The position numbers and the translations under genes are program-made. A stretch of DNA of 64,000 bases, taken from sequence record PZ445440.1; one strand, given 5' to 3'. Of the stretch, positions 1 to 64,000 are shown piece by piece; positions within the stretch are counted from its first letter, which is position 1, and each line of letters opens with the position of its first letter. The stretch is from a phage. Below the pieces are notes generated by a model, which had not been told where the DNA came from, ran no database searches, and worked only from the letters and a program-made list of their open reading frames with translations.

Positions 1-103
1 GTATTTGCGTTCGAAGTTGGTGTAGTTCATTTTATTCTCCAGATGTTTAAGTTGTTTGTTGGTACAGGTATATAATAACATATCCTGTACCAAAGTAAAT
101 ATT

Positions 104-475
104 TTATTTGATTTTTGTCCACTTAGCTGAATCAATAACACCTTTTGCTTTAATCTTCTCGATTAATGACTCTGCGCGATTTCTGGCATTTTCGTACCAT
201 ACAACATCTTCAGAGTAACCAGTTTCTTCATCTTCGTAAGTTTTAGAACGAATACAGCCATAAACTGTAGAATTCAGACGGTAAATTTCACCGGTGAAAA
301 AGTTTTCGATTTCGATATAATAACAAAAATCGTCTGAAGGGCCATCAGGAGTTGTACAATAAACCACATCACCTTGAACTGAACGAACCATCCACTGTAA
401 CTCGTTAACAACTTGAGATTTATATCCATCATGGTCACGGCATTTAATTGTAGCATTTAAATTGATAATGTTCAT
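104..475 (-). CDS. hypothetical protein (123 aa)
   Basis: ORF track; member of the tightly packed minus-strand early cluster downstream of rIII; no recognisable motif. Confidence 0.45.
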   Translation of the reverse strand: MNIINLNATIKCRDHDGYKSQVVNELQWMVRSVQGDVVYCTTPDGPSDDFCYYIEIENFFTGEIYRLNSTVYGCIRSKTYEDEETGYSEDVVWYENARNRAESLIEKIKAKGVIDSAKWTKIK

Positions 476-581
476 TTTATTCTCCGGCTGTTTTATTGAT
501 TAGATGGTACAAGTCTATAGTAACACATCCTACAGGAGAGTAAACATCTTTTTAAACTTTTTCTGCCCTAAACGCACAAAA

Positions 582-599
582 GGGAGACCGAAGTCTCCC
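582..599 (-). terminator. stem-loop GGGAGAC-UUCG-GUCUCCC followed by U-run
   Basis: Perfect 7-bp inverted repeat with UUCG loop when read on minus strand, immediately after stop of the 59-aa ORF. Confidence 0.5.
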
Positions 600-604
600 T
601 AAAA

Positions 605-784
605 TTATGCAACAACCTTTCCAAAACGAGAAGCATCATCTCGAAGAACTGCACGTGCTCTGCGCATGATCTTCTCAATGGTTTGATTAATACGAGAGTT
701 CGACCCACGCTTGTATCCAGCGCGTTTAGAGGTACCATCAACTTTCTTTTCAACTGCTTTCTTTGCTTTAGCTTGTTTTGCCAT
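605..784 (-). CDS. small basic protein (59 aa, MAKQAKAKKAVEKK...), not in ORF track (<60 aa)
   Basis: Hand translation; Lys/Arg-rich; AAGAG RBS-like sequence upstream; ends directly at the terminator hairpin. Confidence 0.4.
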   Translation of the reverse strand: MAKQAKAKKAVEKKVDGTSKRAGYKRGSNSRINQTIEKIMRRARAVLRDDASRFGKVVA

Positions 785-1078
785 TATAAATTCTCTTTAA
801 ATGAAAATGCAGGACTTATTGACATTGCCTGCGCAAGCCCTCAAGGGGAACATAGGTTTTGGATATTTAACGACAGGATAACCATAAACCCGTCATCATA
901 CCAACCACGACTTAGACAGATAACCTTTTTCTGACGCGTGATAGTACAAAATACATTCAAGAGGTACACCGTAAAACTGCCGGGGCCTTAAAACTATAAT
1001 GATTCGCAAATCATTAATCAGACAGTTCGACGGCTCCTCGATTTTCTAGCCGCACTAAGGTAGCGAATCACCTAAAAC

Positions 1079-1327
1079 TTATTTAAGGGTAATAACAAAA
1101 TGACGTACTGCTTTACGAGCTGCAGAAGCCAAAGGCTTAGCATATTTCAGTTCATCTTTTGCTTCCAGTTCAGAAGCCAAAGCTGCCTGTACCGGGTTCA
1201 GATGTTTGAAATAACGCAGGATTTCCAGTGCTTCGGCTTCAACATCAATTGACGCGCCGTAGTTTTCGTGACCGTTATTCCATGCGTTTCGTTGCAGTTC
1301 AAGAGCGTGTTGTAATTGTTTAATCAT
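1079..1327 (-). CDS. rIII: lysis-inhibition accessory protein rIII
   Basis: 82 aa, same length and near-identical to recalled T4 rIII; position next to gene 31. Confidence 0.8.
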   Translation of the reverse strand: MIKQLQHALELQRNAWNNGHENYGASIDVEAEALEILRYFKHLNPVQAALASELEAKDELKYAKPLASAARKAVRHFVITLK

Positions 1328-1451
1328 TTTAAATTCTCAATTCGAGATAATATTTAGTAGCCACGTTCGTCTGAATTTCACCTTCTTTCGACAAGTCTCT
1401 CAGTTGTAGGCTACCGCTTAGAAGAGTGTTCTCTTCATATAGTTATTTATA

Positions 1452-1784
1452 TCACTTATAAAGACACGGAATAGCTTTATAGTGGCATGTTACGAATTTC
1501 TGTTTAATTTCTTTAGGTTGTTTAAGTCCCAAAGCCACAAATGGATGTGGAACATTTCGAATTTGTCCAACTGGTAGTGGAGTCAAATCACCGACTTCAA
1601 CAAAACCTTCAGGAACATCAGGACCTACAGAATGAACTACACATAGTTCAGGAACTTCACCTTGAACACGTTTACCAATCACGAGTCCTGATTCGGTAAC
1701 TTCTTCATCACCTGCTTGAGCGGGTTCAGAAACCAGAATGACATATTCACCAACAGCACGAATTGGGAGTTGTACTTCAGACAT
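1452..1784 (-). CDS. 31: capsid-folding co-chaperonin gp31 (GroES-like)
   Basis: 110 aa; sequence matches recalled T4 gp31 almost residue for residue. Confidence 0.85.
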
Positions 1785-1841
1785 CTTATTTCCTTGTTGT
1801 TTGACGATAGATTAATAATACCATACTATTCGTAAAGCATA

Positions 1842-2150
1842 TTACATAAGAAGCAAACGTTCTACCGGAGTACCGTCAACCGAAATTACTTTATCAAGGC
1901 GGAAAGAACGCCACTGACCTAACTTGGTATCGAATGCTCGAACTGATTCACGAGGTTCAGAACGAACTTCTGTTGCCGGATTGTTATTTTCATATTTGAC
2001 TTCAAGTTCATCGCGCGAAGCAAACATAGTGCGTACCTCACCGTTAGCCTTTTCAAATACAACACAATGAACGCCTACAGACAGAATAGTTTTAATACGT
2101 TCACGAAGAACCATAGTTTCTTGTTCAGTTAAAATCATATTATTCACCAC
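1842..2150 (-). CDS. hypothetical protein (102 aa), 31.1-position
   Basis: ORF track; between 31 and cd; stop overlaps cd region. Confidence 0.5.
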   Translation of the reverse strand: MVNNMILTEQETMVLRERIKTILSVGVHCVVFEKANGEVRTMFASRDELEVKYENNNPATEVRSEPRESVRAFDTKLGQWRSFRLDKVISVDGTPVERLLLM

Positions 2151-2721
2151 AAAAGTTTCGGATTTGTTCCCAATTCAGAGAACGAAGATTATTACGAGAG
2201 TACTGAATTACTTCAATACCAGCTTGTTTAAGAATGTCTGTCCAATTTTCAGGAGACCGGTCATATAATTCTGCATATACAACCTTTTTAATGCCTGACT
2301 GTGTGATAGCTTTAGTGCAATCAGGACACGGAGAAAGCGTAGTATATAACGTAGCACCTTCAATAGAATTACCTTTACGAGCAGCAAACAAAATTGCATT
2401 CAATTCCGCATGGATTTCGTTATTAGCAGACCATGCACTATGAGCGGCCCGATGTTCTTTAGCCAAAACAAAATTATCTGCCCGTCCAAATGCTGTAGTG
2501 CCTTCTTTATGCCCAGCAACGATGACCGGGCTTGGTTTATTCTTCAACCAACCTTGTTCGGTAGCATGGTCACAACAGTTTGTACCACCTGAAGGAGACC
2601 CATTATAACCCGTAGAGATAATGCGCCCATCTTTTTCAATGACGGCACCAACTTTCCATGAACAACATTTTGATTCTTGAGAAATCAAATAAGCAATTTG
2701 AAGATATGTGCTAGCTTTCAT
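2140..2721 (-). CDS. cd: dCMP deaminase
   Basis: 193 aa; zinc-deaminase motifs HAELNA...PCxxC (CDA fold); length equals T4 Cd. Confidence 0.9.
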   Translation of the reverse strand: MKASTYLQIAYLISQESKCCSWKVGAVIEKDGRIISTGYNGSPSGGTNCCDHATEQGWLKNKPSPVIVAGHKEGTTAFGRADNFVLAKEHRAAHSAWSANNEIHAELNAILFAARKGNSIEGATLYTTLSPCPDCTKAITQSGIKKVVYAELYDRSPENWTDILKQAGIEVIQYSRNNLRSLNWEQIRNFCGE

Positions 2722-3713
2722 TATTGAACCTTATTAATATAAGTTAACAGCTCTTTAGTTTGTTCCCAACTGATGCACGCATCGGTAACGGAAACGCCAT
2801 AGGACATATTATCAGAAATTTTTTGATTTCCTTCATGTAGGAATGATTCTATCATAATTCCTTTGACCAAATCATTAGCTGCTAAATTTTTACCAATACC
2901 AATTTGATTGCTATAATGCCCATCAGCGTTTGCATGGCTACAGTCAACCATTACATAATGATTCAGACCTACTGCCCTTGCTTTGTTAGAAGCTTCTTGA
3001 ATATCAGAAGAATGATAGTTCGGGCCGTTGGTCCCGCCACGCAATACGATATGCGTATTCTGATTACCTTCAGCTTCAACAATGCCTACAGTACCATCGA
3101 CGTCCATACCCATATACCGATGAGGCCAGGCGGCACTATACATCGCGTCTGTAGCTACTTTAATAGAACCATTAGTTGCGTTCTTGAAGCCTACGCACAT
3201 CGGTAGACCTGAAGCAATTTCACGATGTGTCTGACTTTCAGTCGTACGGGCGCCAATAGCAACCCATGAGAAAATACCAGAAAGATACTTAATCGTGAAT
3301 GGGTCTAATACTTCAGTTGCTAATGGAAGTCCCATACGTAGAAGTTTACGACACAATGTTCGTGCAACTATAAGTCCGTGGTTCATATCAAAACTTCCGT
3401 CAAGATATGGATCATTTACAAGACCTTTCCAACCTACGGTAGTTCGAGGCTTTTCAAAATAAACGCGCATCACTAACAGAACATTAGGAAGACGAGTTTG
3501 AAGTTCAGCCAGACGTTTGCCGTATTCAACAGCAGCAATAGGGTCATGAATTGAACAAGGACCTACAACAATAAGTTTGCGTGGGTCTTCACCGTTCATA
3601 ATCGAATTAACTTGTTCGCGATGAGAAGCCACTTGTGAGGCGTAAGCTTCCGACAAAGGAATAATCTCGGCCAGTTCTTTTGGAGAAATAAGTTTTCCGA
3701 CGACAGGTAACAT
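2721..3713 (-). CDS. 3-deoxy-D-arabino-heptulosonate-7-phosphate (DAHP) synthase, class I (AroG/AroF-like)
   Basis: 330 aa; long colinear blocks shared with recalled E. coli AroG (VVGPCSIHDP, VMRVYFEKPRTTVGWKGL, GARTTESQ.HRE.ASGL, GFKN, ILRGG, SHAN, ESHL.EGNQ, TDAC); TAAGGA RBS. Confidence 0.85.
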   Translation of the reverse strand: MLPVVGKLISPKELAEIIPLSEAYASQVASHREQVNSIMNGEDPRKLIVVGPCSIHDPIAAVEYGKRLAELQTRLPNVLLVMRVYFEKPRTTVGWKGLVNDPYLDGSFDMNHGLIVARTLCRKLLRMGLPLATEVLDPFTIKYLSGIFSWVAIGARTTESQTHREIASGLPMCVGFKNATNGSIKVATDAMYSAAWPHRYMGMDVDGTVGIVEAEGNQNTHIVLRGGTNGPNYHSSDIQEASNKARAVGLNHYVMVDCSHANADGHYSNQIGIGKNLAANDLVKGIMIESFLHEGNQKISDNMSYGVSVTDACISWEQTKELLTYINKVQ

Positions 3714-3833
3714 AACAATCCTTAGGAGATATAAACAGATTCTGATTCAACAATACCTTTAACCGGATTAGACAGGCTAAGTTGGTAGTGCTCAGATTTA
3801 TGACCATTCTCGATAGTAATGAGATAGCTCTCA

Positions 3834-4070
3834 TTATAGTGTTCCATATACTCGAGTTGCTTCAACAAGACCATCACTGCCTAATTTAAGATTAGTAATT
3901 TGGTCACCATCTTTAGGATTAACGATTATGAGAAAAGAACGTGGAGATTCTTGAATAACTCGTAATGTTGCATCTTGGAAACGTTCAGACACTTTATTGA
4001 TGAGTGCTTGAGCAAATTCTTTTACTTTAATCTGAAATTCGTGTACTGTAATTGGGTTTTCACTTAGCAT
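3834..4070 (-). CDS. hypothetical protein (78 aa)
   Basis: ORF track; preceded by early promoter. Confidence 0.5.
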   Translation of the reverse strand: MLSENPITVHEFQIKVKEFAQALINKVSERFQDATLRVIQESPRSFLIIVNPKDGDQITNLKLGSDGLVEATRVYGTL

Positions 4071-4098
4071 TTCTATTTCCTCATTTGTTGGTAGAGTT

Positions 4099-4128
4099 AT
4101 AGTATCACAACTCTACGGTGTTGTAAAC
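4099..4128 (-). promoter_or_regulatory. T4-type early promoter (GTTTACA-N17-TACTAT)
   Basis: Read on minus strand: GTTTACA, 17-nt spacer, TACTAT; -10 lies in loop of inverted repeat GTAGAGTT/AACTCTAC. Confidence 0.55.
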
Positions 4129-4404
4129 TTAAATTGCAAAACATTTAATTTCTTGTGAATCGAAATCAACTTCGCACTGAATTACTAGTTCAGCATCAAG
4201 TCCAAACACAACAATCACATGAGCCGAGCTGGGCAACAGTGTAACAGACACAGAATCCACTTGGTCAGGCACCAACGTATTCAAAACGTAGAGTAGTTCA
4301 GAGTGGATCTTAAGCTCGGTAGCCGTGTCCAGCTTATCAAAGAAATGATTTGCGATAATCTGACTAAAAACGACCTTTACAATTTCAGAATATTTAGGGA
4401 ACAT
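4129..4404 (-). CDS. hypothetical protein (91 aa)
   Basis: ORF track. Confidence 0.45.
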   Translation of the reverse strand: MFPKYSEIVKVVFSQIIANHFFDKLDTATELKIHSELLYVLNTLVPDQVDSVSVTLLPSSAHVIVVFGLDAELVIQCEVDFDSQEIKCFAI

Positions 4405-4411
4405 AATTACC

Positions 4412-4636
4412 TCAGTGTACAGTATTTACTTTAACACGAACAACAAATTGCTCGGTCGGTTCGCCTACAGGAACAAACTCTACATGATATTCGCCTTTGT
4501 AACGAGTATTCAGGTCGTTACGAATTTCGGTAAGCTTGTTGATTAATGTAGAACTCATATTAAGTCCCACTAGTTTACGAAGCATTTTGTATGCTTCATC
4601 TTCGATTTCATGATGTTTATCGCACATAGTTTTCAT
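4412..4636 (-). CDS. hypothetical protein (74 aa)
   Basis: ORF track. Confidence 0.45.
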   Translation of the reverse strand: MKTMCDKHHEIEDEAYKMLRKLVGLNMSSTLINKLTEIRNDLNTRYKGEYHVEFVPVGEPTEQFVVRVKVNTVH

Positions 4637-4807
4637 TTAACCATTCAATTGCCTGGTCGACGTTATCAAATATACCACCGTCCAAACGTTCTTCATACTC
4701 ATAGTCCAGCACATCAATACCGAACTGTCCATTTACTAAAGGCCAGGCTACAAACAAATATTCTTTATGCTGTTCGATGGCCTCAATCACTTCATATAAT
4801 CGTTTCA

Positions 4808-4808
<1 letters not shown>
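4617..4808 (-). CDS. hypothetical protein (63 aa)
   Basis: ORF track; stop abuts pseT start. Confidence 0.4.
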
Positions 4809-5894
<1,086 letters not shown>

Positions 5895-5895
<1 letters not shown>

Positions 5896-6194
5896 TATTT
5901 TATTCCTAAGAAAGTTTCAAGAATACGAATGTTATGCTCGCGCCGGTCTTTATTAATTTCAGCAACGTTTTTATTAATTGACGTACTTCTAACGTTTGAA
6001 GAAATAAATTTAATCATATGACTTTTGAGTTGTTGCAAATCCAACCCTTTTTCTTTAGCAGCTTTACGAAGAGCTTTACCTGCTTCATCTAGTGCCTTTG
6101 CTGCATCTTTGTCATAATTGCCAAGTGACATTCCACGGCAGATATCAATATACTCATCAGACCGTTTGATGTAATTCTCTAGTAATGTTTTCAT
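5895..6194 (-). CDS. hypothetical protein (99 aa)
   Basis: ORF track; GAGGAAA RBS and early promoter upstream. Confidence 0.5.
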
Positions 6195-6222
6195 TTAGAT
6201 TTCCTCAATTATCCATAGGAGC

Positions 6223-6252
6223 ATTATACTCTGCTCCTGAGAGTTTGTAAAC
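6223..6252 (-). promoter_or_regulatory. T4-type early promoter (GTTTACA-N17-TATAAT)
   Basis: Minus strand GTTTACA...TATAAT; -10 inside inverted repeat AGGAGC/GCTCCT; near-duplicate of promoter at 34467. Confidence 0.55.
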
Positions 6253-6476
6253 TATTTTACTAAAGATTCAATATACTCGTGAAGAGCTTTAGTCGCTACT
6301 GCCCACTTATTCTGATATTCATTTTTCAGATTAGCACGAGACTGAACTAACAAGCGGTCATTAGTCGGAGGCAAAGATTCTAATCGTTGAATCTGACGAC
6401 CATAAATCATAGCCGCCATTTCAGAGTCATAGATAAGTCCTTTAAGGTATTCATGCTGTTCTTTAGTCATTGACAT
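6252..6476 (-). CDS. hypothetical protein (74 aa)
   Basis: ORF track. Confidence 0.45.
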   Translation of the reverse strand: MSMTKEQHEYLKGLIYDSEMAAMIYGRQIQRLESLPPTNDRLLVQSRANLKNEYQNKWAVATKALHEYIESLVK

Positions 6477-6757
6477 TTTTCCTCTTTTAAACCACTACGA
6501 TAATAACATAACATAGTCTTCTGGTCATGTACATATCTTTTTACGTCGTTTAACCAGATACGAAATTCTTGAGAGTCTTCAAACGGCATTCCAACCCACG
6601 GATTACCATCAATAACCTTTACTTGCCATTTCTGGTTATATTCAACAATAGATTCAGGCCATTGCGGATGTAAAGTTTCTTTAGGGCTTAAGGGCACATC
6701 CTGGGCACATCCAGCCAAAATGCCAATAGATAATACAACTGCGGTTAATTTAATCAT
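6467..6757 (-). CDS. outer-membrane spanin (o-spanin lipoprotein)
   Basis: 96 aa; signal peptide with lipobox LAGC; immediately downstream of i-spanin candidate; matches T4 pseT.2/pseT.3 arrangement. Confidence 0.65.
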   Translation of the reverse strand: MIKLTAVVLSIGILAGCAQDVPLSPKETLHPQWPESIVEYNQKWQVKVIDGNPWVGMPFEDSQEFRIWLNDVKRYVHDQKTMLCYYRSGLKEEKCQ

Positions 6758-7110
6758 TCTGAGAGCTTCCTGAGGTCTTCTGCAAAGGAATCGAAGGACC
6801 TGTTGATTTGTTTTTCGACCAATCCTGGCTTACTTGCCACCACGTTCTTCTTCTTCGAATCCTGACGGAGCTTTTCATTTTCGGCCTTAAGTTGGTCAAC
6901 TAAAACACGGTTCTTATAAGTCATTTCTTCGATTGACTGATATTGAACCTTGAAGTCGTCTAATACTTTAGCATTGTTTTTAGCGGTCTCTTTGACAGAA
7001 GCTAATTCAGTATTCAACGAATCAACTTTGTTGTTTAAGACAACTATTGTTACCGTAGAAACTAGAGCAAAAGCTGCTACTATAGCATAAATCGGATTTA
7101 CTTTAAGCAT
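6754..7110 (-). CDS. inner-membrane spanin (i-spanin)
   Basis: 118 aa; N-terminal TM helix then charged coiled-coil-like region; overlaps o-spanin start. Confidence 0.6.
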   Translation of the reverse strand: MLKVNPIYAIVAAFALVSTVTIVVLNNKVDSLNTELASVKETAKNNAKVLDDFKVQYQSIEEMTYKNRVLVDQLKAENEKLRQDSKKKNVVASKPGLVEKQINRSFDSFAEDLRKLSE

Positions 7111-7598
7111 GTTTTAATAATCTCAATGATTTCATCTCGGGATAATCCATTGATAAGAACGGTTTTCAAACCATCACACTGGATTTTGTACGATTCAAAC
7201 AATACACACAACTCTTCTGCTGTATGATACGGGCTTGAAATTCCGAGGCGGTTGAATTTGTCGGTAAGAGGGTCGCAAATAATGTAGAATTTTATACCTG
7301 CGATATGTACGTTTGGTTGACTAATATTAATGAACACATTAGCGTCGTATTTAGTCAAATTGTTTTGAAGAAATTCTACCATGGCATTAACTGCTTCCGG
7401 CATTGCTTCACGTTTCTCTTCAGCGTATCGGGTGGAATACTCTTTTTGTTTTACTTTCTTTTTAAGATTTTTGGCTAGTGTAACACGTAGGTCAGTAAGA
7501 TAACCAACTGGACGTCCTTTCTTAAAGACTCGGATTCCGTCAGTTGTGTCTCCAAAAGCGGTTACGACCATATCGTTAGTAATCAATTGCATATTCAT
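7098..7598 (-). CDS. alc: host transcription inhibitor Alc (by synteny and size)
   Basis: 166 aa vs 167 aa for T4 Alc; lies between pseT cluster and rnlA as in T4; sequence not independently recognised. Confidence 0.5.
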   Translation of the reverse strand: MNMQLITNDMVVTAFGDTTDGIRVFKKGRPVGYLTDLRVTLAKNLKKKVKQKEYSTRYAEEKREAMPEAVNAMVEFLQNNLTKYDANVFINISQPNVHIAGIKFYIICDPLTDKFNRLGISSPYHTAEELCVLFESYKIQCDGLKTVLINGLSRDEIIEIIKTCLK

Positions 7599-7628
7599 AA
7601 TTTTCTCCTCGGGTTGTTGTTAAAAGCC

Positions 7629-7658
7629 ATAGTAACACCTTCCTTGGTGTTTGTAAAC
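7629..7658 (-). promoter_or_regulatory. T4-type early promoter
   Basis: Minus strand GTTTACA-N17-TACTAT upstream of alc. Confidence 0.5.
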
Positions 7659-7660
7659 CA

Positions 7661-8794
<1,134 letters not shown>

Positions 8795-8811
8795 TCAGTT
8801 AGTTTTTTTAA

Positions 8812-8841
8812 ATTGTACCACAATCCTTGTGGTGTGTAAAC
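8812..8841 (-). promoter_or_regulatory. T4-type early promoter
   Basis: Minus strand GTTTACA-N17-TACAAT upstream of rnlA; inverted repeat CCACAA/TTGTGG in spacer. Confidence 0.5.
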
Positions 8842-9251
8842 TACTTTTTCTTATGTTGGATATTCCAAGGCGGGTTGAACTTTTTGATAAAAAGTGGTTC
8901 TTCAAGGTCCATTGTTGCGATGGTCATTGAACCAAGTTCGTTGGTGACTGAAAGGTCAAAACATTGGCGGGCCCAGAATTCAACCTTTTTGCCTTGCATT
9001 AAGGCATCCAAAATCATAAGTGATTTTCTTGAATCTGAAGTCTGGTCTTTTCGATTTATGGCTGTTCGATAATAGTTAATGCGTTTCTTTAAATTCTTGG
9101 TTTTACCAATATACACAAGTTCGTCATCTATAGCAATAGCGTATATGACATTTTTCTTATTAGGGACATCGACTGTTTTAATTGTTGCATCTTCTAATAG
9201 CTCCAATTCTGTATATTTAATAAAGGAATATTCGGCGGCAATATCTTTCAT
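8841..9251 (-). CDS. denA: endonuclease II (GIY-YIG)
   Basis: 136 aa; GIY-YIG-like motifs (VYIGKT ... RINYY); position between rnlA and nrdB as in T4. Confidence 0.8.
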   Translation of the reverse strand: MKDIAAEYSFIKYTELELLEDATIKTVDVPNKKNVIYAIAIDDELVYIGKTKNLKKRINYYRTAINRKDQTSDSRKSLMILDALMQGKKVEFWARQCFDLSVTNELGSMTIATMDLEEPLFIKKFNPPWNIQHKKK

Positions 9252-9277
9252 AATAAAGTGGGACCGAAGTCCCGTCC

Positions 9278-10456
9278 TTAGAAATATTTTTTGTATGAAT
9301 TGATTACATTTTGGTCTACATCATTATCAATTTGTGCGACAAGATAAGAACTGATTTCAACTTCCTGAGGAGCTGCTTGAACTAAATCGGAATTCAGATA
9401 TTCACGAATCCATGGAATAGGATGGCGAGTTGATACGTCTTTAAGTGGACAAGGTAGACCACAACTACGCATACGAGATACAGTAAGGTAATCCACAAAT
9501 TCGCTTAGAATTTTAACATTTAGCCCTGGCAGAGCACCATCTTTAAACAAGTGTTCAGCCCATTCTTTTTCTTGAGCATTAACTTCCATAAAGATATCAA
9601 CGGCTTCTTTCTCACATTCTTTTGTGATCTGAACCCACTCATCACCATCTTCACCGTCTTGTAAAGCACGAATAATATATTGAGTGCCTTTAAGGTGAAG
9701 CTGTTCATCACGTGCGATGAACTTCATAATCTTCGCATTACCTTCCATAATTTCCATATTTTTATGGAAGTTGAAAGTACAAGCAAAAGATACATAAAAA
9801 CGAATAGCTTCCAAGGCGTTAATAACATGCAGGCAGAGATAAAGAGATTTCATTAGCTCACGCTTCCAATATGTCTCATGCTCAATAGCATCTTCAATAA
9901 CGTCTTCGTCTGCATTAATTTCTTTTTGGTATTCGATATCAGCTTTAGCATTTTCCCAATAACGAGTTTTAACTAAGACATCGTCGTAATAACGTCCGAT
10001 AGATTCAGCACGTTTCATAATAGCTTCGTCTAATACAATTTCATCAAATACCTTCGATGGATCGGTATAAAGATTTCGCATGATATGAGTATATGAACGG
10101 GAGTGAATAGTTTCACTGAAAGTCCATGTAGCAACCCATGTATCTAATGAAGGGTCTGAAAGCAATGACATAAGTACCGCAGATGGTGCCCTGCCTTGGA
10201 TAGAATCTAATAATGATTGATACTTAAGGTTGTTGGTAAAGATATTCTGTTGGAACTGAGGAAGCTTATTGAACTGGGCTGAATCCAGCATCAGGTTTAC
10301 TTCTTCTGGGCGCCAAAAGAACGAGAGTTGCTTTTCGATAAGCTCTTCAAAAACTTTATGACGTTGGATATCGTAACGTGCAAGACCAAGACCAGAACCA
10401 AAGAACATCGGTTCATTCAAAACATCGACTTGTTGTGTATTAAAAACTGTACTCAT
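9278..10456 (-). CDS. nrdB: ribonucleotide reductase small subunit (class Ia)
   Basis: 392 aa; di-iron ligand pattern (E..H motifs) and synteny; uninterrupted ORF. Confidence 0.85.
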   Translation of the reverse strand: MSTVFNTQQVDVLNEPMFFGSGLGLARYDIQRHKVFEELIEKQLSFFWRPEEVNLMLDSAQFNKLPQFQQNIFTNNLKYQSLLDSIQGRAPSAVLMSLLSDPSLDTWVATWTFSETIHSRSYTHIMRNLYTDPSKVFDEIVLDEAIMKRAESIGRYYDDVLVKTRYWENAKADIEYQKEINADEDVIEDAIEHETYWKRELMKSLYLCLHVINALEAIRFYVSFACTFNFHKNMEIMEGNAKIMKFIARDEQLHLKGTQYIIRALQDGEDGDEWVQITKECEKEAVDIFMEVNAQEKEWAEHLFKDGALPGLNVKILSEFVDYLTVSRMRSCGLPCPLKDVSTRHPIPWIREYLNSDLVQAAPQEVEISSYLVAQIDNDVDQNVINSYKKYF

Positions 10457-10511
10457 TATATTTTCTCACTTAGTTATTAACTCATCCATGAGTAAATTAT
10501 AATCAAAAGAC

Positions 10512-12767
10512 TTAAAGCTTACAAGCAGAACAATCTTCAGCTTTAGGTGTTTCTAATTCATAGTCATCTGTACCTGACCCATCACGGGTGTTATGATAGT
10601 AGAGGTTTTTTCCGCCAAAGTACCAAAAGTAAAGCAGATCGTCAAGCATTACTGACATTGGCACTTTACCTTTCTCAAATACTGCAGGGTCATAGTAAGT
10701 ATTAGCAGAAGCAGATTGGCACACCCATTTCAACATGATAGCAACTTGGGTCAAATAAGGTTTATTACCTTTCTTAGCAAGTTTCCACGCATAGTCGTAA
10801 AGACTCATGTTATGTTCGATATTAGGAACAACCTGTCGGAAGTTGCCTTCTTTAGATTCTTTAATACTTACTGGACCGCGTGGGGGCTCAATCCCGTTTG
10901 TAGAGTTTGATACTTGACTGCTTGACTCACAAGGCATGAGTGCAGACAACGTTGAGTTACGAATTCCATGTTCTTTGAGTTCAGCTCGAAGTTCTTCCCA
11001 GTCGCAGACGTAGTTCGGGGCTGCGATTTGGTCAATCTTTTTATTGTACCAGTCGATAGGTAATTCGCCTCTAGACCATTTAGTGTCTGAATAATACTCG
11101 CAAGGTCCTTTTTCTTTGGCGAGTTTGATTGAAGCTTTGATAAGGCCATATTGCAATCTCTCAAACAATTCATGAGTCAAATCGTTAGCGTCTTCATATG
11201 AAGCAAAGTTAGAAGCTAACCATGCAGCATAGTTCGTCACACCGACACCGAGATTTCGACGCTTTTTAGCTTTTAAAGCTTCTGGAACCGGATAATCTTG
11301 ATAGTCTAACAGGTTATCAAGTGCACGTACTTGTACTTCAGCAAGTTCATTAATTTTATCTTGGTCTTGCCAATCAAATTTATCTAATACAAAAGCAGAT
11401 AATGTGCATAAACCGATTTCAGCATCAGGACCATTCACATCATTAGTTGGAATAGCGATTTCACAACATAAGTTACTCTGACGAATTGGAGCTTTTTCAC
11501 GAATAAATGGAGTGTAGTTATTCGTGTTATCAACAAACTGTGGATAAATTCGAGCAGTACCAGAACGTTCAGTCATGAACAATTCAAAGAGTTCTAGTGC
11601 TTTGATTCTTTTCTTTCTGATTGTTGGGTCTTTTTCAGCTTTCTCATAAAGCTCACGGAATTTATCTTGATCTTCAAAAAACGAGTAGTATAATTCGCCT
11701 GACATTTCGTGAGGGCTAAATAAAGTAATATAATCATTTTTACCAAGGCGTTCCATCATAAGGTCATTAATTTGAATTCCGTAGTCCATATGTCGAATAC
11801 GGTTTTCATCCACGCCTTTGTTATTTTTCAGAACTAATAGGTTCTCTACTTCTAAGTGCCACATCGGATAATACGCTGTAGCAGCACCACCACGAATACC
11901 ACCTTGAGAACAAGATTTTACTGCAGTTTGGAAATGTTTCCAGAATGGAATAACACCTGTATGTCGAACTTCACCCATACCGATCTTAGAACCTTCTGCA
12001 CGAAGCATGCCAACGTTGATACCGATACCAGCTCGTTTAGAAATATATTCAATAATTGACGCCGAAGTTTTGTTAATAGATTTTAACGAATCACCTGCTT
12101 CAATAACTACACAACTAGAGAACTGGCGAGTTGGAGTACGAGCACCTGCCATAATTGGGGTTGGCAATGAAACTTGATGAGTAGAAACAGCATCATAAAA
12201 ACGAATAATATGTTTCAAACGGTCATGAGTTTCGTCTTGATGTAAGGCCATACCAATAGCCATGATAGCAAACTGGGGAGTTTCATAAATCTTACCAGTT
12301 GTTTTATCTTTAACCAGGTATTTTTCTTTAAGCTGCATAGCACCAGCATAAGTCAGGTCAAAATCTCGCTCATGTTTAATCCGAGAATCAAGATAAATGA
12401 TTTCTTCTGCAGAATATCTAGACAACAACTCAGGATCGTATTTGCCTTCATTAACACAGTAAGAAATATGGTCGATAAAAGCAGGCGGTTCAAACTGCCC
12501 ATATACATCTTTACGAAGTGCAAACATTAATCCTTTAGCAGCAACATATTGATAGTCAGGTTCTTCGACAGAAATCGAGTTAGCTGCAACTTTAATACAA
12601 ATCTTCTGAATATCTTTGGTGCTCATCCCATCGACAAGATGGGTCTTAATTTCTTCGTACAATTCATATGGGTCGATTTGTGTTCCTTCACATTGCCAAG
12701 TTAAGACTTGAATAATTTTCTGTGCATCAAAATTTTGGGATACACCACTGCTCTTAGTTACTTGCAT
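10512..12767 (-). CDS. nrdA: ribonucleotide reductase large subunit (class Ia)
   Basis: 751 aa; ATP-cone N-terminus, catalytic NLCCEI-type motif (SNLCCEIAIP), C-terminal Cys pair. Confidence 0.9.
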   Translation of the reverse strand: MQVTKSSGVSQNFDAQKIIQVLTWQCEGTQIDPYELYEEIKTHLVDGMSTKDIQKICIKVAANSISVEEPDYQYVAAKGLMFALRKDVYGQFEPPAFIDHISYCVNEGKYDPELLSRYSAEEIIYLDSRIKHERDFDLTYAGAMQLKEKYLVKDKTTGKIYETPQFAIMAIGMALHQDETHDRLKHIIRFYDAVSTHQVSLPTPIMAGARTPTRQFSSCVVIEAGDSLKSINKTSASIIEYISKRAGIGINVGMLRAEGSKIGMGEVRHTGVIPFWKHFQTAVKSCSQGGIRGGAATAYYPMWHLEVENLLVLKNNKGVDENRIRHMDYGIQINDLMMERLGKNDYITLFSPHEMSGELYYSFFEDQDKFRELYEKAEKDPTIRKKRIKALELFELFMTERSGTARIYPQFVDNTNNYTPFIREKAPIRQSNLCCEIAIPTNDVNGPDAEIGLCTLSAFVLDKFDWQDQDKINELAEVQVRALDNLLDYQDYPVPEALKAKKRRNLGVGVTNYAAWLASNFASYEDANDLTHELFERLQYGLIKASIKLAKEKGPCEYYSDTKWSRGELPIDWYNKKIDQIAAPNYVCDWEELRAELKEHGIRNSTLSALMPCESSSQVSNSTNGIEPPRGPVSIKESKEGNFRQVVPNIEHNMSLYDYAWKLAKKGNKPYLTQVAIMLKWVCQSASANTYYDPAVFEKGKVPMSVMLDDLLYFWYFGGKNLYYHNTRDGSGTDDYELETPKAEDCSACKL

Positions 12768-12854
12768 ATATTCCTCAGTATAGGTTGATAGACATTACTC
12801 CAAACGGGATAGTATTTATCCCGTTAATTTATTATACACTTTTAAACTGAAGCG

Positions 12855-13109
12855 TTAATTATTCTTAGCAATAATTTCTTTGTATTCTTTAGGAGTCAAG
12901 ACTGTGATATCGAAATAAACCATTGGTTCTTTTTCCATACCGTAACCACCACAAAATTCACGATATTCATAAATTCGTTCATGTGAATAACAAACGAATC
13001 GTTCACCTTTAACTGTGATTTCACTATTTGGTGAAGGGATATCTAGTTCGGTAGGATTTTTCATTTCAAAAATTGTGGTGCCATATGAATTAATAAAACG
13101 TAAAATCAT
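12855..13109 (-). CDS. hypothetical protein (84 aa)
   Basis: ORF track; between nrdA and td. Confidence 0.45.
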   Translation of the reverse strand: MILRFINSYGTTIFEMKNPTELDIPSPNSEITVKGERFVCYSHERIYEYREFCGGYGMEKEPMVYFDITVLTPKEYKEIIAKNN

Positions 13110-13110
13110 T

Positions 13111-13971
13111 TTATACCGCCATTTTAGCTTTGATAACTGGATGTGATTCGTAATTTTTAAGAACGAAATCAGAATGTGTCATTGTTCCGGTAACCCAGTC
13201 CATTTGGATTTTTGTAGGCCAATTCTCAAAATTACTAGGCCAATTAATTTCAAGAGAACATAACTCTTTAGGTTCACGACGAAGAACTTCTTTGCATTGT
13301 TCTACATGATTGCTGTAGATATGCGTGTTGCCGCCCGAGAACACTAAATCACCCGGGATAAGATTACACATCTTCGCTACAATATGCGTCAAGGCAGCGT
13401 ACGAGGCAATGTTGAATGGCAGGCCCAAGAAAACATCTACACTGCGTTGATACCATTGTAAATCAAGATGCCCATTACGCACATTAAATTGATAGAACAT
13501 ATGACAAGGAGGAAGAGCCATTTGGTCAATTTCGGCTGGGTTCCATGCAGAAACTATTTGACGACGATCATTAGGAAGAGCTTTAATACGGTCGATAGTT
13601 TTGACCAATTGGTCTACACCACCAAAATCACGCCATTGCTTACCATAAATAGGACCAAGTTCACCACTATGATATCCAAGGTCTTTTGCCTGATTTTCAT
13701 AGTTGTCGTCCCAAATAGTTTTACCTTGAATAAGACTACCATGAGTACGAATACGCAAATCATTAACATTGGTAGAACCAGACATGAACCACAGTAACTC
13801 GGCAATACAAGCTTTCCATGCTAATTTCTTAGTTGTTACCGCAGGGAATCCTTTAGTCAGATCCCAACGTAATTTAGTTCCGAACAGGGCAATAGTGCCG
13901 GTACCTGTACGGTCGTCTGTTTCATAACCATTTTCTAGGATATCATTAATCAGGTATTGGTATTGTTTCAT
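13111..13971 (-). CDS. td: thymidylate synthase
   Basis: 286 aa; ThyA signature (PCHMFYQF, DVFLGLPFNIASYA); uninterrupted (no intron). Confidence 0.9.
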   Translation of the reverse strand: MKQYQYLINDILENGYETDDRTGTGTIALFGTKLRWDLTKGFPAVTTKKLAWKACIAELLWFMSGSTNVNDLRIRTHGSLIQGKTIWDDNYENQAKDLGYHSGELGPIYGKQWRDFGGVDQLVKTIDRIKALPNDRRQIVSAWNPAEIDQMALPPCHMFYQFNVRNGHLDLQWYQRSVDVFLGLPFNIASYAALTHIVAKMCNLIPGDLVFSGGNTHIYSNHVEQCKEVLRREPKELCSLEINWPSNFENWPTKIQMDWVTGTMTHSDFVLKNYESHPVIKAKMAV

Positions 13972-14555
13972 TTATATACGCTCTCAGTAATTTCGGTGAG
14001 TTCATCGATTCTGTAGTAATGAGATTCTACCATAGAACGTTGAAGCATAATATCCTGGACGAAATCTTTATCAAGTTGAACATCTGAATTAACACGACAT
14101 TTCTTAATGATTTTAGTCATCACAATTTCATCAGCATAAGGCAATGCTTGTTTAAGTAGAGCAGGACCGCCGATAACAGATACATCAACATGTTCAGTAG
14201 AAAGTTTAAACGGTACGTCGGTTGAAGGGCTAAACAAGTTAATTTCACCACCAGTCACCAAGGTAATAAATTCAGATTGGGTGATATAGAACCGTGCAAG
14301 TTCGTTGGTTTTAGTCCTAGGCAGTTTTCTGGCCATATCAGTGACAACCACATGAGTACGATCTGGGAGTAGACGAGGTAATGATGCAAATGTATTAGCA
14401 CCCATAACCATTACAGTGTTTTTAGTGCGAGCAACAAAGTTACTCATATCTTGTTTGATATGCTTCCATGGAAGTCCATCACCTAATCCAAAAGCATATT
14501 CCAGTTTATCATCAACTGTTTTAGATGGTGCGCATGCGAATACTAATTTAAGCAT
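13968..14555 (-). CDS. frd: dihydrofolate reductase
   Basis: Track ORF 13968..14639 trimmed to internal Met (MLKLVFAC...) giving 195 aa, as in T4 Frd (193 aa); DHFR motifs GLGDGLPW. Confidence 0.8.
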   Translation of the reverse strand: MLKLVFACAPSKTVDDKLEYAFGLGDGLPWKHIKQDMSNFVARTKNTVMVMGANTFASLPRLLPDRTHVVVTDMARKLPRTKTNELARFYITQSEFITLVTGGEINLFSPSTDVPFKLSTEHVDVSVIGGPALLKQALPYADEIVMTKIIKKCRVNSDVQLDKDFVQDIMLQRSMVESHYYRIDELTEITESVYK

Positions 14556-14796
14556 TTTTAAGTCCTTTAATAACTTTTTGGATTTGTGATTTAGAAGAAA
14601 CCAAATCAGTCTGGATTTGACAACCATCGGTTGGGTCAAATATTATAACACAAACGCGAGGTTTTGTTGTGTATCGCCCGGACAAATCAAATGCGTCACC
14701 AATGAATTCGGCCAAATCCGGATGGTCTAAATTAACTGAAGTATAAACTTCATATCCGACATCAGCGCCTTGAGAGTATTCAACAACAACATTCAT
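14548..14796 (-). CDS. hypothetical protein (82 aa)
   Basis: ORF track; stop overlaps frd start. Confidence 0.45.
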   Translation of the reverse strand: MNVVVEYSQGADVGYEVYTSVNLDHPDLAEFIGDAFDLSGRYTTKPRVCVIIFDPTDGCQIQTDLVSSKSQIQKVIKGLKNA

Positions 14797-14798
14797 AA

Positions 14799-15062
14799 TT
14801 ATTTCCTCAGATTTTTCTTAACAACTTTCCAATCAGCTTTAAACGATTCAACATCAGAGTGGTGAATCCAGAATCCTGCACTTTCACCATCTTCGTAGAG
14901 TGGACATCCATCACATTCTTCGTTCCAACCCATTTCACGTAAAGCTTCTTCAGCTTGTTCAAGGAGTTCAGCGTCTTTACCAGCGATGTTGAAGTACCAT
15001 TTACCTCTAACTTCAGAATCTTTGATGCTCTGGCGTTGCAATCTCATTTTATTCTCCTTCAC
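14799..15062 (-). CDS. hypothetical protein (87 aa)
   Basis: ORF track. Confidence 0.45.
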   Translation of the reverse strand: MKENKMRLQRQSIKDSEVRGKWYFNIAGKDAELLEQAEEALREMGWNEECDGCPLYEDGESAGFWIHHSDVESFKADWKVVKKNLRK

Positions 15063-15108
15063 TTTTATTTGATAGGGCTACTATAACATAGCCCTATCTT
15101 GTTGTACA

Positions 15109-15501
15109 CTACTTTTTAAAAGTTTTTTGCAAAAGTTTGATGATTTCGTCGACGTTGGTTTCATCTACGATACAATGGATTTTTGTTACACCTAAAGTTA
15201 TACCTTCGTTAGTAGGTTGAGGCTTTACTAAATCTACCTCAGTAAAGTATTTGAACTCGTCAGGATAAATCTCAAAATAAGTTTCAATTTCACCACCGGC
15301 AGAACATACAGTACCATCTTCCATAGTTACACTTACTACGTTTGACGTATCGCTATCATAATCAGGTTCCATTCCGTTTACAACAAAACTGGGCCCGTGG
15401 AGTTCAATCAATTTTAACATCTTAGCGTTATTGTGTGGTGCTTCTTGAACAAAGTCGTCTTTAAATAAAGGGTTAATGATATAAGATTTTCCAATTTCCA
15501 T
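15109..15501 (-). CDS. hypothetical protein (130 aa)
   Basis: ORF track; early promoter upstream. Confidence 0.5.
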   Translation of the reverse strand: MEIGKSYIINPLFKDDFVQEAPHNNAKMLKLIELHGPSFVVNGMEPDYDSDTSNVVSVTMEDGTVCSAGGEIETYFEIYPDEFKYFTEVDLVKPQPTNEGITLGVTKIHCIVDETNVDEIIKLLQKTFKK

Positions 15502-15591
15502 TTTGATTTCCTCATGTTGTTGATAGGTTCTATACTAACACATCTAGGGAAGAAGTAAACAACTTTTTCGACAATTTACAGATACTCAAAA

Positions 15592-15609
15592 GGGAGACCG
15601 AAGTCTCCC
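15592..15609 (-). terminator. stem-loop GGGAGAC-UUCG-GUCUCCC + U-run downstream of gene 32
   Basis: Same 18-nt hairpin as at 582; follows gene 32 stop. Confidence 0.55.
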
Positions 15610-15615
15610 AATTTA

Positions 15616-16518
15616 TTATAGACCAGCTAACAGGTCATCGAGGTCGCCATCATCAGAGGATGAGGTAGAGCTCATGAAGTCATCTTCAGTTTTTGCAGAA
15701 CTAAAGGCTTCCATGTCTTTATCAAAATCGTCAAGGTCAGAAGCAACTTTATCTGCAACAGAAGCTGCTGCGGCTGCTGCACCACCAAGAGCGGCAGTAC
15801 CAAGAACCTTAGCGAAAGATTCATTTAATTTTTCAAAGGATTTGAACTGGTCTTTAGCCGTCAAAGTAGTAAGGTCTACCATCTGGTCATATAGTTCTTT
15901 CTGGAATGCTTCGTCATTAATACGAGGAATTTCAGATTGACCCAAGAATTTAGATTCGTCATAGTTGCTAAAACCGGAAACCTGCTTAGCTTTCAGAACG
16001 AAGTTAGCACCTTCAAATGGGCAAGTAACATCAACTGGAGTTTCACCCATTTCGGTATCAACTGCAATCATTGCATTGATTTTGTCCCAAATCTTTTTAC
16101 CGAAACGATATTTAAATACTTTACCTTCGTTATCTGGAGCTTGAGGGTCTTTAACAACCAGAATATTGGCCCAATAAGAGGTTTTACGTTTCAGTTGAGA
16201 ATATTCAGCTTTGTTGGTATTGTACAGGTCATTTTTACTAATGTACTGACATACAGGACAAGAGTCGTAATCACCATGTGTAGAAGAGCAATTTTCAATA
16301 TACCATTTACCATTTTTCTTGAAACCGTGGTTAACAAGAATTGCAAATGGTAGTGCATCATCAGTTTTTGCTGGCAAGAAACGAATTACCGCTTGACCAT
16401 TACCGGATGCATCTAGCTTCAGCTTCCATTCGCCTTTATCTTCTGAAGAGAAACCTTTGTTACCATTCAGTTTAGCCATTTGAGCAGCGAGGTCAGCAGT
16501 AGATTTACGTTTAAACAT
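15616..16518 (-). CDS. 32: single-stranded DNA-binding protein gp32
   Basis: 300 aa; near-identity to recalled T4 gp32 over the core (zinc-site [14 protein letters not shown]), acidic C-terminal tail. Confidence 0.95.
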
Positions 16519-16600
16519 GGATTATTACCTTTTATTTAGATTATTTAATTTATTTACTTACAGTTGGTTGCTACGACACTTATACCTCGTAGCTGGTATG
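16519..16600 (-). promoter_or_regulatory. gene 32 translational operator: AU-rich leader plus upstream pseudoknot
   Basis: Minus-strand leader is almost pure A/U with AAAGG RBS; upstream interleaved helices AUACC/GGUAU and AGCUACGA/UCGUAGC(U) form an H-type pseudoknot like the T4 gene 32 autoregulatory site. Confidence 0.55.
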
Positions 16601-16603
16601 ATT

Positions 16604-16611
16604 TATTTATA
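16604..16611 (-). promoter_or_regulatory. late promoter TATAAATA (minus strand) upstream of gene 32
   Basis: Exact TATAAATA octamer on minus strand about 85 nt upstream of gene 32 start. Confidence 0.45.
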
Positions 16612-16640
16612 AAGTAATTTTAACACACAAGAAATAAAGC

Positions 16641-17294
16641 TTAATACTTACATGATTTGATTGTTTCTATGAACAATTTCTTAGCAGCATTTCCATCGAT
16701 TTGAAGTATTTTTCGATATGCCTTTAATTTGGTAGAATAATTTTGCCAGACTAAATTGTCAGTAAGTTCATCATGCTTATCTATAATATTCAAGAATGAA
16801 TCCAACAACAAGAAGGTTTCAAACGAAATTATATTGCTTTGTAGCAATTTAAATATGTAGCTCGACTGAACTTTATTATTATAATCAAATATCTCTTGAA
16901 GCGCACTAACTTCCACTTTCTTACTGAAATAGTAGATGTTACGCACATCTTCAGCAAACGTCTCCTTGGCTTGTTTGAGACGTCCAATATATTCCCTATA
17001 GAAAACTAATGCATCAGCGTCTGATATCTCACCAATCCATGCATCTTGGTTAGCAACTAAGTTACTGATGAATATCAAAGTGAGTTCCTTTAACTTATAT
17101 TTCTCTGCTAGTTTCTCAAAGAAATATTTATCTCGGCGTTTTTGATACGCATTATCCGAAACACGCATGCACCAGTTATATTTGATTACGTCATACCGAC
17201 CATTAAAATGTTGTTTGCACATCAAGTATAGTTTGTATACCGATTTTCCATTAATATAACGTTCTCCGTCAGGAGGCATGCGTATTTTAATCAT
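16641..17294 (-). CDS. 59: helicase loader gp59
   Basis: 217 aa, same length as T4 gp59 with extensive identity. Confidence 0.9.
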   Translation of the reverse strand: MIKIRMPPDGERYINGKSVYKLYLMCKQHFNGRYDVIKYNWCMRVSDNAYQKRRDKYFFEKLAEKYKLKELTLIFISNLVANQDAWIGEISDADALVFYREYIGRLKQAKETFAEDVRNIYYFSKKVEVSALQEIFDYNNKVQSSYIFKLLQSNIISFETFLLLDSFLNIIDKHDELTDNLVWQNYSTKLKAYRKILQIDGNAAKKLFIETIKSCKY

Positions 17295-17629
17295 AATAAG
17301 AAATCTAACGTATTAGTTTTTTCACCACGAGCAACTGATGGGCGAAGCATGTTTTCGTCAATTGCTTCGCTTGTAATTTTTTCAACAATTCCTGTAGGAA
17401 TAAATTTAGCAAATTGTGTTTCTGGAATAGAATTTTCTTCCAAGAAAGCAGTTGTTGCTTCTAAATAAGACATACCAAATTGTTCAACCATGGATTCGAT
17501 AATGAATCCGTTTTCTTGTCGGTCAAGCAATTTAGCGATATCATCTTTATCATGTTTTACTGCTAATTCTTGTTCAGATAAACCGGCCTCATCAACCGGT
17601 TTAATATCACTTAGTGAAAACTGTGTCAT
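17291..17629 (-). CDS. 33: late transcription co-activator gp33
   Basis: 112 aa, same size and position as T4 gp33. Confidence 0.8.
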   Translation of the reverse strand: MTQFSLSDIKPVDEAGLSEQELAVKHDKDDIAKLLDRQENGFIIESMVEQFGMSYLEATTAFLEENSIPETQFAKFIPTGIVEKITSEAIDENMLRPSVARGEKTNTLDFLL

Positions 17630-17876
17630 AAAGCTCGACTACCTCTTCGTTTTCAGCTTCAAATTGGTCACGAGCGTCTTTATGATAAAGAGCCAACAAA
17701 CGATTAAACATTTTTCCATCTACGCCAAGCTCTTCTTTAGCGCGAGTACGAATGTCTTTAATCAGTTCATTATAACCAGAAATTTTAAGTTTGTTATCGG
17801 AAGCTTCCTTGACTAGTTTAGCCAGTTCTTCACCATGCACATCTTGATTAAATTCAACCGCTTCTTTCTTAGCCAT
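17607..17876 (-). CDS. dsbA: dsDNA-binding protein DsbA
   Basis: Track ORF trimmed to Met7 (MAKKEAV) giving 89 aa as in T4 DsbA; avoids overlap with rnh. Confidence 0.7.
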   Translation of the reverse strand: MAKKEAVEFNQDVHGEELAKLVKEASDNKLKISGYNELIKDIRTRAKEELGVDGKMFNRLLALYHKDARDQFEAENEEVVELYDTVFTK

Positions 17877-17883
17877 GTTTACC

Positions 17884-18801
17884 TCAGAATTCATTAATTA
17901 CACTTGTTAATTTAGAAAGACCCGATTTTACAAAGTATGAATAAATCTTGCCTTTAGGTTGTGGTTTATACGAGTTATAATACTCTATAATGGTTGAAGC
18001 AATATTATCAGGGATATAATCAAAATCAATGAGAACCAAATTTTCTTGATACCGTTTATATTCTTCTGCACTTAATAATACTTCAGCTTGAGAACGGTCA
18101 TTGGCAATTGCTTCAATAATCGTTGTTTTCATGCTCGGAGTTCGTTCACCATCAACTCTGGTAAACCAGAAGTCGCCACGAACTCGAACAGATGCAACAC
18201 CATCTTTACGGTCGCCTTTAAGAATTTTAGTCATGCAATCAATTTCGGCAGAACCATTCTTAATTTTAACCCATTTTTTCTGTGGTGGCGACCACTGTTT
18301 AACGTTAGGGTATTTGTGTAATTGTGTAAAGTCGCCATCTGATGCAACAATACACACCTTATGACCAGCTAATGACAAATATTTAGTTAATACACCGATA
18401 TGGTCATCCGCTTCATATTTGTCAATATCCATTACAACGTATGGCATGTATTTCTTAATCTCATCAACAACTTGATGGAGTGCAGTAAAATATCCTTCCC
18501 AATCCCACTTTGAAGCTTCACGATCGGTTTTACGATTTTTCTTGTAATAGTAAGCAAAGTCACGTCGCCAATAACCTGAAGTAGCATTATCCATACACAA
18601 TACAAATTTTGTATAGCCTTGCCTACGGAACATCACTACGTTTTTACGAATTGAATTCAAGATTACATGGCGAACCATCGGAACAGTAATTTTATCGCCG
18701 TCTTCAAAGTTGTTTAATGCGGCTGCCAATGCAATGTTACTAAAGTCGGCAAGCGCAATACCTTCTTTGTAATCTTCATCCAACATCATTTCTAAATCCA
18801 T
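17884..18801 (-). CDS. rnh: RNase H (5'-3' exonuclease/FEN)
   Basis: 305 aa; near-identical to recalled T4 RNase H N-terminus (MDLEMMLDEDYKEG) and same length. Confidence 0.9.
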   Translation of the reverse strand: MDLEMMLDEDYKEGIALADFSNIALAAALNNFEDGDKITVPMVRHVILNSIRKNVVMFRRQGYTKFVLCMDNATSGYWRRDFAYYYKKNRKTDREASKWDWEGYFTALHQVVDEIKKYMPYVVMDIDKYEADDHIGVLTKYLSLAGHKVCIVASDGDFTQLHKYPNVKQWSPPQKKWVKIKNGSAEIDCMTKILKGDRKDGVASVRVRGDFWFTRVDGERTPSMKTTIIEAIANDRSQAEVLLSAEEYKRYQENLVLIDFDYIPDNIASTIIEYYNSYKPQPKGKIYSYFVKSGLSKLTSVINEF

Positions 18802-18879
18802 ATGAACCTCTTGTTCAGTTAGTCAACTTGGACTATAGTAACATACTAGTTCGAAAGCGTAAATAGTCTTTTACTCATT

Positions 18880-18887
18880 TATAAATA
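18880..18887 (+). promoter_or_regulatory. late promoter TATAAATA upstream of gene 34
   Basis: Exact octamer about 35 nt upstream of gene 34 start codon on plus strand. Confidence 0.6.
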
Positions 18888-18921
18888 GTAAAATAGAACA
18901 CATAATGATAAGAGGACTACC

Positions 18922-21900
18922 ATGGTTGACATCAAACGTAAGTTCAGGGCCGAAGACGGTCTTGACGCAGGCGGTGATAAGATAGTTAACGTTGCGCTTG
19001 CTGACCGCACAGTTGGCACCGATGGCGTGAACGTTGACTTTTTGGTGCAAGAAAACACCGTACAGAATTATGACGATACGCGCGCGTATACAAAAGATTT
19101 TATTGTTCTTTATGATAATCGTTTTTATCAAGCTTTAAGTGATATTCCAGCTCCGGCAGGCCCTTTCTCTTTGGCTAAATGGAAGGCAACTCGTACAGAT
19201 GCAGAATGGATTACAGTTCAAGGCGGAGATTTCCAATTATCAGTAGGTAACTCTATTGCGGTTGATACTTCAGCTGGCACTGATATTAATTTCACTTTGC
19301 CTCAAAATCCTTTAGATGGCGATACAGTTATTTTGTCTGATATTGGTGGTAGAGTAGGCTATGTAAAAGTTCAAATTACTGCAGAGGCTCAAAGTATTGT
19401 AAACTTTAGAGGACAACAGGTTCGTTCAGTTTTAATGACGCACCCAAAATCTAAAATGGTCTTCATTTTTAGCAACCGCCTATGGCAAATGTATGTTTCT
19501 GATTACGAACGTAATGCAGTCACAGTAACTCCTGCTACGCCGTATCAGGCGCAACCTAATGATTTTATCATTCGACGTTTTACATCAGCCGCTCCTATTA
19601 ATATTACATTGCCTCGTAATGCTAATAACGGCGATATTATTAATTTAGTGGATTTAGACAAATTAAACCCATTATATCACACAATTGTCAAAACTTACGA
19701 TGAAACAACTTCTATACGAGAAGCTGGTGTTCATGTAGCAGAAGGACGTAATACTGCGGAAGCATTCTTTGTTTATGATTCTGCCAATAGTTTATGGCGT
19801 GTTTGGGAAGGTGACCAGAAATCTCGTTTACGTATAGTTCGTAATGATACTGATTTACGCCCTAATGAAGAAGTTCTTGTTTTTGGAACTAATAATGATA
19901 CAATCTCGACGGTAAATCTTACTTTGCCTACAGATATTTTGTCTGGCGATACTGTTAAAATATCGTTGAATTATATGCGTAAAGGGCAAACTGTAAAAAT
20001 TAAAGCTGCTGAAGGCGATACAATTGCTAGCAGTATTTCTTTATTACAGTTCCCAAAACGTTCGGAGTATCCACCTGATGCACAATGGGTTTCTGTTAGT
20101 GAGCTGGAATTTAATGGTGATACTTCGTATGTACCTGTACTTGAGTTAGCTTATATAGAAGATTATTCATCTGAAACAAAATATTGGGTAGTTCAACAAA
20201 ACACCGTAACCGTTGAACGAGTCGATGCATCGAGCAATACAACTCGAGCTCGTTTAGGTGTTATTGCTCTTGCTTCTCAAGCGCAAGCAAATGTTGATTT
20301 AGAAAATGCTCCTGGTAAAGAACTGGCTATTACTCCGGAAACATTAGCAAATCGTACAGCAACTGAAACTCGTCGTGGTATTGCTCGTATTGCAACAACT
20401 GCACAAGTTAACCAGAATACCGATTTTGCATTCCAAGACGACTTGATTATTTCTCCTAAGAAATTGAACGAACGTACAGCAACTGAAACCCGTAGAGGTG
20501 TTGCTGAAGTTGCAACTCAGGCTGAAACTAATGCTGGAACAGATGATACCACTATTATTACTCCTAAGAAATTGGATGCCCGTCAAGGTTCTGAAGTTTT
20601 ATCTGGTATTGTAAAATACACATCTACGACTGGTACTACAGCTGCTACTATTCGTGGTAATGCTGGGACTAATGTTTATAACAAAGCCGTAGATAATTTA
20701 ACTATTTCTCCAAAGGCTCTTGACCAGTATAAAGCTACCCCTACTCAGCAGGGTGCAGTAATTCTTGCTATTGAAAGTGAAGTTATCGCTGGCGAATCAC
20801 AAGCAGGTTGGGCTAATGCTGTAGTGACCCCTGAAACTCTGCATAAGAAAACTTCTACTGATGGACGTATTGGTTTAATTGAAATTGCTACGCAAGTAGA
20901 AACTAACACTGGAACTGATTATACTAGAGCAGTAACGCCTAAGACGTTAAATGATAGGAAAGCTACGGAAGGATTATCTGGCATAGCTGAAATTGCTACG
21001 CAAGTTGAATTTGATACTGGAACTGATGATACTCGTATCTCGTCTCCACTGAAAATTAAAACTCATTTTGATTCTTCTGACCGTACCAGTGTTAATTCTG
21101 ATTCCGGACTTATTGAAGAAGGAACCTTGTGGAACCATTATACTCTTGATATTTCTAAAGCAAATGAAACACAACGTGGTACACTTCGAGTAGCGACCCA
21201 GGCAGAATCTAATGCAGGAACTTTAGATGATGTTCTTATTACTCCTAAAAAGCTTTTAGGGACTAAGTCCACTGAAACATCTGAAGGCGTAATTAAGGTT
21301 GCTACTCAGGCTGAAACTGTAACAGGAACTTCTGCTAATACTGCTGTATCACCTAAGAATTTAAAATGGATTGTTCAATCAGAACCGTCATGGACTGCTA
21401 CTACGGCAATTCGTGGATTCGTTAAAACTTCATCTGGTTCTATTACATTTGTTGGTAATGATACAGTTGGTTCAACACAATCTTTAGAATCATATGAGAA
21501 AAATAGCTATGCGGTGTCACCATATGAATTAAACCGTGTACTTGCTAACTACTTACCGTTGAAAGCTAAAGCAGCTGATAGTAATTTGTTAGATGGTCTA
21601 GATTCTCTTCAGTTCATCCGTAGAGACATCGACCAGACGGTTAATGGTTCTTTAAGTCTTACTAAACAGACCAACCTGAGTGCTCCTTTAGTATCTACAA
21701 GCACTGCTTCTTTTGGTTCCGAAGCATCTGTTACTCGTAGATTAACTCTTAATGACTCTAGCGGTTCCGAAATAGTTTTCACTAAAGGAACCCAATCTCT
21801 TAGTAATAAAGAGAATTTCGTTGTTAGAGCATGGGGTAATAGCGCTACAGATGGTGCCCGTGATACAGTATTTGAAGCGGGTGACGAAACCGGATACCAT

Positions 21901-22755
21901 TTCTATTCTCAGCGCGCTGCTGATAATAGAGTATCATTTAATATTAATGGAACACTTTATTCAACAGGTATTGTTTCTACAAATGGATTAAATGTTACAG
22001 GTGTTTCTACCTTTACAGGGCCTATTAGTGCTACAGGCGAAATTGTTTCTAGTTCTCCTATTGCATTCAGAGCTATTAACGGTAACTATGGTGTTATGCT
22101 TTATAATGCTGGTAACAGTTCTTATATTGCATTAACTAACTCAGGTGACCAGACCGGGACGTTTAATAACTTACGCCCGATCACGATTAACAACGCCACA
22201 GGCTTAGTTCGTCTTGACAATGGTGTTCAAATCACAAGTGGTGCAACAATAACTACCGGTGGGTTAACTGTAAATAACAGAATTATTTCTAACGGCGTTA
22301 AAACTGCCACTGTTTATACCGATAAACCAACAGCTTCTACTGTAGGTTTTTGGTCTATTGACATTAACGATTCTGCTGTATATAGCCAATTCCCTGGATA
22401 CTGGACGCGTGATAACAAAGGTAACCGTGACCAAGAAATTAAATATCCTGGTACTTTGACTCAATTTGGTAATAGCTTAGATTCGCTTTATCAGGATTGG
22501 ATTTGTTATCCTACAGGTGCAAATGGCGGTAGTATTCGTTATACTCGTACCTGGCAGAAAAATAAAGATGCTTGGACTTCATTTGCAATGGTATTTGATA
22601 GTGGCAACCCACCTTCACCTAGCGATGTCGGTGCTATCCCATCTGATAATGCTGTTATTGGAAACCTTACTGTTCGAGACTTCTTACAATTAGGAAATGT
22701 GAGAATTGTTCCAGACCCGGTTAACAAAACAGTTAAATTTATATGGGTTGAATAA
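18922..22755 (+). CDS. 34: long tail fibre proximal subunit gp34
   Basis: 1277 aa; colinear with recalled T4 gp34 including repeated TETRRG...ATQAE...TD...PKKL motifs. Confidence 0.95.
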   Translation: MVDIKRKFRAEDGLDAGGDKIVNVALADRTVGTDGVNVDFLVQENTVQNYDDTRAYTKDFIVLYDNRFYQALSDIPAPAGPFSLAKWKATRTDAEWITVQGGDFQLSVGNSIAVDTSAGTDINFTLPQNPLDGDTVILSDIGGRVGYVKVQITAEAQSIVNFRGQQVRSVLMTHPKSKMVFIFSNRLWQMYVSDYERNAVTVTPATPYQAQPNDFIIRRFTSAAPINITLPRNANNGDIINLVDLDKLNPLYHTIVKTYDETTSIREAGVHVAEGRNTAEAFFVYDSANSLWRVWEGDQKSRLRIVRNDTDLRPNEEVLVFGTNNDTISTVNLTLPTDILSGDTVKISLNYMRKGQTVKIKAAEGDTIASSISLLQFPKRSEYPPDAQWVSVSELEFNGDTSYVPVLELAYIEDYSSETKYWVVQQNTVTVERVDASSNTTRARLGVIALASQAQANVDLENAPGKELAITPETLANRTATETRRGIARIATTAQVNQNTDFAFQDDLIISPKKLNERTATETRRGVAEVATQAETNAGTDDTTIITPKKLDARQGSEVLSGIVKYTSTTGTTAATIRGNAGTNVYNKAVDNLTISPKALDQYKATPTQQGAVILAIESEVIAGESQAGWANAVVTPETLHKKTSTDGRIGLIEIATQVETNTGTDYTRAVTPKTLNDRKATEGLSGIAEIATQVEFDTGTDDTRISSPLKIKTHFDSSDRTSVNSDSGLIEEGTLWNHYTLDISKANETQRGTLRVATQAESNAGTLDDVLITPKKLLGTKSTETSEGVIKVATQAETVTGTSANTAVSPKNLKWIVQSEPSWTATTAIRGFVKTSSGSITFVGNDTVGSTQSLESYEKNSYAVSPYELNRVLANYLPLKAKAADSNLLDGLDSLQFIRRDIDQTVNGSLSLTKQTNLSAPLVSTSTASFGSEASVTRRLTLNDSSGSEIVFTKGTQSLSNKENFVVRAWGNSATDGARDTVFEAGDETGYHFYSQRAADNRVSFNINGTLYSTGIVSTNGLNVTGVSTFTGPISATGEIVSSSPIAFRAINGNYGVMLYNAGNSSYIALTNSGDQTGTFNNLRPITINNATGLVRLDNGVQITSGATITTGGLTVNNRIISNGVKTATVYTDKPTASTVGFWSIDINDSAVYSQFPGYWTRDNKGNRDQEIKYPGTLTQFGNSLDSLYQDWICYPTGANGGSIRYTRTWQKNKDAWTSFAMVFDSGNPPSPSDVGAIPSDNAVIGNLTVRDFLQLGNVRIVPDPVNKTVKFIWVE

Positions 22756-22763
22756 GAGGTTAT

Positions 22764-23888
22764 ATGGAAAAATTTATGGCAAGGTTTGGACAGGGATACG
22801 TCCAAACGCCGTTTTTATCGGAAAGCAATTCAGTTAGATTTAAGCTAAGTATAGCGGGTTCATGCCCGCTTTCAACAACTAATCCGTATATTTTGTTCCA
22901 AAACGAGCCTTTAGGGTTGCAGTCTTTTGGTATTGGACTAAATGTTAGGGTGATAAATCCGGAAAATGGAACTATAGTTGATAGTAAATTATACAATTTT
23001 GCGCCTACAAATAATGCAACTTCAGCTGCATTTATTTCGTTTGTTAATACATACGCAGATAATTTCATTTTCGCATTTATTTCCAATAACAAATTTAATT
23101 TGCCACCAGAAATAATTGAATGGTTTAAAGCTGCTGGGAGTTCAGTTATACCGTCAATTGAAGTTGCTAGTCTTGTTGATATTTCATATTCAGCGTTTTA
23201 TGTTTCAGGTAAAAATACTATTGCATTAGAACACATAAAATACAGTAATAAGAAAACAATTTCTGATTACGCAACTCCATTAGATATTGTATATGACTCT
23301 ATTGCTGATATAGGTGCTACCGGCTATCCTAGACGTACATATGAAGCTCTAGAAACGTTTTTATCTCCTGTTGGAGGAACTAACAATGAAATAAAAAGGA
23401 TGCCTACGTCATCCCTTGTTACTCCTATCGCAAACTATGGATTAAAGCCTACAGATTTTCTTTATTTGAAATTTCAATTAACGGCTGATGAAGAATTATT
23501 AGAGGAAGGAACCACAAGACTTTCAATTCGTTTCTTTAAGTCTCCATCTAGCTCTCCTATATCATCTAAAGATATAAACTTTGATGGAATTGCCGGGGAG
23601 TGGAAGCTATATGAAGAATACGTTGAAATACCAGCTGAAGCTGATGGCTTTACAGTATATTGTTACCGTACGGCCTCAGTCGGTCAAGGTGGACTAAGAA
23701 ATGTTATTTTCACTGAAGTATCATGTAACGGAAGTATAGCAAAACCCGCTGAGTTTGGTATAAACGGTATTCGTGTTAATTACATTGATGAATCATTAAC
23801 CGGTAATGATATAATGGACTTGCCTACTCAGTTATCTAACGACACAGGTAAGGTATTTGGGCAGGAATTTAAAGAGTACACAGAATAA
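22764..23888 (+). CDS. 35: long tail fibre hinge protein gp35
   Basis: 374 aa; N-terminus MEKFMA.FGQGYVQTPFLSESNSVR as in T4 gp35. Confidence 0.9.
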   Translation: MEKFMARFGQGYVQTPFLSESNSVRFKLSIAGSCPLSTTNPYILFQNEPLGLQSFGIGLNVRVINPENGTIVDSKLYNFAPTNNATSAAFISFVNTYADNFIFAFISNNKFNLPPEIIEWFKAAGSSVIPSIEVASLVDISYSAFYVSGKNTIALEHIKYSNKKTISDYATPLDIVYDSIADIGATGYPRRTYEALETFLSPVGGTNNEIKRMPTSSLVTPIANYGLKPTDFLYLKFQLTADEELLEEGTTRLSIRFFKSPSSSPISSKDINFDGIAGEWKLYEEYVEIPAEADGFTVYCYRTASVGQGGLRNVIFTEVSCNGSIAKPAEFGINGIRVNYIDESLTGNDIMDLPTQLSNDTGKVFGQEFKEYTE

Positions 23889-23890
23889 AG

Positions 23891-23906
23891 GAGACTTCGG
23901 TCTCCT
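23891..23906 (+). terminator. stem-loop GGAGAC-UUCG-GUCUCC + U-run after gene 35
   Basis: Hairpin oriented for plus-strand transcripts, followed by TTTT. Confidence 0.5.
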
Positions 23907-23913
23907 TTTCGCG

Positions 23914-23921
23914 TATAAATA
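23914..23921 (+). promoter_or_regulatory. late promoter TATAAATA upstream of gene 36
   Basis: Exact octamer about 27 nt upstream of gene 36 start; T4 has a late promoter at this position. Confidence 0.6.
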
Positions 23922-23947
23922 CTTTAATATTAATAAGGAGACACGAA

Positions 23948-24604
23948 ATGGCCGATTTAAAAGCCGGAAGTACAGTTGGTGGTTCCGTCATATGGCATCA
24001 AGGCAATTTTCCTTTAATGCCAGCTGGCGACGACATCCTATATAAAACATTTAAATTATACACCGAATATAACAAGCCAAAAGCGGCTGATAACGATTTC
24101 GTATCTAAAGCAAATGGTGGGACATATCTCAAAAAGGTAATCTTTAACGAAGGTATTTCAGTCAAAACAGCAGATGACCAAACGAATGGTATTTTTTCTG
24201 GTGGTGGTGACGCCGCGACATTCGACCAAACAAACATGGATATTGTTTCGTGGTATGGTATTGGGTTTAAATCATCTCAAGGTACAGGTGAAAGAACTGT
24301 TGTAATTGATACTCGCACCGGTAATATAGGTTCTAAAGGCGTTATTGAAGCATCTCAATTCAGAGCCACAACGTTAGCACCTTTAAATAATTACGACCTT
24401 ACTCGCAAAGATTATGTTGATAGTCAAATAAATACAGTTAATGCTAATGCAAACTCTAGGGTATCACGCTCTGGAGATATGATGACCGGCGCTCTAACCG
24501 CCCCAAACTTTTTCTCACAGAATCCTGCATCTCAACCCTCACATGTTCCACGATTTGACCAAATTGTTATTAAGGATTCTGTTCAAGATTTCGGCTATTA
24601 TTAA
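23948..24604 (+). CDS. 36: long tail fibre distal connector gp36
   Basis: 218 aa; strong identity to recalled T4 gp36 (MADLK.GST.GGSVIWHQGNFPL). Confidence 0.9.
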   Translation: MADLKAGSTVGGSVIWHQGNFPLMPAGDDILYKTFKLYTEYNKPKAADNDFVSKANGGTYLKKVIFNEGISVKTADDQTNGIFSGGGDAATFDQTNMDIVSWYGIGFKSSQGTGERTVVIDTRTGNIGSKGVIEASQFRATTLAPLNNYDLTRKDYVDSQINTVNANANSRVSRSGDMMTGALTAPNFFSQNPASQPSHVPRFDQIVIKDSVQDFGYY

Positions 24605-24612
24605 GAGGACTT

Positions 24613-27600
24613 ATGGCTACTTTAAAACAAATACAATTTAAAAGAAGCAAAACTGCAGGAGCACGTCCTGCCGCTTCAGTATTAGCCGAAGGTGAATTGG
24701 CTATAAACTTAAAAGACCGTGTACTTTTTACTAAAGATGACCAAGGAAATATTATTGATCTGGGTTTTGCTAAAGGCGGTAGTATTGACGGGAATGTTAT
24801 TCATACAGGTAATTATAACCAAACTGGCGATTATACTTTAAATGGCACCTTCACTCAGACAGGTAATTTTAATTTAACTGGTATTGCTCGAGTAACTCGC
24901 GATATTATTGCCGCTGGGCAGATTATGACTGAAGGCGGAGAACTTATTACAAAAAGTTCAGGTACGGCACATGTTCGTTTTTTCGATGGCAATAGCCGCG
25001 AACGTGGAATCATTTATGCCCCGGCTAATGATGGATTAACTACACAAGTACTTAATATCAGGGTTCAAGACTACGCCGCTGGTAGCGAAAGCACTTATGC
25101 ATTTTCAGGCAATGGACAATTTACTTCACCTGAAGTATCGGCATGGAAATCTATGTCAACTCCTCAGATTTTGACTGACAAAGTCATTACAGACGGGAAG
25201 AAGGCCGGTGATTACGACATCTATTCATTAGCAAATAATAATTCTAACACAGATAAAAATAATTTACGTGTCGTACGTACCGACCCGGCGGCCGCAATGC
25301 TCCATGAAATTTGTGAAAACAACGGCATCAGTTGGTATTCTGGTTCAACCCCTACTGATTATATGTTATCTTTTGCTTATTCCGGCGGTTTTCAAGCAGG
25401 CCATTCGATTGCAGTAGGTATGGAATCAGGGCCTATGACATATTCAACCTTAGGTAAAGGTTCTATTGTTCTTGGGGATAATGATACTGGATTTAAATGG
25501 CATCAAGACGGATATTATTTCAGTGTTAATAATGGAACAAAAACGTTTTTATTTGGTCCTAGCGAAACAACTAGCCTAAGAAAATTTGTAGCCGGATATT
25601 CTACTAATGGAACCGATTTAACTACTCCTCCAACTGAAAACTATGCTCTTGCTACTGTTGTGACATATCACGATAATAACGCGTTTGGAGATGGTCAGAC
25701 TCTTTTGGGATATTATCAAGGCGGTAATTATCATCACTATTTCCGTGGTAAGGGTACCACAAACATTAATACTCACGGCGGTTTGTTGGTTACTCCTGGT
25801 AATATTGATGTTATCGGCGGTTCTGTTAATATAGATGGTAGAAATAATTCTTCTACACTAATGTTTAGAGGCAACACAACAGGATACAGCTCGGTTGATA
25901 ATATGGATATTAAAGTTTGGGGTAATACGTTTGTTGATCCAAGCGGAGGTATCCGTAAAAACATTATGGAAATTTCTGATGCAACTAGCTGGATGAGCTA
26001 TATTCAAAGACTTACTACTGGCGAAGTAGAAATGAACGTTAATGGTTCATTTGAATCATCTGGTGTTACTGCTGGAGATAGAGGAGTTCACACAACAGGC
26101 GAAATTTCATCTGGTGCAGTGAATGCTCTTCGTATTTGGAACGCAGATTATGGAGTCATTTTTAGACGTTCAGAAGGAAGTCTTCATATTATTCCAACTG
26201 CTTATGGCGAAGGCAAAGATGGCGATATCGGTCCACTTCGTCCGTTTAGTATGTCTTTAGATACAGGTAAGGTCGTTATTCCTGACCTAGATTTGAGTCA
26301 TACAACTTTTGCTGAAAATGGTTTTATTAAATTCGGTGGGCATGGAGCAGGCGCTGGTGGTTATGACATTCAATATGCTCAAGCGGCTCCTATTTTCCAG
26401 GAAATTGATGATGATGCTGTAAGCAAATATTATCCTATTGTTAAACAGAAGTTTTTAAACGGTAAATCCGTTTGGTCTTTAGGTACCGAAATTGAATCAG
26501 GTACATTCGTTATTCATCATCTGAAAGAAGATGGTTCACAAGGCCATACATCAAGATTTAATATGGATGGTACTGTTAATTTCCCTGATAATGTTCTGGT
26601 CGGCGGTGATATTAACATGAAAGGCGTGATGACTTTTGACGCCGGACGTTTAGGATCACGAGATTATTTTAAATTTAACCATTGGGGTGATAGTAATAAT
26701 GCTCGTGATAACATCATCCAGTTAGAAGATAGTCAAGGCGCTCATTTTTCCACTGAACGTACTTTAGCGACAGGTGCAATTAAAACTCGTTTCTTTGGCG
26801 AAACATTTACTGATGGTACATTATACCTAAATCAGATGAATAATAGCTCTGAACGATTCCATATCAATAATTGGGGAAATTCAGAAGTTGGTCGCGCGGC
26901 GGTGGTGGAAGTCGGTGATTCCAAAGGTTATCACTTCTATACAGAACGCAGGACAGATAACAGTTTGACGTTTGATGTTGCTGGCACTTTTACCGTGCAT
27001 GGATCTAGCGGGATCACTATCAAAAACTCTGCTGGCGCTCGCCGCATCTGGTTTAAAGATGATAGCGAATCGGAAAAGGCTGTTATCTGGGCTACAGATG
27101 AGGGTATTTTACATATACGAAATAATTATGGGGGTTCATTTAGTCATCACTTCCAGGGTGCAATGATTCTAGCGGGAGAGCGTGTTCCATATAATAGTGA
27201 ATACGCTCTTATCCGTGGTAATATTTCCGGTGGTGCATGGGTAGACTGGCGAGATCGTCCGGCTGGATTGTTGGTAGACTGTCAGGACTCACGAAATCAA
27301 GCATATAACATTTGGAAAGCTACTCATTGGGGCGAACAGCACATTGCGGCGATGGGTGTTCATGCTGGTGGTGGTAATCCTCATGTTGTATTGCATGTGG
27401 GTGGGAGTGATTATGCATTTGGATTTAACGGTGATTTTACTGCTGGCGCTGCTGTATATTGTAACGACGTTTATATTCGTTCTGACCGTCGTCTGAAAAT
27501 TAATGTTGAAGACTACGAAGAGAATGCGGTAGATAAGGTAAATAAACTCAAAGTTAAAACCTATGATAAAGTTAAATCTCTTTCTGACCGCGAAGTTATC

Positions 27601-27834
27601 GGCCATGAGATTGGTATTATCGCACAGGATTTGCAAGAAGTATTACCGGAAGCTGTTAGCACTTCTAGTGTCGGATCTCAGGATAACCCAGAAGAAATTT
27701 TAACAATTTCTAACTCTGCTGTGAACGCGCTTTTAATTAAGGCCATTCAGGAAATGAGCGAAGAAATTAAAGAATTGAAAACGCCTCTCTTTACTAAAAT
27801 TGCTCGCAAAATTAGTAAATATTTTAAATTCTAA
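24613..27834 (+). CDS. 37: long tail fibre distal subunit gp37, T2-type with C-terminal intramolecular chaperone domain
   Basis: 1073 aa; N-terminus MATLKQIQFKRSK as in T4 gp37; C-terminal about 100 aa resembles self-cleaving chaperone domains of phage fibres/endosialidases; no His-rich T4-type tip. Confidence 0.9.
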   Translation: MATLKQIQFKRSKTAGARPAASVLAEGELAINLKDRVLFTKDDQGNIIDLGFAKGGSIDGNVIHTGNYNQTGDYTLNGTFTQTGNFNLTGIARVTRDIIAAGQIMTEGGELITKSSGTAHVRFFDGNSRERGIIYAPANDGLTTQVLNIRVQDYAAGSESTYAFSGNGQFTSPEVSAWKSMSTPQILTDKVITDGKKAGDYDIYSLANNNSNTDKNNLRVVRTDPAAAMLHEICENNGISWYSGSTPTDYMLSFAYSGGFQAGHSIAVGMESGPMTYSTLGKGSIVLGDNDTGFKWHQDGYYFSVNNGTKTFLFGPSETTSLRKFVAGYSTNGTDLTTPPTENYALATVVTYHDNNAFGDGQTLLGYYQGGNYHHYFRGKGTTNINTHGGLLVTPGNIDVIGGSVNIDGRNNSSTLMFRGNTTGYSSVDNMDIKVWGNTFVDPSGGIRKNIMEISDATSWMSYIQRLTTGEVEMNVNGSFESSGVTAGDRGVHTTGEISSGAVNALRIWNADYGVIFRRSEGSLHIIPTAYGEGKDGDIGPLRPFSMSLDTGKVVIPDLDLSHTTFAENGFIKFGGHGAGAGGYDIQYAQAAPIFQEIDDDAVSKYYPIVKQKFLNGKSVWSLGTEIESGTFVIHHLKEDGSQGHTSRFNMDGTVNFPDNVLVGGDINMKGVMTFDAGRLGSRDYFKFNHWGDSNNARDNIIQLEDSQGAHFSTERTLATGAIKTRFFGETFTDGTLYLNQMNNSSERFHINNWGNSEVGRAAVVEVGDSKGYHFYTERRTDNSLTFDVAGTFTVHGSSGITIKNSAGARRIWFKDDSESEKAVIWATDEGILHIRNNYGGSFSHHFQGAMILAGERVPYNSEYALIRGNISGGAWVDWRDRPAGLLVDCQDSRNQAYNIWKATHWGEQHIAAMGVHAGGGNPHVVLHVGGSDYAFGFNGDFTAGAAVYCNDVYIRSDRRLKINVEDYEENAVDKVNKLKVKTYDKVKSLSDREVIGHEIGIIAQDLQEVLPEAVSTSSVGSQDNPEEILTISNSAVNALLIKAIQEMSEEIKELKTPLFTKIARKISKYFKF

Positions 27835-27840
27835 CAACAA

Positions 27841-27855
27841 GGGGGAAATGCCCCC
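27841..27855 (+). terminator. stem-loop GGGGG-AAAUG-CCCCC after gene 37
   Basis: GC hairpin followed by TTT directly after gp37 stop. Confidence 0.4.
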
Positions 27856-27870
27856 TTTGGAGTATAAATT

Positions 27871-28650
27871 ATGGCAGTAGTTGGAGTTCCTGGCTGGATT
27901 GGAAGTTCAGCCGTAAATGAAACGGGTCAGCGCTGGATGAGTCAAGCAGCTGGTCAATTAAGATTGGGTGTTCCTTGCTGGATGAGTCAATTTGCAGGTC
28001 GCTCAAGAGAAATAATTCACACACTTGGAGCAGACCATAACTTCAATGGTCAATGGTTCCGAGATAGATGTTTTGAGGCAGGTAGTGCACCTATAGTGTT
28101 TAATATCACCGGAAATTTAGTATCATATAGTAAAGATGTTCCATTATTCTTTATGTATGGCGATACACCAAATGAATATGTTACTTTGAATATTCATGGT
28201 GGAGTTCATATGTGGGGACGAGGTGGTAACGGCACTGTAAACGGAAACCCAGGCACAAATGGCGGCGATGTAATCCAAAATGATATCGGCGGAAGACTTC
28301 GTATTTGGAACTATGGCGTTATTGCATCAGGTGGCGGTGGTGGTGGTGCAGTGTCATTACAGAATAGCTGGGCGCCAAATGCTACAGCAGGTGGCGGTGG
28401 CGGCAGACCATTTGGCCTCGGTGGTGGTGGCGTTAATTGGCCTGGCGGTAATGCTAGTTATGACGCCCCGGGCGGTGCCGGTTACACTTCCCAATTCGGC
28501 GGTGGTAATGGTGGCGATGCTGGGGGTCGGGGCGGAGATGGATGGGGTAATCACTTATCTAGATCTGGCGGTGGTGCTCCTGGCAGAGCAGTATTCGGAA
28601 GTTCACCGTCATGGGGTGCTACAGGCACAATCTACGGCTCCTGGATTTAA
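27871..28650 (+). CDS. 38: tail fibre adhesin gp38 (T2/T6-type, glycine-rich motifs)
   Basis: 259 aa; multiple poly-Gly motifs (GGGGGGA, GGGGG, GGGG, GGGNGG) separated by short variable segments, the architecture of T2-type receptor-binding gp38. Confidence 0.85.
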
Positions 28651-28668
28651 ACGATATTACCTCTCAAT

Positions 28669-28676
28669 TATAAATA
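28669..28676 (+). promoter_or_regulatory. late promoter TATAAATA upstream of holin t
   Basis: Exact octamer about 20 nt upstream of t start. Confidence 0.55.
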
Positions 28677-28695
28677 TTGATAAATGGGAGGTAAT

Positions 28696-29355
28696 ATGGC
28701 AGCACCAAAAGTATCATTTTCGCCTAGTGATATTTTATTTGGGTTGCTAGACCGCATTTTCAAAGATAACGCCTCTGGAAATATTCTTATTTCAAGAGTT
28801 GCTGTTGTAGTTCTTTTGTTCCTAATGGCACTAATATGGTACAAAGGGAATATTTTTATGGATTATTACGTGAGGTCGAAATATGATACTTACACAGAAG
28901 TAATTCAAAAAGAAAGAAATACACGATTTGAATCTGCGGCTTTAGAACAACTACAAATAGTCCACGTCACATCAAGGGCGGATTTTAGTTCGGTGTATTC
29001 TTTCAGACCTAAAAATCTAAATTATTTCGTCGACCTTATTGCGTATGAAGGTAAGTTACCTAGCACAGTAACTGAAAAATCTATGGGAGGATTTCCTGTT
29101 GATAAAACGACAGCAGAATATTCGGTCCATTTAAGTGGACTTCACTTTACTTCTAAAACAGATTTTGCTTTCTTACCTACAAAATCAAAAACTCCGGAAC
29201 TGGTGTATATGTATAGTTGTCCTTACTTCAATTTGGATAACATATATGCTGGAACTGTTTCTATGTATTGGTATAAGGGGTCGGATGTGTTAAATGAAGA
29301 ACGCTTGGCTGCAATATGCAACCAAGCAGCAAGGATATTAGGGCGGGCTAAATAA
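28696..29355 (+). CDS. t: holin T
   Basis: Track ORF trimmed to Met5 (MAAPK) behind GGGAGG RBS; 219 aa; near-identical to recalled T4 holin (single N-terminal TM plus large periplasmic domain). Confidence 0.9.
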   Translation: MAAPKVSFSPSDILFGLLDRIFKDNASGNILISRVAVVVLLFLMALIWYKGNIFMDYYVRSKYDTYTEVIQKERNTRFESAALEQLQIVHVTSRADFSSVYSFRPKNLNYFVDLIAYEGKLPSTVTEKSMGGFPVDKTTAEYSVHLSGLHFTSKTDFAFLPTKSKTPELVYMYSCPYFNLDNIYAGTVSMYWYKGSDVLNEERLAAICNQAARILGRAK

Positions 29356-29628
29356 TTAGTTGTTAGAATACATCGTCAAATGGCGATAAATATTTTCAAA
29401 ACCTTCATTGAATTCACTAATCAGTGTTTTCTTTTCTTCGGCAGTTAAATTTGTAATTAGTTTTCTGAACGAATTCTGATTTAGCTGCCGACCATCTTTT
29501 TTAATTCCAATCTCATTCAAGAATCCGATGAAATTTGCTCGGTCTTCAACAATATCTTCCCTCGAGAATTTAATCAAAATAGAAGCAACCGTAATAATTT
29601 CACGTACAATTTCAATATCTTTATTCAT
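29356..29628 (-). CDS. asiA: anti-sigma70 factor AsiA
   Basis: 90 aa; matches recalled T4 AsiA (REIITVASILIKFSREDIVE). Confidence 0.9.
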   Translation of the reverse strand: MNKDIEIVREIITVASILIKFSREDIVEDRANFIGFLNEIGIKKDGRQLNQNSFRKLITNLTAEEKKTLISEFNEGFENIYRHLTMYSNN

Positions 29629-29662
29629 AACGTTTTATTCATTCCATTTGGTTGATATGAGT

Positions 29663-29692
29663 ATAGTACCATTATCAGTGTTGATTGTAAAC
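29663..29692 (-). promoter_or_regulatory. T4-type early promoter upstream of asiA
   Basis: Minus strand GTTTACA-N17-TACTAT. Confidence 0.5.
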
Positions 29693-29836
29693 AGCTTTTT
29701 CTACACTTTTAACGTAATCAGTGTAGTCTTCCTGTTCATACGAGTGTAAGGCCAAGAACGTGGCTAATAGTTCATTATAGACTAAAGCCTCACGCCCACG
29801 TTCTGCCTCTACTACGTTCTGTAGATTATGGCTCAT
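29675..29836 (-). CDS. hypothetical protein (about 53 aa; start uncertain)
   Basis: Track ORF 29675..29890 trimmed to internal Met to avoid overlap with upstream gene. Confidence 0.3.
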   Translation of the reverse strand: MSHNLQNVVEAERGREALVYNELLATFLALHSYEQEDYTDYVKSVEKAVYNQH

Positions 29837-29837
29837 A

Positions 29838-30125
29838 TCATTCCTTATAACTATCAATGTAGTCCTGTATGTCAAAGAATGACATTTCATATTCTAGGAC
29901 ATTAAGAGCCCGTTCTTCAGTATAGTCAGAACCAAATACGATAGTGATTTCACCAGGCTTCATGTGATTGAAATCGACACTAAAAGGAATACGAGAACAT
30001 ACTTCGTCTGCCATATCTACAACAACACTACGATACACTTCTCGGTTAACCTGATAAAGCTCTGCAAGTTCTTCACATCGAATAACAAGTTCAGTGGCAG
30101 GATTTTCTTTGATTTTAGTAAGCAT
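29838..30125 (-). CDS. arn: acidic protein, candidate anti-restriction nuclease Arn (by position and composition)
   Basis: 95 aa, strongly acidic; located between asiA and motA as T4 arn (92 aa); sequence itself not recognised. Confidence 0.4.
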   Translation of the reverse strand: MLTKIKENPATELVIRCEELAELYQVNREVYRSVVVDMADEVCSRIPFSVDFNHMKPGEITIVFGSDYTEERALNVLEYEMSFFDIQDYIDSYKE

Positions 30126-30199
30126 AGTCTTTACCCTTATGTTTTTGTTTGCGTTTAGATTGAAGTTCTGATTTCTTCTTATCCTTATGGACAGAAGCC

Positions 30200-30427
30200 T
30201 TATTGAAATCGTGTTTTGCTACAAGATTGTTCATAATGATTTATAACCTCATTTAAACATTTATCGGTAAAAGAAAACTTTTTAGCCACAGAACATTCGA
30301 TGATGTGTTCTTTCAAATCTTTAGAGTCAGTATAACCCATCTCAGTAATAAAGCGGCGAATTAAAGCTTTATTCTTATCATTAACAGAATTAAAATAATC
30401 TGCTTTAGAATCAATTATTCTCATCAT
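30200..30427 (-). CDS. hypothetical protein (75 aa)
   Basis: ORF track. Confidence 0.45.
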   Translation of the reverse strand: MMRIIDSKADYFNSVNDKNKALIRRFITEMGYTDSKDLKEHIIECSVAKKFSFTDKCLNEVINHYEQSCSKTRFQ

Positions 30428-30692
30428 CTAATTTCCTTAATTGATATTGCAACGAGCTAATAATTTCTTCGTTCATTTTAATATACATGTCACGCAAGAA
30501 AGGTTTTAACCCATCACGAATAATTGCTAATGTATCACCTTTACATAAATTGACCAAATAAGGGTGCTCTAAAGCGTCCCAACCAGGCTGATTAGCATAC
30601 ATACCATAGTTTTCTTCCATCATATGATTAAGACGTTTGATATCTTGGATACGTGATTCAATAGCATCTTTCTGGAGTTGTTTAATATTCAT
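30411..30692 (-). CDS. hypothetical protein (93 aa)
   Basis: ORF track. Confidence 0.45.
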   Translation of the reverse strand: MNIKQLQKDAIESRIQDIKRLNHMMEENYGMYANQPGWDALEHPYLVNLCKGDTLAIIRDGLKPFLRDMYIKMNEEIISSLQYQLRKLDDENN

Positions 30693-31153
30693 TAATAAAG
30701 GTCCTCTGAATAAAGTTCTTTCTCACTTCCACCACGTTCAATACGTACCTGTCCAGCATACGTTGCAATAATCATTGCTTCTTCACGCGTCCAGTAATTA
30801 GAGTATTGGTCAATAAAACCTTGGTCGTCACCACAAACTTGTTGCGAGACTAATTGAGGACCAACTATATCAAGTACTTCAGCCATATCTTTAGAGTAAT
30901 GACGAACTCCAGGAATAACCAGAGTTCCGCCGCTCTTCAATTTAAATCTATTAGCTGCACATACTATAACACGTTGAACTTTTTGGTCATTGTTCCAATA
31001 GCACGTTTGCCAACAGATTTCAGGAACTTCATTCATTATATCATCAGCAGAATAATTATAACCGTAGGACTGGAATTTTTCTGCTAGACTTTCAGGAGTC
31101 TCACGAGACAAGGCCAAATCTAATAGCTCTAAACGTTCTTTAAATGATTTCAT
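30692..31153 (-). CDS. hypothetical protein (153 aa)
   Basis: ORF track; overlapping stop/start with neighbours. Confidence 0.5.
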
Positions 31154-31479
31154 TTAAACCATTCCTTAATACGTTGCCAAATAGATTTTTGTGCTTGTTT
31201 ATTTACACCAATCGAACGAATAACCGGTTGTGACTGCTGATATTCTTTATAATCTTCTTTATAGATTTCGTAAGCTGCATCAACAAATGAACTGATCGCT
31301 GCCATATAGTTTTTACGAAGGCCAAATGGCGCATCATTATTTTCACGAATAACCGTATATTGGCCTGCTTTAATCTTTACAATTGTCCCTAAATAAGCCC
31401 CGTGGTACCAAATATCCCATCCTTCCTGAGTAGGTTCTGCACATTTACGAAGTTCGTTAATAATATTCAGCTTATTCAT
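31150..31479 (-). CDS. hypothetical protein (109 aa)
   Basis: ORF track. Confidence 0.5.
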
Positions 31480-31489
31480 TATGTATTCC

Positions 31490-32122
31490 TCACAGTACGT
31501 TAGTTACAAGGGTAATGATTTCTTTGGACACATTAGGGAAGTCAATGTAAGTATATTTACCACCGATCTTAATCTTAACATCATTTTCAAGAGAAGTAAA
31601 CAGCTTTGATTCAGTTTCTGACATGTTGTATGCAAAGATTCTAAGAGCGCCATCTCGTCGAATTTCAATTTGGCGAATACCTAGAACTCGTTTTGCAAAT
31701 CGAACTTCCAAGTTACTACGGTTTTCACCAATTTCTTTAACTTCGACTTTATCTTTAATATTTTCAAAAACAAAGTTTGCCAGTTCATGCATTTCAGGAG
31801 TAACTCCACGGGCTTTTCTGGTGTTACGTTTCTGAAGAAGTTCTGGAGCATTTTCTTGGGCAAAGAGGTCTGCAGCTTTTTGGATAATATCCATTGCTTC
31901 GCCTGTTGCTACAAGTCCATCACCGGATTTTTCGACTAAACCTTTCTTAATCAATACACCAATGTTAGAGTTAACAACCGATGCATTGTATTCTGCTTCC
32001 AGAGCTTCACGGACATTGGCAGCAGTGGTGAAGTTGTTCTTAATGATATAAACCATTATTGCAGCAGTTTTTTCATTCAGAGCGTTTTCAGAAGCTTTGA
32101 TGATGTAAGTAACTTTAGACAT
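31490..32122 (-). CDS. motA: middle-transcription activator MotA
   Basis: 210 aa; N-terminal MSKVTYIIKAS and NSNIGVLIKKGLVEKSGDGL match recalled T4 MotA. Confidence 0.85.
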   Translation of the reverse strand: MSKVTYIIKASENALNEKTAAIMVYIIKNNFTTAANVREALEAEYNASVVNSNIGVLIKKGLVEKSGDGLVATGEAMDIIQKAADLFAQENAPELLQKRNTRKARGVTPEMHELANFVFENIKDKVEVKEIGENRSNLEVRFAKRVLGIRQIEIRRDGALRIFAYNMSETESKLFTSLENDVKIKIGGKYTYIDFPNVSKEIITLVTNVL

Positions 32123-32215
32123 TTTATTTCTCCAATTTGGTTGTTTTGTTTTGATAGGTCTATAATATCATGTTTGAAGCACATGTAAACTGTTTTGTGA
32201 GAAAAATGCACAAAG

Positions 32216-32231
32216 GGGAGCCGAAGCTCCC
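32216..32231 (-). terminator. stem-loop GGGAGC-UUCG-GCUCCC between 52 and motA
   Basis: Hairpin with UUCG loop on minus strand. Confidence 0.35.
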
Positions 32232-32307
32232 TAATCATGTTTATCCAACCAGTACAGCCAAATCACTAGTGCAGCTATTGCACCGAGAAATCCTAAGGCT
32301 AGGGCAC

Positions 32308-33633
32308 TCAAAGTGCCTCCAAGTCTTTAGTGTACTCTGTCACAACATCAGTAGACTTCCAATACTCATTTTCTTCTTTCTTAGCTTTAGCTTCTTCTGC
32401 TAGTTTACGTGCTTCATCGGAAGTGATATGGAAGATGTTAAGTCCTACCAGTTTATCGACATGTTCTTTATACATTTCGATTTGTGCTAGCTCTTCAGTC
32501 AAAGCTTTACGGGTCTTGCCCTGAATCACAATTTCGCCACTGATAACTTTTTTGATGAAGTGTGCCTTAGCAAAAGCAAGTTTAAATGCTTTTTCAGATT
32601 CAAGGATTTTGTTGTCAATACGTTTCTGAACGTAAGTCTTACGGACTTCAACAAAATCTTTGATTAAGTCCACTACGTTATCGTAGACAGCTAATTTACC
32701 CTTTTCATTAATCACTGTGATGTTTTGTGAACGACGTTCGATGAGACTAAAATCTTTCATGATTTTTTCATGACGTAGCTCTTCATCATCAGGAAGCGAG
32801 TACTCTTTACGGAACTTCACCTTAAACCCAAAGCCGTGTTCACCACAATCATCTTCCCATGAGATTAGACCTTTGTCTTCCAACGGGTCAAGAACCTTAC
32901 TCACATACGTTTCACGGTCGAATTTATATGGGATTTCAGTTATCTGCATTTGAGTACGAGATGTGAACTTATATGTTCCGTGAATCTCATAACGCCCATC
33001 AACTTCATGCACTTCACCACGGAATTCCGGGAATTCAACTTTTGGCTTAGTGACATTTTTACCTTGAAGAGCTTGTAATACAGCCTTTTTAACTGATTTA
33101 AAACTATGAGGCAGAATATTTGTTGCGTAACCGGTTGCAATACCAGAGACGCCATTCAAAAGAACTGTCGGAATAATAGGAAGATAGAATTTTGGTGGAA
33201 CGTGTTCTTTATCTTCATGTGCTGGAGCATATTCAGTATCTTTATAGACATTATAGAAATTTTTACTTACACGAGCAAAAATATAACGAGATGCTGCAGC
33301 TTTTTGGACTGTTCTAGAACCAAAGTTGCCCTGGCCGTCTAACAGTGGATAGTTGTTATTCCACGTATTAGCCATCAATGCACCTGCATCTTGCGCAGAA
33401 GATTCGCCATGATGATAACCTAAATCTGCAACACCTCCTGCAATTGATGCAAGTTTATGAAATTTTTCTTTATTACCACGAGCCAAATCTAACGCACGAT
33501 GAACAACAAAACGTTGAACCGGCTTAAATCCATCAATCATGTTTGGGATTGCACGGTTTTCAACGGTGTACATCGCATATGCTAAGGCTTCGTTATCAAT
33601 AATACTTTTTAGATTACGAGAATTCAATTGCAT
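32308..33633 (-). CDS. 52: topoisomerase II medium subunit gp52 (GyrA-like)
   Basis: 441 aa; GyrA/ParC N-terminal motifs (AYAMYTVENRAIP, catalytic Tyr region). Confidence 0.9.
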   Translation of the reverse strand: MQLNSRNLKSIIDNEALAYAMYTVENRAIPNMIDGFKPVQRFVVHRALDLARGNKEKFHKLASIAGGVADLGYHHGESSAQDAGALMANTWNNNYPLLDGQGNFGSRTVQKAAASRYIFARVSKNFYNVYKDTEYAPAHEDKEHVPPKFYLPIIPTVLLNGVSGIATGYATNILPHSFKSVKKAVLQALQGKNVTKPKVEFPEFRGEVHEVDGRYEIHGTYKFTSRTQMQITEIPYKFDRETYVSKVLDPLEDKGLISWEDDCGEHGFGFKVKFRKEYSLPDDEELRHEKIMKDFSLIERRSQNITVINEKGKLAVYDNVVDLIKDFVEVRKTYVQKRIDNKILESEKAFKLAFAKAHFIKKVISGEIVIQGKTRKALTEELAQIEMYKEHVDKLVGLNIFHITSDEARKLAEEAKAKKEENEYWKSTDVVTEYTKDLEAL

Positions 33634-33637
33634 ATTT

Positions 33638-33778
33638 TCACCATATTAATGAACGAATAACCATTATAACATCTGAAATGAAAAGCACTACTTGGATTAG
33701 TCCAAACATCACACCATAATACAGAACCGTAAGCAACAACAAGAGCCCGAAGGCTCCTGCTAAGATTTTCTTAATCAT
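33638..33778 (-). CDS. small hydrophobic protein (about 46 aa), not in track
   Basis: Hand translation MIKKILAGAFGLLLLLTVLYYGV...; occupies the ac/stp position between 52 and ndd. Confidence 0.3.
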   Translation of the reverse strand: MIKKILAGAFGLLLLLTVLYYGVMFGLIQVVLFISDVIMVIRSLIW

Positions 33779-33924
33779 TACTCGCCTTTTAACACGTTAA
33801 GAAGAGCTAAGACCGCTAAGGTGCCTTGTGATACGGCCTGTTGAAATACTGTTGTTTCGCCTGTAACTAAAGTATTAACGAATAAAAACGACCAACACAA
33901 CAATGCAATAATCCATGTTACCAT
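33778..33924 (-). CDS. small hydrophobic protein (about 48 aa), not in track
   Basis: Hand translation MVTWIIALLCWSFLFVNTLVTG...; membrane-like; position of T4 ac. Confidence 0.3.
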   Translation of the reverse strand: MVTWIIALLCWSFLFVNTLVTGETTVFQQAVSQGTLAVLALLNVLKGE

Positions 33925-33975
33925 TTTATTACCTCAAAAATAAATTAAAGGGCCAACTTAATATGCCTGTATAAA

Positions 33976-34422
33976 TTAGTAACTCTGCAGAATGAATTTG
34001 AAATTATCTGCCAGAAGACGGTTCATTTCAGTGAGTGTTTGATATTCTGATGTATGATTGCGAGTGAATGCCAGAGCCAATTGTCCTTTACCATAACCAG
34101 TAGTCAGTGGTTTCATGTTCTTAGCTGCAACAAAAATTACATCATATTCAATATTGTTAGTGCCCATGGTGCGGGCTAGTTGCGAACGGCCTTGACGAAT
34201 GTGAGAAAGAATTGCATCCAACCCTTGTTTAGAACGTTGACGTCCTACAAAAAATCGTGCTGCTACTTGTCGCCAATCAGATGAACCTTTAACAAAGAAG
34301 TAAAAACCTTCACGAGAACGAAACTCTTTAGAAACTTCGGAACCGTATTCGCCATTACGAACTACTGCAACAACTTCACCGCCAACTGCCAGAAGGTCTT
34401 TACGAGTTAAATATTTGGACAT
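33976..34422 (-). CDS. ndd: nucleoid disruption protein Ndd
   Basis: 148 aa; clear match to recalled T4 Ndd ([70 protein letters not shown]). Confidence 0.85.
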
Positions 34423-34466
34423 GCTAATTTCCTCAATTGATTAATGTTTTTGTAATCCATGAGAGC

Positions 34467-34496
34467 ATTATACCCTGCTCTCAAGAGTTTGTACAA
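34467..34496 (-). promoter_or_regulatory. T4-type early promoter upstream of ndd
   Basis: Minus strand TTGTACA-N17-TATAAT; -10 in loop of inverted repeat GAGAGC/GCTCTC; about 40-nt near-duplicate of promoter at 6223. Confidence 0.5.
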
Positions 34497-34498
34497 TT

Positions 34499-34699
34499 TT
34501 ATTCGGCCATATCAGAACGTTCAAAAAGCTCTTCAACAGTTAAACATTCGGTGTCATCTTCAATAAAGAATCGAGTCCAACACGTTGGGGCAATACAGTT
34601 ATGAGTTTGTCCGGCGATAGAAGCTACACGAATAAGCTGCTGACCATTATTCAGAACAAATTTTTCACCAATTTCAACGTCTTTAAAAAGCTTAGCCAT
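34499..34699 (-). CDS. hypothetical protein (66 aa)
   Basis: ORF track. Confidence 0.45.
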   Translation of the reverse strand: MAKLFKDVEIGEKFVLNNGQQLIRVASIAGQTHNCIAPTCWTRFFIEDDTECLTVEELFERSDMAE

Positions 34700-34949
34700 T
34701 TTGTGTTCCTCATGTTTCAGTAGGACTACTATACCATAATCCTACCGTGATGTAAACAATTAAATTACATTAAAATATGTTAAAGCCAACCATGTTCCAG
34801 TGAACGAACATGCAATGTAAAAACCCGTATCGCAAATTGTTCTTAGTACAATAAGAAGTGCATTTTTCATAAGTACCTCAATACAATTGAAAATATTATA
34901 CAAATCATAGGGATACTAAGCAACCATATTCCGATCCACATTTTAGAGC

Positions 34950-35213
34950 TCATATCTCAACTTCCGCAAGTTCCATATATCCTTTGTTGATAACCTCTTT
35001 AAGGTCTTTAGAAAGAATAACACTAAAATGGTCGTTCATATGTCCATTAACTAAACGAGTTATTTCGGCTTCAGATGACATATAAGGCACGTCTGAGTCC
35101 CAATGAGATAGACCCAAATGGGTATAAATCATCCCTTCGTCATCTGTGGTGTTGTACATTGAAACAAACTCACCGGTCACTTTATGTTTTGCGTAGAAAA
35201 ATTTAAATTTCAT
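34950..35213 (-). CDS. hypothetical protein (87 aa)
   Basis: ORF track. Confidence 0.45.
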   Translation of the reverse strand: MKFKFFYAKHKVTGEFVSMYNTTDDEGMIYTHLGLSHWDSDVPYMSSEAEITRLVNGHMNDHFSVILSKDLKEVINKGYMELAEVEI

Positions 35214-35281
35214 GATGTTATCCTCTTTTAGATAGGACTACTATATCATAGTCCTACTTAGTTGTAAACACTTTTATGAAA

Positions 35282-35839
35282 TTAAAGATGAAGATACCAC
35301 CCGTTGTAGTTGCTCTTGCGGACGATTTTCTTTAGGTCTTCATGGTCTCCCACGAACTTTATAGAATAAGAGAAGACGTCAGGTGAGGTTTCTTTGACAT
35401 CTAATATAATAATGCAATCTGCGACTCGATGATTCAAGAAGGGCCCTATATTGATTCCATTACCACCTGGGTAATCACCACTGTATCCTGTGGTAACCGA
35501 AATCCATTTAGAATCTATCTGGTGCGTCTTGACTTCTACACGAATTCCACAATACTTGGGATGGGCTAACACGTCCCATGCATACGTGTACGGGTCTTCT
35601 ACATCTTCAATACCTTTATTAACATATCCGTCTAGCCAATTTGCTACTACATACTCTGCAAAGACCGCAACCTTACAACGTCGAACAACGCCTTCTTTTA
35701 TTTGTCCTGGATCTTGTTTCAACGAGTACCGAGCAGTATCAGCGATCTTAACCTTCATTTCGCTAGTCAAAAACTCATTCGACAGGATAAATGTCGGAAG
35801 ACTCTTCAGCCTCAACAACCCCAAGTTCGTCTTTACCAT
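35282..35839 (-). CDS. denB: endonuclease IV (by synteny and size)
   Basis: Track ORF trimmed to Met22 gives 185 aa, the length of T4 DenB; lies between ndd and rIIB. Confidence 0.5.
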   Translation of the reverse strand: MVKTNLGLLRLKSLPTFILSNEFLTSEMKVKIADTARYSLKQDPGQIKEGVVRRCKVAVFAEYVVANWLDGYVNKGIEDVEDPYTYAWDVLAHPKYCGIRVEVKTHQIDSKWISVTTGYSGDYPGGNGINIGPFLNHRVADCIIILDVKETSPDVFSYSIKFVGDHEDLKKIVRKSNYNGWYLHL

Positions 35840-36062
35840 AGATACCTCTGATGTGTAGTTCGCCAAAATAAATGCGGTCTCCTTCTTCAAGATATTCTGC
35901 ATCTACCGGTGGGATTTCAATAACAACTTCGTCGCATTCTAACCAGCCGTAGTGTGCATCGCCAGGATGTTTTACCAATTTAGCACAATAAACTGATTTA
36001 CACTTATGGTGACCACGAAGATTAGCAATTTTGGATTCTGATACGTCAAATGGATGAATCAT
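35775..36062 (-). CDS. hypothetical protein (95 aa)
   Basis: Track ORF trimmed to Met14 which follows AGGGG RBS and the rIIB terminator. Confidence 0.45.
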   Translation of the reverse strand: MIHPFDVSESKIANLRGHHKCKSVYCAKLVKHPGDAHYGWLECDEVVIEIPPVDAEYLEEGDRIYFGELHIRGIYGKDELGVVEAEESSDIYPVE

Positions 36063-36083
36063 AATTACCCCTAAAGAAAAAAA

Positions 36084-36099
36084 GGGGACCGAAGTCCCC
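36084..36099 (-). terminator. stem-loop GGGGAC-UUCG-GUCCCC + U7 after rIIB
   Basis: Perfect hairpin followed by UUUUUUUCUUU on minus strand. Confidence 0.6.
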
Positions 36100-36104
36100 A
36101 ATTA

Positions 36105-37040
36105 TTATTCTGCAAATAATTCAGTAACGTCTGAAATTACTTCATAACGACAAGTACGCATCTTAGCATCACCATAGTCAACCGGGATGGATACAACATC
36201 ACGTGGATGAACTTTAACTTTCACAACTTTATCTGAGCTTGAACCAAAGTGGCGAATATAAGATTTAGCACAAACGTGGAGACCGCGAGAACAGGTTTGA
36301 GTATCATCGTCGTTAACTCGAGTACGAGGCATTGAAACAACTTTACCTGGGGAGTTATCAAATGTACCACTATAGCAGTCTAAATAGTCCTTACGAACTA
36401 CTTTCCATGCATAGAAATGTCCGTCTTCAGTGATTTCAATATCATTTGCAACCAAGAAGTCGAATAAACGTTGTACAGCTTTTTCGCTCGGGTTTTCTAA
36501 CAGGTTTTCAAGGAACGGCAGATAGAATTTAAAGTCTTCACCTTTTTCCATGGAATCAATAATACGGTTAACCAGTCCTGAACGAATCTCTATACCTTGA
36601 TAAAATAAACTACCACCTTCAATAGTAACATTACCATCAACAAACTTAGTAATAGCTTTCTTGACGTTAATAAGTTCGACAGCTTTACTAAGGTTTCCTG
36701 CGACCAGATTAGCTTTAATTTCTTCAAAATTTGCATGACTTGATGGGGTCGCATTGTATGCTACGCGTCCTTCAATAATTGAAATAAATTTAGATGACGC
36801 GTTCCATACGATTTCAGGACGGTGTCCGCCGATAATAGGTTCATCATTTTCTGGGATCTGTTCTTCGTCTTCAAATTCAGCTGCTTTCTCTTCAGCTTTA
36901 AAATTCTTAACAATCTTACGAAGAGTATCTGTTGAAATGTCGAAGTAATCGGCAATTTCTTTACGAGTCCATTTGCCTGATTCAACCAGGCCGTAAGCTT
37001 CTAACTGTTCTTCTTGGGACAAGCATTTAATATTGTACAT
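36105..37040 (-). CDS. rIIB: rIIB protein
   Basis: 311 aa (T4 312 aa); adjacent to rIIA. Confidence 0.85.
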   Translation of the reverse strand: MYNIKCLSQEEQLEAYGLVESGKWTRKEIADYFDISTDTLRKIVKNFKAEEKAAEFEDEEQIPENDEPIIGGHRPEIVWNASSKFISIIEGRVAYNATPSSHANFEEIKANLVAGNLSKAVELINVKKAITKFVDGNVTIEGGSLFYQGIEIRSGLVNRIIDSMEKGEDFKFYLPFLENLLENPSEKAVQRLFDFLVANDIEITEDGHFYAWKVVRKDYLDCYSGTFDNSPGKVVSMPRTRVNDDDTQTCSRGLHVCAKSYIRHFGSSSDKVVKVKVHPRDVVSIPVDYGDAKMRTCRYEVISDVTELFAE

Positions 37041-37049
37041 AATGTTTCC

Positions 37050-39263
37050 TTATTTGGCCGCTTCCACGGCCTTCATGAATTTAACGATTTGAGCGACCTG
37101 TTCTTTGGAAAGAGTACCACGTCGTCCCATGTATTCTGACACAATATGATAATTGGTTTCGAATTCAATAACCATTTTATCATCATTATCGTAAGCATTA
37201 TCTTTAAGCTTATCGAAAATTTTAGCACACAATTCTAACTTCTTATTCAGGTCTGTATTAGTAGCACCTGCGAATCGATTCCATCCCCAACGATTATTTA
37301 CTGTTGAGAGTTTTGCAAAGTCTTTACTGATTTCTTTGTTCTTAGAGCTAAAATACTTACTAAGGAAATTAAGCTCTTCATTACGAGTAATATGATTCAA
37401 ATAAGGCTGTGCTCTACGACTTGGTGATACATACTCATCATAATCTACTTTATCGATTAGCATAATATAGTCATTAATTGATTTTTCGAACAAGCATTCT
37501 ACTTCACCAAGTTTACGAACTTTCTTAGCAATCTGTGGACGAACTACATTGAACTCTTTAATACCTGACAAATCAGCAATACGGGTCAAGAAATTAGAGT
37601 CATAGTTCAACCAACCTTTATCTGCGTCAAGACATTCAGCATTAGAACGATTACGAACTATAGCATAACCTTGGATTTCATCAGCTTCACTCGCTGGAAT
37701 AAAGAGATCTTCTGATACCCAAACATCGTTTTCATTCTTAAAGAACCGATGAGCACTTGGCGATTTAGGACGAGGCTCATTAGTCCGTTTCCTGACTTCA
37801 ATCCATGGCTTAACGATTTGTAAAAGCTCTGAAGTCTTGTACATGTTAATGTTGTCGCCATCAAAGATAACTTTAAGGCGTTCCAGAAGTTTCATTGCAT
37901 CTTCGTCTGTAGGGTCAACGAATAGTACGCTTTTACCAAAACCGCGTGGAACTTTACCAGTTAATTTAACCTCGTCTTTAGACATTTCAATTGAATTAAG
38001 AGCTCGCATTAATGGAACGCGTCCCTTAACGTCGTCAATAACAATTTCAACGTTTTTAATGTTAATGCCAATCAGACTGTTAATTGAAATGGTTGCCGTT
38101 GAGCTACCGCTTTCACGAATACGACGAAGACGAGGGGATTCAACGATATCGTATACGACGCCAAGATTACACCATTCAGGTCCCATTTTAAAACGTTTGT
38201 ACAACTCAGAATAAGTTAGTTGTTCTTTAGAGTATTTCAGTGATTCAATATTAGACCCGGCCTTTTCCATGTATTTACGAGCGGTATAGCCAAGAGAATC
38301 AATTTCACGGAACACATGACGTGGGTATTTACAATCAATCCATTTCTTAGAATCTTCAGCGAACAATTTAGCATCGATTTCTGCAACGCGTTTATGGATA
38401 TTTGCTACTGTACGTTTATCAAATGACAATGCTTCACGAGACGGGGCTACATCTAGTTCACCCATAGGGAATTTAATATAAGCTGTAGTGCACCGCGTCA
38501 TCATCCATGTTTGTTCTTTAATAACACTTCCGATTGGATATACAATACCACCATAAACAGCCATGATATTACCACGTTCACCCCATGGAGCTTCCTTGGC
38601 CAAATATACATCGTCAAATTCTGGGAAGTATTTAATATCTTTAACACCGCGAACTTCTGCAATATCACCTAGAGGACGCATAACATATGCAATTTCGGAT
38701 GCGAACTTTTCAAAATCTTCCGGGTTAACCGGTACAACTACTTCTACACCCGTACGGTCATTAGGGCCCATCTTATCTACAAAGGTCGGCTTAATTTGTG
38801 GACCTGTGTCATCTTGGTAGATTACGTAACCACGAACTTCGCCATTGTGATAAGACGTAAGGTTAAACGTATCAGTATATGCTAGTGGAGCTTTAGAACC
38901 GAGTCCGAATCCACCAATGAAATCGTTACTCGATGTTTTAGTTGAAGCAAAATATGAGTTATAAATTCCTGGTTCTTCATCATTACCACGAATAGTGAAA
39001 TCACTCATACCAGGACCAAAGTCTCGAACTACAAAACGTGGGTCTAAACGACCTGGAGCCTGAACAATAAATTTATCAGTGCAACCATTAAGAATTTGTC
39101 CATCTATACAGTTTGTGATTAATTCACGTACACAAGCCAATTCTTTGTTTGTATAAAGGTCATTAGACAAAATCTTATAAACTTTACTATTGCCTTGAAT
39201 AGTGAATGCTGTGCTCTTACCGCCTGAACCAATAATCGTTTCTTTAGCCGTTTCAATAATCAT
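37050..39263 (-). CDS. rIIA: rIIA protein (GHKL-type ATPase fold N-terminus)
   Basis: 737 aa (T4 725 aa); N-terminal ATPase-like motifs; synteny with rIIB. Confidence 0.85.
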   Translation of the reverse strand: MIIETAKETIIGSGGKSTAFTIQGNSKVYKILSNDLYTNKELACVRELITNCIDGQILNGCTDKFIVQAPGRLDPRFVVRDFGPGMSDFTIRGNDEEPGIYNSYFASTKTSSNDFIGGFGLGSKAPLAYTDTFNLTSYHNGEVRGYVIYQDDTGPQIKPTFVDKMGPNDRTGVEVVVPVNPEDFEKFASEIAYVMRPLGDIAEVRGVKDIKYFPEFDDVYLAKEAPWGERGNIMAVYGGIVYPIGSVIKEQTWMMTRCTTAYIKFPMGELDVAPSREALSFDKRTVANIHKRVAEIDAKLFAEDSKKWIDCKYPRHVFREIDSLGYTARKYMEKAGSNIESLKYSKEQLTYSELYKRFKMGPEWCNLGVVYDIVESPRLRRIRESGSSTATISINSLIGINIKNVEIVIDDVKGRVPLMRALNSIEMSKDEVKLTGKVPRGFGKSVLFVDPTDEDAMKLLERLKVIFDGDNINMYKTSELLQIVKPWIEVRKRTNEPRPKSPSAHRFFKNENDVWVSEDLFIPASEADEIQGYAIVRNRSNAECLDADKGWLNYDSNFLTRIADLSGIKEFNVVRPQIAKKVRKLGEVECLFEKSINDYIMLIDKVDYDEYVSPSRRAQPYLNHITRNEELNFLSKYFSSKNKEISKDFAKLSTVNNRWGWNRFAGATNTDLNKKLELCAKIFDKLKDNAYDNDDKMVIEFETNYHIVSEYMGRRGTLSKEQVAQIVKFMKAVEAAK

Positions 39264-39275
39264 ATTTTTCTCTCA

Positions 39276-39476
39276 TCACAAGTTACGTTTAAAAATTTCT
39301 GCTACTTCAAGAAGTTCTTCTTTAGTAGCTGTATCGGTTTGTATTTTATATCGAATTTCTTTAAAGCGTTCTTTAAAGGACTCGGCTGATTCGATATCAA
39401 AAAATCTTTGGATAAGCCGGAATTCCCGGAGCACTGCTTTATCAAAAAGTTCCAAGTCCACGTTATATGTTCTCAT
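39276..39476 (-). CDS. hypothetical protein (66 aa), rIIA.1-position
   Basis: ORF track. Confidence 0.45.
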   Translation of the reverse strand: MRTYNVDLELFDKAVLREFRLIQRFFDIESAESFKERFKEIRYKIQTDTATKEELLEVAEIFKRNL

Positions 39477-39568
39477 AATATTCTCTTCAGTAGATTCCTA
39501 GGGCACTATTACTAAAGACCATATAATCTATCATCTTATGTGTAATAGTGCCTCAGGCTATTCAGGAT

Positions 39569-40669
39569 TTACGCTGTGAAGATTTTATCCCACATCGCAA
39601 CAACTGCATCTCGATTATACTTCTTCCATACTGCTTCAGCACGTTTAACTCGAGCTTCGTATGTGTCAGTGAATTCTAATACAGCTTTTGTGTAAAGCGC
39701 AACTACTTCTTTCTTAGGAGTAGAGGAATCAATTTCTACACGCACAGTATCTGGGTCGTATTCGAATGTCGCATGAGGATAATCCTTAAAAACTAACTGG
39801 ATTACAGGGACACCTTTAGAGATGGCTTCAATAGAACTATTCTCTACCGTACCTGTGTCAGGACACGTATTAATAAGTGCTTTAGCTGTTTTAAGACGTT
39901 CCATGATTTCACTGTGTGGAGCATCAATAATAACAGGATACTTAGCCGGTGGTGCCCATTTGCTTGGACAGTATCCTGCACCATTTTCGCCTAGTGCTTT
40001 AATCGCTTCAAGAGCAACATCAGTACGACGCATTTTAGTGTCATAACGTTGTGCACTAATAATCAGATCAGTCGCCGGAAGAACTTCAGGTTTCTCATTC
40101 AAACAAATAACTGGATAATCTTCGGCTTCAAACAACGGATTTGCTCGCCAATAATCATAATCAATTTTGTCAGTCAGACCTGAAGTCATATAACAATATT
40201 TGCGTTCAAATTCACGGAAGGCTTTAGTAGGAGCATAACTCTTACCACCATTCTTATGAATTTGAATAGTCTGGTCCCAAATTTGAACAATGCCACGAGA
40301 TACCGGTTCAAATGGTGTTGCCATAAAATTCTTATGAACTTTAGAGAGACCTGCGTCTTTAATTGCCTGAACGGTTAGTTTAGTCGGTTCCGTAGTAACA
40401 ACAAAATCGTATTCATGGATGTCGGCTAGTTCAACAATCTTACGAGCCATAGTATAACTCATACCTAGACTGAATTTAGTCAGATGACCAACAGGATGAT
40501 GATTAACTTTCCAGTCACCAAACGTGTCATTATCAAAACCGATATAATCAATATCGGCACCAATAGAAACTAAATATTTCAACACATTTAAATGTACTGC
40601 TTCAAGACCACCTTGTACACGTTCTGGGTTAAATGGGACTGCGCGCGATGGGATAAACATAACTTTCAT
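39569..40669 (-). CDS. putative GT-B fold glycosyltransferase (candidate DNA glycosyltransferase)
   Basis: 366 aa; N-terminal GG.E sugar-donor-binding-like segment (ERVQGGLEAVHLNVLKYL) and C-terminal E-x7-E-like/GxPVI segment (ENSSIEAISKGVPVIQ) typical of GT4-like enzymes; not similar to recalled T4 a-gt or b-gt. Confidence 0.55.
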   Translation of the reverse strand: MKVMFIPSRAVPFNPERVQGGLEAVHLNVLKYLVSIGADIDYIGFDNDTFGDWKVNHHPVGHLTKFSLGMSYTMARKIVELADIHEYDFVVTTEPTKLTVQAIKDAGLSKVHKNFMATPFEPVSRGIVQIWDQTIQIHKNGGKSYAPTKAFREFERKYCYMTSGLTDKIDYDYWRANPLFEAEDYPVICLNEKPEVLPATDLIISAQRYDTKMRRTDVALEAIKALGENGAGYCPSKWAPPAKYPVIIDAPHSEIMERLKTAKALINTCPDTGTVENSSIEAISKGVPVIQLVFKDYPHATFEYDPDTVRVEIDSSTPKKEVVALYTKAVLEFTDTYEARVKRAEAVWKKYNRDAVVAMWDKIFTA

Positions 40670-40711
40670 AATTAAGCCTTATTAAAATTAAAATGAAGCT
40701 CCCGAAGGAGC

Positions 40712-42529
40712 TTAGGACATCCATTCTTTACGAAGTTCTGAATCATCACCCATCAACATTTCAAAGAGTTCTTTCCAATTTTCAGGAAGTTTAACTACGT
40801 CGTACACAGGGTTCTGAATCATTTCACGATATTCTGACTTTTCAAGGGAGCCTAATCCCTTGATGTATCGAATACTATGCTTAGGCAGTGTATCTTTAAC
40901 TTCTTCATACTCAGCTACAGTATAAAACCATTTTTGAGTTTTGCCAATTTGTGCAATAATTACAGGCGTTTTAACAAAGCGAATACGTCCTTGTTCGAAC
41001 AATTCAGGCCAATTACTAAAGAAAGCAAGCAAAGCCGGATAGATACTTCCAAGACCGTCGTGATCTGCATCAGTCATAATTGCAATATTACGATAGTTCG
41101 TATTCTCTGCCTTTTCACCAAGAATAAGACCTGTGATAGCACAGATATCGAAGAGCTCTTTGTTCTTCATCATATCAGCATATGACATACCCCAGCTATT
41201 CATCACCTTACCACGTAATGGGAATCCGCCGTGTAGTTCACGGTCACGAACATCAATGAGATAACCAATTGCCGAATCACCTTCTGTTAAGAACAATGTC
41301 GTATCTGCATCTTTACCACATTGGTTAGCTTTAATATGCTTATGAACCTTAGCTTTAGTTGCCTTTTTAGCTGCTTTAGTTTCTGCAGCCTTTTCTGCTG
41401 CCAATTTACGAGCTAATGCTGCTTCAACAATAGGCATAATCAAGGCTTCGTTTTTAAGAAGCGCCTGAGCAATTTTCTTAGCATCTAATTGGATATGATT
41501 ACGAATATCACCATACGTTGACGTTAAACGTTCTTTAGTCTGAGAATCAAAACGCATGTTGCTCATGTCTCTAATAAACATCAACATTGTGAGGCATTCT
41601 TTAACACGAGCTTTAGTGACTTCAATACCCTTATATTTCTTTTTAATACCCGGCAAAAGATGTTCGCAGATATCATCCATTACACATTCAACATGATGAC
41701 CACCATTTTTAGTATGGATGTTATTCACATAAGTTAAATGACGGAAGCCATCTGGTGATGTTGTGAATGCTATAGAGACTTTATCATTTTCTTGAATGAT
41801 GTTATCTTCACCAAATTGTTTAGCAAATCGTTTAAAATTACCATCAACCTTTTTACCATTAAATGTGAACTTGATGTCAGGATAAACGACTGCCAATGTT
41901 TGAAGTCGGTCTAAAGTAATATCTAAATAAATTTGAGATAAATTATGCTCTTCAAATGAAGTGAAATCAGGAGTGAAGATTACTTTAGTGCCTCTACCTT
42001 TAGATTTCTTAGAAGACCATGATTTGTTTTCCATTCCGTTTGAACAGTTAACAGTGATTTCATTTTCGCCATCTGACGTGATGCCTGTAAACAACGTAGA
42101 GAAGATATTAGTTAAACTACTCCCGACACCGTTCATACCACCAGTCTTGCGTTCAGAGTCATCGCCAAAGTTACCACCGGCCTTTGGAATAGTCCAGGCT
42201 GCTACAGGCCCAGGAATTTGTTCACCTGTTTGGTCGGTAACTAAACCTTGAGGAATACCACGTCCGTTATCTTCCACCGAAACTTGATTATTTTTAATTT
42301 GCACATCAATTTTATTTGCAAACTTAAATGATGTACGAATAGCTTCATCAACCGAGTTGTCAATAATCTCATCGATTAATTTAACCAGACCAGGAACATA
42401 TTCAACTTGTTGATATTTACCAAACAAAAAACGCTCGTGGGCTTCTTTAGCCGAAGAACCAATATACATACCACTACGTTTCTTAATATGTTCTACATCT
42501 GACAATACCTTAATTTCATTTTTAATCAT
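40712..42529 (-). CDS. 39: topoisomerase II large subunit gp39 (GyrB-like ATPase + TOPRIM), single fused ORF
   Basis: 605 aa; GHKL ATPase motifs (EIIDNSVDEA, GGMNGVG) and TOPRIM (EGDSA, DADHDG); no separate gene 60. Confidence 0.9.
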   Translation of the reverse strand: MIKNEIKVLSDVEHIKKRSGMYIGSSAKEAHERFLFGKYQQVEYVPGLVKLIDEIIDNSVDEAIRTSFKFANKIDVQIKNNQVSVEDNGRGIPQGLVTDQTGEQIPGPVAAWTIPKAGGNFGDDSERKTGGMNGVGSSLTNIFSTLFTGITSDGENEITVNCSNGMENKSWSSKKSKGRGTKVIFTPDFTSFEEHNLSQIYLDITLDRLQTLAVVYPDIKFTFNGKKVDGNFKRFAKQFGEDNIIQENDKVSIAFTTSPDGFRHLTYVNNIHTKNGGHHVECVMDDICEHLLPGIKKKYKGIEVTKARVKECLTMLMFIRDMSNMRFDSQTKERLTSTYGDIRNHIQLDAKKIAQALLKNEALIMPIVEAALARKLAAEKAAETKAAKKATKAKVHKHIKANQCGKDADTTLFLTEGDSAIGYLIDVRDRELHGGFPLRGKVMNSWGMSYADMMKNKELFDICAITGLILGEKAENTNYRNIAIMTDADHDGLGSIYPALLAFFSNWPELFEQGRIRFVKTPVIIAQIGKTQKWFYTVAEYEEVKDTLPKHSIRYIKGLGSLEKSEYREMIQNPVYDVVKLPENWKELFEMLMGDDSELRKEWMS

Positions 42530-42580
42530 GTTGTCTCCTCGTTATGAAGGTATTCTATCATCCGAAATCTAAAGCAAAAA

Positions 42581-42592
42581 GGGCCGAAGCCC
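42581..42592 (-). terminator. stem-loop GGGC-UUCG-GCCC + U-run upstream of gene 39
   Basis: Short GC hairpin followed by UUUUUG on minus strand. Confidence 0.4.
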
Positions 42593-43018
42593 TTATTTAA
42601 ATTTAATTTTCTGAAGTGCATCAATTGCAGCCAAACGCCCTTGTTCACTTTTAACTGTAATGACCACATCGCCTGATACGATCACCGAACCATCAACAAA
42701 TTCTATAGAGCCTTTTTTGAAATCGACAGCTGTATCTGGTTCCGGAACTTCTTCAAAGAATTTAAATTCTGCACCATAAAGCAGAATATCACCTTGCATA
42801 CTATGAATAGTTCGGCCATAATCGCCTACGGCTTCTACAGCAATAACCGAAACACCGTAGCCAATCATCTCTTCCACAATAAAATCTTTGGACAATAAAG
42901 TAGTATGCAGATTAGTATTAAGACGTTTACCAGTCGTATTAAGAATTCTCAAGAAATTATCTTCCTGTCCTTTGATAATACGATATTTCTTACCAACTTC
43001 AAAACCTTTAAAAGCCAT
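42593..43018 (-). CDS. hypothetical protein (141 aa)
   Basis: ORF track. Confidence 0.5.
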   Translation of the reverse strand: MAFKGFEVGKKYRIIKGQEDNFLRILNTTGKRLNTNLHTTLLSKDFIVEEMIGYGVSVIAVEAVGDYGRTIHSMQGDILLYGAEFKFFEEVPEPDTAVDFKKGSIEFVDGSVIVSGDVVITVKSEQGRLAAIDALQKIKFK

Positions 43019-43020
43019 AA

Positions 43021-43200
43021 TTAACCCTTCTTAAGTAAATCGTAAAAACCACCGTTCACATGTTTAGGAGCAGAAACCCGACGAGTAGACATACGATGAC
43101 ATTCAGGGCAAACATCGTTTTCTCGTTCAGAAATTCTTTTAATTTTTTCATATTCATGACCACAATCTTCAGATTGGCATTTATAGTCGTATAACGGCAT
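43021..43200 (-). CDS. small zinc-ribbon protein (FmdB-like CxxC...CPxC), 59 aa, not in track
   Basis: Hand translation MPLYDYKCQSEDCGHEYE...CPECH...; tightly packed between neighbours. Confidence 0.5.
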   Translation of the reverse strand: MPLYDYKCQSEDCGHEYEKIKRISERENDVCPECHRMSTRRVSAPKHVNGGFYDLLKKG

Positions 43201-43202
43201 TA

Positions 43203-43613
43203 TTATTCCTTAAAATGTGCTTTCAACATTTGATACAAAGACCATGCCTGGTCATTATTTTTGATAGTAATCGTCATCACAGGAAATTCAGACAATTCAT
43301 CAAGTTCACCAGAATCTTGCTCTTCGGACGCTTGATATGGATTTCCAACTTCGTCAAAGAACTCTGCTTCATTCGTGGAGAGCCAGATAAAGTTTTCATC
43401 AAGGATATCACCGCCTGCTGCATATCCAACCATGCCAGTAGATGTCACAATTTTAGTAGGACGACCAAGATGGTCAACATCTAATACTTTAAATGGTTCC
43501 ATGCCAAGACGTCGTGCATAAATCCCATTATCAGTGTGGTCTTTAATAAACTCTTCTTGGGCACGTTTATCTTTAAATTGGTACCATGAGTTAACGCGGA
43601 ATTTATTAGCCAT
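43203..43613 (-). CDS. hypothetical protein (about 136 aa)
   Basis: Track ORF trimmed to Met7 whose ATG overlaps upstream stop (TAATG coupling). Confidence 0.45.
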
Positions 43614-43885
43614 TAGTAAGTTTCCTTCCAATAAGTTGTACCATTTTCAGTGATTTCACGGAAGATACCATAGATAGGCATTTCATCACCGAGTTTTTCG
43701 TAAACGTAAACCACTTCAGTGTAGCATAAAAATTCGGTCCAGTTTTTCTGTACAACAACTAAATCAGGATTAAACAGAACATCTTCAAACTCGTCGATGT
43801 TTGAATCAGTAGTTACATTTTTAATGATTTGACGTTTCATAATATTCTCCTCTTGTTTTGATAGGTCTATAGTATCATAGACCAT
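43613..43885 (-). CDS. hypothetical protein (90 aa)
   Basis: ORF track; early promoter upstream. Confidence 0.45.
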
Positions 43886-43897
43886 AGTTGTTGTACA

Positions 43898-44422
43898 TCA
43901 TTTTAGCAAAATAAAATCAACTTGTTCTGCCAATGAACGTCTAAACATTAATTGACAACTTCCGAGGATGAAATCAGGTGCTTCATAGACGGCGATGTAG
44001 TATCCTTTAGCTTTCAAGAGTTCAACATCCACCTGGTCATCAAACCATGCATAAACCGCGTCAACACTTTCAAATCCAAAATAGAACCCTTGAGCCCAAT
44101 CTTCACTCAATTCAAATGTGTGCTCAATTCTATAGTATCTTAAGATATTTTGTTCAAGGAGTTTGTCTTCATTTACTGTAGGACGATTAGGGACATTATA
44201 GTTGTCACCGTGATGGTAGAAGTTACCTGAGAGTATTCCATGCTTATCAAGGAACTCCCATGTTTCTTCAGAGTTGTCGGTGCCTGACCAACCGTATGGC
44301 GAACGAGGTTCTTTATTCCAAGAGGTTTCCCAAATTCTGACGGCTTTACCGTCTTCAATAGCAATTCCTGGTAATGATTCACGTTGAGTACAAAAACTAC
44401 GTTCTACGCGGTAAACTAACAT
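43898..44422 (-). CDS. hypothetical protein (174 aa)
   Basis: ORF track; motB-region position. Confidence 0.45.
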   Translation of the reverse strand: MLVYRVERSFCTQRESLPGIAIEDGKAVRIWETSWNKEPRSPYGWSGTDNSEETWEFLDKHGILSGNFYHHGDNYNVPNRPTVNEDKLLEQNILRYYRIEHTFELSEDWAQGFYFGFESVDAVYAWFDDQVDVELLKAKGYYIAVYEAPDFILGSCQLMFRRSLAEQVDFILLK

Positions 44423-44481
44423 ATTATTCTCCTCTGGTTGATATGGTTATAATATCAAAACCAGAGGAGAAGTAAACAACT

Positions 44482-44901
44482 TTATGCGAAAGCAGCTGGG
44501 CTATATTTTTTAATTTGGAATTCAGGAACTACCATGAACTGTCCAGCGAAAACGATGTTATAAAGCTTAACACCATCTTCTACCCAACGGTCGCTAATAA
44601 ATCCGGCGATTTGCTTAGTTTTCCATGGTGTTCCATCAGTTGCCGCAGCAATAGTGAATTCATGGTCTTTTTCAACAGAAACTGATCTGCATAGTCCCCA
44701 TTTGAACGCTTTTTCTTCTGGTTCAATGAATTGGCTTGAGACGTAGCCAATATTACCATTAGCATCACGAACTTTAACTTGGTTACGACCAAAAACCGGA
44801 TCACTCACAGAAAGAACTTCAACCAACTTCCCGGCAACTTTAGAGCGAGAAGCAACAGATACATATACGTAATCACCTGTAGAGAGATTTACAATATTCA
44901 T
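44482..44901 (-). CDS. hypothetical protein, member A of tandem paralog family
   Basis: 139 aa; shares ASRSK.AGKLVEV, KW.LC, GFISD.WVEDG.KLYNIVF motifs with next gene. Confidence 0.5.
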   Translation of the reverse strand: MNIVNLSTGDYVYVSVASRSKVAGKLVEVLSVSDPVFGRNQVKVRDANGNIGYVSSQFIEPEEKAFKWGLCRSVSVEKDHEFTIAAATDGTPWKTKQIAGFISDRWVEDGVKLYNIVFAGQFMVVPEFQIKKYSPAAFA

Positions 44902-44910
44902 AATAATTCC

Positions 44911-45375
44911 TTAAGCTTTACGAGGAGACACATAGCGAGTGATTTCAGATTCTTTAACAACTCGGAAGTCACCTAAGAATACGATATTGTATAACTTTTC
45001 ACCATCTTCAACCCATTGGTCACTAATGAAGCCACACATAGTATCAGTTTTGCTTGGATAACCGTATTCATCGATGAAGTCAAATTCTTTATCAGTCTGG
45101 AATTCAACACCTTTACACAAGGCCCATTTGAACTGTGTAGTAGGCTCAACGATATCGCTTGAAGCAAAGTGGGCACTTACACGAGTTTCCAAGAATTTAG
45201 GACTTACATAGGCGAACTGAGTTTCAGTTTTTCCAGAACTAGGAATGATTCGAACTTTAACTTCTTTAATATGGCCCATGCCATTAGTACGAAGTCCTAC
45301 TACTTCAACCAGCTTTCCTGCAGCTTTAGAACGAGACGCTGTCGATACACGTTTAATTTCACCAATATTAATCAT
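44911..45375 (-). CDS. hypothetical protein, member B of tandem paralog family
   Basis: Track ORF trimmed to Met22 (MINIGEIK); about 154 aa; paralogous to 44482..44901. Confidence 0.5.
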   Translation of the reverse strand: MINIGEIKRVSTASRSKAAGKLVEVVGLRTNGMGHIKEVKVRIIPSSGKTETQFAYVSPKFLETRVSAHFASSDIVEPTTQFKWALCKGVEFQTDKEFDFIDEYGYPSKTDTMCGFISDQWVEDGEKLYNIVFLGDFRVVKESEITRYVSPRKA

Positions 45376-45437
45376 ATTTTTTCTCTCTTTGTTTAAGTTG
45401 AATTCATTATACTCCATCCATCCTTGGATGTAAAACA

Positions 45438-45974
45438 TTAATTAAGAATATTAACTACTGCACTACGTGGAACAACACTAAAATCACCTGCATGAACAAC
45501 GTTCAGAAGTTCAACACCGTCTTCAATCCACTGGTCAGTTACCCAGCCACTTACCGGTCCAGCGAACGGACGTCGAATTGAAACAGCTTTACACAACAAA
45601 TCAGTAGGCTCAATAGGCTTAATCAGAGTACCGTACATACAAGCGATATCCATATCAATACAGATGTCTTTAACGGGTTCTACTTCTTCAATCAACAGTT
45701 CAAAGTCGGTGTTTGGAAGGGCGGTAGTAGAAATTGTACCGTATGAATTTTTAATTTCTAAGAATAACCAAGGGCCTTCAGCTTGTTTGATAAAGTTAAC
45801 AATAGTGAAACTATTACCTTGAGTGGCACCTAAAATTTCGCAAAACTTTTCATAAGCTCGCACTGAAGCGCCGTACCAGTTGATTTGTTTTTCGTCTTTC
45901 AGGATGTAAGTAGCCGTAGTATTGATATTCATAATGTTTTCCCGTTTGGTTAAGATAGAAAGATTATACTCCAA
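45438..45974 (-). CDS. hypothetical protein, member C of tandem paralog family
   Basis: 178 aa; C-terminal GWVTDQWIEDGVELLNVVHAGDF.VVP matches motif of members A and B. Confidence 0.5.
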   Translation of the reverse strand: MEYNLSILTKRENIMNINTTATYILKDEKQINWYGASVRAYEKFCEILGATQGNSFTIVNFIKQAEGPWLFLEIKNSYGTISTTALPNTDFELLIEEVEPVKDICIDMDIACMYGTLIKPIEPTDLLCKAVSIRRPFAGPVSGWVTDQWIEDGVELLNVVHAGDFSVVPRSAVVNILN

Positions 45975-45997
45975 CCATCCTTGGTTGTAAACTGGTT

Positions 45998-46675
45998 TTA
46001 TCGCTGTTTTACACTTAACGGGTCAGGATTCTCAGGGACATCTTCAAGGCCAAGCGCATAACGCTGAGCATATTTTAACATCAAAATATCTTTAGCACAA
46101 TCATGAATACTATCATGGGCAACGAATCCTTTTAGCGTACCCATCGGTAATGGACACATACTTAATCCTCGTGTCAACGAGTAAGCTTCGATTGCCGTAC
46201 GAATATCACGTTGAGCCCAGAATTTAACAGGTTCTAATTTATCGGTATCAATATCTGGTTCAAGAACACCTTCATCACGATAGAGGTCACGAATCAAATC
46301 GACTAAGATCGGGAAGTCAAAGCTCATACCACGGCACCACATCTGTGATTTCCATTGGTCAACTTTATTAGCTCGACAATAATCTAAAAAGATTTTAATG
46401 CCTTCAAGCGTAGTGACATCATCTTCAGACGGAGCCAGGTTTTTACGTGCTTCTGCTGATTGTTCTTTCCACCATTTCATAGTGGATTTAGCGAAAACTC
46501 GCTTCCCTTTCTGAGAAGCTAGATTAAATTTAATTCGCTTACCTCGTTGAACAAGTTCTTCAAATGATTCAACAACTTCAGGGTCGGAATTATATGCAAT
46601 AACCGCAAGGTCAATAACAGCCGCTTTTGATGTATTGCCGAATGTTTCAAAATCTATAATAACATCAGTGCTCAT
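45998..46675 (-). CDS. dexA: exonuclease A (DEDD family)
   Basis: 225 aa; DFETFG exonuclease motif; position upstream of dda as in T4. Confidence 0.8.
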   Translation of the reverse strand: MSTDVIIDFETFGNTSKAAVIDLAVIAYNSDPEVVESFEELVQRGKRIKFNLASQKGKRVFAKSTMKWWKEQSAEARKNLAPSEDDVTTLEGIKIFLDYCRANKVDQWKSQMWCRGMSFDFPILVDLIRDLYRDEGVLEPDIDTDKLEPVKFWAQRDIRTAIEAYSLTRGLSMCPLPMGTLKGFVAHDSIHDCAKDILMLKYAQRYALGLEDVPENPDPLSVKQR

Positions 46676-46684
46676 AATTTTCTC

Positions 46685-47998
46685 TCAAATAAAATGGACG
46701 TCAAAACGACCACGAGTTGTGCCGACATACAATAACTGTTTAGCTAATTCTGAATCGGCATAATGGATACACGGCGTATAAACAAAGGCCGTGTCAACAG
46801 ACATACCCTGGGCCTTATGGAAGGTTGATACAGGTAGTGCCTTCACCTTAGTGAACATACGTTTAGCATCCCAGAATTCGCTCCATGGGGCTTTACCACC
46901 TTTATTCCAAAATTTGTATGTTTCTGCGGTCTTAGCCAAAAACAAATTGAATTTATAAAGCTCTTCTTCAGAAGAAATAACCTTTATATCTTCGCGGATG
47001 TATTCTTCATCATCCCCATATGTTTCTACTGTAAGATTCCAGTATCGTATCATATATTCGCCTGAAACACCACGTGCTTTAACGAATGTAGACGTTTCTA
47101 CAGCATCTCGAATACGAACGAATTGCCCGTTATTGAAAAGCATTTCAGTCATATTTTTGCCATCTAGCTTGTACGTCTTAGTAAACGGCTCTTGTAGAAC
47201 AATGACTTCGTCTTTAATAAATGGTTTTTCTGTTTCAAGAAGTTTTCGGCGAATAATTGAATTTAACTTGTCCACCGACTTATTTGTGAATGCCATCATT
47301 CGATTTTCGAAAAGGTCTTCAGGAGTTTTAACGACGTTAAAATAGTTCATCATATACGATTTAAGGTCTGTATACCCATGAACACCGTGTCCATCAACTA
47401 CTTTATCGTAAATCCATTTGCCATTACGAATATCAGTCGCAACATCAATAATTGGTGCATTGCTACGTTTAACTTCTGTAAGGTTGCATTGCACGAAGTC
47501 TTTGTGAGTGAAGAAAGGACTTAGATATGCAGTTGATTCGCCTGGGTCTACCGGTCGAATCTGGCATCGGTCACCAATTCCAATTACTGTGCACCATTTA
47601 GGGATACTAGCTAACATTATTTTAAACAGAGAACGGTCGCACATTGATGCTTCATCAAATAACAGTACACGACACAAGGCTAAGTCGGGAACCTTTTTCT
47701 GTTCAAACAATACGTTTTCTTCGTATGTAGTTGGGTTGATTTTAAGAATGCTATGAATAGTCGATGCTTCTTGACCTGCAAGTTTGCTTAGAACCTTTTT
47801 AGCTGCATGTGTAGGGGCTGCTAAAATAATACCTGATTCTCCAGAAGAAATAAGGGCTTCAACGATGAATCTAGTAAGGGTTGTTTTACCTGTACCAGCA
47901 GGCCCATTAATAGTTACGTGATGTTTCTTTTCTTTAATAGCGTTCATAACAACATTGAAGGCGTTTTTCTGGCCGTCAGTCAAATCATCAAATGTCAT
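46685..47998 (-). CDS. dda: Dda DNA helicase (SF1B)
   Basis: 437 aa; near-identical N-terminus to recalled T4 Dda (MTFDDLT.GQKNAFN.VM.AIKEKKHHVTINGPAGTG). Confidence 0.9.
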   Translation of the reverse strand: MTFDDLTDGQKNAFNVVMNAIKEKKHHVTINGPAGTGKTTLTRFIVEALISSGESGIILAAPTHAAKKVLSKLAGQEASTIHSILKINPTTYEENVLFEQKKVPDLALCRVLLFDEASMCDRSLFKIMLASIPKWCTVIGIGDRCQIRPVDPGESTAYLSPFFTHKDFVQCNLTEVKRSNAPIIDVATDIRNGKWIYDKVVDGHGVHGYTDLKSYMMNYFNVVKTPEDLFENRMMAFTNKSVDKLNSIIRRKLLETEKPFIKDEVIVLQEPFTKTYKLDGKNMTEMLFNNGQFVRIRDAVETSTFVKARGVSGEYMIRYWNLTVETYGDDEEYIREDIKVISSEEELYKFNLFLAKTAETYKFWNKGGKAPWSEFWDAKRMFTKVKALPVSTFHKAQGMSVDTAFVYTPCIHYADSELAKQLLYVGTTRGRFDVHFI

Positions 47999-48306
47999 CG
48001 TAAAGTCCCTGCAATTGGAATACTAACAATACGGCCTGTGTCCAGGATTCGTTGATACAATCTTTGCGTCTCCGCATCTAGTTTAATGTGTTTCATTTCA
48101 AGCTTATTAAACCAGAACTTACGCGGAGTTTCGACCATTCTTAGAACTCCCATTTTTAAATCTGTTTTATACTGTGTTTTCAAAGTATCGAAAACTTTAT
48201 CTGCAATATCCTTTCTAAAAAATACTGCAGGACGATGCTCATCAAGTGGAACCGGGACAGTAAATCCTTCCATATCTCGATAAACTATTGCATATACATA
48301 AACCAT
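47995..48306 (-). CDS. hypothetical protein (103 aa)
   Basis: ORF track; overlaps dda start. Confidence 0.5.
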   Translation of the reverse strand: MVYVYAIVYRDMEGFTVPVPLDEHRPAVFFRKDIADKVFDTLKTQYKTDLKMGVLRMVETPRKFWFNKLEMKHIKLDAETQRLYQRILDTGRIVSIPIAGTLR

Positions 48307-48308
48307 AA

Positions 48309-49055
48309 TTAACCTTTAATCAGTTGGAATAATAATGCGCTAAGTGGTAAGCCACGTTTCAATTTTAATTTACCAATGAAACCAATCTTTTCAAAACGTT
48401 GCAGACCTTGGATAACTTTATCATATGTATCGAAAAGCGATTCAGCGTCAGTTAATTTAGTTTTAGTTTTCCAGTCAGAGCCTTTAAGAAGAACGTTGAG
48501 TTTAGTAAGTTCATGGCCTTCTGCTTGATGTGAGCCGTTAATGCGTGCTTTCAAAGCAACAATTCTAAGTTTAGATTCGTTAGATAAAGGTTGATTTTTC
48601 ATCATGTTCGCCATATGCTTAACACGATTTTCACGTTTTGCTCGGATTTTTAAAATAGTACCATAAACCTTTTTAATTTGGGCCCATTTCTTCTCGTCGA
48701 GATTAAGTTTCTCTACTTTACGGGCAGAAGGATTAGCGATACGTCTTGCAACGGCATCACGTTTCTCAATAAGTTCTTCTAATGTTAAATCAGAACGAGC
48801 TGTGTTATATTTTTTCTTAACCGGGATAACATTACCTTTAATGTAGCCTATATCATTATTAAAACGTTCTAAGGATAATTTCTCACCTTCAACAGAGTTA
48901 TTGAAAGATTCACCTGAGTAAGCGCAGACCTTTTGATCAAGAATGTTTTTAAGGTAATTAAAGTCTAAGTTAAAATCCTTAGAGCGTCTCTTCGCAGAAG
49001 CTCTGGTGTGGTCAAGACGACGATTGATTTTGTTAATTTTATTATTTGATAACAT
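48309..49055 (-). CDS. srd: Srd-like protein (by synteny and size)
   Basis: 248 aa, basic; between dda and modA/B where T4 srd (about 250 aa) lies. Confidence 0.45.
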   Translation of the reverse strand: MLSNNKINKINRRLDHTRASAKRRSKDFNLDFNYLKNILDQKVCAYSGESFNNSVEGEKLSLERFNNDIGYIKGNVIPVKKKYNTARSDLTLEELIEKRDAVARRIANPSARKVEKLNLDEKKWAQIKKVYGTILKIRAKRENRVKHMANMMKNQPLSNESKLRIVALKARINGSHQAEGHELTKLNVLLKGSDWKTKTKLTDAESLFDTYDKVIQGLQRFEKIGFIGKLKLKRGLPLSALLFQLIKG

Positions 49056-49207
49056 AATATTTTCCTCTGTCTTACGGACGTTAGGACATTTAGCTGATAA
49101 GCTTATAATATCATGCCCTCAGGTAGTGTACACTCTTTTTTCATAAAATGCTTTAATTTTTTATGTGTTATAATGGTTCTGAGTTCCATCCGGTTATTCC
49201 AATTCAG

Positions 49208-49816
49208 TCAGTAACTGACAATAGACAGATTCCAGATTGTATAACTTCCATCCTGAATAATAGAATCTACACGCAGTGTAGTCCCTATAGGGAGCATAAA
49301 TTCACATTCGTCAGATATAAGTCTAGCATTAGACCGTCTTGTCGCTTCAGGGAAAGCTCCATTGAACTCACAAGATGGCGCAGCCAGAATCATGTTAAGC
49401 ATATGTTCACGGAAGTTGAAAGCAAATGGTGCATCTTTGATGCAGAACATATTAAATGTTCCGTAAAAATTATACGAAGCAAAGTTACGTGCTACACCGA
49501 ACACTGGACTGAAGCTCATTACTCTGTCAAATTTAATAATACTACCAATGCCTTTATCATCGAGTGTGGCCATAGTTTTCTTAGAGATTCCACGATACAT
49601 TGTCTCAGGAACAGAAGACGTCCAATTTCTACGAACGATTGAACTTAAATCTTGTTGGATGCTATCAGGCTTGTTTTCCATACACTGCCACAGTACACTT
49701 TGTTCAATGTCGCTGAATTGCTCATCGATTTTGTACTGAAGCATATCTTGATAATCTGGACATTGGGCACGACGAACCATTTCTTCAATTTCACACTCGT
49801 TATACGGCATAAACAT
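49208..49816 (-). CDS. modB: ADP-ribosyltransferase (ModB-like, downstream paralog)
   Basis: 202 aa; R-S-E ART-type motifs (YRG, SFS, ECEF); paralogous to adjacent ORF; A/B assignment by order only. Confidence 0.5.
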   Translation of the reverse strand: MFMPYNECEIEEMVRRAQCPDYQDMLQYKIDEQFSDIEQSVLWQCMENKPDSIQQDLSSIVRRNWTSSVPETMYRGISKKTMATLDDKGIGSIIKFDRVMSFSPVFGVARNFASYNFYGTFNMFCIKDAPFAFNFREHMLNMILAAPSCEFNGAFPEATRRSNARLISDECEFMLPIGTTLRVDSIIQDGSYTIWNLSIVSY

Positions 49817-49873
49817 TTAGGTTTCTCCTGTGGTTGATAAAGGTATAGTATCATCATCGGAAGAGTTTGTACA

Positions 49874-50455
49874 CTAAAAATTCAACATTTTCAAATGAAT
49901 GATTTTGTATAATCGAGATAAAGGGTCATATTCTAAGTCTTCAATTTCCACAATCTCAAATCTAGAGATACCTGAGACCATGTACTCTTGTTCAGATTCA
50001 ATCATATCTAGGACGTCAACACGCGTTTCTTCCATAACATGCTTAGGGTTCTTTCCGGCGAGTACAATGTTAACCATGTTTTGGTAGTAATCAAAAATGA
50101 ATGGAGCATTCCTGAGACTAAGAATAGTGTACGTCTGATATTCCCATCTCCCAGAGAATTGACGAGCTGTACTGAAATCAGTTGTGAACGATGTTACTCG
50201 TCCAGGAGACCAATGGCATCCAACAGAAAGAAGGGAAAGACGTTCTACTTCTTCTGGAGTTACACCACGGTAGAGTTCTACTGGTACTGTAGAAGTCATA
50301 TGCTTACGAACAAGATGGTCTAATTCATAGTGGAAATCCGGGTCTTCCTTAGAATCGGTGCAAGCCCAGAGAATGTTTTGTTCTTGGCGGGTGAATTTGC
50401 TATCAATCAGATTTGTTAGGTATTCGCGTTCTTGAAGTTCAGATTGACATGTCAT
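49874..50455 (-). CDS. modA: ADP-ribosyltransferase (ModA-like, upstream paralog)
   Basis: 193 aa; motifs LYRG, TSFT, EQEYMV; A/B assignment by order only. Confidence 0.5.
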   Translation of the reverse strand: MTCQSELQEREYLTNLIDSKFTRQEQNILWACTDSKEDPDFHYELDHLVRKHMTSTVPVELYRGVTPEEVERLSLLSVGCHWSPGRVTSFTTDFSTARQFSGRWEYQTYTILSLRNAPFIFDYYQNMVNIVLAGKNPKHVMEETRVDVLDMIESEQEYMVSGISRFEIVEIEDLEYDPLSRLYKIIHLKMLNF

Positions 50456-50671
50456 GATAGACCTCCATTTAAAGATAAGTCTATCATAACACGAGAGGAG
50501 GGAATGTAAACTACTTTTTAAGCTTTCCTACTAAAGGCCCATCAGGACTAGGTTGTTCTAACATGAATAAGGATGCTTTAAAAAGCAATGTCAACCCTTT
50601 CACCATTCGATACCATGTCTCAAAGTCTTTTTCCTTGATTTCTAGTAAGAATTTCTCTTTAAATTTCTCTT

Positions 50672-50860
50672 TCATTTCCAAGGACTCCATGGTGGAGGGT
50701 CGTCATAATAAGATGCAAGGTCTTTCAGGGCTTCAACAGGTAAACTAAAGCCGTGTCGTTGTATAATACTATCTAGTTCATCAACAAGTTCACTACGATG
50801 CACTTTAGGAGCCTCAACTTCAGGCTCGTCAAACATACTCATAAGGTCCATATTATTCAC
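50672..50860 (-). CDS. hypothetical acidic protein (62 aa)
   Basis: ORF track. Confidence 0.4.
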   Translation of the reverse strand: MNNMDLMSMFDEPEVEAPKVHRSELVDELDSIIQRHGFSLPVEALKDLASYYDDPPPWSPWK

Positions 50861-50913
50861 CTAAATAAAAACTAGGCTGCTCGGAGAATGTTTCTAGCGC
50901 TACACCTTTTGTC

Positions 50914-51318
50914 TTAAAAAATTTCCAAATAGCTCGTTGCAAATGGACTAAATCTGCTAATGATGTAATAAAGTATTTTTTTGGCAAAATACTTATGGTC
51001 TCGCTTTTCAAACAAGTCTAAACGCTTTTCAGGATTCACATAAACTGCATTTTCCGTAGATTCATAACCTAAGTCCTTTATGCCTTCTTCAAGACTAAAT
51101 GGAGAATTTTTAGAACGAGTAATAGCTCCAACTCGCTCTACACGAATTTTGTAACCTTTAGGAATCTGCAATTTGTAGAATTCTTCTACGATATATTGCG
51201 GATTATTTAGACTTTTGTTAATTAGAATAGCTATTTCTAGTGGAGTCTTATCTTCCACTGGTATATGTTTAAACGATTTGGCTTCAAGCAAATACATTTT
51301 AAATAGCATAGCATCCAT
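50914..51318 (-). CDS. hypothetical protein (134 aa)
   Basis: ORF track. Confidence 0.45.
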   Translation of the reverse strand: MDAMLFKMYLLEAKSFKHIPVEDKTPLEIAILINKSLNNPQYIVEEFYKLQIPKGYKIRVERVGAITRSKNSPFSLEEGIKDLGYESTENAVYVNPEKRLDLFEKRDHKYFAKKILYYIISRFSPFATSYLEIF

Positions 51319-51493
51319 TATAATTTCCTCGATGGTTCACCCATATAAAGTTTTACAATACGTTCGCCTTCATCTTCGACGAGCTTCTCTTCATGTTTCT
51401 GGAATTCTTTAGCCATATTCTCTTCAAGAACATCTAACCAATCTTCTGGTTCGACTCCATCATTCCAGCTTTTAAACCATTTTACTATTCTGT

Positions 51494-51694
51494 TCATTCA
51501 CAGCTCCCTGAGCTTGAACCACAATCAGAATAACTTGACCCAGAATCACCAGGCCAAGACGATACGTATGAATGATTATAACTTGAAGAGTTTGAAGCAT
51601 TAACATGTTTTGTTTTTGGACGAACAACTTCTTCCATCATGCCGTCACCAATGTATTCCCAAGCCTTTTCATGTGTATCTGGAATCGGCATCAT
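51494..51694 (-). CDS. hypothetical Ser-rich protein (start uncertain)
   Basis: Track ORF 51494..51817 overlaps next ORF in another frame; trimmed to internal Met. Confidence 0.3.
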   Translation of the reverse strand: MMPIPDTHEKAWEYIGDGMMEEVVRPKTKHVNASNSSSYNHSYVSSWPGDSGSSYSDCGSSSGSCE

Positions 51695-51707
51695 ACCTTC
51701 GCCTGGT

Positions 51708-52004
51708 TTAACAGCAAACAACTTCTTCAGTATCGTAAGCATTAATTGTTCCTCGAACAAAACGAACACTACCGTCGTCCCAGCGGATTTCGGCATTAAA
51801 TTTGACGTCTTCACCATCCATCATGAATGAGTGTACGACTACATCATCATAATATCCAAGACCGTATTTCAACGAAACTTCTTGAGCAATCAAAGCACCT
51901 AATGTGTTATTAGGTTTAATCCAACGATTTAACATATTGTTCTCCTCTTGAGTAAGTAAGAATATCTTAACATAGTTTTTAGTGGTTGTAAACTGTAGAA
52001 ACAA
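51708..52004 (-). CDS. hypothetical protein (98 aa or shorter)
   Basis: ORF track; follows soc terminator. Confidence 0.4.
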   Translation of the reverse strand: MFLQFTTTKNYVKIFLLTQEENNMLNRWIKPNNTLGALIAQEVSLKYGLGYYDDVVVHSFMMDGEDVKFNAEIRWDDGSVRFVRGTINAYDTEEVVCC

Positions 52005-52012
52005 AAAAAAAA

Positions 52013-52030
52013 AGGAATCCCGAAGGATTC
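52013..52030 (-). terminator. strong intrinsic terminator GGAAUCC-UUCG-GGAUUCC + U11 after soc
   Basis: Perfect hairpin followed by 11 consecutive U on minus strand. Confidence 0.7.
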
Positions 52031-52040
52031 CTTAAATTAT

Positions 52041-52277
52041 TTAACCACTTACTGGTGTAGGGGTAAACATTGCAGCGTTCTTAGTTTTCCAGTCAGCTGC
52101 ATCAGAAACTACAGTAGAATAAGCTGCCTTTTCTGATGGAAAGATTTGGTAATGAGCATCAGCAATCCGATGTTCGTTTGAATAAATCTCAAACGGTACG
52201 GAAACTTCCATACCTTTAACTTCTTTACCTTCACCCGCAGGATGCGTAAAGGTTTTGATGTTTACATAACCACCCAT
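52041..52277 (-). CDS. soc: small outer capsid protein Soc
   Basis: 78 aa; GYVNIKTF and HYQ.FPSEKAAYSTV match recalled T4 Soc; late promoter upstream, strong terminator downstream. Confidence 0.8.
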   Translation of the reverse strand: MGGYVNIKTFTHPAGEGKEVKGMEVSVPFEIYSNEHRIADAHYQIFPSEKAAYSTVVSDAADWKTKNAAMFTPTPVSG

Positions 52278-52308
52278 AATTAACTCCTTTGTTGTTTAAT
52301 TACAGGTG

Positions 52309-52316
52309 TATTTATA
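52309..52316 (-). promoter_or_regulatory. late promoter TATAAATA (minus strand) upstream of soc
   Basis: Exact octamer on minus strand about 32 nt upstream of soc start. Confidence 0.55.
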
Positions 52317-52322
52317 ACTTAA

Positions 52323-52844
52323 TTAGTAACCATTATCCTGACGTTCAAAGTTGTGTTGGTTTTTCAGATAATACAGTTTGAAGATTTCTTCAGCAGAAAG
52401 TCCTAGACCTTGGAACATATTCAGAACAAAGTGGAGGATATCAATCATCTCGAATTTAATTTCAAGCTGGTCTTCAGGAGACAGTTCATCGATACGACGA
52501 TTTCGATATTCAGCATGTTGTGCTTTCCAAGGCTTCCATACAGAGCTAGCGGCTTTTTCACCATTGCTCATACCGCCGAGTGAAGTCAGCAGTTCACGGA
52601 ATTCATCATCAATATAATCTTTCTGATTACGCAGCCAATCAACAACATCACCAGCAGTAGCCAATTCATCAGGATGTTTGTTATGTTCAGGCTTGTCATT
52701 TGCCAGACGAACCTGTAAAGATTTCTGCATATCAAGCATTACCTGCAGTGGGTCTTTATCTTCGTGAATCAGAGCATTAAAATAAGCTTCTTCTGCTTTA
52801 TCAACACCAGAAATAAGTTGTGAACATTCGTTAAAGTGTGCCAT
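52323..52844 (-). CDS. 56: dCTP pyrophosphatase gp56 (MazG-like)
   Basis: Track ORF trimmed to MAHFNEC start; about 173 aa; close match to recalled T4 gp56. Confidence 0.85.
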   Translation of the reverse strand: MAHFNECSQLISGVDKAEEAYFNALIHEDKDPLQVMLDMQKSLQVRLANDKPEHNKHPDELATAGDVVDWLRNQKDYIDDEFRELLTSLGGMSNGEKAASSVWKPWKAQHAEYRNRRIDELSPEDQLEIKFEMIDILHFVLNMFQGLGLSAEEIFKLYYLKNQHNFERQDNGY

Positions 52845-52933
52845 TATTTTTCCTTTCAATTCAGTATAAGAGAGTTTAATTCTAACATTAATTTTATAAA
52901 GCGTAATAAATAATAGGTAACTAAGGAGATATT

Positions 52934-53131
52934 ATGTTTAAACTTCCATCGTTAATCAACGCTATTAAAGGCAATAAAAAGAAAACTGCTATCGCTGCAA
53001 TAGTTGTAGGTGGCATTATTTCATGGAACTTCGGGATTGCACCATTGTTAGTTGCCCATGGTATTATAGTTCCTTCTGTTCCGTTGGATACTGTGGTTGA
53101 TTTGGCCTTTGCTATTATAGGGCTTGTTTAA
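52934..53131 (+). CDS. small hydrophobic protein (65 aa) on opposite strand
   Basis: ORF track; strong AAGGAG RBS 7 nt upstream; two predicted hydrophobic helices; convergent with gene 61. Confidence 0.4.
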   Translation: MFKLPSLINAIKGNKKKTAIAAIVVGGIISWNFGIAPLLVAHGIIVPSVPLDTVVDLAFAIIGLV

Positions 53132-54150
53132 ATCTTCGAATAACGAGATAATCTCATTTTAGCATGCAACCCACTTGAAATATTCTGTTTCATATATTCT
53201 AAAATTTCTTGTGGTGTTGCATTTTCTTTCATTACCATATCATTCACATCCTTTGAACTCCATGGAGCTCTATCCCAGAACATAACACGTTCGCCTGCAT
53301 CTACTAATCGCTTCATACGAGCTATAGTATCCGGATGCCTAGGTTCATTATCCATCACCCATACCCGACGTTCTTTAAATGGTACCACATCTAAATCTAT
53401 TGAGCCGCCTGTAATAGCGATTGCATTGGGTATGAATAAACTATCAATAGGGCCTTCCATTACCCAGACGTCTCCTTCCTTAACACGTTCAACACCGTAA
53501 ATTTTTGTTGCCGACTCAAACGCTTTAATAGTGATATATTTCTGAGGAGCATCTTTACGAAGTGCACGTCCTTGGAATGACTCGGCCTTACCATCTTTAT
53601 TAAAAATAGGAATCACTAAACGTGGTTCGGGAATCTCTTTCTTATACGTACCAGGTTGAATCTTGTTGACCAATTTAGGCCATTCTAATGTGAACCATAG
53701 TCTATTCCATGATTCTTTAGGAATGCATCTAGACTTAACATATTTCACAATAGGATGCTCTTCAGGCAGCTTGTCCAGACGAGAACAAGACGGCAAAGAA
53801 TTTATAGTCTTTTTCTCCGGTTCTGGTTTGTGTTCAGGAACCTTTTCAATCTTTGGTTCCATTCTAGCTTTTTCTTTACGAACTTCCATTAGATACTCGC
53901 GATAAAGCTCTTCATCATACTCTTTTAAGTATCCGGAAATTGTATTATGGTATTGACAGTTATAGCAATGTACATTACCAGGAGTACCGCCATAATACCA
54001 TCCGCGAGCTTTCATTGCATCTGTCTGGGAGTCGCCACAAACCGGACATCGAAATGTTAATTTAAATGTGCTTGAATTATTGATTTGTCTAAAACGAGGT
54101 AGGTGAGAAAACGCACGATAAGCAAATTCATTATCTATCCATTCAGCCAT
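53128..54150 (-). CDS. 61: DNA primase gp61
   Basis: 340 aa; zinc ribbon CPVCGDS...CYNC and TOPRIM core; near-identical blocks to recalled T4 gp61. Confidence 0.9.
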   Translation of the reverse strand: MAEWIDNEFAYRAFSHLPRFRQINNSSTFKLTFRCPVCGDSQTDAMKARGWYYGGTPGNVHCYNCQYHNTISGYLKEYDEELYREYLMEVRKEKARMEPKIEKVPEHKPEPEKKTINSLPSCSRLDKLPEEHPIVKYVKSRCIPKESWNRLWFTLEWPKLVNKIQPGTYKKEIPEPRLVIPIFNKDGKAESFQGRALRKDAPQKYITIKAFESATKIYGVERVKEGDVWVMEGPIDSLFIPNAIAITGGSIDLDVVPFKERRVWVMDNEPRHPDTIARMKRLVDAGERVMFWDRAPWSSKDVNDMVMKENATPQEILEYMKQNISSGLHAKMRLSRYSKI

Positions 54151-54189
54151 AGTATTCTCCAGAGGCCTTAAATTAATAAGGCCATCTTA

Positions 54190-54684
54190 TCACAACTTAT
54201 TAATATTTACTTTAATTCGCTTTCTTTTCTTGGAAGGAATTTGTTCGGGACCTTTATTTACAATTGCACCTGTAGTAGTTCCTGATGCAATAGCTTGAGG
54301 ATTGCCGTCTGAATCACCAGCAACCATATCCTCAAATAAAGGGAGTTCTTTAAATATTTCTTTCTGTTGTTCTTCAGTAATGTTATAGCGTGAAGCTACA
54401 GCACTCCAAGCAGACATCATTGATGCCATTCCATTAAGACCTGGAACAGTGTTCATCATTCGCTTCATTGAACGAACTGAAGCATGAAAAGGTGTATACG
54501 CCGCTTTCTCTTCAGGAGTGGAAGGACGTTTAAGAACACTTCCACGTTCATCGATGATTTTGGCTTCATATGCTTTCCATTCGGTAAAAGGTTTTTGCAT
54601 TAGTCGAATAAACTTATATGCGTAAACAGAATCTATTGCAGTGTTAATAATACCCATAGGTACCTCCTGAGTATATTTAATCAA
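54190..54684 (-). CDS. hypothetical protein (164 aa), 61.1-position
   Basis: ORF track. Confidence 0.45.
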   Translation of the reverse strand: MIKYTQEVPMGIINTAIDSVYAYKFIRLMQKPFTEWKAYEAKIIDERGSVLKRPSTPEEKAAYTPFHASVRSMKRMMNTVPGLNGMASMMSAWSAVASRYNITEEQQKEIFKELPLFEDMVAGDSDGNPQAIASGTTTGAIVNKGPEQIPSKKRKRIKVNINKL

Positions 54685-54874
54685 TTACAAAGATTGCTTT
54701 GTCACCGTTTATATCTGTGACTTCATATGTAGTACCTTCATACTGTGGAATATTCCAAATTACACCGTCATTAGCTTTTACGCTAATATGGCATTGGTGT
54801 TTTGAAACAACTTCATAATCTTCAAAACTTGTAAAAACACTAATTTTAGAACCAGTGCAAATTGCAGTAGTCAT
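54677..54874 (-). CDS. hypothetical protein (65 aa)
   Basis: ORF track. Confidence 0.4.
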   Translation of the reverse strand: MTTAICTGSKISVFTSFEDYEVVSKHQCHISVKANDGVIWNIPQYEGTTYEVTDINGDKAIFVID

Positions 54875-54875
54875 T

Positions 54876-55535
54876 TTAACCTCGATTCATAAATGCATTA
54901 AATATTTGGTCATCAACAGAAATTTCTAATTCGACTTCAATTGCTTCGGCCTTTTCTTCAGGTGGTAATTCGTATCCACACACTACAATTTTTTCATCGA
55001 TATCAAAATATACAGAAGCAATACGATTAATGTTATTTTCAGTTAAGTCCAAATCAACATCAACATCTTTTTGGCCTACACTTAGAGGATAACTAATACG
55101 GGTTATTTTATTATCTTTAACAAAGAGTCCACCAACATACTCTGTACTGCGTTTGAAGTTTACACGTTTCCGAATTGAAAGATATGATACATCTTTACCG
55201 TGAGCTCGGCTCATAGGACATAATGAATAGCTAGAATAAGAGATGTCAAATCCCACACCTTCAATATGAGCCAACGTGTCATGATTAAACCAATTATAAT
55301 CATATGCCAAATCCATTATATTGTAATATGTGAAAGGCACAGGATTAACATCATATGTTGTACCTTTAAAATCTGCCCAGGCAACGATTTCGTTATCTTT
55401 AACAATTACAAAAATTACACCGAGATGGTATCCGTTATTATTTTCATTCGGCGTTATATTATAACATTGTGCATTAGGAAATTTACCATATTTAAATGGT
55501 GCATTTTTGTGCATATAATAAATCATATTATTCAC
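54876..55535 (-). CDS. hypothetical protein (219 aa)
   Basis: ORF track. Confidence 0.5.
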   Translation of the reverse strand: MNNMIYYMHKNAPFKYGKFPNAQCYNITPNENNNGYHLGVIFVIVKDNEIVAWADFKGTTYDVNPVPFTYYNIMDLAYDYNWFNHDTLAHIEGVGFDISYSSYSLCPMSRAHGKDVSYLSIRKRVNFKRSTEYVGGLFVKDNKITRISYPLSVGQKDVDVDLDLTENNINRIASVYFDIDEKIVVCGYELPPEEKAEAIEVELEISVDDQIFNAFMNRG

Positions 55536-55821
55536 CTGTGATTTCGGTTACGATATCTTTGTTATCGAAATTAGGGTCACAATACAAAACATAGTTGTAT
55601 TGCATGATACCACCAGACTTAAGTTGTTCAACAACTTTATTAACCATATTAGGACGGTCTCGTTTAGTGATGTTCATGATATCAGAGAAGATTTGTTGTT
55701 CAACATCTTCTTGATTTGCAGTCATTGACCACTCACAGAGGTCTTTATCATAACCTGCCGTAACTGGAGCCGGTGCACATGATACTGCAAGTAAGATTGC
55801 TGCCAATGATAACTTTTTCAT
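55528..55821 (-). CDS. sp: periplasmic Spackle-like protein (superinfection exclusion, gp5 lysozyme inhibitor)
   Basis: 97 aa with cleavable signal peptide, same length as T4 Sp; conserved YDKDLCEWSM and GG.MQYNYVLYCD motifs as recalled; between 61 and 41. Confidence 0.65.
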   Translation of the reverse strand: MKKLSLAAILLAVSCAPAPVTAGYDKDLCEWSMTANQEDVEQQIFSDIMNITKRDRPNMVNKVVEQLKSGGIMQYNYVLYCDPNFDNKDIVTEITGE

Positions 55822-55884
55822 TTTAACTCCTTAGTTGATTTGATAGGACTACTATACTATAGTCCATCTATAATGTAAACAAAT

Positions 55885-56133
55885 TTATTCTTTTTCGCGA
55901 ATAATAATTACTTGTTGAGGCTGCTGAGCCGATTTCTTTTCGGCAACGATAGACCAAATTAAAGTTCCAATCCAACCAACCATCGTCCAGTTAAAGAGTA
56001 AAGATACAAAGAAGATTGCTGTTGTGCTTTTTGTGCCACGAATAAGTGCGATTACCCAAGGCAACATGTAAATGATGATTGAACCAATACCTGCGATTAA
56101 AACTGCTACTGAACTAGCTACGAATAATTCCAT
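55885..56133 (-). CDS. small membrane protein (82 aa, two TM helices)
   Basis: ORF track; hydrophobic segments. Confidence 0.45.
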   Translation of the reverse strand: MELFVASSVAVLIAGIGSIIIYMLPWVIALIRGTKSTTAIFFVSLLFNWTMVGWIGTLIWSIVAEKKSAQQPQQVIIIREKE

Positions 56134-56194
56134 GTTAATTTCCTCTTGATTTGTTATGTTTATAGTATCTTATTTTAACTTTGGTGTAAACCAA

Positions 56195-56563
56195 TTAATT
56201 AAATTTGTTTAAACGTTCAATACACTGCACGTAGTTATTCGCGATTTGTTTCTGGGTAGGCTCTTTACCAGTTGTTTCAACATAGCGAATGAATGCGATT
56301 TCAGTAGCCTGTAAGCAATGTTCTTTAACGCGCTGTTCTTTTGACATAGCTACAGTATCAGAATCACGATATCGTTGAGCATGAGCATCAGCTTGAATCA
56401 TTCGATTACCTACAGTAACCGGGTCTTCCACTTCAACTTTAGGTTGGTCATACTGTTTAACATTAGGATTGTAAATCAATTGGCCAACGTTATTAGGGAT
56501 AAAGCCATGGGCACCACATCCGGTTAATCCAAATACCATTGCTAAAGCGATTAATTTTTTCAT
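56195..56563 (-). CDS. putative lipoprotein (122 aa)
   Basis: Signal peptide with lipobox LTGC. Confidence 0.5.
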   Translation of the reverse strand: MKKLIALAMVFGLTGCGAHGFIPNNVGQLIYNPNVKQYDQPKVEVEDPVTVGNRMIQADAHAQRYRDSDTVAMSKEQRVKEHCLQATEIAFIRYVETTGKEPTQKQIANNYVQCIERLNKFN

Positions 56564-56591
56564 TTCAATTTCCTCTGTAGTTGATATAAAG

Positions 56592-56621
56592 ATAGTAACA
56601 CAGTATGTAGTGCTTGTAAAC
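56592..56621 (-). promoter_or_regulatory. T4-type early promoter
   Basis: Minus strand GTTTACA-N17-TACTAT upstream of lipoprotein gene. Confidence 0.5.
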
Positions 56622-56632
56622 AGTTTTTAAAA

Positions 56633-56821
56633 TTATCGAAAATCTGCTTCGAAAACTTTCTCGTCATTAACAAATGCTTTAACTAATGCGTTGTTCACTT
56701 CAGCAAGTTGTACCGCAACCCACTCGATTTCTTCGCGATCTCCTGATAACATGATATCTTTAGTGAACATCTCACCGCTTTTAAACCAACCGATAAAAGT
56801 AACTTTAGTTAATTTGCTCAT
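56633..56821 (-). CDS. dmd: Dmd-like antitoxin (inhibitor of host RnlA/LsoA RNase toxins)
   Basis: 62 aa (T4 Dmd 60 aa); position 61.5; motifs V.F.GWFK...MFTK and AEVN.ALVKAF as recalled. Confidence 0.55.
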   Translation of the reverse strand: MSKLTKVTFIGWFKSGEMFTKDIMLSGDREEIEWVAVQLAEVNNALVKAFVNDEKVFEADFR

Positions 56822-57135
56822 ATTTCCTCACAGAACGCCCATTCAGCATGATAAACTGTAGCGCCTTTAGTAACATTCATTTGAACTACATCTACCGGAG
56901 AAATTACTCGATAGAGACGTGGTTCACCTCCATAAGAGCGTGCCGCTCGTCCTGCATAAATCTTTGCTAAACCTATATCTTCAGTAAAGAATACACGATC
57001 CAAGTTTTTCTTACGTCCTGTTTCAGACAGAACTCCTGTTTCTTCAGGAGGACAAAGCATGTTTTCGATGTTAGCTGAACTACTTGAACCGTGATAAAAA
57101 ATCTTAAATTCTGCTTTACAATCGATGGTTTTCAT
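56818..57135 (-). CDS. hypothetical protein (105 aa)
   Basis: ORF track. Confidence 0.45.
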   Translation of the reverse strand: MKTIDCKAEFKIFYHGSSSSANIENMLCPPEETGVLSETGRKKNLDRVFFTEDIGLAKIYAGRAARSYGGEPRLYRVISPVDVVQMNVTKGATVYHAEWAFCEEI

Positions 57136-57190
57136 TTTGTTCTCCAGTAGTTGATAGGTCTATAATAACACAACTACTGGAGAAGTAAAC

Positions 57191-57565
57191 TTAAAAATGT
57201 AATTTAGATACATCTGCGTTGATTTCGGTTTGGTTTGCGTCATATGCAATTAAACGAACCGCTTTAGATGGGTCATTCAATGCATAGAAATGATGGAACA
57301 TTGCTCGAACGATATCACCATTTACGAGTTCTACCTGGATAGGAGAACCTTTTTCGAGTTGGAAATGTTCATAAGCTTTGATGGTTCGTAGATAATCAAG
57401 TTTTTGATTTCCAGCTCCAACGATTTGTACGATACGTTTGCCCATGTTTTCCATACGAGATACAATAGTTTTAGGAGCAAGAATAACGTAGGTTGCCAGC
57501 GGAGAAACTACTTCAACAGTTGTGTTTTCGGTGATTGCAGTAAAAATTGCTTGAGACATATTCAT
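57191..57565 (-). CDS. hypothetical protein (124 aa)
   Basis: ORF track. Confidence 0.45.
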   Translation of the reverse strand: MNMSQAIFTAITENTTVEVVSPLATYVILAPKTIVSRMENMGKRIVQIVGAGNQKLDYLRTIKAYEHFQLEKGSPIQVELVNGDIVRAMFHHFYALNDPSKAVRLIAYDANQTEINADVSKLHF

Positions 57566-57630
57566 AATGTTTTCCTCTTGGTTGGTGTAAGTACATCATA
57601 TCATGCCTAGAGGAAGATGTAAACCCCGAA

Positions 57631-57648
57631 AGGAGACCGAAGTCTCCT
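57631..57648 (-). terminator. stem-loop AGGAGAC-UUCG-GUCUCCU after gene 41
   Basis: Same hairpin family as 582/15592; directly follows gene 41 stop. Confidence 0.5.
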
Positions 57649-57653
57649 TTTTA

Positions 57654-59096
57654 TTAAAATTTTAACTCATTGGCTAAGCTATCTAGGTCAGCACGTGTTG
57701 CTTTGGCTTTACCTACGCGTTCCGTACGATTCACCTCTGCCTGACGCATCTGAGCACCTGCGTTTTCATTTACTGTGTTAGGTGTGTTCATGCCTTCTTG
57801 CTCAATCTCAATCCATTTCTGGTTGCCTTTACGTACACCCATCAGGAATTTATTCCACTTATTCTTATCACCATATCGTGATTTGATTTGTTTGATAAGT
57901 TGTTGTTCAGCTTGTGCAAGTTCTTCGGTTTCAATTACAGCCAACATGAAATCTGCCGTTGCTGGTAAACCTGCTGATTCTGCGATATCACTCATGTTCA
58001 TGTCTGAAGCATCCCATGCTGCACGTCCTACTTGAGCTGCAGTCCATAGAACTGTTTCAGATTCTACTGCTAATGCACGAAGTTCTTCTGCGATAGCTTT
58101 AACTAATGTGTAGCTATTTTCAGTGTAAACTCTGATACGACAAGACCCGCAAATACCTAAGTAATCAACCATGATTACAGATGGCACAAAGTTCTTCTTA
58201 AGTTTTAACTCATTAAGCAATGCACGAAATGTATTAGCATTAGCTCCACCAGTAGGATACTGTTTAACTACTAAACGTCCTAATGTGGATTTTGAACGCC
58301 ATTTTTCCATCTTGGCTTTATATTCAGCATAAGATACGTTACCATCATCAATATCATCAAGTGATACGTCAAGCATGTTTGCATCTATACGCTTAGCACA
58401 AACTTCTTCAGCCATTTCCATGGAAATATAAAGAACATTATGACCTGTTTGAAGATAATCTGCAGCAAGTGAACAAAGGCCTAAAGATTTACCAACGTTA
58501 ACACCTGCCATTAAAACATTCAGTGTACCGGTTTCAGCACCACCTTTAGTGATTTTATTCAGAATGTTTAATTTGAACGGGACCTTACGTGCTTTGTTCA
58601 GATAAGAAAGCCAGCGTGCTTCATAGTCTTCCATCCAGTCATGCCCAACATAACTATCAAACGAAATTGAAAGTGCTTGACGCATAATATCAGGAATAGC
58701 TCCTACGTCAGGCATTTTCTTGTTACGTTGTTCTGGAGGTAGTTCAGCATTAGACTGAATCTCAATGATTTTGGATGTAGCATTATACATCGCTTTTTGC
58801 TGGACATATTTCTCAGTTTCTTTAACCAACCATTCGTGGTCTTCAGGAGTATCAGCCAATTTTTCAATTAGGTCTGAAGTTCCTTTATATTCGGCTTCAG
58901 TTAAAGAACTGTTATCTAAAGCCACCTTTAATGCATTGATAGATGGCATTGCATTATATTCGTTAACGTGGCTCTTTATAATTTTAAAGACATTTTTTGC
59001 CGGTCCACGCTCAAAATACTCAGAATCCATATAAGGCCAGACCTTAGAAAAATAAGCCTGGTCGTATACTAGATGAGACAAAATAATTTCTACCAC
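57654..59096 (-). CDS. 41: replicative DNA helicase gp41 (DnaB-like)
   Basis: 480 aa; Walker A GVNVGKS; RecA-like helicase core; synteny with 61. Confidence 0.9.
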   Translation of the reverse strand: MVEIILSHLVYDQAYFSKVWPYMDSEYFERGPAKNVFKIIKSHVNEYNAMPSINALKVALDNSSLTEAEYKGTSDLIEKLADTPEDHEWLVKETEKYVQQKAMYNATSKIIEIQSNAELPPEQRNKKMPDVGAIPDIMRQALSISFDSYVGHDWMEDYEARWLSYLNKARKVPFKLNILNKITKGGAETGTLNVLMAGVNVGKSLGLCSLAADYLQTGHNVLYISMEMAEEVCAKRIDANMLDVSLDDIDDGNVSYAEYKAKMEKWRSKSTLGRLVVKQYPTGGANANTFRALLNELKLKKNFVPSVIMVDYLGICGSCRIRVYTENSYTLVKAIAEELRALAVESETVLWTAAQVGRAAWDASDMNMSDIAESAGLPATADFMLAVIETEELAQAEQQLIKQIKSRYGDKNKWNKFLMGVRKGNQKWIEIEQEGMNTPNTVNENAGAQMRQAEVNRTERVGKAKATRADLDSLANELKF

Positions 59097-59105
59097 GATA
59101 ACTCC

Positions 59106-59468
59106 TTAAAAGAATTTAAATTTTTTCTTGGTCCGTTCATTAAAAGCTTGTTGTACTTGCATTGTAACACATTTTTCAACATGCGGTGCAAGTTCTGCTT
59201 TTCTGTCCTGGTCAAGAACTGCAAAGTCCATTACGATTTTACCATCAACCCAGTCTAGTTTTGTAATATAGACTATATGATGGGAACCGTCTTCAAGTGT
59301 AATCAGAATCTCTTGAATGACATTTTCCATTGCTGAACGGACAATTTTAAGAGATTCATTAAACACTCGTTCTTTGCGAATGTCTTCCCCTTCCGAAGAA
59401 GGGGATTCATCAACGATTTCTAGATTTAAATCATCGAGATTATTCATCGAAATCTTCCATTTCGTCAA
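59106..59468 (-). CDS. 40: gp40-like protein (by position and size)
   Basis: 120 aa between 41 and uvsX. Confidence 0.5.
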   Translation of the reverse strand: MTKWKISMNNLDDLNLEIVDESPSSEGEDIRKERVFNESLKIVRSAMENVIQEILITLEDGSHHIVYITKLDWVDGKIVMDFAVLDQDRKAELAPHVEKCVTMQVQQAFNERTKKKFKFF

Positions 59469-60612
59469 GGTCGTTTTCTATATCTGCTGCAGATGGAGCA
59501 TCAGAAGTTTTAACTGGAACCTTAGTTGTTGCTTTGCAATTAATAAGGTCGTTAACAGCGTCATCAACTTCTTTAATAGAAGAGATAGCACCTAGTTTAT
59601 ATTTGGTTTCAATTGCATCTCGGAAAGGTTTGTGTTTAAACAACGGTCCCCAGAATTCTACACAATCAGTAGCTTTAGCACGCCACGATTTCTCTTCACG
59701 AATCATTTCACCTGTTTCTTCGTCAAGGAATTCACGAGCATACCAACCAGCTTTAGGCTTAACTACAAAACCAATTTCAGTTGCCATTTCTAACAAGCCA
59801 CTGAATGGATCAATACCGCCATCAAAATTAACCGTGATTGGGAAAGTAGATTTCTCTTTAACTGTACGAGATTTTTCTGCTTTCAACGTGAAGTCATAAC
59901 CGGTCAATTCTGTACCTTCTTTAACCTGACGTTTAGAGATAAAAAATACCGTGTTGGCAGAGTAAAGAATACCTGTACCACCACCCATAATCTCTTTAGG
60001 ATATAGTCCGCCGATTTCCATTGCTGTATGGTTGATTGCAACACACGGAATATCTTTAATAGTCAGATAAGGAGTCACAATGCGGAACAGAGATTTAAGT
60101 GCCTTAGCACGAGACATATCACCTACAACTTTTTCGTTCAACGCATCTTCGGTTTCTTTCTTAGATGCAGTATTACCGATTGAATCGATAAAGATAATAA
60201 CTTTATCACCGCGTTCAATAGCGTCAAGCTGATTAGTCATATCGACTTTAAGTTGTTCGACAGACTGAATTGGTGTATGAACTACGCGGTCTAAATCAAC
60301 ACCCATCGAACGGAAGTAAGATTCTGAAGCACCGAATTCTGAGTCATAAAACAAACAGATCGCATCTTTATATTTCTTCATATACGCTGCGACCATAGTT
60401 AGTCCAAACAATGTTTTAAAATGTTTAGAAGGTGCAGCAAAAATAGTCAAGCCTGATTGCAATCCTGCATTCAGAGCACCACCTAGTGCAATATTCAACA
60501 TCGGAATACGAGTAGGGACTTCATCACGATTATTAAACAGCTTAGACTTAGTCAAGTCTGCAGTCATTTTAGAAGTAGAAGCTTTAATCAGACGAGATTT
60601 TAAATCAGACAT
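59440..60612 (-). CDS. uvsX: UvsX recombinase (RecA-like)
   Basis: 390 aa; RecA fold Walker A-like (AAPSKHFKT), acidic C-terminus; T4 UvsX 391 aa. Confidence 0.9.
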   Translation of the reverse strand: MSDLKSRLIKASTSKMTADLTKSKLFNNRDEVPTRIPMLNIALGGALNAGLQSGLTIFAAPSKHFKTLFGLTMVAAYMKKYKDAICLFYDSEFGASESYFRSMGVDLDRVVHTPIQSVEQLKVDMTNQLDAIERGDKVIIFIDSIGNTASKKETEDALNEKVVGDMSRAKALKSLFRIVTPYLTIKDIPCVAINHTAMEIGGLYPKEIMGGGTGILYSANTVFFISKRQVKEGTELTGYDFTLKAEKSRTVKEKSTFPITVNFDGGIDPFSGLLEMATEIGFVVKPKAGWYAREFLDEETGEMIREEKSWRAKATDCVEFWGPLFKHKPFRDAIETKYKLGAISSIKEVDDAVNDLINCKATTKVPVKTSDAPSAADIENDLDEMEDFDE

Positions 60613-60710
60613 TGTATTTTTCCATAGGCATCATTATATTTTACTCATGTTTAAAAGATAAGATGATTATATACTAAGGGTTATACAGCATTTAAAACTT
60701 TAAATGGCTC

Positions 60711-61259
60711 TTAACGAGCCCATTTGATGATTTCTGTAATCAAATCATTACGTTCGCTTGCATTAAATCCTATAACTTTGTTAGCACCATCATGATTAAG
60801 TAATTGATACGTTTGGATTTTGTTATGAATTGCAAACTCTTCAAAATGTGAAATGACTGTATTAAAACCGAATGAAGACAAAGTAATAAGGTCGTCTTCA
60901 AAACTTTCAGTCATTTCGTTACGTGTTAAAATAATTGTGAACACATCATGGTTTTGGCAAAGACGAATATAATCCTGTTCATAAACGTCAAGAACCGAGT
61001 CCGCATCTTGTCGAATACGTCCATAAACCCAGTTACTAATATACCCACGGTCTAACAGATAAATCTTAGTAGGGTCTAAATAATTCAACATCGTTTCGAA
61101 ACAGCCAACTTCGTTTCGAGACTTAACATCGAAACGCCCATCAACTGTTCGTTTAGGGAAATCAATCTTTACATATCTTTCACTAATTTCCATTACGTCA
61201 TTAATGAAAGTTGTTTTACCAGCATTATCCGGGCCGTCTACTAAAATAATTTTAGCCAT
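60711..61259 (-). CDS. P-loop nucleotide/nucleoside kinase-like protein
   Basis: 182 aa; Walker A GPDNAGKTT and DRGY motif (LLDRGYISNW) typical of dNMP/thymidylate-kinase fold; no T4 counterpart recalled at this position. Confidence 0.55.
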   Translation of the reverse strand: MAKIILVDGPDNAGKTTFINDVMEISERYVKIDFPKRTVDGRFDVKSRNEVGCFETMLNYLDPTKIYLLDRGYISNWVYGRIRQDADSVLDVYEQDYIRLCQNHDVFTIILTRNEMTESFEDDLITLSSFGFNTVISHFEEFAIHNKIQTYQLLNHDGANKVIGFNASERNDLITEIIKWAR

Positions 61260-61260
61260 T

Positions 61261-62160
61261 TTATTCCTCGATTACGACATCTTCGTATTTAGGTATATTA
61301 TACGGTGAAGAAATTAAAGCATTAAAGTAGATGAACTCACCAAGACCTGGATGGAATACTTCTTCAGGATTTTCGAAATATTGAATCTTCGGACGTCCTT
61401 TAAGAATTTGATAGTACTCAGTTTTAGTTGGTTTAAAAATTCGAATCAGCGCTTCTTCAGGATACTTATTTCTGTCGAAGCTATTATTTGGATCGGTTAT
61501 ATAAAGCGGTTGACCTAATTGAATTGCACATTCAACCACTTGTTCAAAACGATAGCATGGGTCACTAATTCGAAATGGATGAAAAATACCATCTAGATGA
61601 ATAGGAGCCAAATCACCTACAAGACGCTGCATGATGGAAGGACGTATAACTTTCTGGGTTATGATAATCTTATTACCATCGGCACCTGCGTTAACCAGCA
61701 CTTCTTTTTGACGTTCATTCAACACAGTAGTTTGAAGTGAACGATTAACAGACAACATATCGGTTTTTAAGAATTCGTCAATATAAAAACGTGGTTTATT
61801 AGGGTCTGCAGTGATATTGAAATTGAATTCTACATCAAAAGCGCCGTCATATCCAGTGATATCTGTGATTAGAAAATCACAATCATAATAAGCAATTAAT
61901 GAATCAACCACAAATTCATTTTCAGACCAGAAATATTTACGAGTGTTATACGCGTTATCTTTATACCATAATGGAACAAACTTAAATTCTGGGAAAAGAC
62001 GTTCACATTCTTTAATATCAGATGCATTACGTGGATATGTAATCACATCACCCGGATTAGCACGGTGCAAATGAAGTTGGAAGTTGCCATCCTTAAGGAT
62101 AGCATACTGTCCAGTTTCATAAGACCGCATACTCAAGATAGGTACGCGGAAAATAGCCAT
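61261..62160 (-). CDS. hypothetical protein in the beta-gt slot (possible divergent DNA glycosyltransferase)
   Basis: 299 aa; occupies the uvsX-42 interval where T4 encodes beta-glucosyltransferase; weak motif resemblance only (YY...TDI; RFEQVVECAIQLGQPLYITD). Confidence 0.35.
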   Translation of the reverse strand: MAIFRVPILSMRSYETGQYAILKDGNFQLHLHRANPGDVITYPRNASDIKECERLFPEFKFVPLWYKDNAYNTRKYFWSENEFVVDSLIAYYDCDFLITDITGYDGAFDVEFNFNITADPNKPRFYIDEFLKTDMLSVNRSLQTTVLNERQKEVLVNAGADGNKIIITQKVIRPSIMQRLVGDLAPIHLDGIFHPFRISDPCYRFEQVVECAIQLGQPLYITDPNNSFDRNKYPEEALIRIFKPTKTEYYQILKGRPKIQYFENPEEVFHPGLGEFIYFNALISSPYNIPKYEDVVIEE

Positions 62161-62876
62161 TAGTCAAGGAATCCTTTAACATAATCAAAATCACGTTCAA
62201 ACACATGGGCACTTACCATGGTATGAGTATAATCACCAACTTCTACACCACATTCGTTAGCGATATAATGAAGTAATTTTCCTTGGAGATAAAAATCCAA
62301 CTGCATAACAACAGCACAGTTCTGAGAACGCATATGACAGTGGGTATAAAGCTTACCATCACGAATATAATAAGTCACTGAGTCAGTACATGGATATTCA
62401 AGCGTTTCGTCTGAATCAAGCAAAGCCTGATCAGAACTTTCTAGAATTTGGAACACAACTCTTCGAGAGTTAGGCTTCTCTTTAAGTTCTTTTAGAAGAG
62501 CTGGTAATTGGGCCGCAATGCGAGGACCGTAGAAAGTGTTGAAGTTCGCAGGCAAAGCATCTGATTTTGGTTTAGAAATAAATTTAGCGACATTAGGATA
62601 TGCCTTAAACGCTTCTTCTGCATCAGTACCACCAGAAATCATAAACTTCCAGAAGTCTTCGGCATATTCATAAGAGATGCGGTTAATACGTGGGTCGGTC
62701 ATTTTGAATGATGATGGAGTGTCAACAACTACTGTCATAGACCCAATTTCATTACAACGTCCAATACGAGAATCAGTTACGAATTCCGGGTTTTCTAAAA
62801 TTTCACGATTGACTGCTTTAAATGCGGTTTGAAAATCTGCGGCTTTGATATATTTCATTGTGTTATGTTTTCCCAT
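62160..62876 (-). CDS. 42: dCMP hydroxymethylase-like protein (ThyA superfamily), divergent
   Basis: 238 aa; ThyA-fold catalytic region (YPCTDS...YYIRD...HMRSQN...) and position upstream of uvsX; clearly divergent from recalled T4 gp42 sequence. Confidence 0.65.
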   Translation of the reverse strand: MGKHNTMKYIKAADFQTAFKAVNREILENPEFVTDSRIGRCNEIGSMTVVVDTPSSFKMTDPRINRISYEYAEDFWKFMISGGTDAEEAFKAYPNVAKFISKPKSDALPANFNTFYGPRIAAQLPALLKELKEKPNSRRVVFQILESSDQALLDSDETLEYPCTDSVTYYIRDGKLYTHCHMRSQNCAVVMQLDFYLQGKLLHYIANECGVEVGDYTHTMVSAHVFERDFDYVKGFLD

Positions 62877-62918
62877 GTTTACCTCAATACAATTTATTAT
62901 ATACTCGATTCGTAAAGC

Positions 62919-63158
62919 TTATTTGAATTTCTTGGCAGTGTTGATATACCGTAAAGCTTCAGCATCGATACTTCCAAGAACACTATGAAGAAATGCATCA
63001 GCGTAGTATTCTAATTGAACAGGTTCTTTAATCACTTTAGCCGCTTTGGTTTCAAACAGGCCCATCAGGGCCTTTTTAAGAATTTGTTCGTTGCTGTTAA
63101 TTTTAATAGTCAAAATCTCTTCATTAAGTTGGTGGTTAAAAGTTTTTCTAGAAATCAT
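62919..63158 (-). CDS. hypothetical protein (79 aa)
   Basis: ORF track; not hydrophobic, so not an Imm homologue. Confidence 0.45.
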   Translation of the reverse strand: MISRKTFNHQLNEEILTIKINSNEQILKKALMGLFETKAAKVIKEPVQLEYYADAFLHSVLGSIDAEALRYINTAKKFK

Positions 63159-63961
63159 TCCGGGTACCTCAAAGCGTCGTCAGAGTTAGTTATATCAATA
63201 ATAGATATAGAATTTTCTGATAACCCATTTTTAGATAACTGACGTTTATAATATCTTTCACAATATGTACACGTCGTCCCGCAGATTTCATTAGCACAAT
63301 CGAAATCTGGATGTCTGAACCACCTTTTTTCTAAAAAGCCATCTAACAAAGAGGTTTCAATATTTACTGTATGTGAAAACTCAGTTTCGTTTTCAAGAGT
63401 GAAAATAGTCTCTAAAGGCTTCCACAGTTCTAACAAATTACCTTCAAACTTTTCAGAAGCGTATGCTTCAAGAACTTTCAAAATGTAGTCTGTGCTACCT
63501 GTACGTCCTGAAACTTTGAATTGAGTGATACCAATATCATTATAAAGTTTCAAATCTTGGGGACGAACAAAACGAGTTCTCAACCAGTTAAATGGGTCTG
63601 TATCACGAGCTTTAATACAGTGCTGCATTGGATACCCGTTTAAGGATTTAGCATCATCAGCTGTAACATCAGTACTATGGAAAATATAGCAAGAGTCACG
63701 ATAGCTACAATGTGTTGTATACCCTTTACCAGCATTAGAACAGAACTCATTTACAAGAACTTCAAATATTATATTGTTCTTATTGCAAAACTCTGCTGCA
63801 CGCTTCAGGAAAGAAACTGAACGGTTCTTATGAATTCCACAGCAGACCTTTTTGATATTATATTGGTCATGCAAGTATTTGATTTGAGTTACAGCATCGA
63901 CATGTAGAATTGTTGAAACTTCAATCTCAATGTCTTTATTGACTTCACGAACAATTTCCAT
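63155..63961 (-). CDS. Cys-rich protein, possible metal/Fe-S binding (268 aa)
   Basis: 11 Cys including CC pair and C-terminal CxxxCxxC (CGTTCTYC); no T4 counterpart recalled between 42 and 43. Confidence 0.5.
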   Translation of the reverse strand: MEIVREVNKDIEIEVSTILHVDAVTQIKYLHDQYNIKKVCCGIHKNRSVSFLKRAAEFCNKNNIIFEVLVNEFCSNAGKGYTTHCSYRDSCYIFHSTDVTADDAKSLNGYPMQHCIKARDTDPFNWLRTRFVRPQDLKLYNDIGITQFKVSGRTGSTDYILKVLEAYASEKFEGNLLELWKPLETIFTLENETEFSHTVNIETSLLDGFLEKRWFRHPDFDCANEICGTTCTYCERYYKRQLSKNGLSENSISIIDITNSDDALRYPE

Positions 63962-64000
63962 AACAACAGGGTTAGCGATAGTAATACGCCATACGCCTAT

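Follow-up and report, generated by a model that had tools for sequence, protein, structure and literature searches.

The locus and its gene order

The window analysed here, meaning the whole 64,000-nt stretch of sequence record PZ445440.1, belongs to a Mosigvirus of the RB69 group of T4-like coliphages. On its minus strand, a gene for DAHP synthase (DAHPS) lies between a cd.2 homologue and the dCMP deaminase gene cd, with the following features:

2140–2721, minus strand: dCMP deaminase (cd), based on Pfam PF00383 (2.4e-26) and the annotation of an identical record
2721–3713, minus strand: DAHPS coding sequence, 330 aa, class I-alpha, with its ATG at 3713 and a TAA stop at 2723–2721, based on the list of open reading frames (ORFs), Pfam, NCBIfam and PDB matches, catalytic residues and an AF2 model
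3719–3723, minus strand: Shine-Dalgarno-like AAGGA, 5 nt 5' of the DAHPS ATG, read from the sequence as a putative ribosome-binding site
3722–3847, minus strand: 41-aa ORF between cd.2 and DAHPS, annotated as hypothetical protein bas46_0049
3834–4070, minus strand: cd.2 homologue (DUF7320), the upstream neighbor in the same direction, based on Pfam PF24005 (1.5e-35) and 65% identity to T4 Cd.2
4099–4127, minus strand: candidate T4-type early promoter between cd.3 and cd.2 (TTTACA, 17 nt, TG-extended TACTAT), scan score 9/12

DAHPS is directly upstream of cd, and its stop codon overlaps the cd ATG by one base (TAATG), an arrangement that suggests co-transcription and translational coupling of the two genes. 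The slot that it fills between cd.2 and cd is held by cd.1 in T4, which agrees with the initial annotation of this DNA, where the gene was placed next to dCMP deaminase at a site of small cd.x ORFs in T4. Surrounding DAHPS is a block of nucleotide-metabolism genes (cd, pseT, nrdA/B, td and frd). No second aromatic-pathway gene was found in the RB69 annotation or within the 64-kb window, leaving the first shikimate step as the only one that is phage-encoded. The 41-aa ORF has a weak blastp match to the C-terminal part of Cd.2 from the Kanagawavirus PEi20 (47% identity over 38 aa, E = 6e-4) and, judging from this resemblance, may be a relic of the 3' end of an imported or duplicated cd.2.

The candidate promoter site is conserved in RB69 and matches the position of the mapped early promoter Pe133295 in the T4 record. 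The promoter evidence is nonetheless weak, because the promoter and terminator scan as a whole returned no more sites than chance expects. DAHPS is probably transcribed early, as one unit with cd.2 and dCMP deaminase.

Family, fold and active site

The 330-aa product aligned over its full length with DAHP synthases of class I-alpha, scoring 252 bits against Pfam PF00793 (cut-off of 25.5, E = 5e-75), 427.7 bits against the aroFGH equivalog model NCBIfam TIGR00034 (cut-off of 173.2) and 455.1 against NCBIfam NF009395 (cut-off of 343). Together with a PDB match to AroF (6agm, E = 5e-105), these concordant results confirm the DAHP synthase identity that had been proposed for 2721–3713. The accompanying label, 'AroG-like', was slightly off: the closest isozyme is AroF (51% identity, compared to 47% for AroG and 44% for AroH), the score against the AroG-specific model falls below its cut-off (NF006723, 363 versus 568) and, at the equivalent of AroG position 211, the phage protein carries Gly, like AroF. 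The AroH-specific model was not reached either (NF009396, 386 versus 463).

The AF2 model (pLDDT 92.8) matched solved DAHPS structures, namely NmeDAH7PS and AroG, with a TM score of 0.96 and an r.m.s.d. of 1.3–1.4 Å. The model contains the (β/α)8 barrel with the type I-alpha additions, including predicted strands of the β6a/β6b hairpin at residues 198–203 and 209–214, and retains the N-terminal extension, shortened by 8–9 residues.

All four metal ligands are present (Cys53, His260, Glu289 and Asp311, corresponding to AroG Cys61, His268, Glu302 and Asp326), as are the residues that contact PEP and E4P (Arg83, Lys88, Arg90, Thr91, Arg156, Lys177 and Arg225, corresponding to AroG Arg92, Lys97, Arg99, Thr100, Arg165, Lys186 and Arg234). 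The KPRT motif is intact, Pro89 included. Substitution of metal- or PEP-binding residues had been named at the outset as the observation that would speak against an enzyme; the alignment revealed none, with 11 of 11 catalytic positions present in this protein, invariant in 31/31 phage-type sequences and conserved in essentially all of 98 bacterial sequences. The ORF is a real and intact class I-alpha DAHP synthase, whose catalytic activity is predicted from sequence and model.

The gene itself was already known. An identical gene (100%) is annotated in phage ChristianSchoenbein, GenBank carries the gene under several DAHPS names, with a DAHPS or aroF label on many of ~140 records, and a published study has described a homologue as an auxiliary metabolic gene (AMG). 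Beyond that AMG mention (PMC11845039), our search for experimental literature on phage DAHPS returned nothing.

An old phage lineage at a conserved position

Phage DAHPS copies form one clade (bootstrap 100/100) and occupy the same position between cd.2 and cd in six strabovirus genera (Mosigvirus, Kanagawavirus, Marfavirus, Winklervirus, Bragavirus and Kagamiyamavirus), which answers the survey of related T-even genomes that the initial annotation had proposed. In ~140 complete Mosigvirus genomes, the gene is flanked by cd.2 and cd. Identity among phage genera is 55–77%, the reading frame is intact across the 31 phage-type sequences, and the divergence of DAHPS between genera parallels that of cd, pseT and gene 31.

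Recent capture from a host was rejected based on this monophyly and on three further observations: the closest bacterial proteins, which belong to varied phyla, reach only ~55% identity, identity to AroF is 51%, and GC3 is 0.30, like that of the neighboring genes, compared to 0.51–0.57 for E. coli aroF and aroG. Selection was estimated from a Kanagawavirus pair, yielding a dN/dS of 0.145 at a dS of 0.71, because Mosigvirus alleles were uninformative: they differ at no more than 12 sites, and their dN/dS ratios of 0.2 to 1.2 reflect too few substitutions to show selection. With regard to the usual description of an AMG, this is a host-type enzyme encoded among phage genes in genuine phage genomes, not a product of misassembly, and it is kept by selection.

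Presence and absence within Mosigvirus

RB69 lacks the gene. Using exact string comparison, we mapped the RB69 junction to the following features of the window:

2724–3836, minus strand: 1,113-bp segment (41-aa ORF and DAHPS) present here and absent in RB69, from junction analysis
3819–3836, minus strand: left copy of an imperfect direct repeat, TAATGAGAGCTATCTCAT, at the cd.2 stop codon, from junction comparison
2706–2723, minus strand: right copy of the imperfect direct repeat, TAATGAAAGCTAGCACAT, at the DAHPS stop and cd start, from junction comparison

The RB69 sequence passes from left-flank to right-flank identity inside the direct repeat. A tblastn search found no DAHPS anywhere in the RB69 genome (best E = 1.7, compared to 3e-115 for the control). 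The empty junction occurs in ~11 records (roughly six phages), compared to ~140 records with the gene; isolates without it include RB69, moha, JK36 and JK42, and WG01/QL01-type phages share the empty junction. Relative to RB69, no other gene within the 64-kb window was gained or lost together with DAHPS.

The conserved position in six genera favors loss in RB69-type isolates as the origin of this indel, while the 41-aa relic, resembling the C terminus of a foreign Cd.2, and the shared empty junctions indicate that the segment may have been imported by recombination. DAHPS is dispensable, as its absence from RB69 and about five further Mosigvirus isolates shows, and any benefit must therefore be conditional. 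The gene would be an accessory one, useful to the phage in some growth conditions and dispensable in others, and the natural pairs with and without it (RB69, moha, JK36 and JK42 compared to ~140 carriers) allow its effect on fitness to be tested directly.

A rebuilt inhibitor site

The phage N terminus had been described as about 20 residues shorter than that of AroG, but the actual deficit is 8–9 residues, with phage residue 5 corresponding to AroG residue 13 and phage residue 8 to AroF residue 17. Internal deletions of 5 and 3–4 residues and a shorter C terminus make up the remaining part of the 20–26-residue difference in length. The segment equivalent to AroG Asp6/Asp7 (AroF Asn8) is missing in 31/31 phage sequences.

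Comparing the 31 phage-type with the 98 bacterial sequences, we found only six columns in the whole protein that are fixed differently in the two groups, and every one is at or adjoining the inhibitor site. In AroG numbering, these are 150 (Pro to Ile, 30/31 phage sequences), 151 (Gln to Lys, 30/31), 155 (Asp to Gly, 30/31), 180 (Ser to Pro, 31/31), 209 (Phe to Tyr, 31/31) and 223 (Thr to Ala, 31/31). Bacterial sequences have Gln151 in 98/98 and Ser180 in 97/98. In AroG, Q151 and S180 touch the main chain of the bound inhibitor, D155 stabilizes the site, and P150L, S180F and F209A/S are feedback-resistant (PMC9529685). The pocket is ~8.5 Å away from the active site and is built of barrel loops and the β6a/β6b hairpin (PMC9529685). 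Based on pocket residues and the N-terminal segment, with residue roles assigned from PMC9529685 and PMC10729320, an aromatic amino-acid inhibitor site in the sense of AroF, AroG or AroH is not intact in the phage clade.

With the pocket rebuilt in every phage copy, the enzyme is probably feedback-insensitive and would escape the usual shut-off by the host. The initial annotation had suggested deregulation from the N-terminal truncation; the suggestion gains support mainly from the pocket substitutions (Gln151 to Lys, Ser180 to Pro, Pro150 to Ile and Phe209 to Tyr) and less from the truncation. The prediction from these substitutions is indirect, as no phage replacement residue is identical to any tested resistant mutant.

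Within the phage clade, the pocket varies less than the rest of the protein, with an entropy of 0.29 versus 1.16 (p = 3e-4) and 11/19 invariant positions versus 83/294 elsewhere (Fisher p = 0.009). Conservation this strong is at least as compatible with a pocket in continued use as with a disabled one. The Lys at 151 could also retain carboxylate binding.

Judged by these alignments, phage DAHPS is an old subfamily resident in T4-like phages, its pocket rebuilt and then held fixed, under purifying selection. What appears to be undescribed is this old, distinct lineage, whose sole systematic differences from the bacterial enzymes are at the inhibitor site.

Proposed role and alternatives

The reading that we favor, with moderate confidence, is that the gene encodes a feedback-insensitive DAHPS, expressed early, that sustains carbon entry into the shikimate pathway during infection. 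Phage shut-off of host transcription would leave the host unable to derepress aroF, aroG and aroH, and pre-existing host enzymes would stay inhibitable by Phe, Tyr and Trp. Insensitivity to all three is predicted for the phage enzyme, so that carbon flow through the flux-controlling first shikimate step would persist. From DAHP, the rest of the host pathway would make chorismate and then aromatic amino acids, with folate and quinone precursors as possible further products, all of use in phage production. In the searchable literature, including two Mosigvirus genome papers, we found no enzyme assay, complementation or infection phenotype for any phage DAHPS.

The conservation of the pocket, which extends over six or more genera, raises an unlikely but credible alternative, in which the site was re-targeted rather than disabled and the enzyme is regulated by another small molecule, such as prephenate or chorismate, which lack the α-amino group, or an infection-specific metabolite. 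An abandoned pocket would be expected to drift, and the low entropy, the excess of invariant positions and the identical replacements in all genera (Lys 30/31, Pro 31/31, Tyr 31/31, Gly 30/31 and Ala 31/31) all point the other way; Lys151 could also pair with an anionic group, and the acidic N-terminal residues that hold the amino group of the inhibitor are gone. Against this, the pocket is near the active site and made of barrel loops and the hairpin (PMC9529685), so that its conservation could be due to structural constraint alone. Rather unlikely, too, is the specific proposal that AroG positions 151, 180, 150, 155, 209 and 223 now form a conserved allosteric pocket that is new and responds to another ligand. 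If true, the phage would adjust shikimate entry, or the drainage of E4P and PEP, to its own metabolic state, and the enzyme would represent a virus-specific regulatory class of DAHP synthase.

Drainage itself could also be the purpose of an unregulated enzyme, whose properties suit a sink as well as a supply. Consumption of E4P, with PEP, would shift the transketolase and transaldolase equilibria to pentose phosphates, raising ribose-5-phosphate for nucleotides and pentose for DNA modification, by analogy with the pentose-phosphate auxiliary genes of cyanophages. The location of the gene within a nucleotide-metabolism block, its one-base overlap with cd and the fact that only the first shikimate step is phage-encoded are all consistent with such a role. 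We nonetheless regard it as quite improbable: the argument is purely inferential, a lone first step could equally reflect the control of flux by DAHPS (PMC10729320), and the distribution of the gene does not follow the phage arabinose module.

A link to DNA-sugar synthesis, for instance with arabinose-5-phosphate or a different aldose phosphate as substrate in place of E4P, is highly improbable. It might be suspected because DNA of the RB69 group carries arabinosyl-hmC and the group encodes an arabinose-5-phosphate isomerase homologue (PMC6024577), and because PF00793 contains both DAHPS and KDO8P synthase, which uses arabinose-5-phosphate. The phage protein, however, scores above the cut-off of the aroFGH equivalog model, and its Lys-Pro-Arg-Thr motif, which binds the phosphate of E4P, is intact. 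We rejected the link on two further grounds. RB69, in which arabinosyl-hmC was demonstrated (PMC6024577), makes it without a DAHPS gene, so the enzyme is not needed for the modification. The isomerase was found in 57 Acinetobacter and at most ~3 Klebsiella phage records, compared to 4 and 25, respectively, for DAHPS. Neither this RB69 result nor the window, where no gene co-varies with DAHPS relative to RB69, supports the earlier proposal of a possible role in an unrelated phage pathway.

That the gene is a functionless passenger, either a decaying remnant or a neutral hitch-hiker from a host, would suit its natural dispensability in RB69 and about five other Mosigvirus isolates and the scarcity of substitutions within Mosigvirus, but is scarcely credible and is contradicted by the conservation data, namely an intact frame and invariant catalytic residues in 31/31 phage-type sequences from genera diverged to 55–77% identity, a dN/dS of 0.145, a conserved position in six genera, fully phage-adjusted composition and the absence of a close bacterial relative.

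Comparison with known systems

Among characterized enzymes, the Tyr-sensitive AroF of E. coli (6agm and 6agl) is the nearest in sequence, with 51% full-length identity, the same fold, identical metal, PEP and E4P residues, the Gly at the AroG-211 equivalent and a Pro at the equivalent of AroF Pro148. Compared to AroF, the phage protein is missing residues 1–9, Asn8 among them, carries two internal deletions, of 5 and 4 residues, ends in a shorter C terminus, and differs in the pocket by Pro151 to Ile, Gln152 to Lys, Asp156 to Gly, Ser181 to Pro, Phe210 to Tyr and, at the equivalent of AroG Thr223, a change to Ala. Because pocket and N terminus differ from AroF in this way, the 'Tyr-sensitive' label on some phage records in GenBank is probably wrong, and the prediction of insensitivity, if it holds, would correct 'Tyr-sensitive AroF' labels that are spreading in phage annotations.

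The best structural matches are the Phe-sensitive AroG and the DAH7PS of Neisseria meningitidis (1kfl, 1qr7, 4hso and others), which have the same TIM barrel and β6a/β6b regulatory hairpin. The phage protein is set apart from AroG by an identity of 47%, a score of 363 compared to the cut-off of 568, and the missing Asp6/Asp7-equivalent segment.

Feedback-resistant DAHPS has been engineered by the AroG changes P150L, S180F, D146N and F209A and by removal of Ile11 from AroF (PMC9529685 and PMC10729320). The phage clade is naturally changed at 150, 180 and 209, as well as at 151 and 155 of the same site, and likewise has a truncated N terminus. In place of Leu, Phe and Ala, it has Ile, Pro, Tyr, Lys and Gly, with several changes combined in one protein and fixed in evolution, and its resistance is a prediction. 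If the prediction holds, the phage enzyme would offer a naturally optimized feedback-resistant scaffold for making aromatic compounds.

A DAHP synthase of Klebsiella phage KLB31, a Kanagawavirus, was reported as an AMG in 2025, the same reading of the gene as ours (PMC11845039); we made the comparison through the Kanagawavirus members PEi20 and Entb_45, which carry the clade at the same locus. That paper identified the gene with an AMG-screening pipeline and offers a pathway-level hypothesis (PMC11845039), to which the present analysis adds residues, regulatory site, synteny and polymorphism.

Should feedback insensitivity hold, phage DAHPS would be an enterobacterial-phage case of a virus seizing the control point of a pathway by removing allosteric control, not merely by adding an enzyme. 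Cyanophage psbA and talC are the familiar precedent, in which phages bring their own version of a host enzyme that controls flux, and so sustain or redirect metabolism once host expression stops. The T4-like phages differ from these in pathway and in hosts, and in that allosteric control would here have been lost or rebuilt, rather than a fast-turnover protein replaced.

Gene, protein family and active site

The following features, all on the minus strand, are referred to below.
2140-2721, minus strand: dCMP deaminase (cd), assigned by a domain match and downstream of the DAHP synthase (DAHPS) gene
2721-3713, minus strand: DAHPS ORF, ATG to TAA, 330 aa
3722-3847, minus strand: 41-aa ORF between cd.2 and DAHPS, hypothetical in an identical GenBank record
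4127-4099, minus strand: promoter-like site (TTTACA, 17 nt, TG-extended TACTAT) between cd.3 and cd.2

The ORF reported in the initial annotation was borne out as an ATG-to-TAA frame of 330 aa at 2721-3713, with AAGGA located 5 nt 5' of the ATG and a TAATG common to DAHPS and cd, in which the final base of the DAHPS stop is the first of the cd start. The product matches Pfam DAHP_synth_1 (5e-75), exceeds the cut-offs of the NCBIfam aroFGH equivalog TIGR00034 (427.7 bits; cut-off, 173.2) and subfamily NF009395 (455 bits; cut-off, 343), and does not reach the isozyme-specific models (AroG, 363 versus 568; AroH, 386 versus 463). Its earlier description as AroG-like needs amending, since identity to the E. 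coli MG1655 proteins is higher for AroF (51%) than for AroG (47%) or AroH (44%). The closest solved structure is E. coli AroF (6agm, 5e-105), with an alignment covering residues 8 to 327. An AlphaFold model based on an input alignment of 43 sequences (mean pLDDT 92.8, pTM 0.91) superimposed on type I-alpha DAHP synthase crystal structures from Neisseria and E. coli with a TM of 0.96 and an rmsd of 1.3-1.4 Å. The N-terminus, previously put at ~20 residues shorter than that of AroG, is 8-9 residues shorter in the alignment, with the remaining length deficit due to internal deletions (5 and 3-4 residues) and a shorter C-terminus; save for this detail, the original observation was confirmed and its interpretation supported.

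Residues were mapped onto AroG numbering using 31 phage-type and 98 bacterial sequences drawn from a large protein search. All of the metal ligands (AroG Cys61, His268, Glu302 and Asp326; phage Cys53, His260, Glu289 and Asp311) and PEP/E4P residues (AroG Arg92, Lys97, Pro98, Arg99, Thr100, Arg165, Lys186 and Arg234; phage Arg83, Lys88, Pro89, Arg90, Thr91, Arg156, Lys177 and Arg225) are retained. Because these positions are invariant across 31/31 phage-type sequences, the catalytic substitutions that had been named as evidence against the assignment do not occur, and the gene encodes an intact class I-alpha DAHP synthase.

Substitutions at the inhibitor site

We looked for alignment columns in which the phage clade and the bacteria were each at least 90% conserved but for different residues. 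Only 6 of the 330 positions passed, all of them at or adjacent to the site through which aromatic amino acids inhibit AroF and AroG.

Fixed differences between phage-type and bacterial DAHP synthases (AroG numbering)
150: Pro to Ile
151: Gln to Lys (phage 30/31; bacteria Gln 98/98)
155: Asp to Gly (phage 30/31; bacteria Asp 95/98)
180: Ser to Pro (phage 31/31; bacteria Ser 97/98)
209: Phe to Tyr (phage 31/31; bacteria Phe 97/98)
223: Thr to Ala (phage 31/31; bacteria Thr 98/98)

The inhibitor main chain is bound by AroG Gln151 and Ser180 (AroF Gln152 and Ser181), the Asp155 salt bridge stabilizes the inhibitor site, and feedback inhibition of AroG is abolished by P150L and S180F, with F209A and F209S also resistant (PMC9529685). 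In the AlphaFold model, the two strands that make up the beta6a/beta6b hairpin carry positions 209 and 223. The N-terminal segment containing AroG Asp6/Asp7 (AroF Asn8), residues whose roles are known from the structure of AroG with bound Phe and from the N8K mutant of AroF, is missing from 31/31 phage sequences; these have 8-12 residues ahead of the conserved Pro19 column, compared with at least 16 in bacteria, and the residual N-terminus is highly variable. Deletion of AroF Ile11 is a known path to feedback resistance (PMC10729320). Because of the pocket substitutions and the N-terminal loss, which are stronger evidence than that first offered, the suggestion that the enzyme is deregulated stands, and we infer that Phe, Tyr and Trp do not inhibit it. 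The 'Tyr-sensitive' label found in GenBank records is doubtful given the pocket substitutions, and is likely a mislabelling of the phage enzyme.

Within the phage clade, pocket residues vary less than the remainder of the protein (mean entropy 0.29 versus 1.16; Mann-Whitney p = 3e-4), and 11/19 are invariant compared with 83/294 elsewhere (Fisher p = 0.009), whereas a merely abandoned pocket should drift. Either structural constraint is responsible, the site being ~8.5 Å from the active site (PMC9529685), or the pocket still binds something. The latter is the basis of the main alternative to lost regulation, namely that the allosteric site was re-targeted, which we consider unlikely but worth keeping in view.

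Age and position of the phage lineage

The large protein search showed a break between proteins of 319-343 aa with 55-98% identity, which derived from phages or phage-sized contigs, and the bacterial enzymes from many phyla that followed (341-388 aa, 48-55% identical), and phage-type sequences formed a single clade in 100/100 neighbour-joining bootstrap replicates. The gene occupies a constant slot, after pseT and the cd.x ORFs and before cd, gene 31 and rIII, in six genera: Mosigvirus, Kanagawavirus (Entb_45, PEi20), Marfavirus (PWKp18), Winklervirus (X20), Bragavirus (phiP4-3) and Kagamiyamavirus (EcS1). DAHPS and cd are separated by a homologue of T4 cd.1 in X20, EcS1 and phiP4-3; the T4 order is cd.2-cd.1-cd, and the gene had thus been placed correctly at the small cd.x ORFs of T4.

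Between genera, DAHPS identity (76, 67, 68, 68 and 59%) changes roughly in parallel with that of cd, pseT and gp31, and its GC3 is 0.30 (cd, 0.26; pseT, 0.33) compared with 0.51 and 0.57 for E. coli aroF and aroG. Two Kanagawavirus alleles gave a dN/dS of 0.145 at dS 0.71; the Mosigvirus alleles, ~1% diverged, carry no usable dN/dS signal. Identity trend, GC3 and dN/dS together mark DAHPS as an old gene that selection has retained and that has descended alongside its neighbours, rather than one captured recently from a host. Its product belongs to a long-maintained phage lineage and is probably a regulatory form of class I-alpha DAHP synthase peculiar to phages.

Presence and absence in Mosigvirus

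In RB69, the type phage of Mosigvirus, the flanks match the window but DAHPS is missing and cd.2 abuts cd; a tblastn search of the whole RB69 genome found no DAHPS (best E = 1.7; Cd control, 3e-115). The two sequences differ here by exactly 1,113 bp (window 2724-3836). Because this is the sole stretch of at least 1 kb in the 64-kb window lacking an RB69 counterpart, DAHPS has no travelling partner gene within the window. An imperfect direct repeat borders the segment, with one copy (TAATGAGAGCTATCTCAT) at the cd.2 stop codon and the second (TAATGAAAGCTAGCACAT) at the DAHPS-stop/cd-start junction, and the switch from left-flank to right-flank identity at the RB69 junction falls within it.

The empty junction is seen in ~11 Mosigvirus records from roughly six phages (RB69, ECO111 5-P, mar005P1, JK42, JK36 and moha), and the gene in ~140. 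Records LR027383-LR027391 (vB_Eco_mar005P1) and OZ035759.1 (Mosigvirus mar005p1) share a species name and differ in the segment, suggesting an indel segregating among very close relatives. Conservation of gene position across genera favours deletion. The 41-aa ORF is weakly similar to the C-terminal part of Cd.2 from Kanagawavirus PEi20 (47% over 38 aa, E = 6e-4), a similarity that would be in keeping with import by recombination. This ORF may be what is left of a second cd.2 copy after an event that imported or rearranged the segment. Whichever the direction, DAHPS is dispensable in nature.

RB69 cd (2378-2887 in the RB69 sequence) is annotated as 510 bp encoding 169 aa, versus 193 aa for window Cd (2140-2721) and T4 Cd; window Cd aligns full-length to 585 bp of RB69 by tblastn (88.8% identity with gaps), and the annotation may be truncated by a frameshift, stop codon or sequencing error. 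At the T4/RB69 frd.1 position, an 82-aa ORF (14548-14796, minus strand) runs over the 3' end of the region of the dihydrofolate reductase gene (frd); tblastn at E <= 1e-5 gave no RB69 match for this ORF, which is therefore a divergent or replaced small gene. Downstream of the gene for the topoisomerase medium subunit, two intervals of 250-340 nt (33634-33975 and 34700-34949), without ORFs having RB69 counterparts, flank ndd/ndd.1-like ORFs (33976-34699) and may be variable intergenic or small-ORF regions.

Expression and proposed role

The promoter-like site at 4127-4099 is retained in RB69 and corresponds in position to the mapped early promoter Pe133295 noted in the T4 record, but is only a candidate because the whole scan yielded 16 sites versus 15.4 by chance. 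Together with the TAATG, it suggests early co-expression of cd.2, DAHPS and cd with the nucleotide-metabolism genes. The alc gene lies 2 kb from DAHPS. With host transcription blocked by the phage, the host could not derepress aroF, aroG and aroH, and its existing enzymes would remain feedback-controlled; an unregulated phage enzyme would maintain DAHP supply at the first rate-limiting step (PMC10729320). The remaining host enzymes would convert DAHP to chorismate and aromatic amino acids for phage protein synthesis, possibly with some chorismate used for folate. T-even phages need folate for thymidylate synthase and dCMP hydroxymethylase. That the enzyme acts instead as an E4P/PEP sink, pushing carbon to pentose phosphates for nucleotides, seems improbable, and that it is a functionless passenger can be given very little credence.

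A connection with DNA arabinosylation was examined because DAHPS is related to KDO8P synthase, and E4P and Ru5P are both pentose-phosphate-pathway intermediates. RB69 DNA bears arabinosyl-hmC, with arabinose-donor candidate genes including the arabinose-5-phosphate isomerase homologue ORF055c (PMC6024577, PMC8056088). Membership of DAHPS in such a sugar pathway is highly improbable and was rejected: RB69 makes the modification without DAHPS, and the distributions are discordant (isomerase, 57 Acinetobacter and at most ~3 Klebsiella phage records; DAHPS, 4 and 25). The two genes are independent.

Distribution and relation to earlier work

At the DNA level, the gene is a 100% match to bas46_0048 of Escherichia phage ChristianSchoenbein (Mosigvirus, RB69 group, Tevenvirinae), annotated 'putative aldolase'. 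It is present at at least 95% identity in ~140 phage records, often labelled phospho-2-dehydro-3-deoxyheptonate aldolase, aroF, AroG or DAHP synthetase, and tblastn detected homologues in 213. Several Mosigvirus records mislabel cd as 'ribD riboflavin biosynthesis protein' or 'tRNA-specific adenosine deaminase', and Shigella phage JK45, filed under Tequatrovirus, has a Mosigvirus-like DAHPS locus. Outside the strabovirus clade, homologues of 35-48% identity occur in other phage-labelled records (CAKLQH020000056.1 and CAKLQH020000043.1, Acinetobacter phage MD-2021a; OQ594355.1, Aeromonas phage HJ05; MT837410.1; MT838377.1), with two copies in one assembly; these may be independent acquisitions or wrongly binned bacterial contigs.

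Our literature search found no experimental work on any phage DAHPS, Mosigvirus genome papers included, and the gene goes unmentioned in the Mosigvirus genome papers checked. Of modest interest, and open to direct test, are the clade-wide rebuilding of the inhibitor site, the probable label error and the clean natural carrier/non-carrier pairs. The underlying finding is not unusual, and neither the gene nor its proposed status as an auxiliary metabolic gene is new, because it is annotated in records and a 2025 paper had already placed the DAHP synthase of a Klebsiella Kanagawavirus in that class and proposed that it raises aromatic amino-acid synthesis (PMC11845039).

Follow-up and report, generated by a model that had tools for sequence, protein, structure and literature searches.

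On the minus strand of a phage genome segment, at positions 6215 to 6255 of the window (the whole stretch analysed, 64,000 nt of record PZ445440.1), the -10 hexamer of an early promoter lies between the arms of a short inverted repeat, AGGAGC/GCTCCT. An earlier note listed this promoter with others like it and proposed that repeats whose arms differ between promoters yet stay complementary are maintained for their structure, either as a DNA cruciform or as an RNA hairpin in read-through transcripts. Do such repeats act in DNA or in RNA, and what might they do there?

Early promoters of the window

At 100% identity the window matches MZ501056.1, Escherichia phage ChristianSchoenbein (Bas46, a Mosigvirus; T4-like, RB69-group), in which the early-gene orthologues lie on the minus strand; roughly 900 T-even genomes have a match to this region. 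Scanning with a position weight matrix (PWM) gave 27 minus-strand promoters and a single one on the plus strand, and all 14 coordinates listed in the earlier note were recovered among them as T4-type early promoters. The pattern GTTTACA-N16-18-TANNNT has 16 exact matches in the window (0.9 expected), 15 of them on the minus strand. Alignment of 24 promoters gave the consensus A-tract (-43..-40), GTTTACA, TGn, TAttAT and A..C.TATCaA. An UP-like A-rich tract is present (A at -43 in 17, at -41 in 15 and at -40 in 19 of the 24 promoters), as is an extended -10 element (T at -15 in 19/24, G at -14 in 20/24). The layout is thus that of a T4-type early promoter: -35 GTTTAC(A/T), a spacer of 16-18 nt, TGn and TAnnnT. 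The 17-nt spacer given in the earlier note holds for many promoters, but in 9/27 the spacer is 16 nt. A Shine-Dalgarno sequence and ATG follow about 20-25 nt downstream of the putative +1, and the genes preceded on the early strand include alc, rnlA, motA, ndd, a modB-like gene, imm and spackle, among others. Hence, the listed sites are T-even early promoters that depend on sigma-70.

The conserved downstream box noted earlier is also real. In the 24-promoter alignment C occupies -3 in 16, T occupies -1 in 20 and A occupies the putative +1 in 21 promoters, and the 17 copies of TANNNTNNNYYTATC (3.75 expected) were matched in none of 100 shuffles. The "CCTATCAA box" corresponds to the region of the putative transcription start, from about -3 to +5, with +1 assigned from spacing. 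The T4 GenBank record carries no annotated promoter features, hence no mapped reference set was available there, and a search of the available literature for 5'- or 3'-end sequencing of T4 or T-even phages found none. RB69 early promoters favor C at -3 to -1 according to the available text of Nolan et al. (2006, PMC1524935), and in that of Hinton (2010, PMC2988021) T4 early promoters are said to have "additional regions of consensus". The A-tract (-40 to -44, UP-like), GTTTAC, TGn and TAnnnT agree with the T4/RB69 consensus as given in those texts; the complete C.TATCaA start box and its complementarity to the spacer were each absent from the available text of both papers. In the class A stems defined below, the start box also provides the 3' arm.

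Inverted repeats within the promoters

The promoters were sorted by the geometry of their stems. In class A the -10 lies in the loop and the 3' arm runs from -6 to about +4; in class B the spacer or the -10 pairs with the downstream Shine-Dalgarno sequence or AUG; in class C a small hairpin lies within the spacer. The members of each class, together with promoters having weak stems or none, are collected in Table 1.

Table 1 Promoters and associated hairpins of the window. Energies are predicted; +1 is assigned from spacing.
Feature	Position	Strand	Class	Details
P6252 -35 element	6246..6252	-	A	GTTTACA; 17-nt spacer follows; first base overlapped by TAG stop codon of upstream ORF
P6252 5' arm	6232..6238	-	A	AGGAGC(A); in spacer, -23..-17
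P6252 -10 element	6223..6228	-	A	TATAAT; in hairpin loop
P6252 3' arm	6217..6223	-	A	(T)GCTCCT; -7..-1
P6252 start-site box	6212..6219	-	A	CCTATGGA; putative +1 is A at 6216
P4128	4088..4128	-	A	hairpin 4091..4116, GTAGAGTT(GT)/(AT)AACTCTAC; -12.6 kcal/mol, z -5.4
P15109	15069..15109	-	A	hairpin 15071..15098, GATAGGGCTAT/GTAGCCCTATC; -18.7 kcal/mol, z -6.2
P34496	34456..34496	-	A	P6252 paralogue; TGAGAGC/GCTCTCA
P34757	34717..34757	-	A	CGGTAGGATTAT/GTAGTCCTACTG, G.U pairs included
P35269	35229..35269	-	A	GTAGGACTAT/GTAGTCCTAT; -13.2 kcal/mol, z -3.7
P43898	43858..43898	-	A	GGTCTAT/ATAGACC
P55880	55840..55880	-	A	GATGGACTAT/GTAGTCCTATC
P57190	57140..57190	-	B	spacer TTCTCCAGTAGTTG x CAACTACTGGAGAA (holds next gene's Shine-Dalgarno); -21.1 kcal/mol, z -5.9
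P44477	44427..44477	-	B	TTCTCCTCTGGTT..GATA x TATCAACCAGAGGAGAA (Shine-Dalgarno); -23.9 kcal/mol, z -7.2
P50511	50448..50511	-	B	-10 and start box (GTGTTATGATAGACTT) x GAGGTCTATCATGACAT; -23.1 kcal/mol, z -5.8
P8841	8801..8841	-	C	spacer hairpin CCACAAggaTTGTGG, ~8817..8833
P7658 (alc promoter)	7618..7658	-	C	spacer hairpin AACACCaaggaaGGTGTT
P100	59..100	-		TTGGTACAGG/CCTGTACCAA (10 bp) encloses -10; -18.2 kcal/mol, z -4.7
P45992	45952..45992	-		small spacer hairpin AACCAaggaTGGTT
P45435	45395..45435	-		small spacer hairpin TCCAaggaTGGA
P57624	57584..57624	-		weak Shine-Dalgarno pairing TTCCTCT/AGAGGAA
Hairpin ahead of P57624	57632..57647	-		terminator-like, GGAGACttcgGTCTCC
P15560	15521..15560	-		pyrimidine-rich spacer TTCTTCC; weak potential pairing with Shine-Dalgarno GAGGAA
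P29692	29652..29692	-		weak stem
P32190 (motA promoter)	32151..32190	-		perfect CCTATCAA box; -10 without stem
Hairpin ahead of P32190	32215..32232			terminator-like
P18864	18824..18864	-		low-scoring; upstream of RNase H gene
P545	506..545	-		degraded stem
P56621	56581..56621	-		-10 without stem
P56191	56151..56191	-		significant stem absent
P51993	51953..51993	-		significant stem absent
P49874	49834..49874	-		significant stem absent
P49133	49094..49133	-		significant stem absent

Each arm pair quoted in the earlier note is present, except that the 13-bp "CTCTGGTTGATAT" arm of P44477 is CTCTGGTT-tt-GATAT, with a 2-nt bulge. The repeats do enclose the -10, although in several cases the hexamer is not entirely unpaired, as the stem extends into it. 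The P6252 hairpin has a predicted RNA folding energy of -11.9 kcal/mol (z = -2.6), and fold stabilities span z = -2.6 to -7.2. At least six contiguous Watson-Crick pairs between the spacer and the sequence past the -10 were found in 9/24 window promoters, compared with 13% when the 3' halves were swapped (stem-length permutation, p = 0.0014; for the mean, p < 0.0002). Repeats around the -10 also far exceeded chance in a pooled set of 155 distinct promoters, drawn from about 12 phages (Mosigvirus, Tequatrovirus and T4; GenBank phage records taken by coordinates), where at least eight Watson-Crick pairs occurred in 42 promoters against 5.05 under the null and at least ten in 23 against 0.6. A search of the whole window against Rfam 15 at the gathering score gave no matches to curated RNA families.

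The repeats also covary, both among paralogous promoters and among orthologues in other phages, as the earlier note had proposed for the promoters of the window. When 108 promoters whose spacers are 17 nt long were aligned without selection, 51.3% of cells were paired versus 46.0% after shuffling (0/500), and the covariation score was 0.234 versus 0.174 shuffled (0/500), with slid registers giving 0.108-0.166. The first six pair positions of class A each use two to four standard pair types, and A.C is absent. Per-column covariation within the window alone is weak (best columns p = 0.02-0.03) because stems are present in only a subset of the promoters. IMG/VR queries with Ndd (3 loci) and PseT (7 loci) served for the orthologues of P4128, P6252 and P7658. 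The P6252 series runs from AGGAGC/GCTCCT through GGGAGC/GCTCCT, with a G.U pair, to GGGAGC/GCTCCC, and P4128 orthologues likewise combine compensatory and G.U changes, from GTAGAGTT/AACTCTAC through GTGGAGTT (G.U) to GGTAGGACT/AGTCCTACC. In class B the P44477 pair CTCCTCTGG/CCAGAGGAG is compensated to CTCCTCTAG/CTAGAGGAG in the ESCO47 orthologue. Stems are also lost among orthologues: T.T mismatches arise in GGTCT/AGTCC (HX01, PECP20), a 5' arm is replaced in ESCO47, and the P545 stem is degraded, while a related promoter in L012, whose leader closely resembles that of P545, keeps a stem of 11 bp (TTGGTACAGGT/ACCTGTACCAA). The alc promoter changes class, being class C in the window and class B in orthologues of T4-like phages. 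As only about 12/27 window promoters fold at z <= -2 and orthologues lose stems, any selection must be conditional or weak.

Evidence for RNA hairpins

The imperfect pairs discriminate between DNA and RNA. Read on the sense strand they comprise 41 G.T and 9 A.C overall and 22 G.T and no A.C in class A, whereas the arm-swapped null gave about 16:17; the promoters pooled across phages are related, so that p-values overstate independence and the G.T pairs represent roughly 10 independent events. Such an asymmetry argues for a hairpin in sense-strand RNA rather than a cruciform, and of the two structures offered by the earlier note we favor the hairpin in read-through RNA. Whole-region minimum free energies (-30..+34) did not differ between sense and antisense strands (-10.8 versus -10.7 kcal/mol, p = 0.97), and thus the strand argument stands on the G.T/A.C counts.

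Could the repeats nevertheless act in DNA, as a cruciform or single-stranded hairpin that alters promoter opening, or in recombination between cassettes to give mini-circles, as discussed for the promoter-early stem-loop (PeSL) cassettes of other T4-type phages? The placement of the repeats around the -10 is exact, 39 unique sequences of class A having a 3' arm that starts at -6, and a hairpin of the non-template strand only would be compatible with the G.T counts. Crossovers in PeSL loops have been demonstrated in RB49 (PMC2839356), and the indel junctions in the Bas46 comparison fall within promoters. Set against this, a cruciform requires pairing on both strands, and the mismatches are strand-asymmetric; recombination between cassettes requires direct similarity of the copies, not internal self-complementarity; and the arms vary between promoters, hence there is no common protein site, which also ruled out an operator. 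The loops of 6-30 nt are unfavorable for extrusion, and arms of 6-10 bp with such loops are poor cruciform formers. The early promoters of phage N4 offer a comparison: a DNA hairpin with a 5-7 bp stem and a 3-nt loop is extruded and recognised by the virion RNA polymerase. As in N4 an inverted repeat is integral to a phage early promoter, but the window promoters are ordinary sigma-70 promoters with long loops and a mismatch pattern pointing to RNA. We therefore regard action in DNA as most improbable.

Complementarity could also arise with no selection on structure, if a palindromic cassette were copied and its arms matched by quasipalindrome mutation or gene conversion. Ripley and co-workers reportedly gave the first description of quasipalindrome-templated mutation, in T4 rII. 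Many of the promoters are clearly paralogous cassettes (e.g., aactct..NNNNNNagagTATAATNNNNNN and TAGGACTatgaTATAGTAGTCCTATC), single-ORF indels have copies of a promoter at their borders, and chimeric arms (GGTCT with AGTCC) resemble crossovers inside the loop. Moreover, according to the T4 GenBank record, one of these hairpins had earlier been given with its loop inverted, so that repeats of this kind are liable to rearrange or to yield artefacts. Templated correction, however, gives perfect Watson-Crick arms and is blind to strand, whereas G.T is tolerated and A.C excluded in class A. In addition, class B arms reach into the gene-specific flanks of the Shine-Dalgarno sequence (CTGTT/AACAG, CATG/CATG, GTAGTTG/CAACTAC), and for those arms inheritance from a common cassette is impossible. 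A by-product of copying is thus quite unlikely as the explanation.

Predicted masking of ribosome-binding sites by class B stems

In its RNA alternative the earlier note put the hairpins immediately ahead of the following ribosome-binding site, which does not hold for the longest (P57190, P44477 and P50511): these pair with the Shine-Dalgarno sequence or start codon itself. Their 5' arms lie at -29 to -1, upstream of the putative +1, and as a transcript begun at a promoter's own putative +1 lacks the 5' arm, the hairpin would be impossible in that RNA. Predicted costs of opening the ribosome site in read-through RNA versus own RNA were 19.1 versus 3.7 kcal/mol for P57190, 21.4 versus 3.1 for P44477 and 16.0 versus 4.4 for P50511, where the partner strand GAGGTCTATCATGACAT spans both the Shine-Dalgarno sequence and the AUG of the ModB-like gene.

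An analogous arrangement is known for the T4 e, soc, 49 and I-TevI genes, in which the Shine-Dalgarno sequence and/or AUG pair with a promoter-bearing strand upstream, such that long transcripts are masked and internally started ones are open (PMC3014915). The three class B promoters share this exact geometry by prediction (opening 16-21 versus 3-4 kcal/mol): the Shine-Dalgarno sequence and/or AUG are paired in the long RNA and the promoter, with its putative +1, lies in the 5' strand. The internal promoters of e, soc, 49 and I-TevI are late (TATAAATA), so that a late gene is silent in early RNA, whereas those of class B are early sigma-70 promoters and the predicted logic is translation solely from the gene's own immediate-early RNA. 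Hence class B works like the e/soc/49/I-TevI family without being a strict member of it.

Class A stems and termination

In class A the ribosome site is predicted to be about as open in read-through RNA (mean 3.4 kcal/mol) as in own RNA (2.4 kcal/mol), other promoters averaging 6.45 kcal/mol, and scrambling the 5' arm raised the opening cost by 1.7 kcal/mol (n = 41, p = 4.5e-9; the sequences are not independent); these energies come from a thermodynamic model without ribosomes, co-transcriptional folding or RNases, and the effect is modest. The similar openness of the site in the two RNAs suggests an insulating role, as a modest thermodynamic prediction.

The original PeSL proposal offers another function, in which the stems are terminators or attenuators for upstream polymerases that isolate small gene cassettes and prevent promoter occlusion. 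In its favor, class A hairpins are compact (7-12 bp) and stable (-9.5 to -19 kcal/mol predicted). In RB49 a stem-loop placed between promoter and lacZ cut expression about as much as rrnB T1 (Arbiol et al. 2010, PMC2839356), and an RB49 hairpin with the -10 in its loop, AAGGGAGA.../...TCTCCCTT followed by TTCTTTT (-23 kcal/mol), resembles an intrinsic terminator. The class A 3' arms of the window, by contrast, are followed by AUCAAA, ACUGAAA or CCAACAA, with no U tract, and the stems are A/U-rich with loops of 6-10 nt. A terminator scan from 29000 to 36000 called none of the class A stems on the minus strand, although it did call the classical hairpin upstream of P32190. Class B, with loops of 17-30 nt and stems whose 3' ends reach into the Shine-Dalgarno sequence, does not fit either. 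Termination as the general explanation is therefore unlikely. One class A stem was flagged as a terminator on the plus strand, an assignment that we rejected: the T-rich run is about 15 nt away and the mismatch asymmetry opposes it.

Relation to PeSL cassettes

PeSL cassettes are known from RB49/phi1 (Arbiol et al. 2010, PMC2839356) and from PST/T4 and nt-1/KVP40 (Comeau et al. 2014, PMC4122927), a precedent that the earlier note overlooked. The promoter/stem-loops of the window belong to the PeSL-type cassettes already described in T4-type phages. They share the AT-rich tract, sigma-70-type early promoter, stem-loop, Shine-Dalgarno sequence and start codon, repeated in early ORFan-rich intergenic regions, and the composite cassette is found in the promoters with significant stems counted above. 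In RB49 the stem lies mostly between -35 and -10 or overlaps the -10, and G-T pairs were noted (PMC2839356); we confirmed RB49 examples of both the -10-in-loop and the spacer-hairpin forms (positions 3201 and 25338), with the geometry of classes A and C, which likewise lie within or overlap the promoter. The small-ORF indels typical of PeSLs are also seen: bas46_0136, between P57624 and P57190, is missing in ESCO47 with the junctions inside promoters, and HX01 and PECP20 have one more ORF, bordered by a P32190 cassette of 86 nt that is duplicated.

There are also differences. The RB49 stems are G/C-rich and terminator-like, with possible U tracts, whereas those of the window are A/U-rich without a U tract. 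In T4/PST the stems were placed just upstream of the promoter (PMC4122927), but in both the window and T4 many enclose the -10. Pairing with the Shine-Dalgarno sequence, as in class B, falls outside the five PeSL subclasses. No description of PeSLs in RB69-group phages was found in the available text of the PeSL literature.

Proposed mechanism

We put at roughly 60% the probability that these are early promoters with stems that fold in read-through RNA, class B stems masking and class A stems insulating the next gene. The early genes stand head to tail, such that each promoter would also be copied into longer RNAs begun upstream, and about a third of the promoters would have acquired, in evolution, sequences that make such read-through RNA self-complementary. 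In class B the spacer or -10 would pair with the next gene's Shine-Dalgarno sequence or AUG and mask the ribosome site solely in read-through RNA; the gene would be translated from the RNA of its own promoter and poorly from read-through RNA. In class A, pairing of the spacer with the box from -6 to about +4 would sequester the pyrimidine-rich promoter RNA, and the hairpin may additionally slow or attenuate incoming polymerases, as the PeSL proposal holds.

If the stems act as RNA, this would explain why T-even early promoters are conserved beyond the needs of RNA polymerase, promoter DNA doubling as a structured element of read-through transcripts. PeSLs have hitherto been seen as terminators and recombination sites, and most of the T-even stems considered here are not terminator-like. 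The predictions for the two classes bear on the shut-down of early gene expression.

A broader and more tentative proposal, about which we are doubtful, is that the stems form a genome-wide, protein-free switch tying translation to the promoter of origin. The class B genes, which in the window comprise two small ORFs and the gene of a ModB-like ADP-ribosylase and in T4 include alc and dexA among others, would then be translated only from their own immediate-early RNA and fall silent after early promoters are shut off, despite coverage by read-through or middle-mode RNA, whereas the insulated class A genes would be translated from any transcript. Such a switch would be an unrecognised layer of the T-even early-to-middle transition and the mirror image of the late-gene hairpins of e, soc and 49.

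As compact, insulated expression units the cassettes may also be usable in phage engineering. Ribosomes that terminate at the upstream stop codon, which is often 8-15 nt ahead of the 5' arm, may partly open the stems.

Early promoters and their start box

The window is 100% identical to positions 32479-96478 of Escherichia phage ChristianSchoenbein (Bas46, MZ501056.1), a Mosigvirus of the RB69 group of T-even phages. With the exception of the tail-fibre block nearly all of its genes are encoded by the minus strand and have orthologues among the early and middle genes of T4 (for example pseT, alc, rnlA, nrdAB, td, frd, 32, motA, 52, ndd, denB, rIIAB, 39, dexA, dda, modA/B, 61, imm, dmd and 41). 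The pattern GTTTACA-N16-18-TANNNT was present 16 times in the window (0.9 expected), 15 times on the minus strand. By use of a position-weight matrix built from 24 curated sites of this same window, we found 27 minus-strand early promoters and a single plus-strand one; the set includes all 14 promoter coordinates of the earlier note. Promoters are named by the upstream end of the -35 element.

When aligned on the -10 hexamer, the consensus is an A-tract (-43 to -40), GTTTACA, a spacer of 17 nt (16 nt in nine cases), TGn, TAttAT and A..C.TATCaA. The downstream box proposed in the earlier note proved real: of the 24 promoters, 16 have C at -3, 20 have T at -1 and 21 have A at the inferred +1, and 17 instances of the hexamer plus YYTATC were counted where 3.75 were expected, a number reached in 0 of 100 shuffles. 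This box is the transcription-start region, +1 being placed from spacing at 7 nt past the hexamer. Comparison with T4 early promoters, which the note had called for, showed the box there also (e.g. acaaCTATCAAC and taccCTATCAA); for RB69 promoters, Nolan et al. 2006 (PMC1524935) had reported only that C is favoured from -3 to -1.

The sole plus-strand match (GTTTACA-18-TATGAT, score 16.2) is antisense inside an early gene. Two more -10-plus-YYTATC matches lack a good GTTTAC -35 and may be middle-mode or weak promoters having the same start box. Three T4 early promoters (167086, 163673 and 6630) have in common a longer repeated leader, TACTAT acaaCTATCAACTACTGATACAG, and at 6630 the spacer TCAGTAGTTGAT forms a 12-bp pairing with ATCAACTACTGA.

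Coordinates of promoter stems and associated features
Feature	Position	Strand	Detail
Class A promoters	4128, 6252, 15109, 34496, 34757, 35269, 43898, 55880	minus
Class B promoters	57190, 44477, 50511	minus	57190, 14 bp; 44477, 13 bp plus 6
Class C promoters	8841, 7658, 45992, 45435	minus
TATAGT in class A (examples)	35240-35245, 34728-34733, 15080-15085, 55851-55856
(A/T)AGGA (examples)	8824-8828, 7640-7645, 45975-45979
Stop codon at -35	6252, 8841, 15109, 43898, 49874, 50511 (also 4129, 57191)
UUCG-loop hairpin	57632-57647		GGAGACttcgGTCTCC; just upstream of P57624
UUCG-loop hairpin	32215-32232		GGGAGCttcgGCTCCC; just upstream of P32190
Early-promoter match	55158-55188	plus
-10-plus-YYTATC match	1806-1820	minus	TATTAT TAATCTATC
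-10-plus-YYTATC match	60657-60671	minus	TATAAT CATCTTATC
ORF bas46_0136	57191-57565		between P57624 and P57190; ESCO47 junction, L014 1585
52-motA region	32100-32320		compared with L013 25434/25756 and L016 25490/25811 (HX01/PECP20 set)
T4 misc_feature	AF158101 133300-133313 (L021 3301-3314)		TTGTGATATTATAG

Stems around the -10 hexamer

The inverted repeats reported to surround many -10 hexamers were borne out. At least six contiguous Watson-Crick pairs between the spacer and the sequence 3' of the hexamer were found in 9 of the 24 curated promoters, whereas 13% attained this in a control in which 3' halves were exchanged between promoters, thereby keeping the column consensus (permutation p = 0.0014 for stem count and p < 0.0002 for the mean). 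Relative to dinucleotide shuffles 12 of 27 promoter regions had a fold z of -2 or below, and single hairpins ranged from -11.9 to -23.9 kcal/mol (z -2.6 to -7.2). An Rfam search of the window gave no match.

The stems have three geometries. Class A has a 5' arm with its last base at -17 and a 3' arm beginning at -6; pairing often continues inward into the hexamer, which gives loops of 6-10 nt. In class B the Shine-Dalgarno/AUG of the following gene is paired, either with the pyrimidine-rich 5' half of the spacer or, at 50511, with the -10 and box themselves. Class C is a small hairpin entirely within the spacer, frequently with an AGGA loop.

Across phages the non-consensus -10 variant TATAGT is commoner in class A, where 18 of 33 promoters have it, than in the other promoters (7 of 75). 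Pairing of the variant's G and T with spacer ..AT lengthens the stem, and thus RNA pairing and -10 sequence seem linked. The spacer also has a conserved (A/T)AGGA motif at about -22 to -18 that is complementary to TCCT in the start box; it lies within the hairpin loop in class C and belongs to the 5' arm in class A, and might conceivably act separately, for instance as a Shine-Dalgarno mimic or RegB-like site.

Covariation among relatives

Homologous regions came from five other Mosigvirus phages (HX01, ESCO47, PECP20, ECO111 5-P and MRostami-2023e), three Tequatrovirus phages (ES26, LF73P3 and T4) and ten IMG/VR contigs. The same position-weight scan gave 155 unique promoter sequences; in this phylogenetically related set, the -10 was enclosed by a stem of 8 or more Watson-Crick pairs in 42 cases (5.05 in arm-swapped controls) and of 10 or more in 23 (0.6 in controls). 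All 108 promoters with 17-nt spacers were then aligned with no selection for stems. In the class A register 51.3% of cells were paired versus 46.0% on shuffling (0/500), and the covariation score was 0.234 versus 0.174 in shuffles (0/500) and 0.108-0.166 in slid registers. At least five consecutive pairs were present in 33 of the 108, and each of the first six class A positions had 2-4 different standard pair types.

Compensatory series in orthologues, together with the covariation score, upheld the claim that the arms covary. P6252 orthologues pass from AGGAGC/GCTCCT through GGGAGC/GCTCCT (G.U) to GGGAGC/GCTCCC, with the paralogues GAGAGC/GCTCTC and GGGACC/GGTCCC. The P4128 orthologue (T4 cd.2/cd.3 promoter) passes from GTAGAGTT/AACTCTAC to GTGGAGTT/AACTCTAC (G.U), GGTAGAGTT/AGCTCTACC (U.G, T4) and GGTAGGACT/AGTCCTACC. 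In class B, P44477 CTCCTCTGG/CCAGAGGAG becomes CTCCTCTAG/CTAGAGGAG in ESCO47. Both classes are present in T4, class A as GACAAGACT/AGTCTTGTC and GGGACC/GGTCCC, class B as AGTCCTC/GAGGACT at alc and as CTGTTCTTCCGTGG/CTATGGAGGAACAG and TTCCTTTGT/ACAAAGGAG at other sites. Class B arms reach gene-specific sequence beside the Shine-Dalgarno and hence exceed generic anti-Shine-Dalgarno composition.

RNA hairpin or DNA cruciform

Internal transition-type imperfections in stems of at least six Watson-Crick pairs were 41 G.T and 9 A.C, the latter confined to weak, long-looped stems. In class A (39 unique sequences) G.T:A.C was 22:0. The ratio in arm-swapped controls was about 16:17. The G.T cases represent roughly ten independent events. 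This asymmetry is the sole strand evidence, as whole-region MFE made no distinction between strands. A cruciform is disfavored because both of its strands must pair, yet G.U fits only sense-orientation RNA or a single DNA strand. Hence, of the two mechanisms offered in the earlier note, the asymmetry argues for the hairpin in read-through RNA (transcripts begun upstream that cross the promoter) and against the cruciform. We put at roughly 60% the probability that selection acts on structure as an RNA hairpin in read-through transcripts, its function being inferred. That the complementarity is a neutral by-product of cassette evolution seems to us highly improbable.

Predicted effects on translation

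Given the inferred +1, the promoter's own transcript lacks the 5' arm and, in class A, also the greater part of the 3' arm; the hairpins would form solely in read-through RNA. Opening energies are thermodynamic predictions for folding without ribosomes. At 57190, 44477 and 50511 (class B) opening of the Shine-Dalgarno-AUG is predicted to cost 19.1, 21.4 and 16.0 kcal/mol in read-through RNA versus 3.7, 3.1 and 4.4 kcal/mol in own RNA, and 5-8 in chimeras bearing the upstream halves of other promoters. The effect of class A on the ribosome site is predicted to be the opposite. For 41 unique class A promoters the mean predicted opening is 3.4 kcal/mol in read-through versus 2.4 in own RNA, whereas the read-through cost for 80 other promoters is 6.45 (p = 0.0002). 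When the 5' arm of class A was scrambled, the predicted cost rose by 1.7 kcal/mol (p = 4.5e-9, the sequences not being independent). Plausibly this is because the UCCU-like box sequence could pair with the nearby Shine-Dalgarno, and the AGGA-containing class A 5' arm would sequester the box.

The first base of the -35 heptamer often falls within, or directly beside, the stop codon of the upstream ORF (e.g. TAG|TTTACA), and therefore terminating ribosomes would lie just 8-15 nt from the 5' arm, where they could couple to or modulate hairpin formation.

Relation to known stem-loop cassettes

The promoter stems of the window are of the described PeSL (promoter-early stem-loop) kind. As presented for RB49/phi1 by Arbiol et al. 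2010 (PMC2839356), PeSLs comprise an AT-rich tract, sigma-70 promoter, stem-loop, Shine-Dalgarno and start codon; the stems were proposed as terminators/attenuators, demonstrated for one stem in a lacZ construct, and the cassettes were proposed to drive modular shuffling by recombination with crossovers in the loop. In RB49 we confirmed one spacer hairpin (CGGGGAgaaaTCCCCG) and one -10-in-loop hairpin, which is followed by TTCTTTT and resembles a genuine terminator. We consider it unlikely that class A stems serve mainly for attenuation; in the window the sequence after them is AUCAAA, ACUGAAA or CCAACAA, and a terminator scan of 29000-36000 called no class A stem on the minus strand. Two G/C-rich UUCG-loop hairpins followed by T-rich sequence are probably true terminators after genes 41 and 52.

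Comeau et al. 2014 (PMC4122927) extended PeSLs to PST/T4 and nt-1/KVP40, with the PST/T4 stems placed just upstream of the promoter. For T4 e, soc, 49 and I-TevI, the review by Uzan and Miller (PMC3014915) describes hairpins by which the ribosome site is masked in longer transcripts and whose 5' strand contains a late promoter; class B has the same geometry but an early promoter. Relative to these accounts, as cited here, three points appear to go further: the strand-specific G.U evidence, the split into ribosome-site-masking and ribosome-site-sparing stems, and T-even stems that enclose the -10 without terminator features, some of which, in T4, the PeSL papers may already show.

PeSL-type genome dynamics are visible in these phages. 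ORF bas46_0136 is missing in ESCO47, the junctions lying inside the spacers of the two flanking promoters; the product is a chimeric promoter that has lost the class B 5' arm. In HX01 and PECP20 an additional small ORF of about 216 nt separates gene 52 from motA, flanked by two copies of an 86-nt cassette made up of the P32190 promoter, its 5' UTR and the first codons, ATGTCTAAA. At alc the promoter belongs to class C in the window phage but to class B in T4-like phages. HX01 and PECP20 also combine arms GGTCT with AGTCC (T.T mismatch), which look like inter-cassette crossovers in the loop.

A T4 GenBank misc_feature reads 'inverted complement of previously reported sequence; corrects the early promoter Pe133295'. 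Its 14 bases comprise the loop and the two innermost pairs of hairpin GGTAGAGTT/AGCTCTACC (class A), with perfect 7-bp arms on both flanks, and thus the -10-bearing loop had formerly been reported flipped. Either an artefact of cloning or sequencing or a true inversion between the arms could account for this.

Follow-up and report, generated by a model that had tools for sequence, protein, structure and literature searches.

What is the short hairpin-forming sequence that follows gene 32 at 15592–15609, and why do exact copies of its core stand behind other genes of the same phage? We addressed this question across the window, by which we mean the whole 64,000-nt stretch of DNA that was analyzed. 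The window comes from Escherichia phage ChristianSchoenbein (Bas46, Mosigvirus, RB69-like): it differs from MZ501056.1 at 2/64,000 bases, and the gene assignments made in the original prediction match the annotation of that record. We conclude that the elements are very likely C(UUCG)G tetraloop RNA hairpins, very stable short stem-loops that punctuate transcription units in T4-type phages. The finding is correct but ordinary, as the hairpin class is already known and was described in T4 in 1988.

UUCG hairpins are enriched and confined to the sense strand

The GGAGAC-UUCG-GUCUCC element that had been reported to recur is real, and the positions given for it are right to within 1–2 nt. Its exact 16-mer, GGAGACTTCGGTCTCC, has four copies in the window, at 583–598, 15593–15608 and 57632–57647 on the minus strand and at 23890–23905 on the plus strand, and a variant with two mismatches lies at 36084–36099 (minus strand). 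Five such matches contrast with an expectation of 0.02, estimated from 100 dinucleotide-shuffled sequences. When the window was scanned for TTCG loops flanked by perfect stems of 5 bp or more, 12 perfect C(UUCG)G hairpins were recovered (0.24 expected; 200 shuffles, maximum 2), and none of the other tetraloops exceeded four hairpins in the window. All 12 have a C-G closing pair and stems of 5–9 bp, and every one was kept in both the minimum free energy (MFE) and centroid folds computed with 20-nt flanks. The ten sites listed originally were all recovered, together with two intragenic ones, at 33743 and 59386, that the list had missed.

As had been proposed, UUCG is always in the transcribed orientation. 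The loop lies on the sense strand of the local genes for 12/12 hairpins in the window and for 22/22 genome-wide (n = 22, of which 20 are intergenic or overlap a stop codon), and it switches with the plus-strand late genes in both scans. The CTTCGG hexamer alone has no strand bias, with 14 sense-strand CTTCGG and 14 sense-strand CCGAAG; a stem of at least 5 bp surrounds 12/14 of the former versus 0/14 of the latter, for which the longest stem is 2 bp. Because loop orientation tracks the direction of transcription, we regard the hairpins as RNA-level elements. A DNA-level explanation was rejected on the strand asymmetry of the loop.

Ten of the 12 hairpins are intergenic or overlap a stop codon, and two are intragenic. 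Nine come after a stop codon; eight of these start from 2 nt before to 6 nt after the stop-codon end, and the ninth, at 32216, starts 77 nt after the stop of gene 52. The remaining three are 9260, in a translation initiation region, and the intragenic 33743 and 59386. With UUCG on the transcribed strand, C-G closure, complementary flanks and a mostly intergenic placement, the window hairpins belong to the C(UUCG)G class. An Rfam scan of the whole window returned 0 matches at the gathering score; simple terminator hairpins are not curated as Rfam families.

Hairpins and promoters at the ends of transcription units

Features below are on the minus strand unless a plus is given. The hairpin flagged in the first place, GGGAGAC-UUCG-GUCUCCC (15592–15609), stands 6 nt past the gene 32 stop with the exact 16-mer inside and a UUUUGAG tail, and an early-promoter-like GTTTAC-N17-TAGTAT (15532–15560) follows 31 nt downstream. 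This hairpin-then-promoter layout after gene 32 is also found in T4 and RB69, and in the record of PhAPEC2, a phage of the same species, the hairpin is annotated as a 'putative terminator determined with ARNold'. The second copy, AGGGAGAC-UUCG-GUCUCCCU (581–600), lies 4 nt past the stop of a 59-aa ORF, the T4 30.9 ortholog, and is identical in RB69. It contains the exact 16-mer, its tail is UUUUGUG (tail score 3.64, 99.7th percentile; z −3.1), and GTTTAC-N17-TACTAT, again early-promoter-like, lies 35 nt downstream (517–545) after an A-rich stretch.

The remaining two exact copies of the 16-mer sit within a longer hairpin, AAAGGAGAC-UUCG-GUCUCCUUU. One overlaps the gene 35 stop codon on the plus strand, among the late genes (23887–23908; tail UCGCG, tail score 3.22, z −4.25), and the late promoter motif TATAAATA (23914–23921, plus) begins 5 nt past it, upstream of gene 36; this late-promoter layout recurs at T4 g35-36 and g8-9. 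The other lies 3 nt past the gene 41 stop (57629–57650) and is followed by three U only, then CGGGG (tail score 2.59). A TG-extended early-promoter-like TTTACA-N17-TATGAT (57595–57623) comes 5 nt later, and GTTTAC after this hairpin is conserved in relatives.

Other stems carry the same loop. Behind rIIB, GGGGAC-UUCG-GUCCCC (36084–36099) runs into U7 (tail score 5.40) and has the canonical form of an intrinsic terminator. Judged by its sequence, the hairpin after soc, AAGGAAUCC-UUCG-GGAUUCCUU (52012–52033), is the strongest terminator form in the window (U9; tail score 6.63, z −3.8). It is conserved, relatives carrying stems AAGGACTCC / AAGGAACC, and a TG-extended early-promoter-like TTTACA-N17-TAAGAT (51964–51992) follows 19 nt past it. 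AAGCUCC-UUCG-GGAGCUU (40696–40713) overlaps the gene 39 stop (tail CAUUUUAAUUUU, score 2.83), and AAGGGC-UUCG-GCCCUU (42579–42594) overlaps the bas46_0105 stop (tail UUUGCUUU, score 4.26), with a T4 ortholog at 5381. The U tail of the latter is overlapped by a middle-promoter-like site upstream of gene 39 (42552–42576: MotA box TGCTTTA, 12 nt, TAGAAT), for which we used the established MotA-box consensus (plus PMC4122927). GGGAGC-UUCG-GCUCCC (32216–32231), between gene 52 and motA, has a weak tail, CUUUGUG (score 1.89), and relatives use other stems at the same position; a TG-extended early-promoter-like TTTACA-N16-TATTAT (32162–32189), also upstream of motA, lies 26 nt past it.

In total, 7/12 hairpins lead directly into a promoter-like site, which is early at 581, 15592, 32216, 52012 and 57629, late at 23887 and middle at 42579. 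We therefore propose that the hairpin insulates the downstream promoter from read-through of the preceding unit. Hairpin and promoter together would form the terminator-promoter composite described as PeSL in T4/PST (PMC4122927, from which we also took the early-promoter consensus). A PeSL consists of a stem-loop, an AT-rich stretch, TTTACW-N17-TAYWAT, and the Shine-Dalgarno sequence and start of the next gene. A layout of this type (TTTAC(W)-N16/17-TAnnAT) is present at 5/12 hairpins (581, 15592, 32216, 52012 and 57629), and 42579 with its middle promoter is an analogue of it. The link to insertions, deletions or replacements that also characterizes PeSLs was absent at the gene 32 site and at the six GGAGAC sites of the genome.

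Proposed termination and RNA protection

The tails of 9/12 hairpins are U-rich enough to rank in the top 3% against the genome background, the ones below being 9260, 32216 and 59386, and the Rho-independent form of a G+C-rich stem-loop and then a U tract is found at 9/12. For six hairpins the U tract is canonical and ranks in the genome's top 1%, and these fit that form fully. A generic terminator scan was not enriched over shuffles (11 vs. 12.0, 17 vs. 12.1 and 19 vs. 11.3 expected), so the terminator call rests on the specific UUCG class; the generic terminator/promoter scan served solely to confirm three promoters, and the other promoters were read directly from the sequence. ViennaRNA energies of the window hairpins ranged from −7.5 to −13.6 kcal/mol, with a GAAA-loop variant predicted to be 0.4 kcal/mol better than UUCG. 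The folding-energy check suggested earlier thus did not separate UUCG from other loops. Because the ViennaRNA parameters do not favor UUCG, the loop preference has to be explained from published thermodynamics, the extra stability of this loop being an experimental result (PMC4371310).

Termination, RNA stabilization and translational effects are what we infer for the window hairpins. A G+C-rich stem capped by UUCG would fold at once after transcription and, with a U-rich tail, would act as a Rho-independent terminator or attenuator for E. coli RNA polymerase. We propose this role for 581, 15592, 23887, 36084, 42579 and 52012 and, more weakly, for 40696, 57629 and 33743; at these nine sites the hairpin left at the RNA 3' end would block 3'-to-5' exonucleases. 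Termination is doubtful at 9260, 32216 and 59386, with their poor U tails, and at 57629, with its three U. The view that the hairpins are terminators or 3' end stabilizers fits most of them, which stand 0–6 nt from a stop codon and have a U-rich tail, and agrees with the PhAPEC2 annotation of the gene 32 copy. It does not hold for 9260, and it is overstated for 33743 and 59386, which are intragenic. In RB49, in vivo termination has been shown at the stem-loop of a PeSL (PMC2839356); our literature search returned no transcript 3' end or termination data for Bas46 or RB69 and no T4 Term-seq paper.

An alternative is that the hairpins bring about no useful termination and act mainly after transcription, where they would stop 3' exonucleases (PNPase, RNase II, RNase R) and define stable 3' ends once polycistronic RNAs have been processed endonucleolytically. 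This would suit 57629, 32216, 40696 and 59386, where U tails are weak or absent and yet position is conserved. The stability added by the UUCG cap is of greater importance to a nuclease barrier than to termination (PMC4371310), and both termination and RNA protection are discussed for the T4 uvsX-40-41 region (PMC12152347; PMC2988021). The six top-1% U tracts count against it, as does the exact 16-mer in unrelated phages: across at least 118 distinct, unrelated viral contexts in IMG/VR, T frequency is 0.6–0.84 at +2 to +10 after the 16-mer, a signature of termination and not of stability alone. We consider it possible but rather unlikely that protection is the main role. Termination and an exonuclease barrier are not mutually exclusive.

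Hairpins that do not follow a stop codon

The hairpin GGGAC-UUCG-GUCCC (9260–9273; tail score 1.22) had been counted among the 3' end elements. It lies instead between the nrdB stop/UAAGGA and the denA AUG (9251), in the order UAAGGA-C-[14-nt hairpin]-ACUUUAUU-AUG, so that the Shine-Dalgarno sequence and the AUG are 23 nt apart in linear sequence and effectively about 9 nt apart. A split Shine-Dalgarno hairpin was reportedly described for T4 gene 38 (and gene 25) by Nivinskas and colleagues in 1999. As at T4 gene 38, the 9260 hairpin would fold out the spacer between the Shine-Dalgarno sequence and the denA AUG, and we read it as a putative split Shine-Dalgarno element of denA and not as a terminator; its effect on denA translation is predicted. 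The layout is conserved in most of the 29 related denA loci examined and the stems vary (GGGAC, AAAGGGC, GGGGC and AGGGCC; also GGGCC with a GCAA loop). In the T4 RefSeq record, denA starts at a GUG inside the hairpin region and not at the AUG.

Both intragenic hairpins depart from the common pattern. GAGCC-UUCG-GGCUC (33743–33756) lies inside the 46-aa ORF bas46_0091 (T4 52.1 ortholog) and would have 11 pairs if G-U is allowed (tail score 3.06). It is lineage-specific, being found only in Bas46-like loci among the related loci examined. Inside gene 40, 35 nt past the uvsX stop, UCCCCUUC-UUCG-GAAGGGGA (59386–59405) has no U tail (score 0.08) and a pyrimidine-rich 5' arm. A hairpin occupies the same place in most of 45 T4-like loci, the T4 counterpart being at 22329, and for the uvsX-40-41 region of T4 an RNA 3' end has been mapped in vivo directly downstream of a stem-loop (PMC12152347). 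Within gene 40, between uvsX and 40-41, the 59386 hairpin would mark a point of attenuation or an RNA end.

Position and pairing are conserved while stems change

The cross-genome comparison that had been suggested as a check came out in favor of conserved structure. Orthologous sites in >100 T4-like loci keep the hairpin, mostly with a UUCG loop, and the stems change by compensatory substitutions. At the gene 32 site, most of 80 loci have a G+C-rich hairpin and a U run just past the stop; UUCG occurs there on at least nine different stems, and the loop variants UCCG and UACG are also present. Among 19 distinct sequences from this site, changes on both sides were seen in 6/7 pairs, and the closing C-G was invariant (19/19). 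The covariation score was 0.81, compared with 0.24 for shuffles, and the 100% pairing in the covariation count is partly by construction because hairpins were chosen for forming stems. At the gene 41 site, relatives carry six different stems at the same position. Orientation was also retained across related loci, with 104 sense versus 5 antisense hairpins in one set and 68 versus 9 in a second.

The origin of the identical GGAGAC stems

The copies had been presented as a family of near-identical elements. Read as common descent, this is not supported, given the occurrence of the exact 16-mer in the unrelated viral contexts described above and identities within the genome that are near expectation: 17 identical stem pairs versus 11 expected from an empirical stem pool (P about 0.12), a test that is conservative because the pool is inflated by orthologs. 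Identities come close to expectation because the stem repertoire is small. A workable stem would need a purine-rich 5' arm, a pyrimidine-rich 3' arm leading into the U tract, and a C-G closing pair; the GGAGAC identity would most likely come from a small repertoire of such stems fixed in the Mosigvirus lineage, and a mobile or recombining repeat is not required to explain it.

All six GGAGAC copies are found at the matching sites in RB69, and none is present in T4. We think it improbable that one GGAGAC stem at six Mosigvirus sites, where T4 has other stems or loops, results from concerted evolution of terminators, through micro gene conversion or selection by a lineage-specific stem-reading factor, instead of independent convergence on a small repertoire. 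Micro gene conversion would here act among the short repeats formed by the hairpins, in the course of the heavy recombination that accompanies T4-type replication.

It is very improbable that the identical copies serve in the first place as DNA-level recombination substrates, for PeSL-type cassette shuffling or gene-conversion homogenization, with RNA function secondary. Exchange through PeSLs and the formation of mini-circles have been demonstrated in RB49/phi1 (PMC2839356) and inferred in T4/PST (PMC4122927), and five window hairpins have the PeSL layout. One stem occupies six orthologous Mosigvirus sites at which T4 stems and loops differ, and the six-fold family is mildly above what the stem repertoire predicts (P about 0.06, empirical pool). 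Against this, the identity spans just 16–22 bp between unrelated flanks, the total of 17 identical pairs is near its expectation, and the strict sense-strand orientation of the loop has no DNA-level explanation. The copies flank essential core genes (32, 41, 23, 8 and 35) and not hyperplastic cassettes; judging from the annotation, deletion or inversion between them would be lethal. At all six orthologous sites that were compared, Bas46 and RB69 carry the same hairpin, and among 60 sampled records none had an alignment breakpoint at the hairpin of gene 32. The idea, raised in the original prediction, that the identical copies are potential recombination sites gains no support from these last two results.

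A role for the GGAGAC sequence beyond structure, as a specific recognition or decoy site (a sequestered Shine-Dalgarno/RegB GGAG, or the target of a phage RNA-binding protein), seems very improbable. The GGAG in the 5' arm does coincide with the motif cut by RegB and with the core of a Shine-Dalgarno sequence; a homolog of RegB is encoded by the phage (annotation: 'site-specific RNA endonuclease'), and GGAGAC is retained at six sites in two Mosigvirus species. Between T4 genes, GGAG motifs located in the stem-loops of terminators, which often have a UUCG cap, are resistant to RegB (PMC1702504). However, other genera use many stems, some without GGAG (GGGGACC, GGACTC, GGGATC, AAGGGC); a permuted-stem control 16-mer has at least 120 matches in IMG/VR, as does the real 16-mer (at least 120); and UUCG loops, by published description, bind no protein (PMC4371310). 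Chance or base composition, which has nothing but the shortness of the element in its favor, was rejected as virtually impossible on the counts of 5 versus 0.02 matches and 12 versus 0.24 hairpins and on the strand contrast of 12/14 versus 0/14.

Value for annotation and comparison with known systems

All six GGAGAC copies were already present in the RB69 genome record, and PhAPEC2 carries a terminator annotation on the one after gene 32. The result has little value for discovery; its practical value is in annotating T4-like genomes. Scanning for sense-strand C(UUCG)G stems marks the boundaries of transcription units with very high specificity (12 vs. 0.24; antisense none). It also flags two candidate non-terminator uses, the denA split Shine-Dalgarno element and the RNA end inside gene 40, and can correct start-codon calls.

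Tuerk and colleagues reportedly described C(UUCG)G hairpins of bacteriophage T4 mRNA in PNAS in 1988. According to later papers that summarize this work, the regions between T4 genes are rich in CUUCGG hairpins, at which reverse transcriptase stops (PMC8948821, PMC4371310).

Compared with Rho-independent terminators of E. coli and its phages, the window hairpins share a G+C-rich hairpin whose pyrimidine-rich 3' arm leads into a U tract just past the stop codon. They differ in that the U tract is insufficient in several members, that one occupies a translation initiation region, and that two are found within coding sequence. PeSLs were defined through insertions and deletions in hyperplastic regions (Arbiol 2010, PMC2839356; Comeau 2014, PMC4122927), whereas the Bas46 copies flank conserved core genes and are not rearranged relative to RB69. 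The 9260 arrangement (AAGGA, C(UUCG)G hairpin, 8 nt, AUG) resembles that of T4 gene 38, AAGGAG-(A)GGGGC-UUCG-GCCCU(U)-CUAAAU-AUG, but it serves denA.

The closest counterpart is T4 itself, with 16 perfect C(UUCG)G hairpins in its genome. T4 lacks the GGAGAC stem and repeats stems of its own (AAGGGGC, AGGACTCC and AAAGGCC); at the gene 32, gene 8 and 52/motA sites its loops are CUAGA, CAUG and GAG, and no such hairpin follows its gene 41. T4 also has UUCG hairpins at sites outside the window, after genes 23, regA, hoc and alt.1. Orthologs of window hairpins lie in T4 after 30.9, soc and 39.1 and inside gene 40, with an imperfect one after gene 35. Common to the T4 class and Bas46 are the UUCG loop, its C-G closure, a short G+C-rich stem, a mostly intercistronic position and the sense orientation.

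Source genome and recurrence of the hairpins

A 4-kb piece of the window was a 100% match to Escherichia phage ChristianSchoenbein (Bas46, MZ501056.1; Straboviridae, Tevenvirinae, Mosigvirus phapec2), and comparison of all 64,000 bases with positions 32479–96478 of that record showed two differing bases (24329 and 27044), which fall in tail-fibre genes 36 and 37. Gene names previously assigned from the sequence are consistent with the MZ501056.1 annotation, and the 59-aa ORF is orthologous to gene 30.9 of T4 and RB69.

We scanned for perfect stems of at least five pairs around a TTCG loop and found 12 hairpins in the window, named here by first coordinate (shuffles: mean 0.24, maximum two); the second commonest tetraloop occurred four times in the same scan. 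All 10 sites of the original prediction proved real, and the scan added 33743 and 59386. Exact copies of the 16-mer GGAGACTTCGGTCTCC were located at 583, 15593, and 57632 (minus strand) and at 23890 (plus strand), with a two-mismatch variant at 36084, compared with 0.02 matches expected from dinucleotide shuffles. The recurrence of the hairpins is correct and far from chance. Every closing pair is C-G (12/12), and UUCG is read from the same strand as the neighbouring genes in all 12, including plus-strand hairpin 23887 among late tail-fibre genes. The hexamer CTTCGG and its complement CCGAAG are equally common on the sense strand (14 each), with a stem of ≥5 bp at 12 of the 14 CTTCGG and at none of the 14 CCGAAG (none above 2 bp), so the orientation bias does not lie in the hexamer. 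Across the whole Bas46 genome, every one of the 22 C(UUCG)G hairpins is in sense orientation; the exact 16-mer is present at six sites, the two beyond the window being after genes 23 and 8.

Folding, U tails, and adjacent promoters

Each hairpin was retained in minimum-energy and centroid folds (20-nt flanks), with stem energies of −7.5 to −13.6 kcal/mol. UUCG had no advantage over GAAA under ViennaRNA parameters; the calculation therefore cannot account for the loop preference, which is explained by published measurements (PMC4371310). The start of eight hairpins falls in the interval from 2 nt before a stop codon's end to 6 nt beyond it. When U tails were ranked by a d'Aubenton-Carafa-type score against the genome background, six hairpins fell in the top 1% (36084, 52012, 42579, 581, 15592, and 23887) and three in the top 3% (33743, 40696, and 57629); 32216 (89th percentile), 9260 (73rd), and 59386 (11th) were not tail-rich.

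At seven sites a promoter motif lies directly 3′ of the hairpin. The early motif GTTTAC-N16/17-TAnnAT follows 581 (after the 30.9 ortholog), 15592 (after gene 32), 32216 (between gene 52 and motA), 52012 (after soc), and 57629 (after gene 41), three being identified by promoter scan and two by reading the sequence. Reading also placed a late promoter motif (TATAAATA) after 23887, at the gene 35 stop, and a MotA box plus −10 element after 42579, upstream of gene 39. These pairs correspond to the terminator–promoter composite named PeSL in T4/PST, in which a stem-loop lies immediately 5′ of the consensus TTTACW-N17-TAYWAT (PMC4122927). At two places (Bas46 record 109184–109203 and window 42579–42594), the U tail merges into a MotA box, UUUUUGCUUUA, with TAGAAT 12 nt on, so that, in front of genes 47 and 39, the predicted terminator and the middle promoter share sequence.

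A second type of inverted repeat, exemplified by GATAGGGCTA-...-TAGCCCTATC, was observed at window 15071–15098, 35233–35256, and 43864–43883, in four related loci (L338–L341), and at T4 20560–20600. Its loop or inner stem holds the TATAGT/TATAAT-like −10 of a predicted early promoter (TGTACA/TTTACA-N17-TATAGT at 15108–15080 and 35268–35240). Similar structures replace the UUCG hairpin after gene 41 in T4 and other lineages.

Conservation and covariation in T4-like loci

We compared 80 IMG/VR loci encoding gp32 relatives, the most distant at 38% identity; within ∼40 nt of the gene 32 stop, most contain a G+C-rich hairpin and, after it, a run of U. UUCG is carried on at least nine kinds of stem (GGGAGAC, GGAGCC, GGGGACC, GGCTACTC, GGAACC, GGACTC, GGGATC, GGGAGATC, and GGGAGAGC), and other loops are UCCG, UACG, UUUG, GAAA, CAA, and CUAGA/CUAGU; T4 has GGGGACC-CUAGA-GGUCCCC, with U6 and then an early promoter. 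Substitutions on both sides were seen at six of the seven pairs across 19 distinct sequences with four-base loops, and the closing C-G was invariant. Covariation was 0.81, versus 0.24 in shuffles and at most 0.26 in slid registers, for these 19 sequences, which were selected for stem formation.

Across 46 loci of 21 kb covering the gene 41 region, UUCG hairpins with six different stems follow gene 41, each trailed by GTTTAC, and this site has another kind of structure in T4-type phages. One locus (L363) has AGAGGAGGC-UUCG-GUCUCCUUU with a G-U pair and its close relative (L362) has GCCUCCUUU; the G-U stem looks like an intermediate between GGAGGC and GGAGAC stems. These loci also retain the soc hairpin, which has stems AAGGAATCC, AAGGACTCC, and AAGGAACC. 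Orientation was sense for 104 hairpins versus five antisense, and for 68 versus nine in loci around gene 52. Among the latter, 33743 is confined to Bas46-like phages. It lies in the hydrophobic segment of a 46-aa ORF orthologous to T4 52.1 and, with G-U pairs, reaches 11 pairs (−16.5 kcal/mol; window 33733–33766, minus strand).

Hairpins other than simple terminators

Hairpin 9260 separates the AUG of denA from a UAAGGA sequence that overlaps the stop codon of nrdB. The order nrdB stop/UAAGGA(G), stable tetraloop hairpin, 6–9 nt, and AUG recurs with variable stems in most of 29 loci (L377–L405), T4-type phages having a GCAA or GUAA loop. Hairpin 9260 has a parallel in T4, where the initiation region of gene 38 reads AAGGAG-GGGGC-UUCG-GCCCU-CUAAAU-AUG. 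The T4 RefSeq denA start is a GUG right after the Shine-Dalgarno, within the 5′ arm of the hairpin, with the AUG as alternative (144 vs. 136 aa). No in-frame start exists at the T4 GUG position in Bas46 (window 9251–9281, minus strand), so the comparative data favour the AUG over the GUG.

Hairpin 59386, which lacks a U tail, occupies codons 14–20 of gene 40, 35 nt past the uvsX stop. Its arms (TCCCCTTC/GAAGGGGA) differ from those of T4 (TCCCCCTC/GAGGGGGA) by a compensatory pair of changes, both synonymous (Pro CCC/CCT, Glu GAG/GAA), and a strong hairpin is found here in most of 45 T4-like loci (L328–L372, around position 9690). These hairpins lie ∼40–70 nt into the gene, just past uvsX (T4 copy at 22329–22348), and across lineages have unrelated sequences, encoded residues, and loops (UUCG, UCAG, GGAA, GAAG, CUAGU, GAAA, and UAAG). 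According to the account of Hinton (1989) in PMC12152347, a T4 RNA 3′ end lies in vivo directly beyond a stem-loop that falls within the 358 nt preceding gene 41, and more RNA ends at this stem-loop in rho(nusD) hosts. The gene 40 hairpin is probably that stem-loop.

Origin of the identical copies

The copies' flanks are unrelated outside 16–22 nt. The exact 16-mer has at least 120 matching stretches in IMG/VR, in at least 118 distinct contexts on contigs of many sizes, with a T run nearly always 3′ among the matches listed; a permuted-stem control likewise gave at least 120, indicating that purine-rich UUCG hairpins of similar size are commonplace among phages. The 172 hairpins pooled from T4-like loci draw on a small stem repertoire (sum of squared frequencies 0.059), which predicts 11 identical stem pairs in Bas46 (17 observed, P about 0.12); for the six-fold identical family, P is about 0.06. 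Convergence on few workable stems therefore suffices for identical copies, perhaps leaving a mild lineage-specific excess. The near-identical family of the original prediction, read as common descent, is unsupported: flanks are unrelated, the 16-mer appears in at least 118 contexts, and the repertoire predicts most identities. The proposed role as recombination sites found no support either, as none of 60 records taken from across the BLAST ranking had an alignment end at the gene 32 hairpin, and RB69 and Bas46 have an identical hairpin at each of six orthologous sites checked. The copies flank essential core genes, and deletion between direct copies, or inversion via the plus-strand copy, would presumably be lethal. 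As an account of terminators or 3′ stabilisers, the prediction was right in outline, with corrections needed for three members, the sequence-family idea, and recombination.

Comparison with known systems

No element of the finding is new to phage biology. The C(UUCG)G class was described in T4 in 1988 as abundant intergenically and stopping reverse transcriptase (Tuerk et al., as cited in PMC8948821 and PMC4371310), and Durand et al. note that intergenic GGAG motifs of T4 are resistant to RegB when they lie in terminator stem-loops, which often have a UUCG cap (PMC1702504). In the PhAPEC2 record, of the window's own species, the gene 32 hairpin (cGGGAGACTTCGGTCTCCCtttt) is annotated "putative terminator determined with ARNold."

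T4 (NC_000866) has 16 perfect C(UUCG)G hairpins, one being the gene 60 bypass hairpin. Its perfect hairpins match Bas46 sites after 30.9, soc, 39.1, 23, regA, hoc, and alt.1 and inside gene 40; those after gene 35 and rIIB are imperfect, and the gene 8 and 52/motA sites have other loops (CAUG, GAG). The GGAGAC stem is absent from T4. T4 has three identical pairs of its own, 18–20 nt each, at unrelated sites: AAGGGGCTTCGGCCCCTT (29952/110165, after regA and hoc), AGGACTCCTTCGGGAGTCCT (15303/130340, after soc and 30.9), and AAAGGCCTTCGGGCCTTT (5381/125541, after 39.1 and alt.1). Such genomes thus generally contain terminator hairpins in identical copies, a property not peculiar to the window. 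RB69, a separate species of Mosigvirus, shares the gene 40 hairpin and carries the GGAGAC hairpin at each of the six orthologous sites; the six-copy set is therefore a stable feature of the genus.
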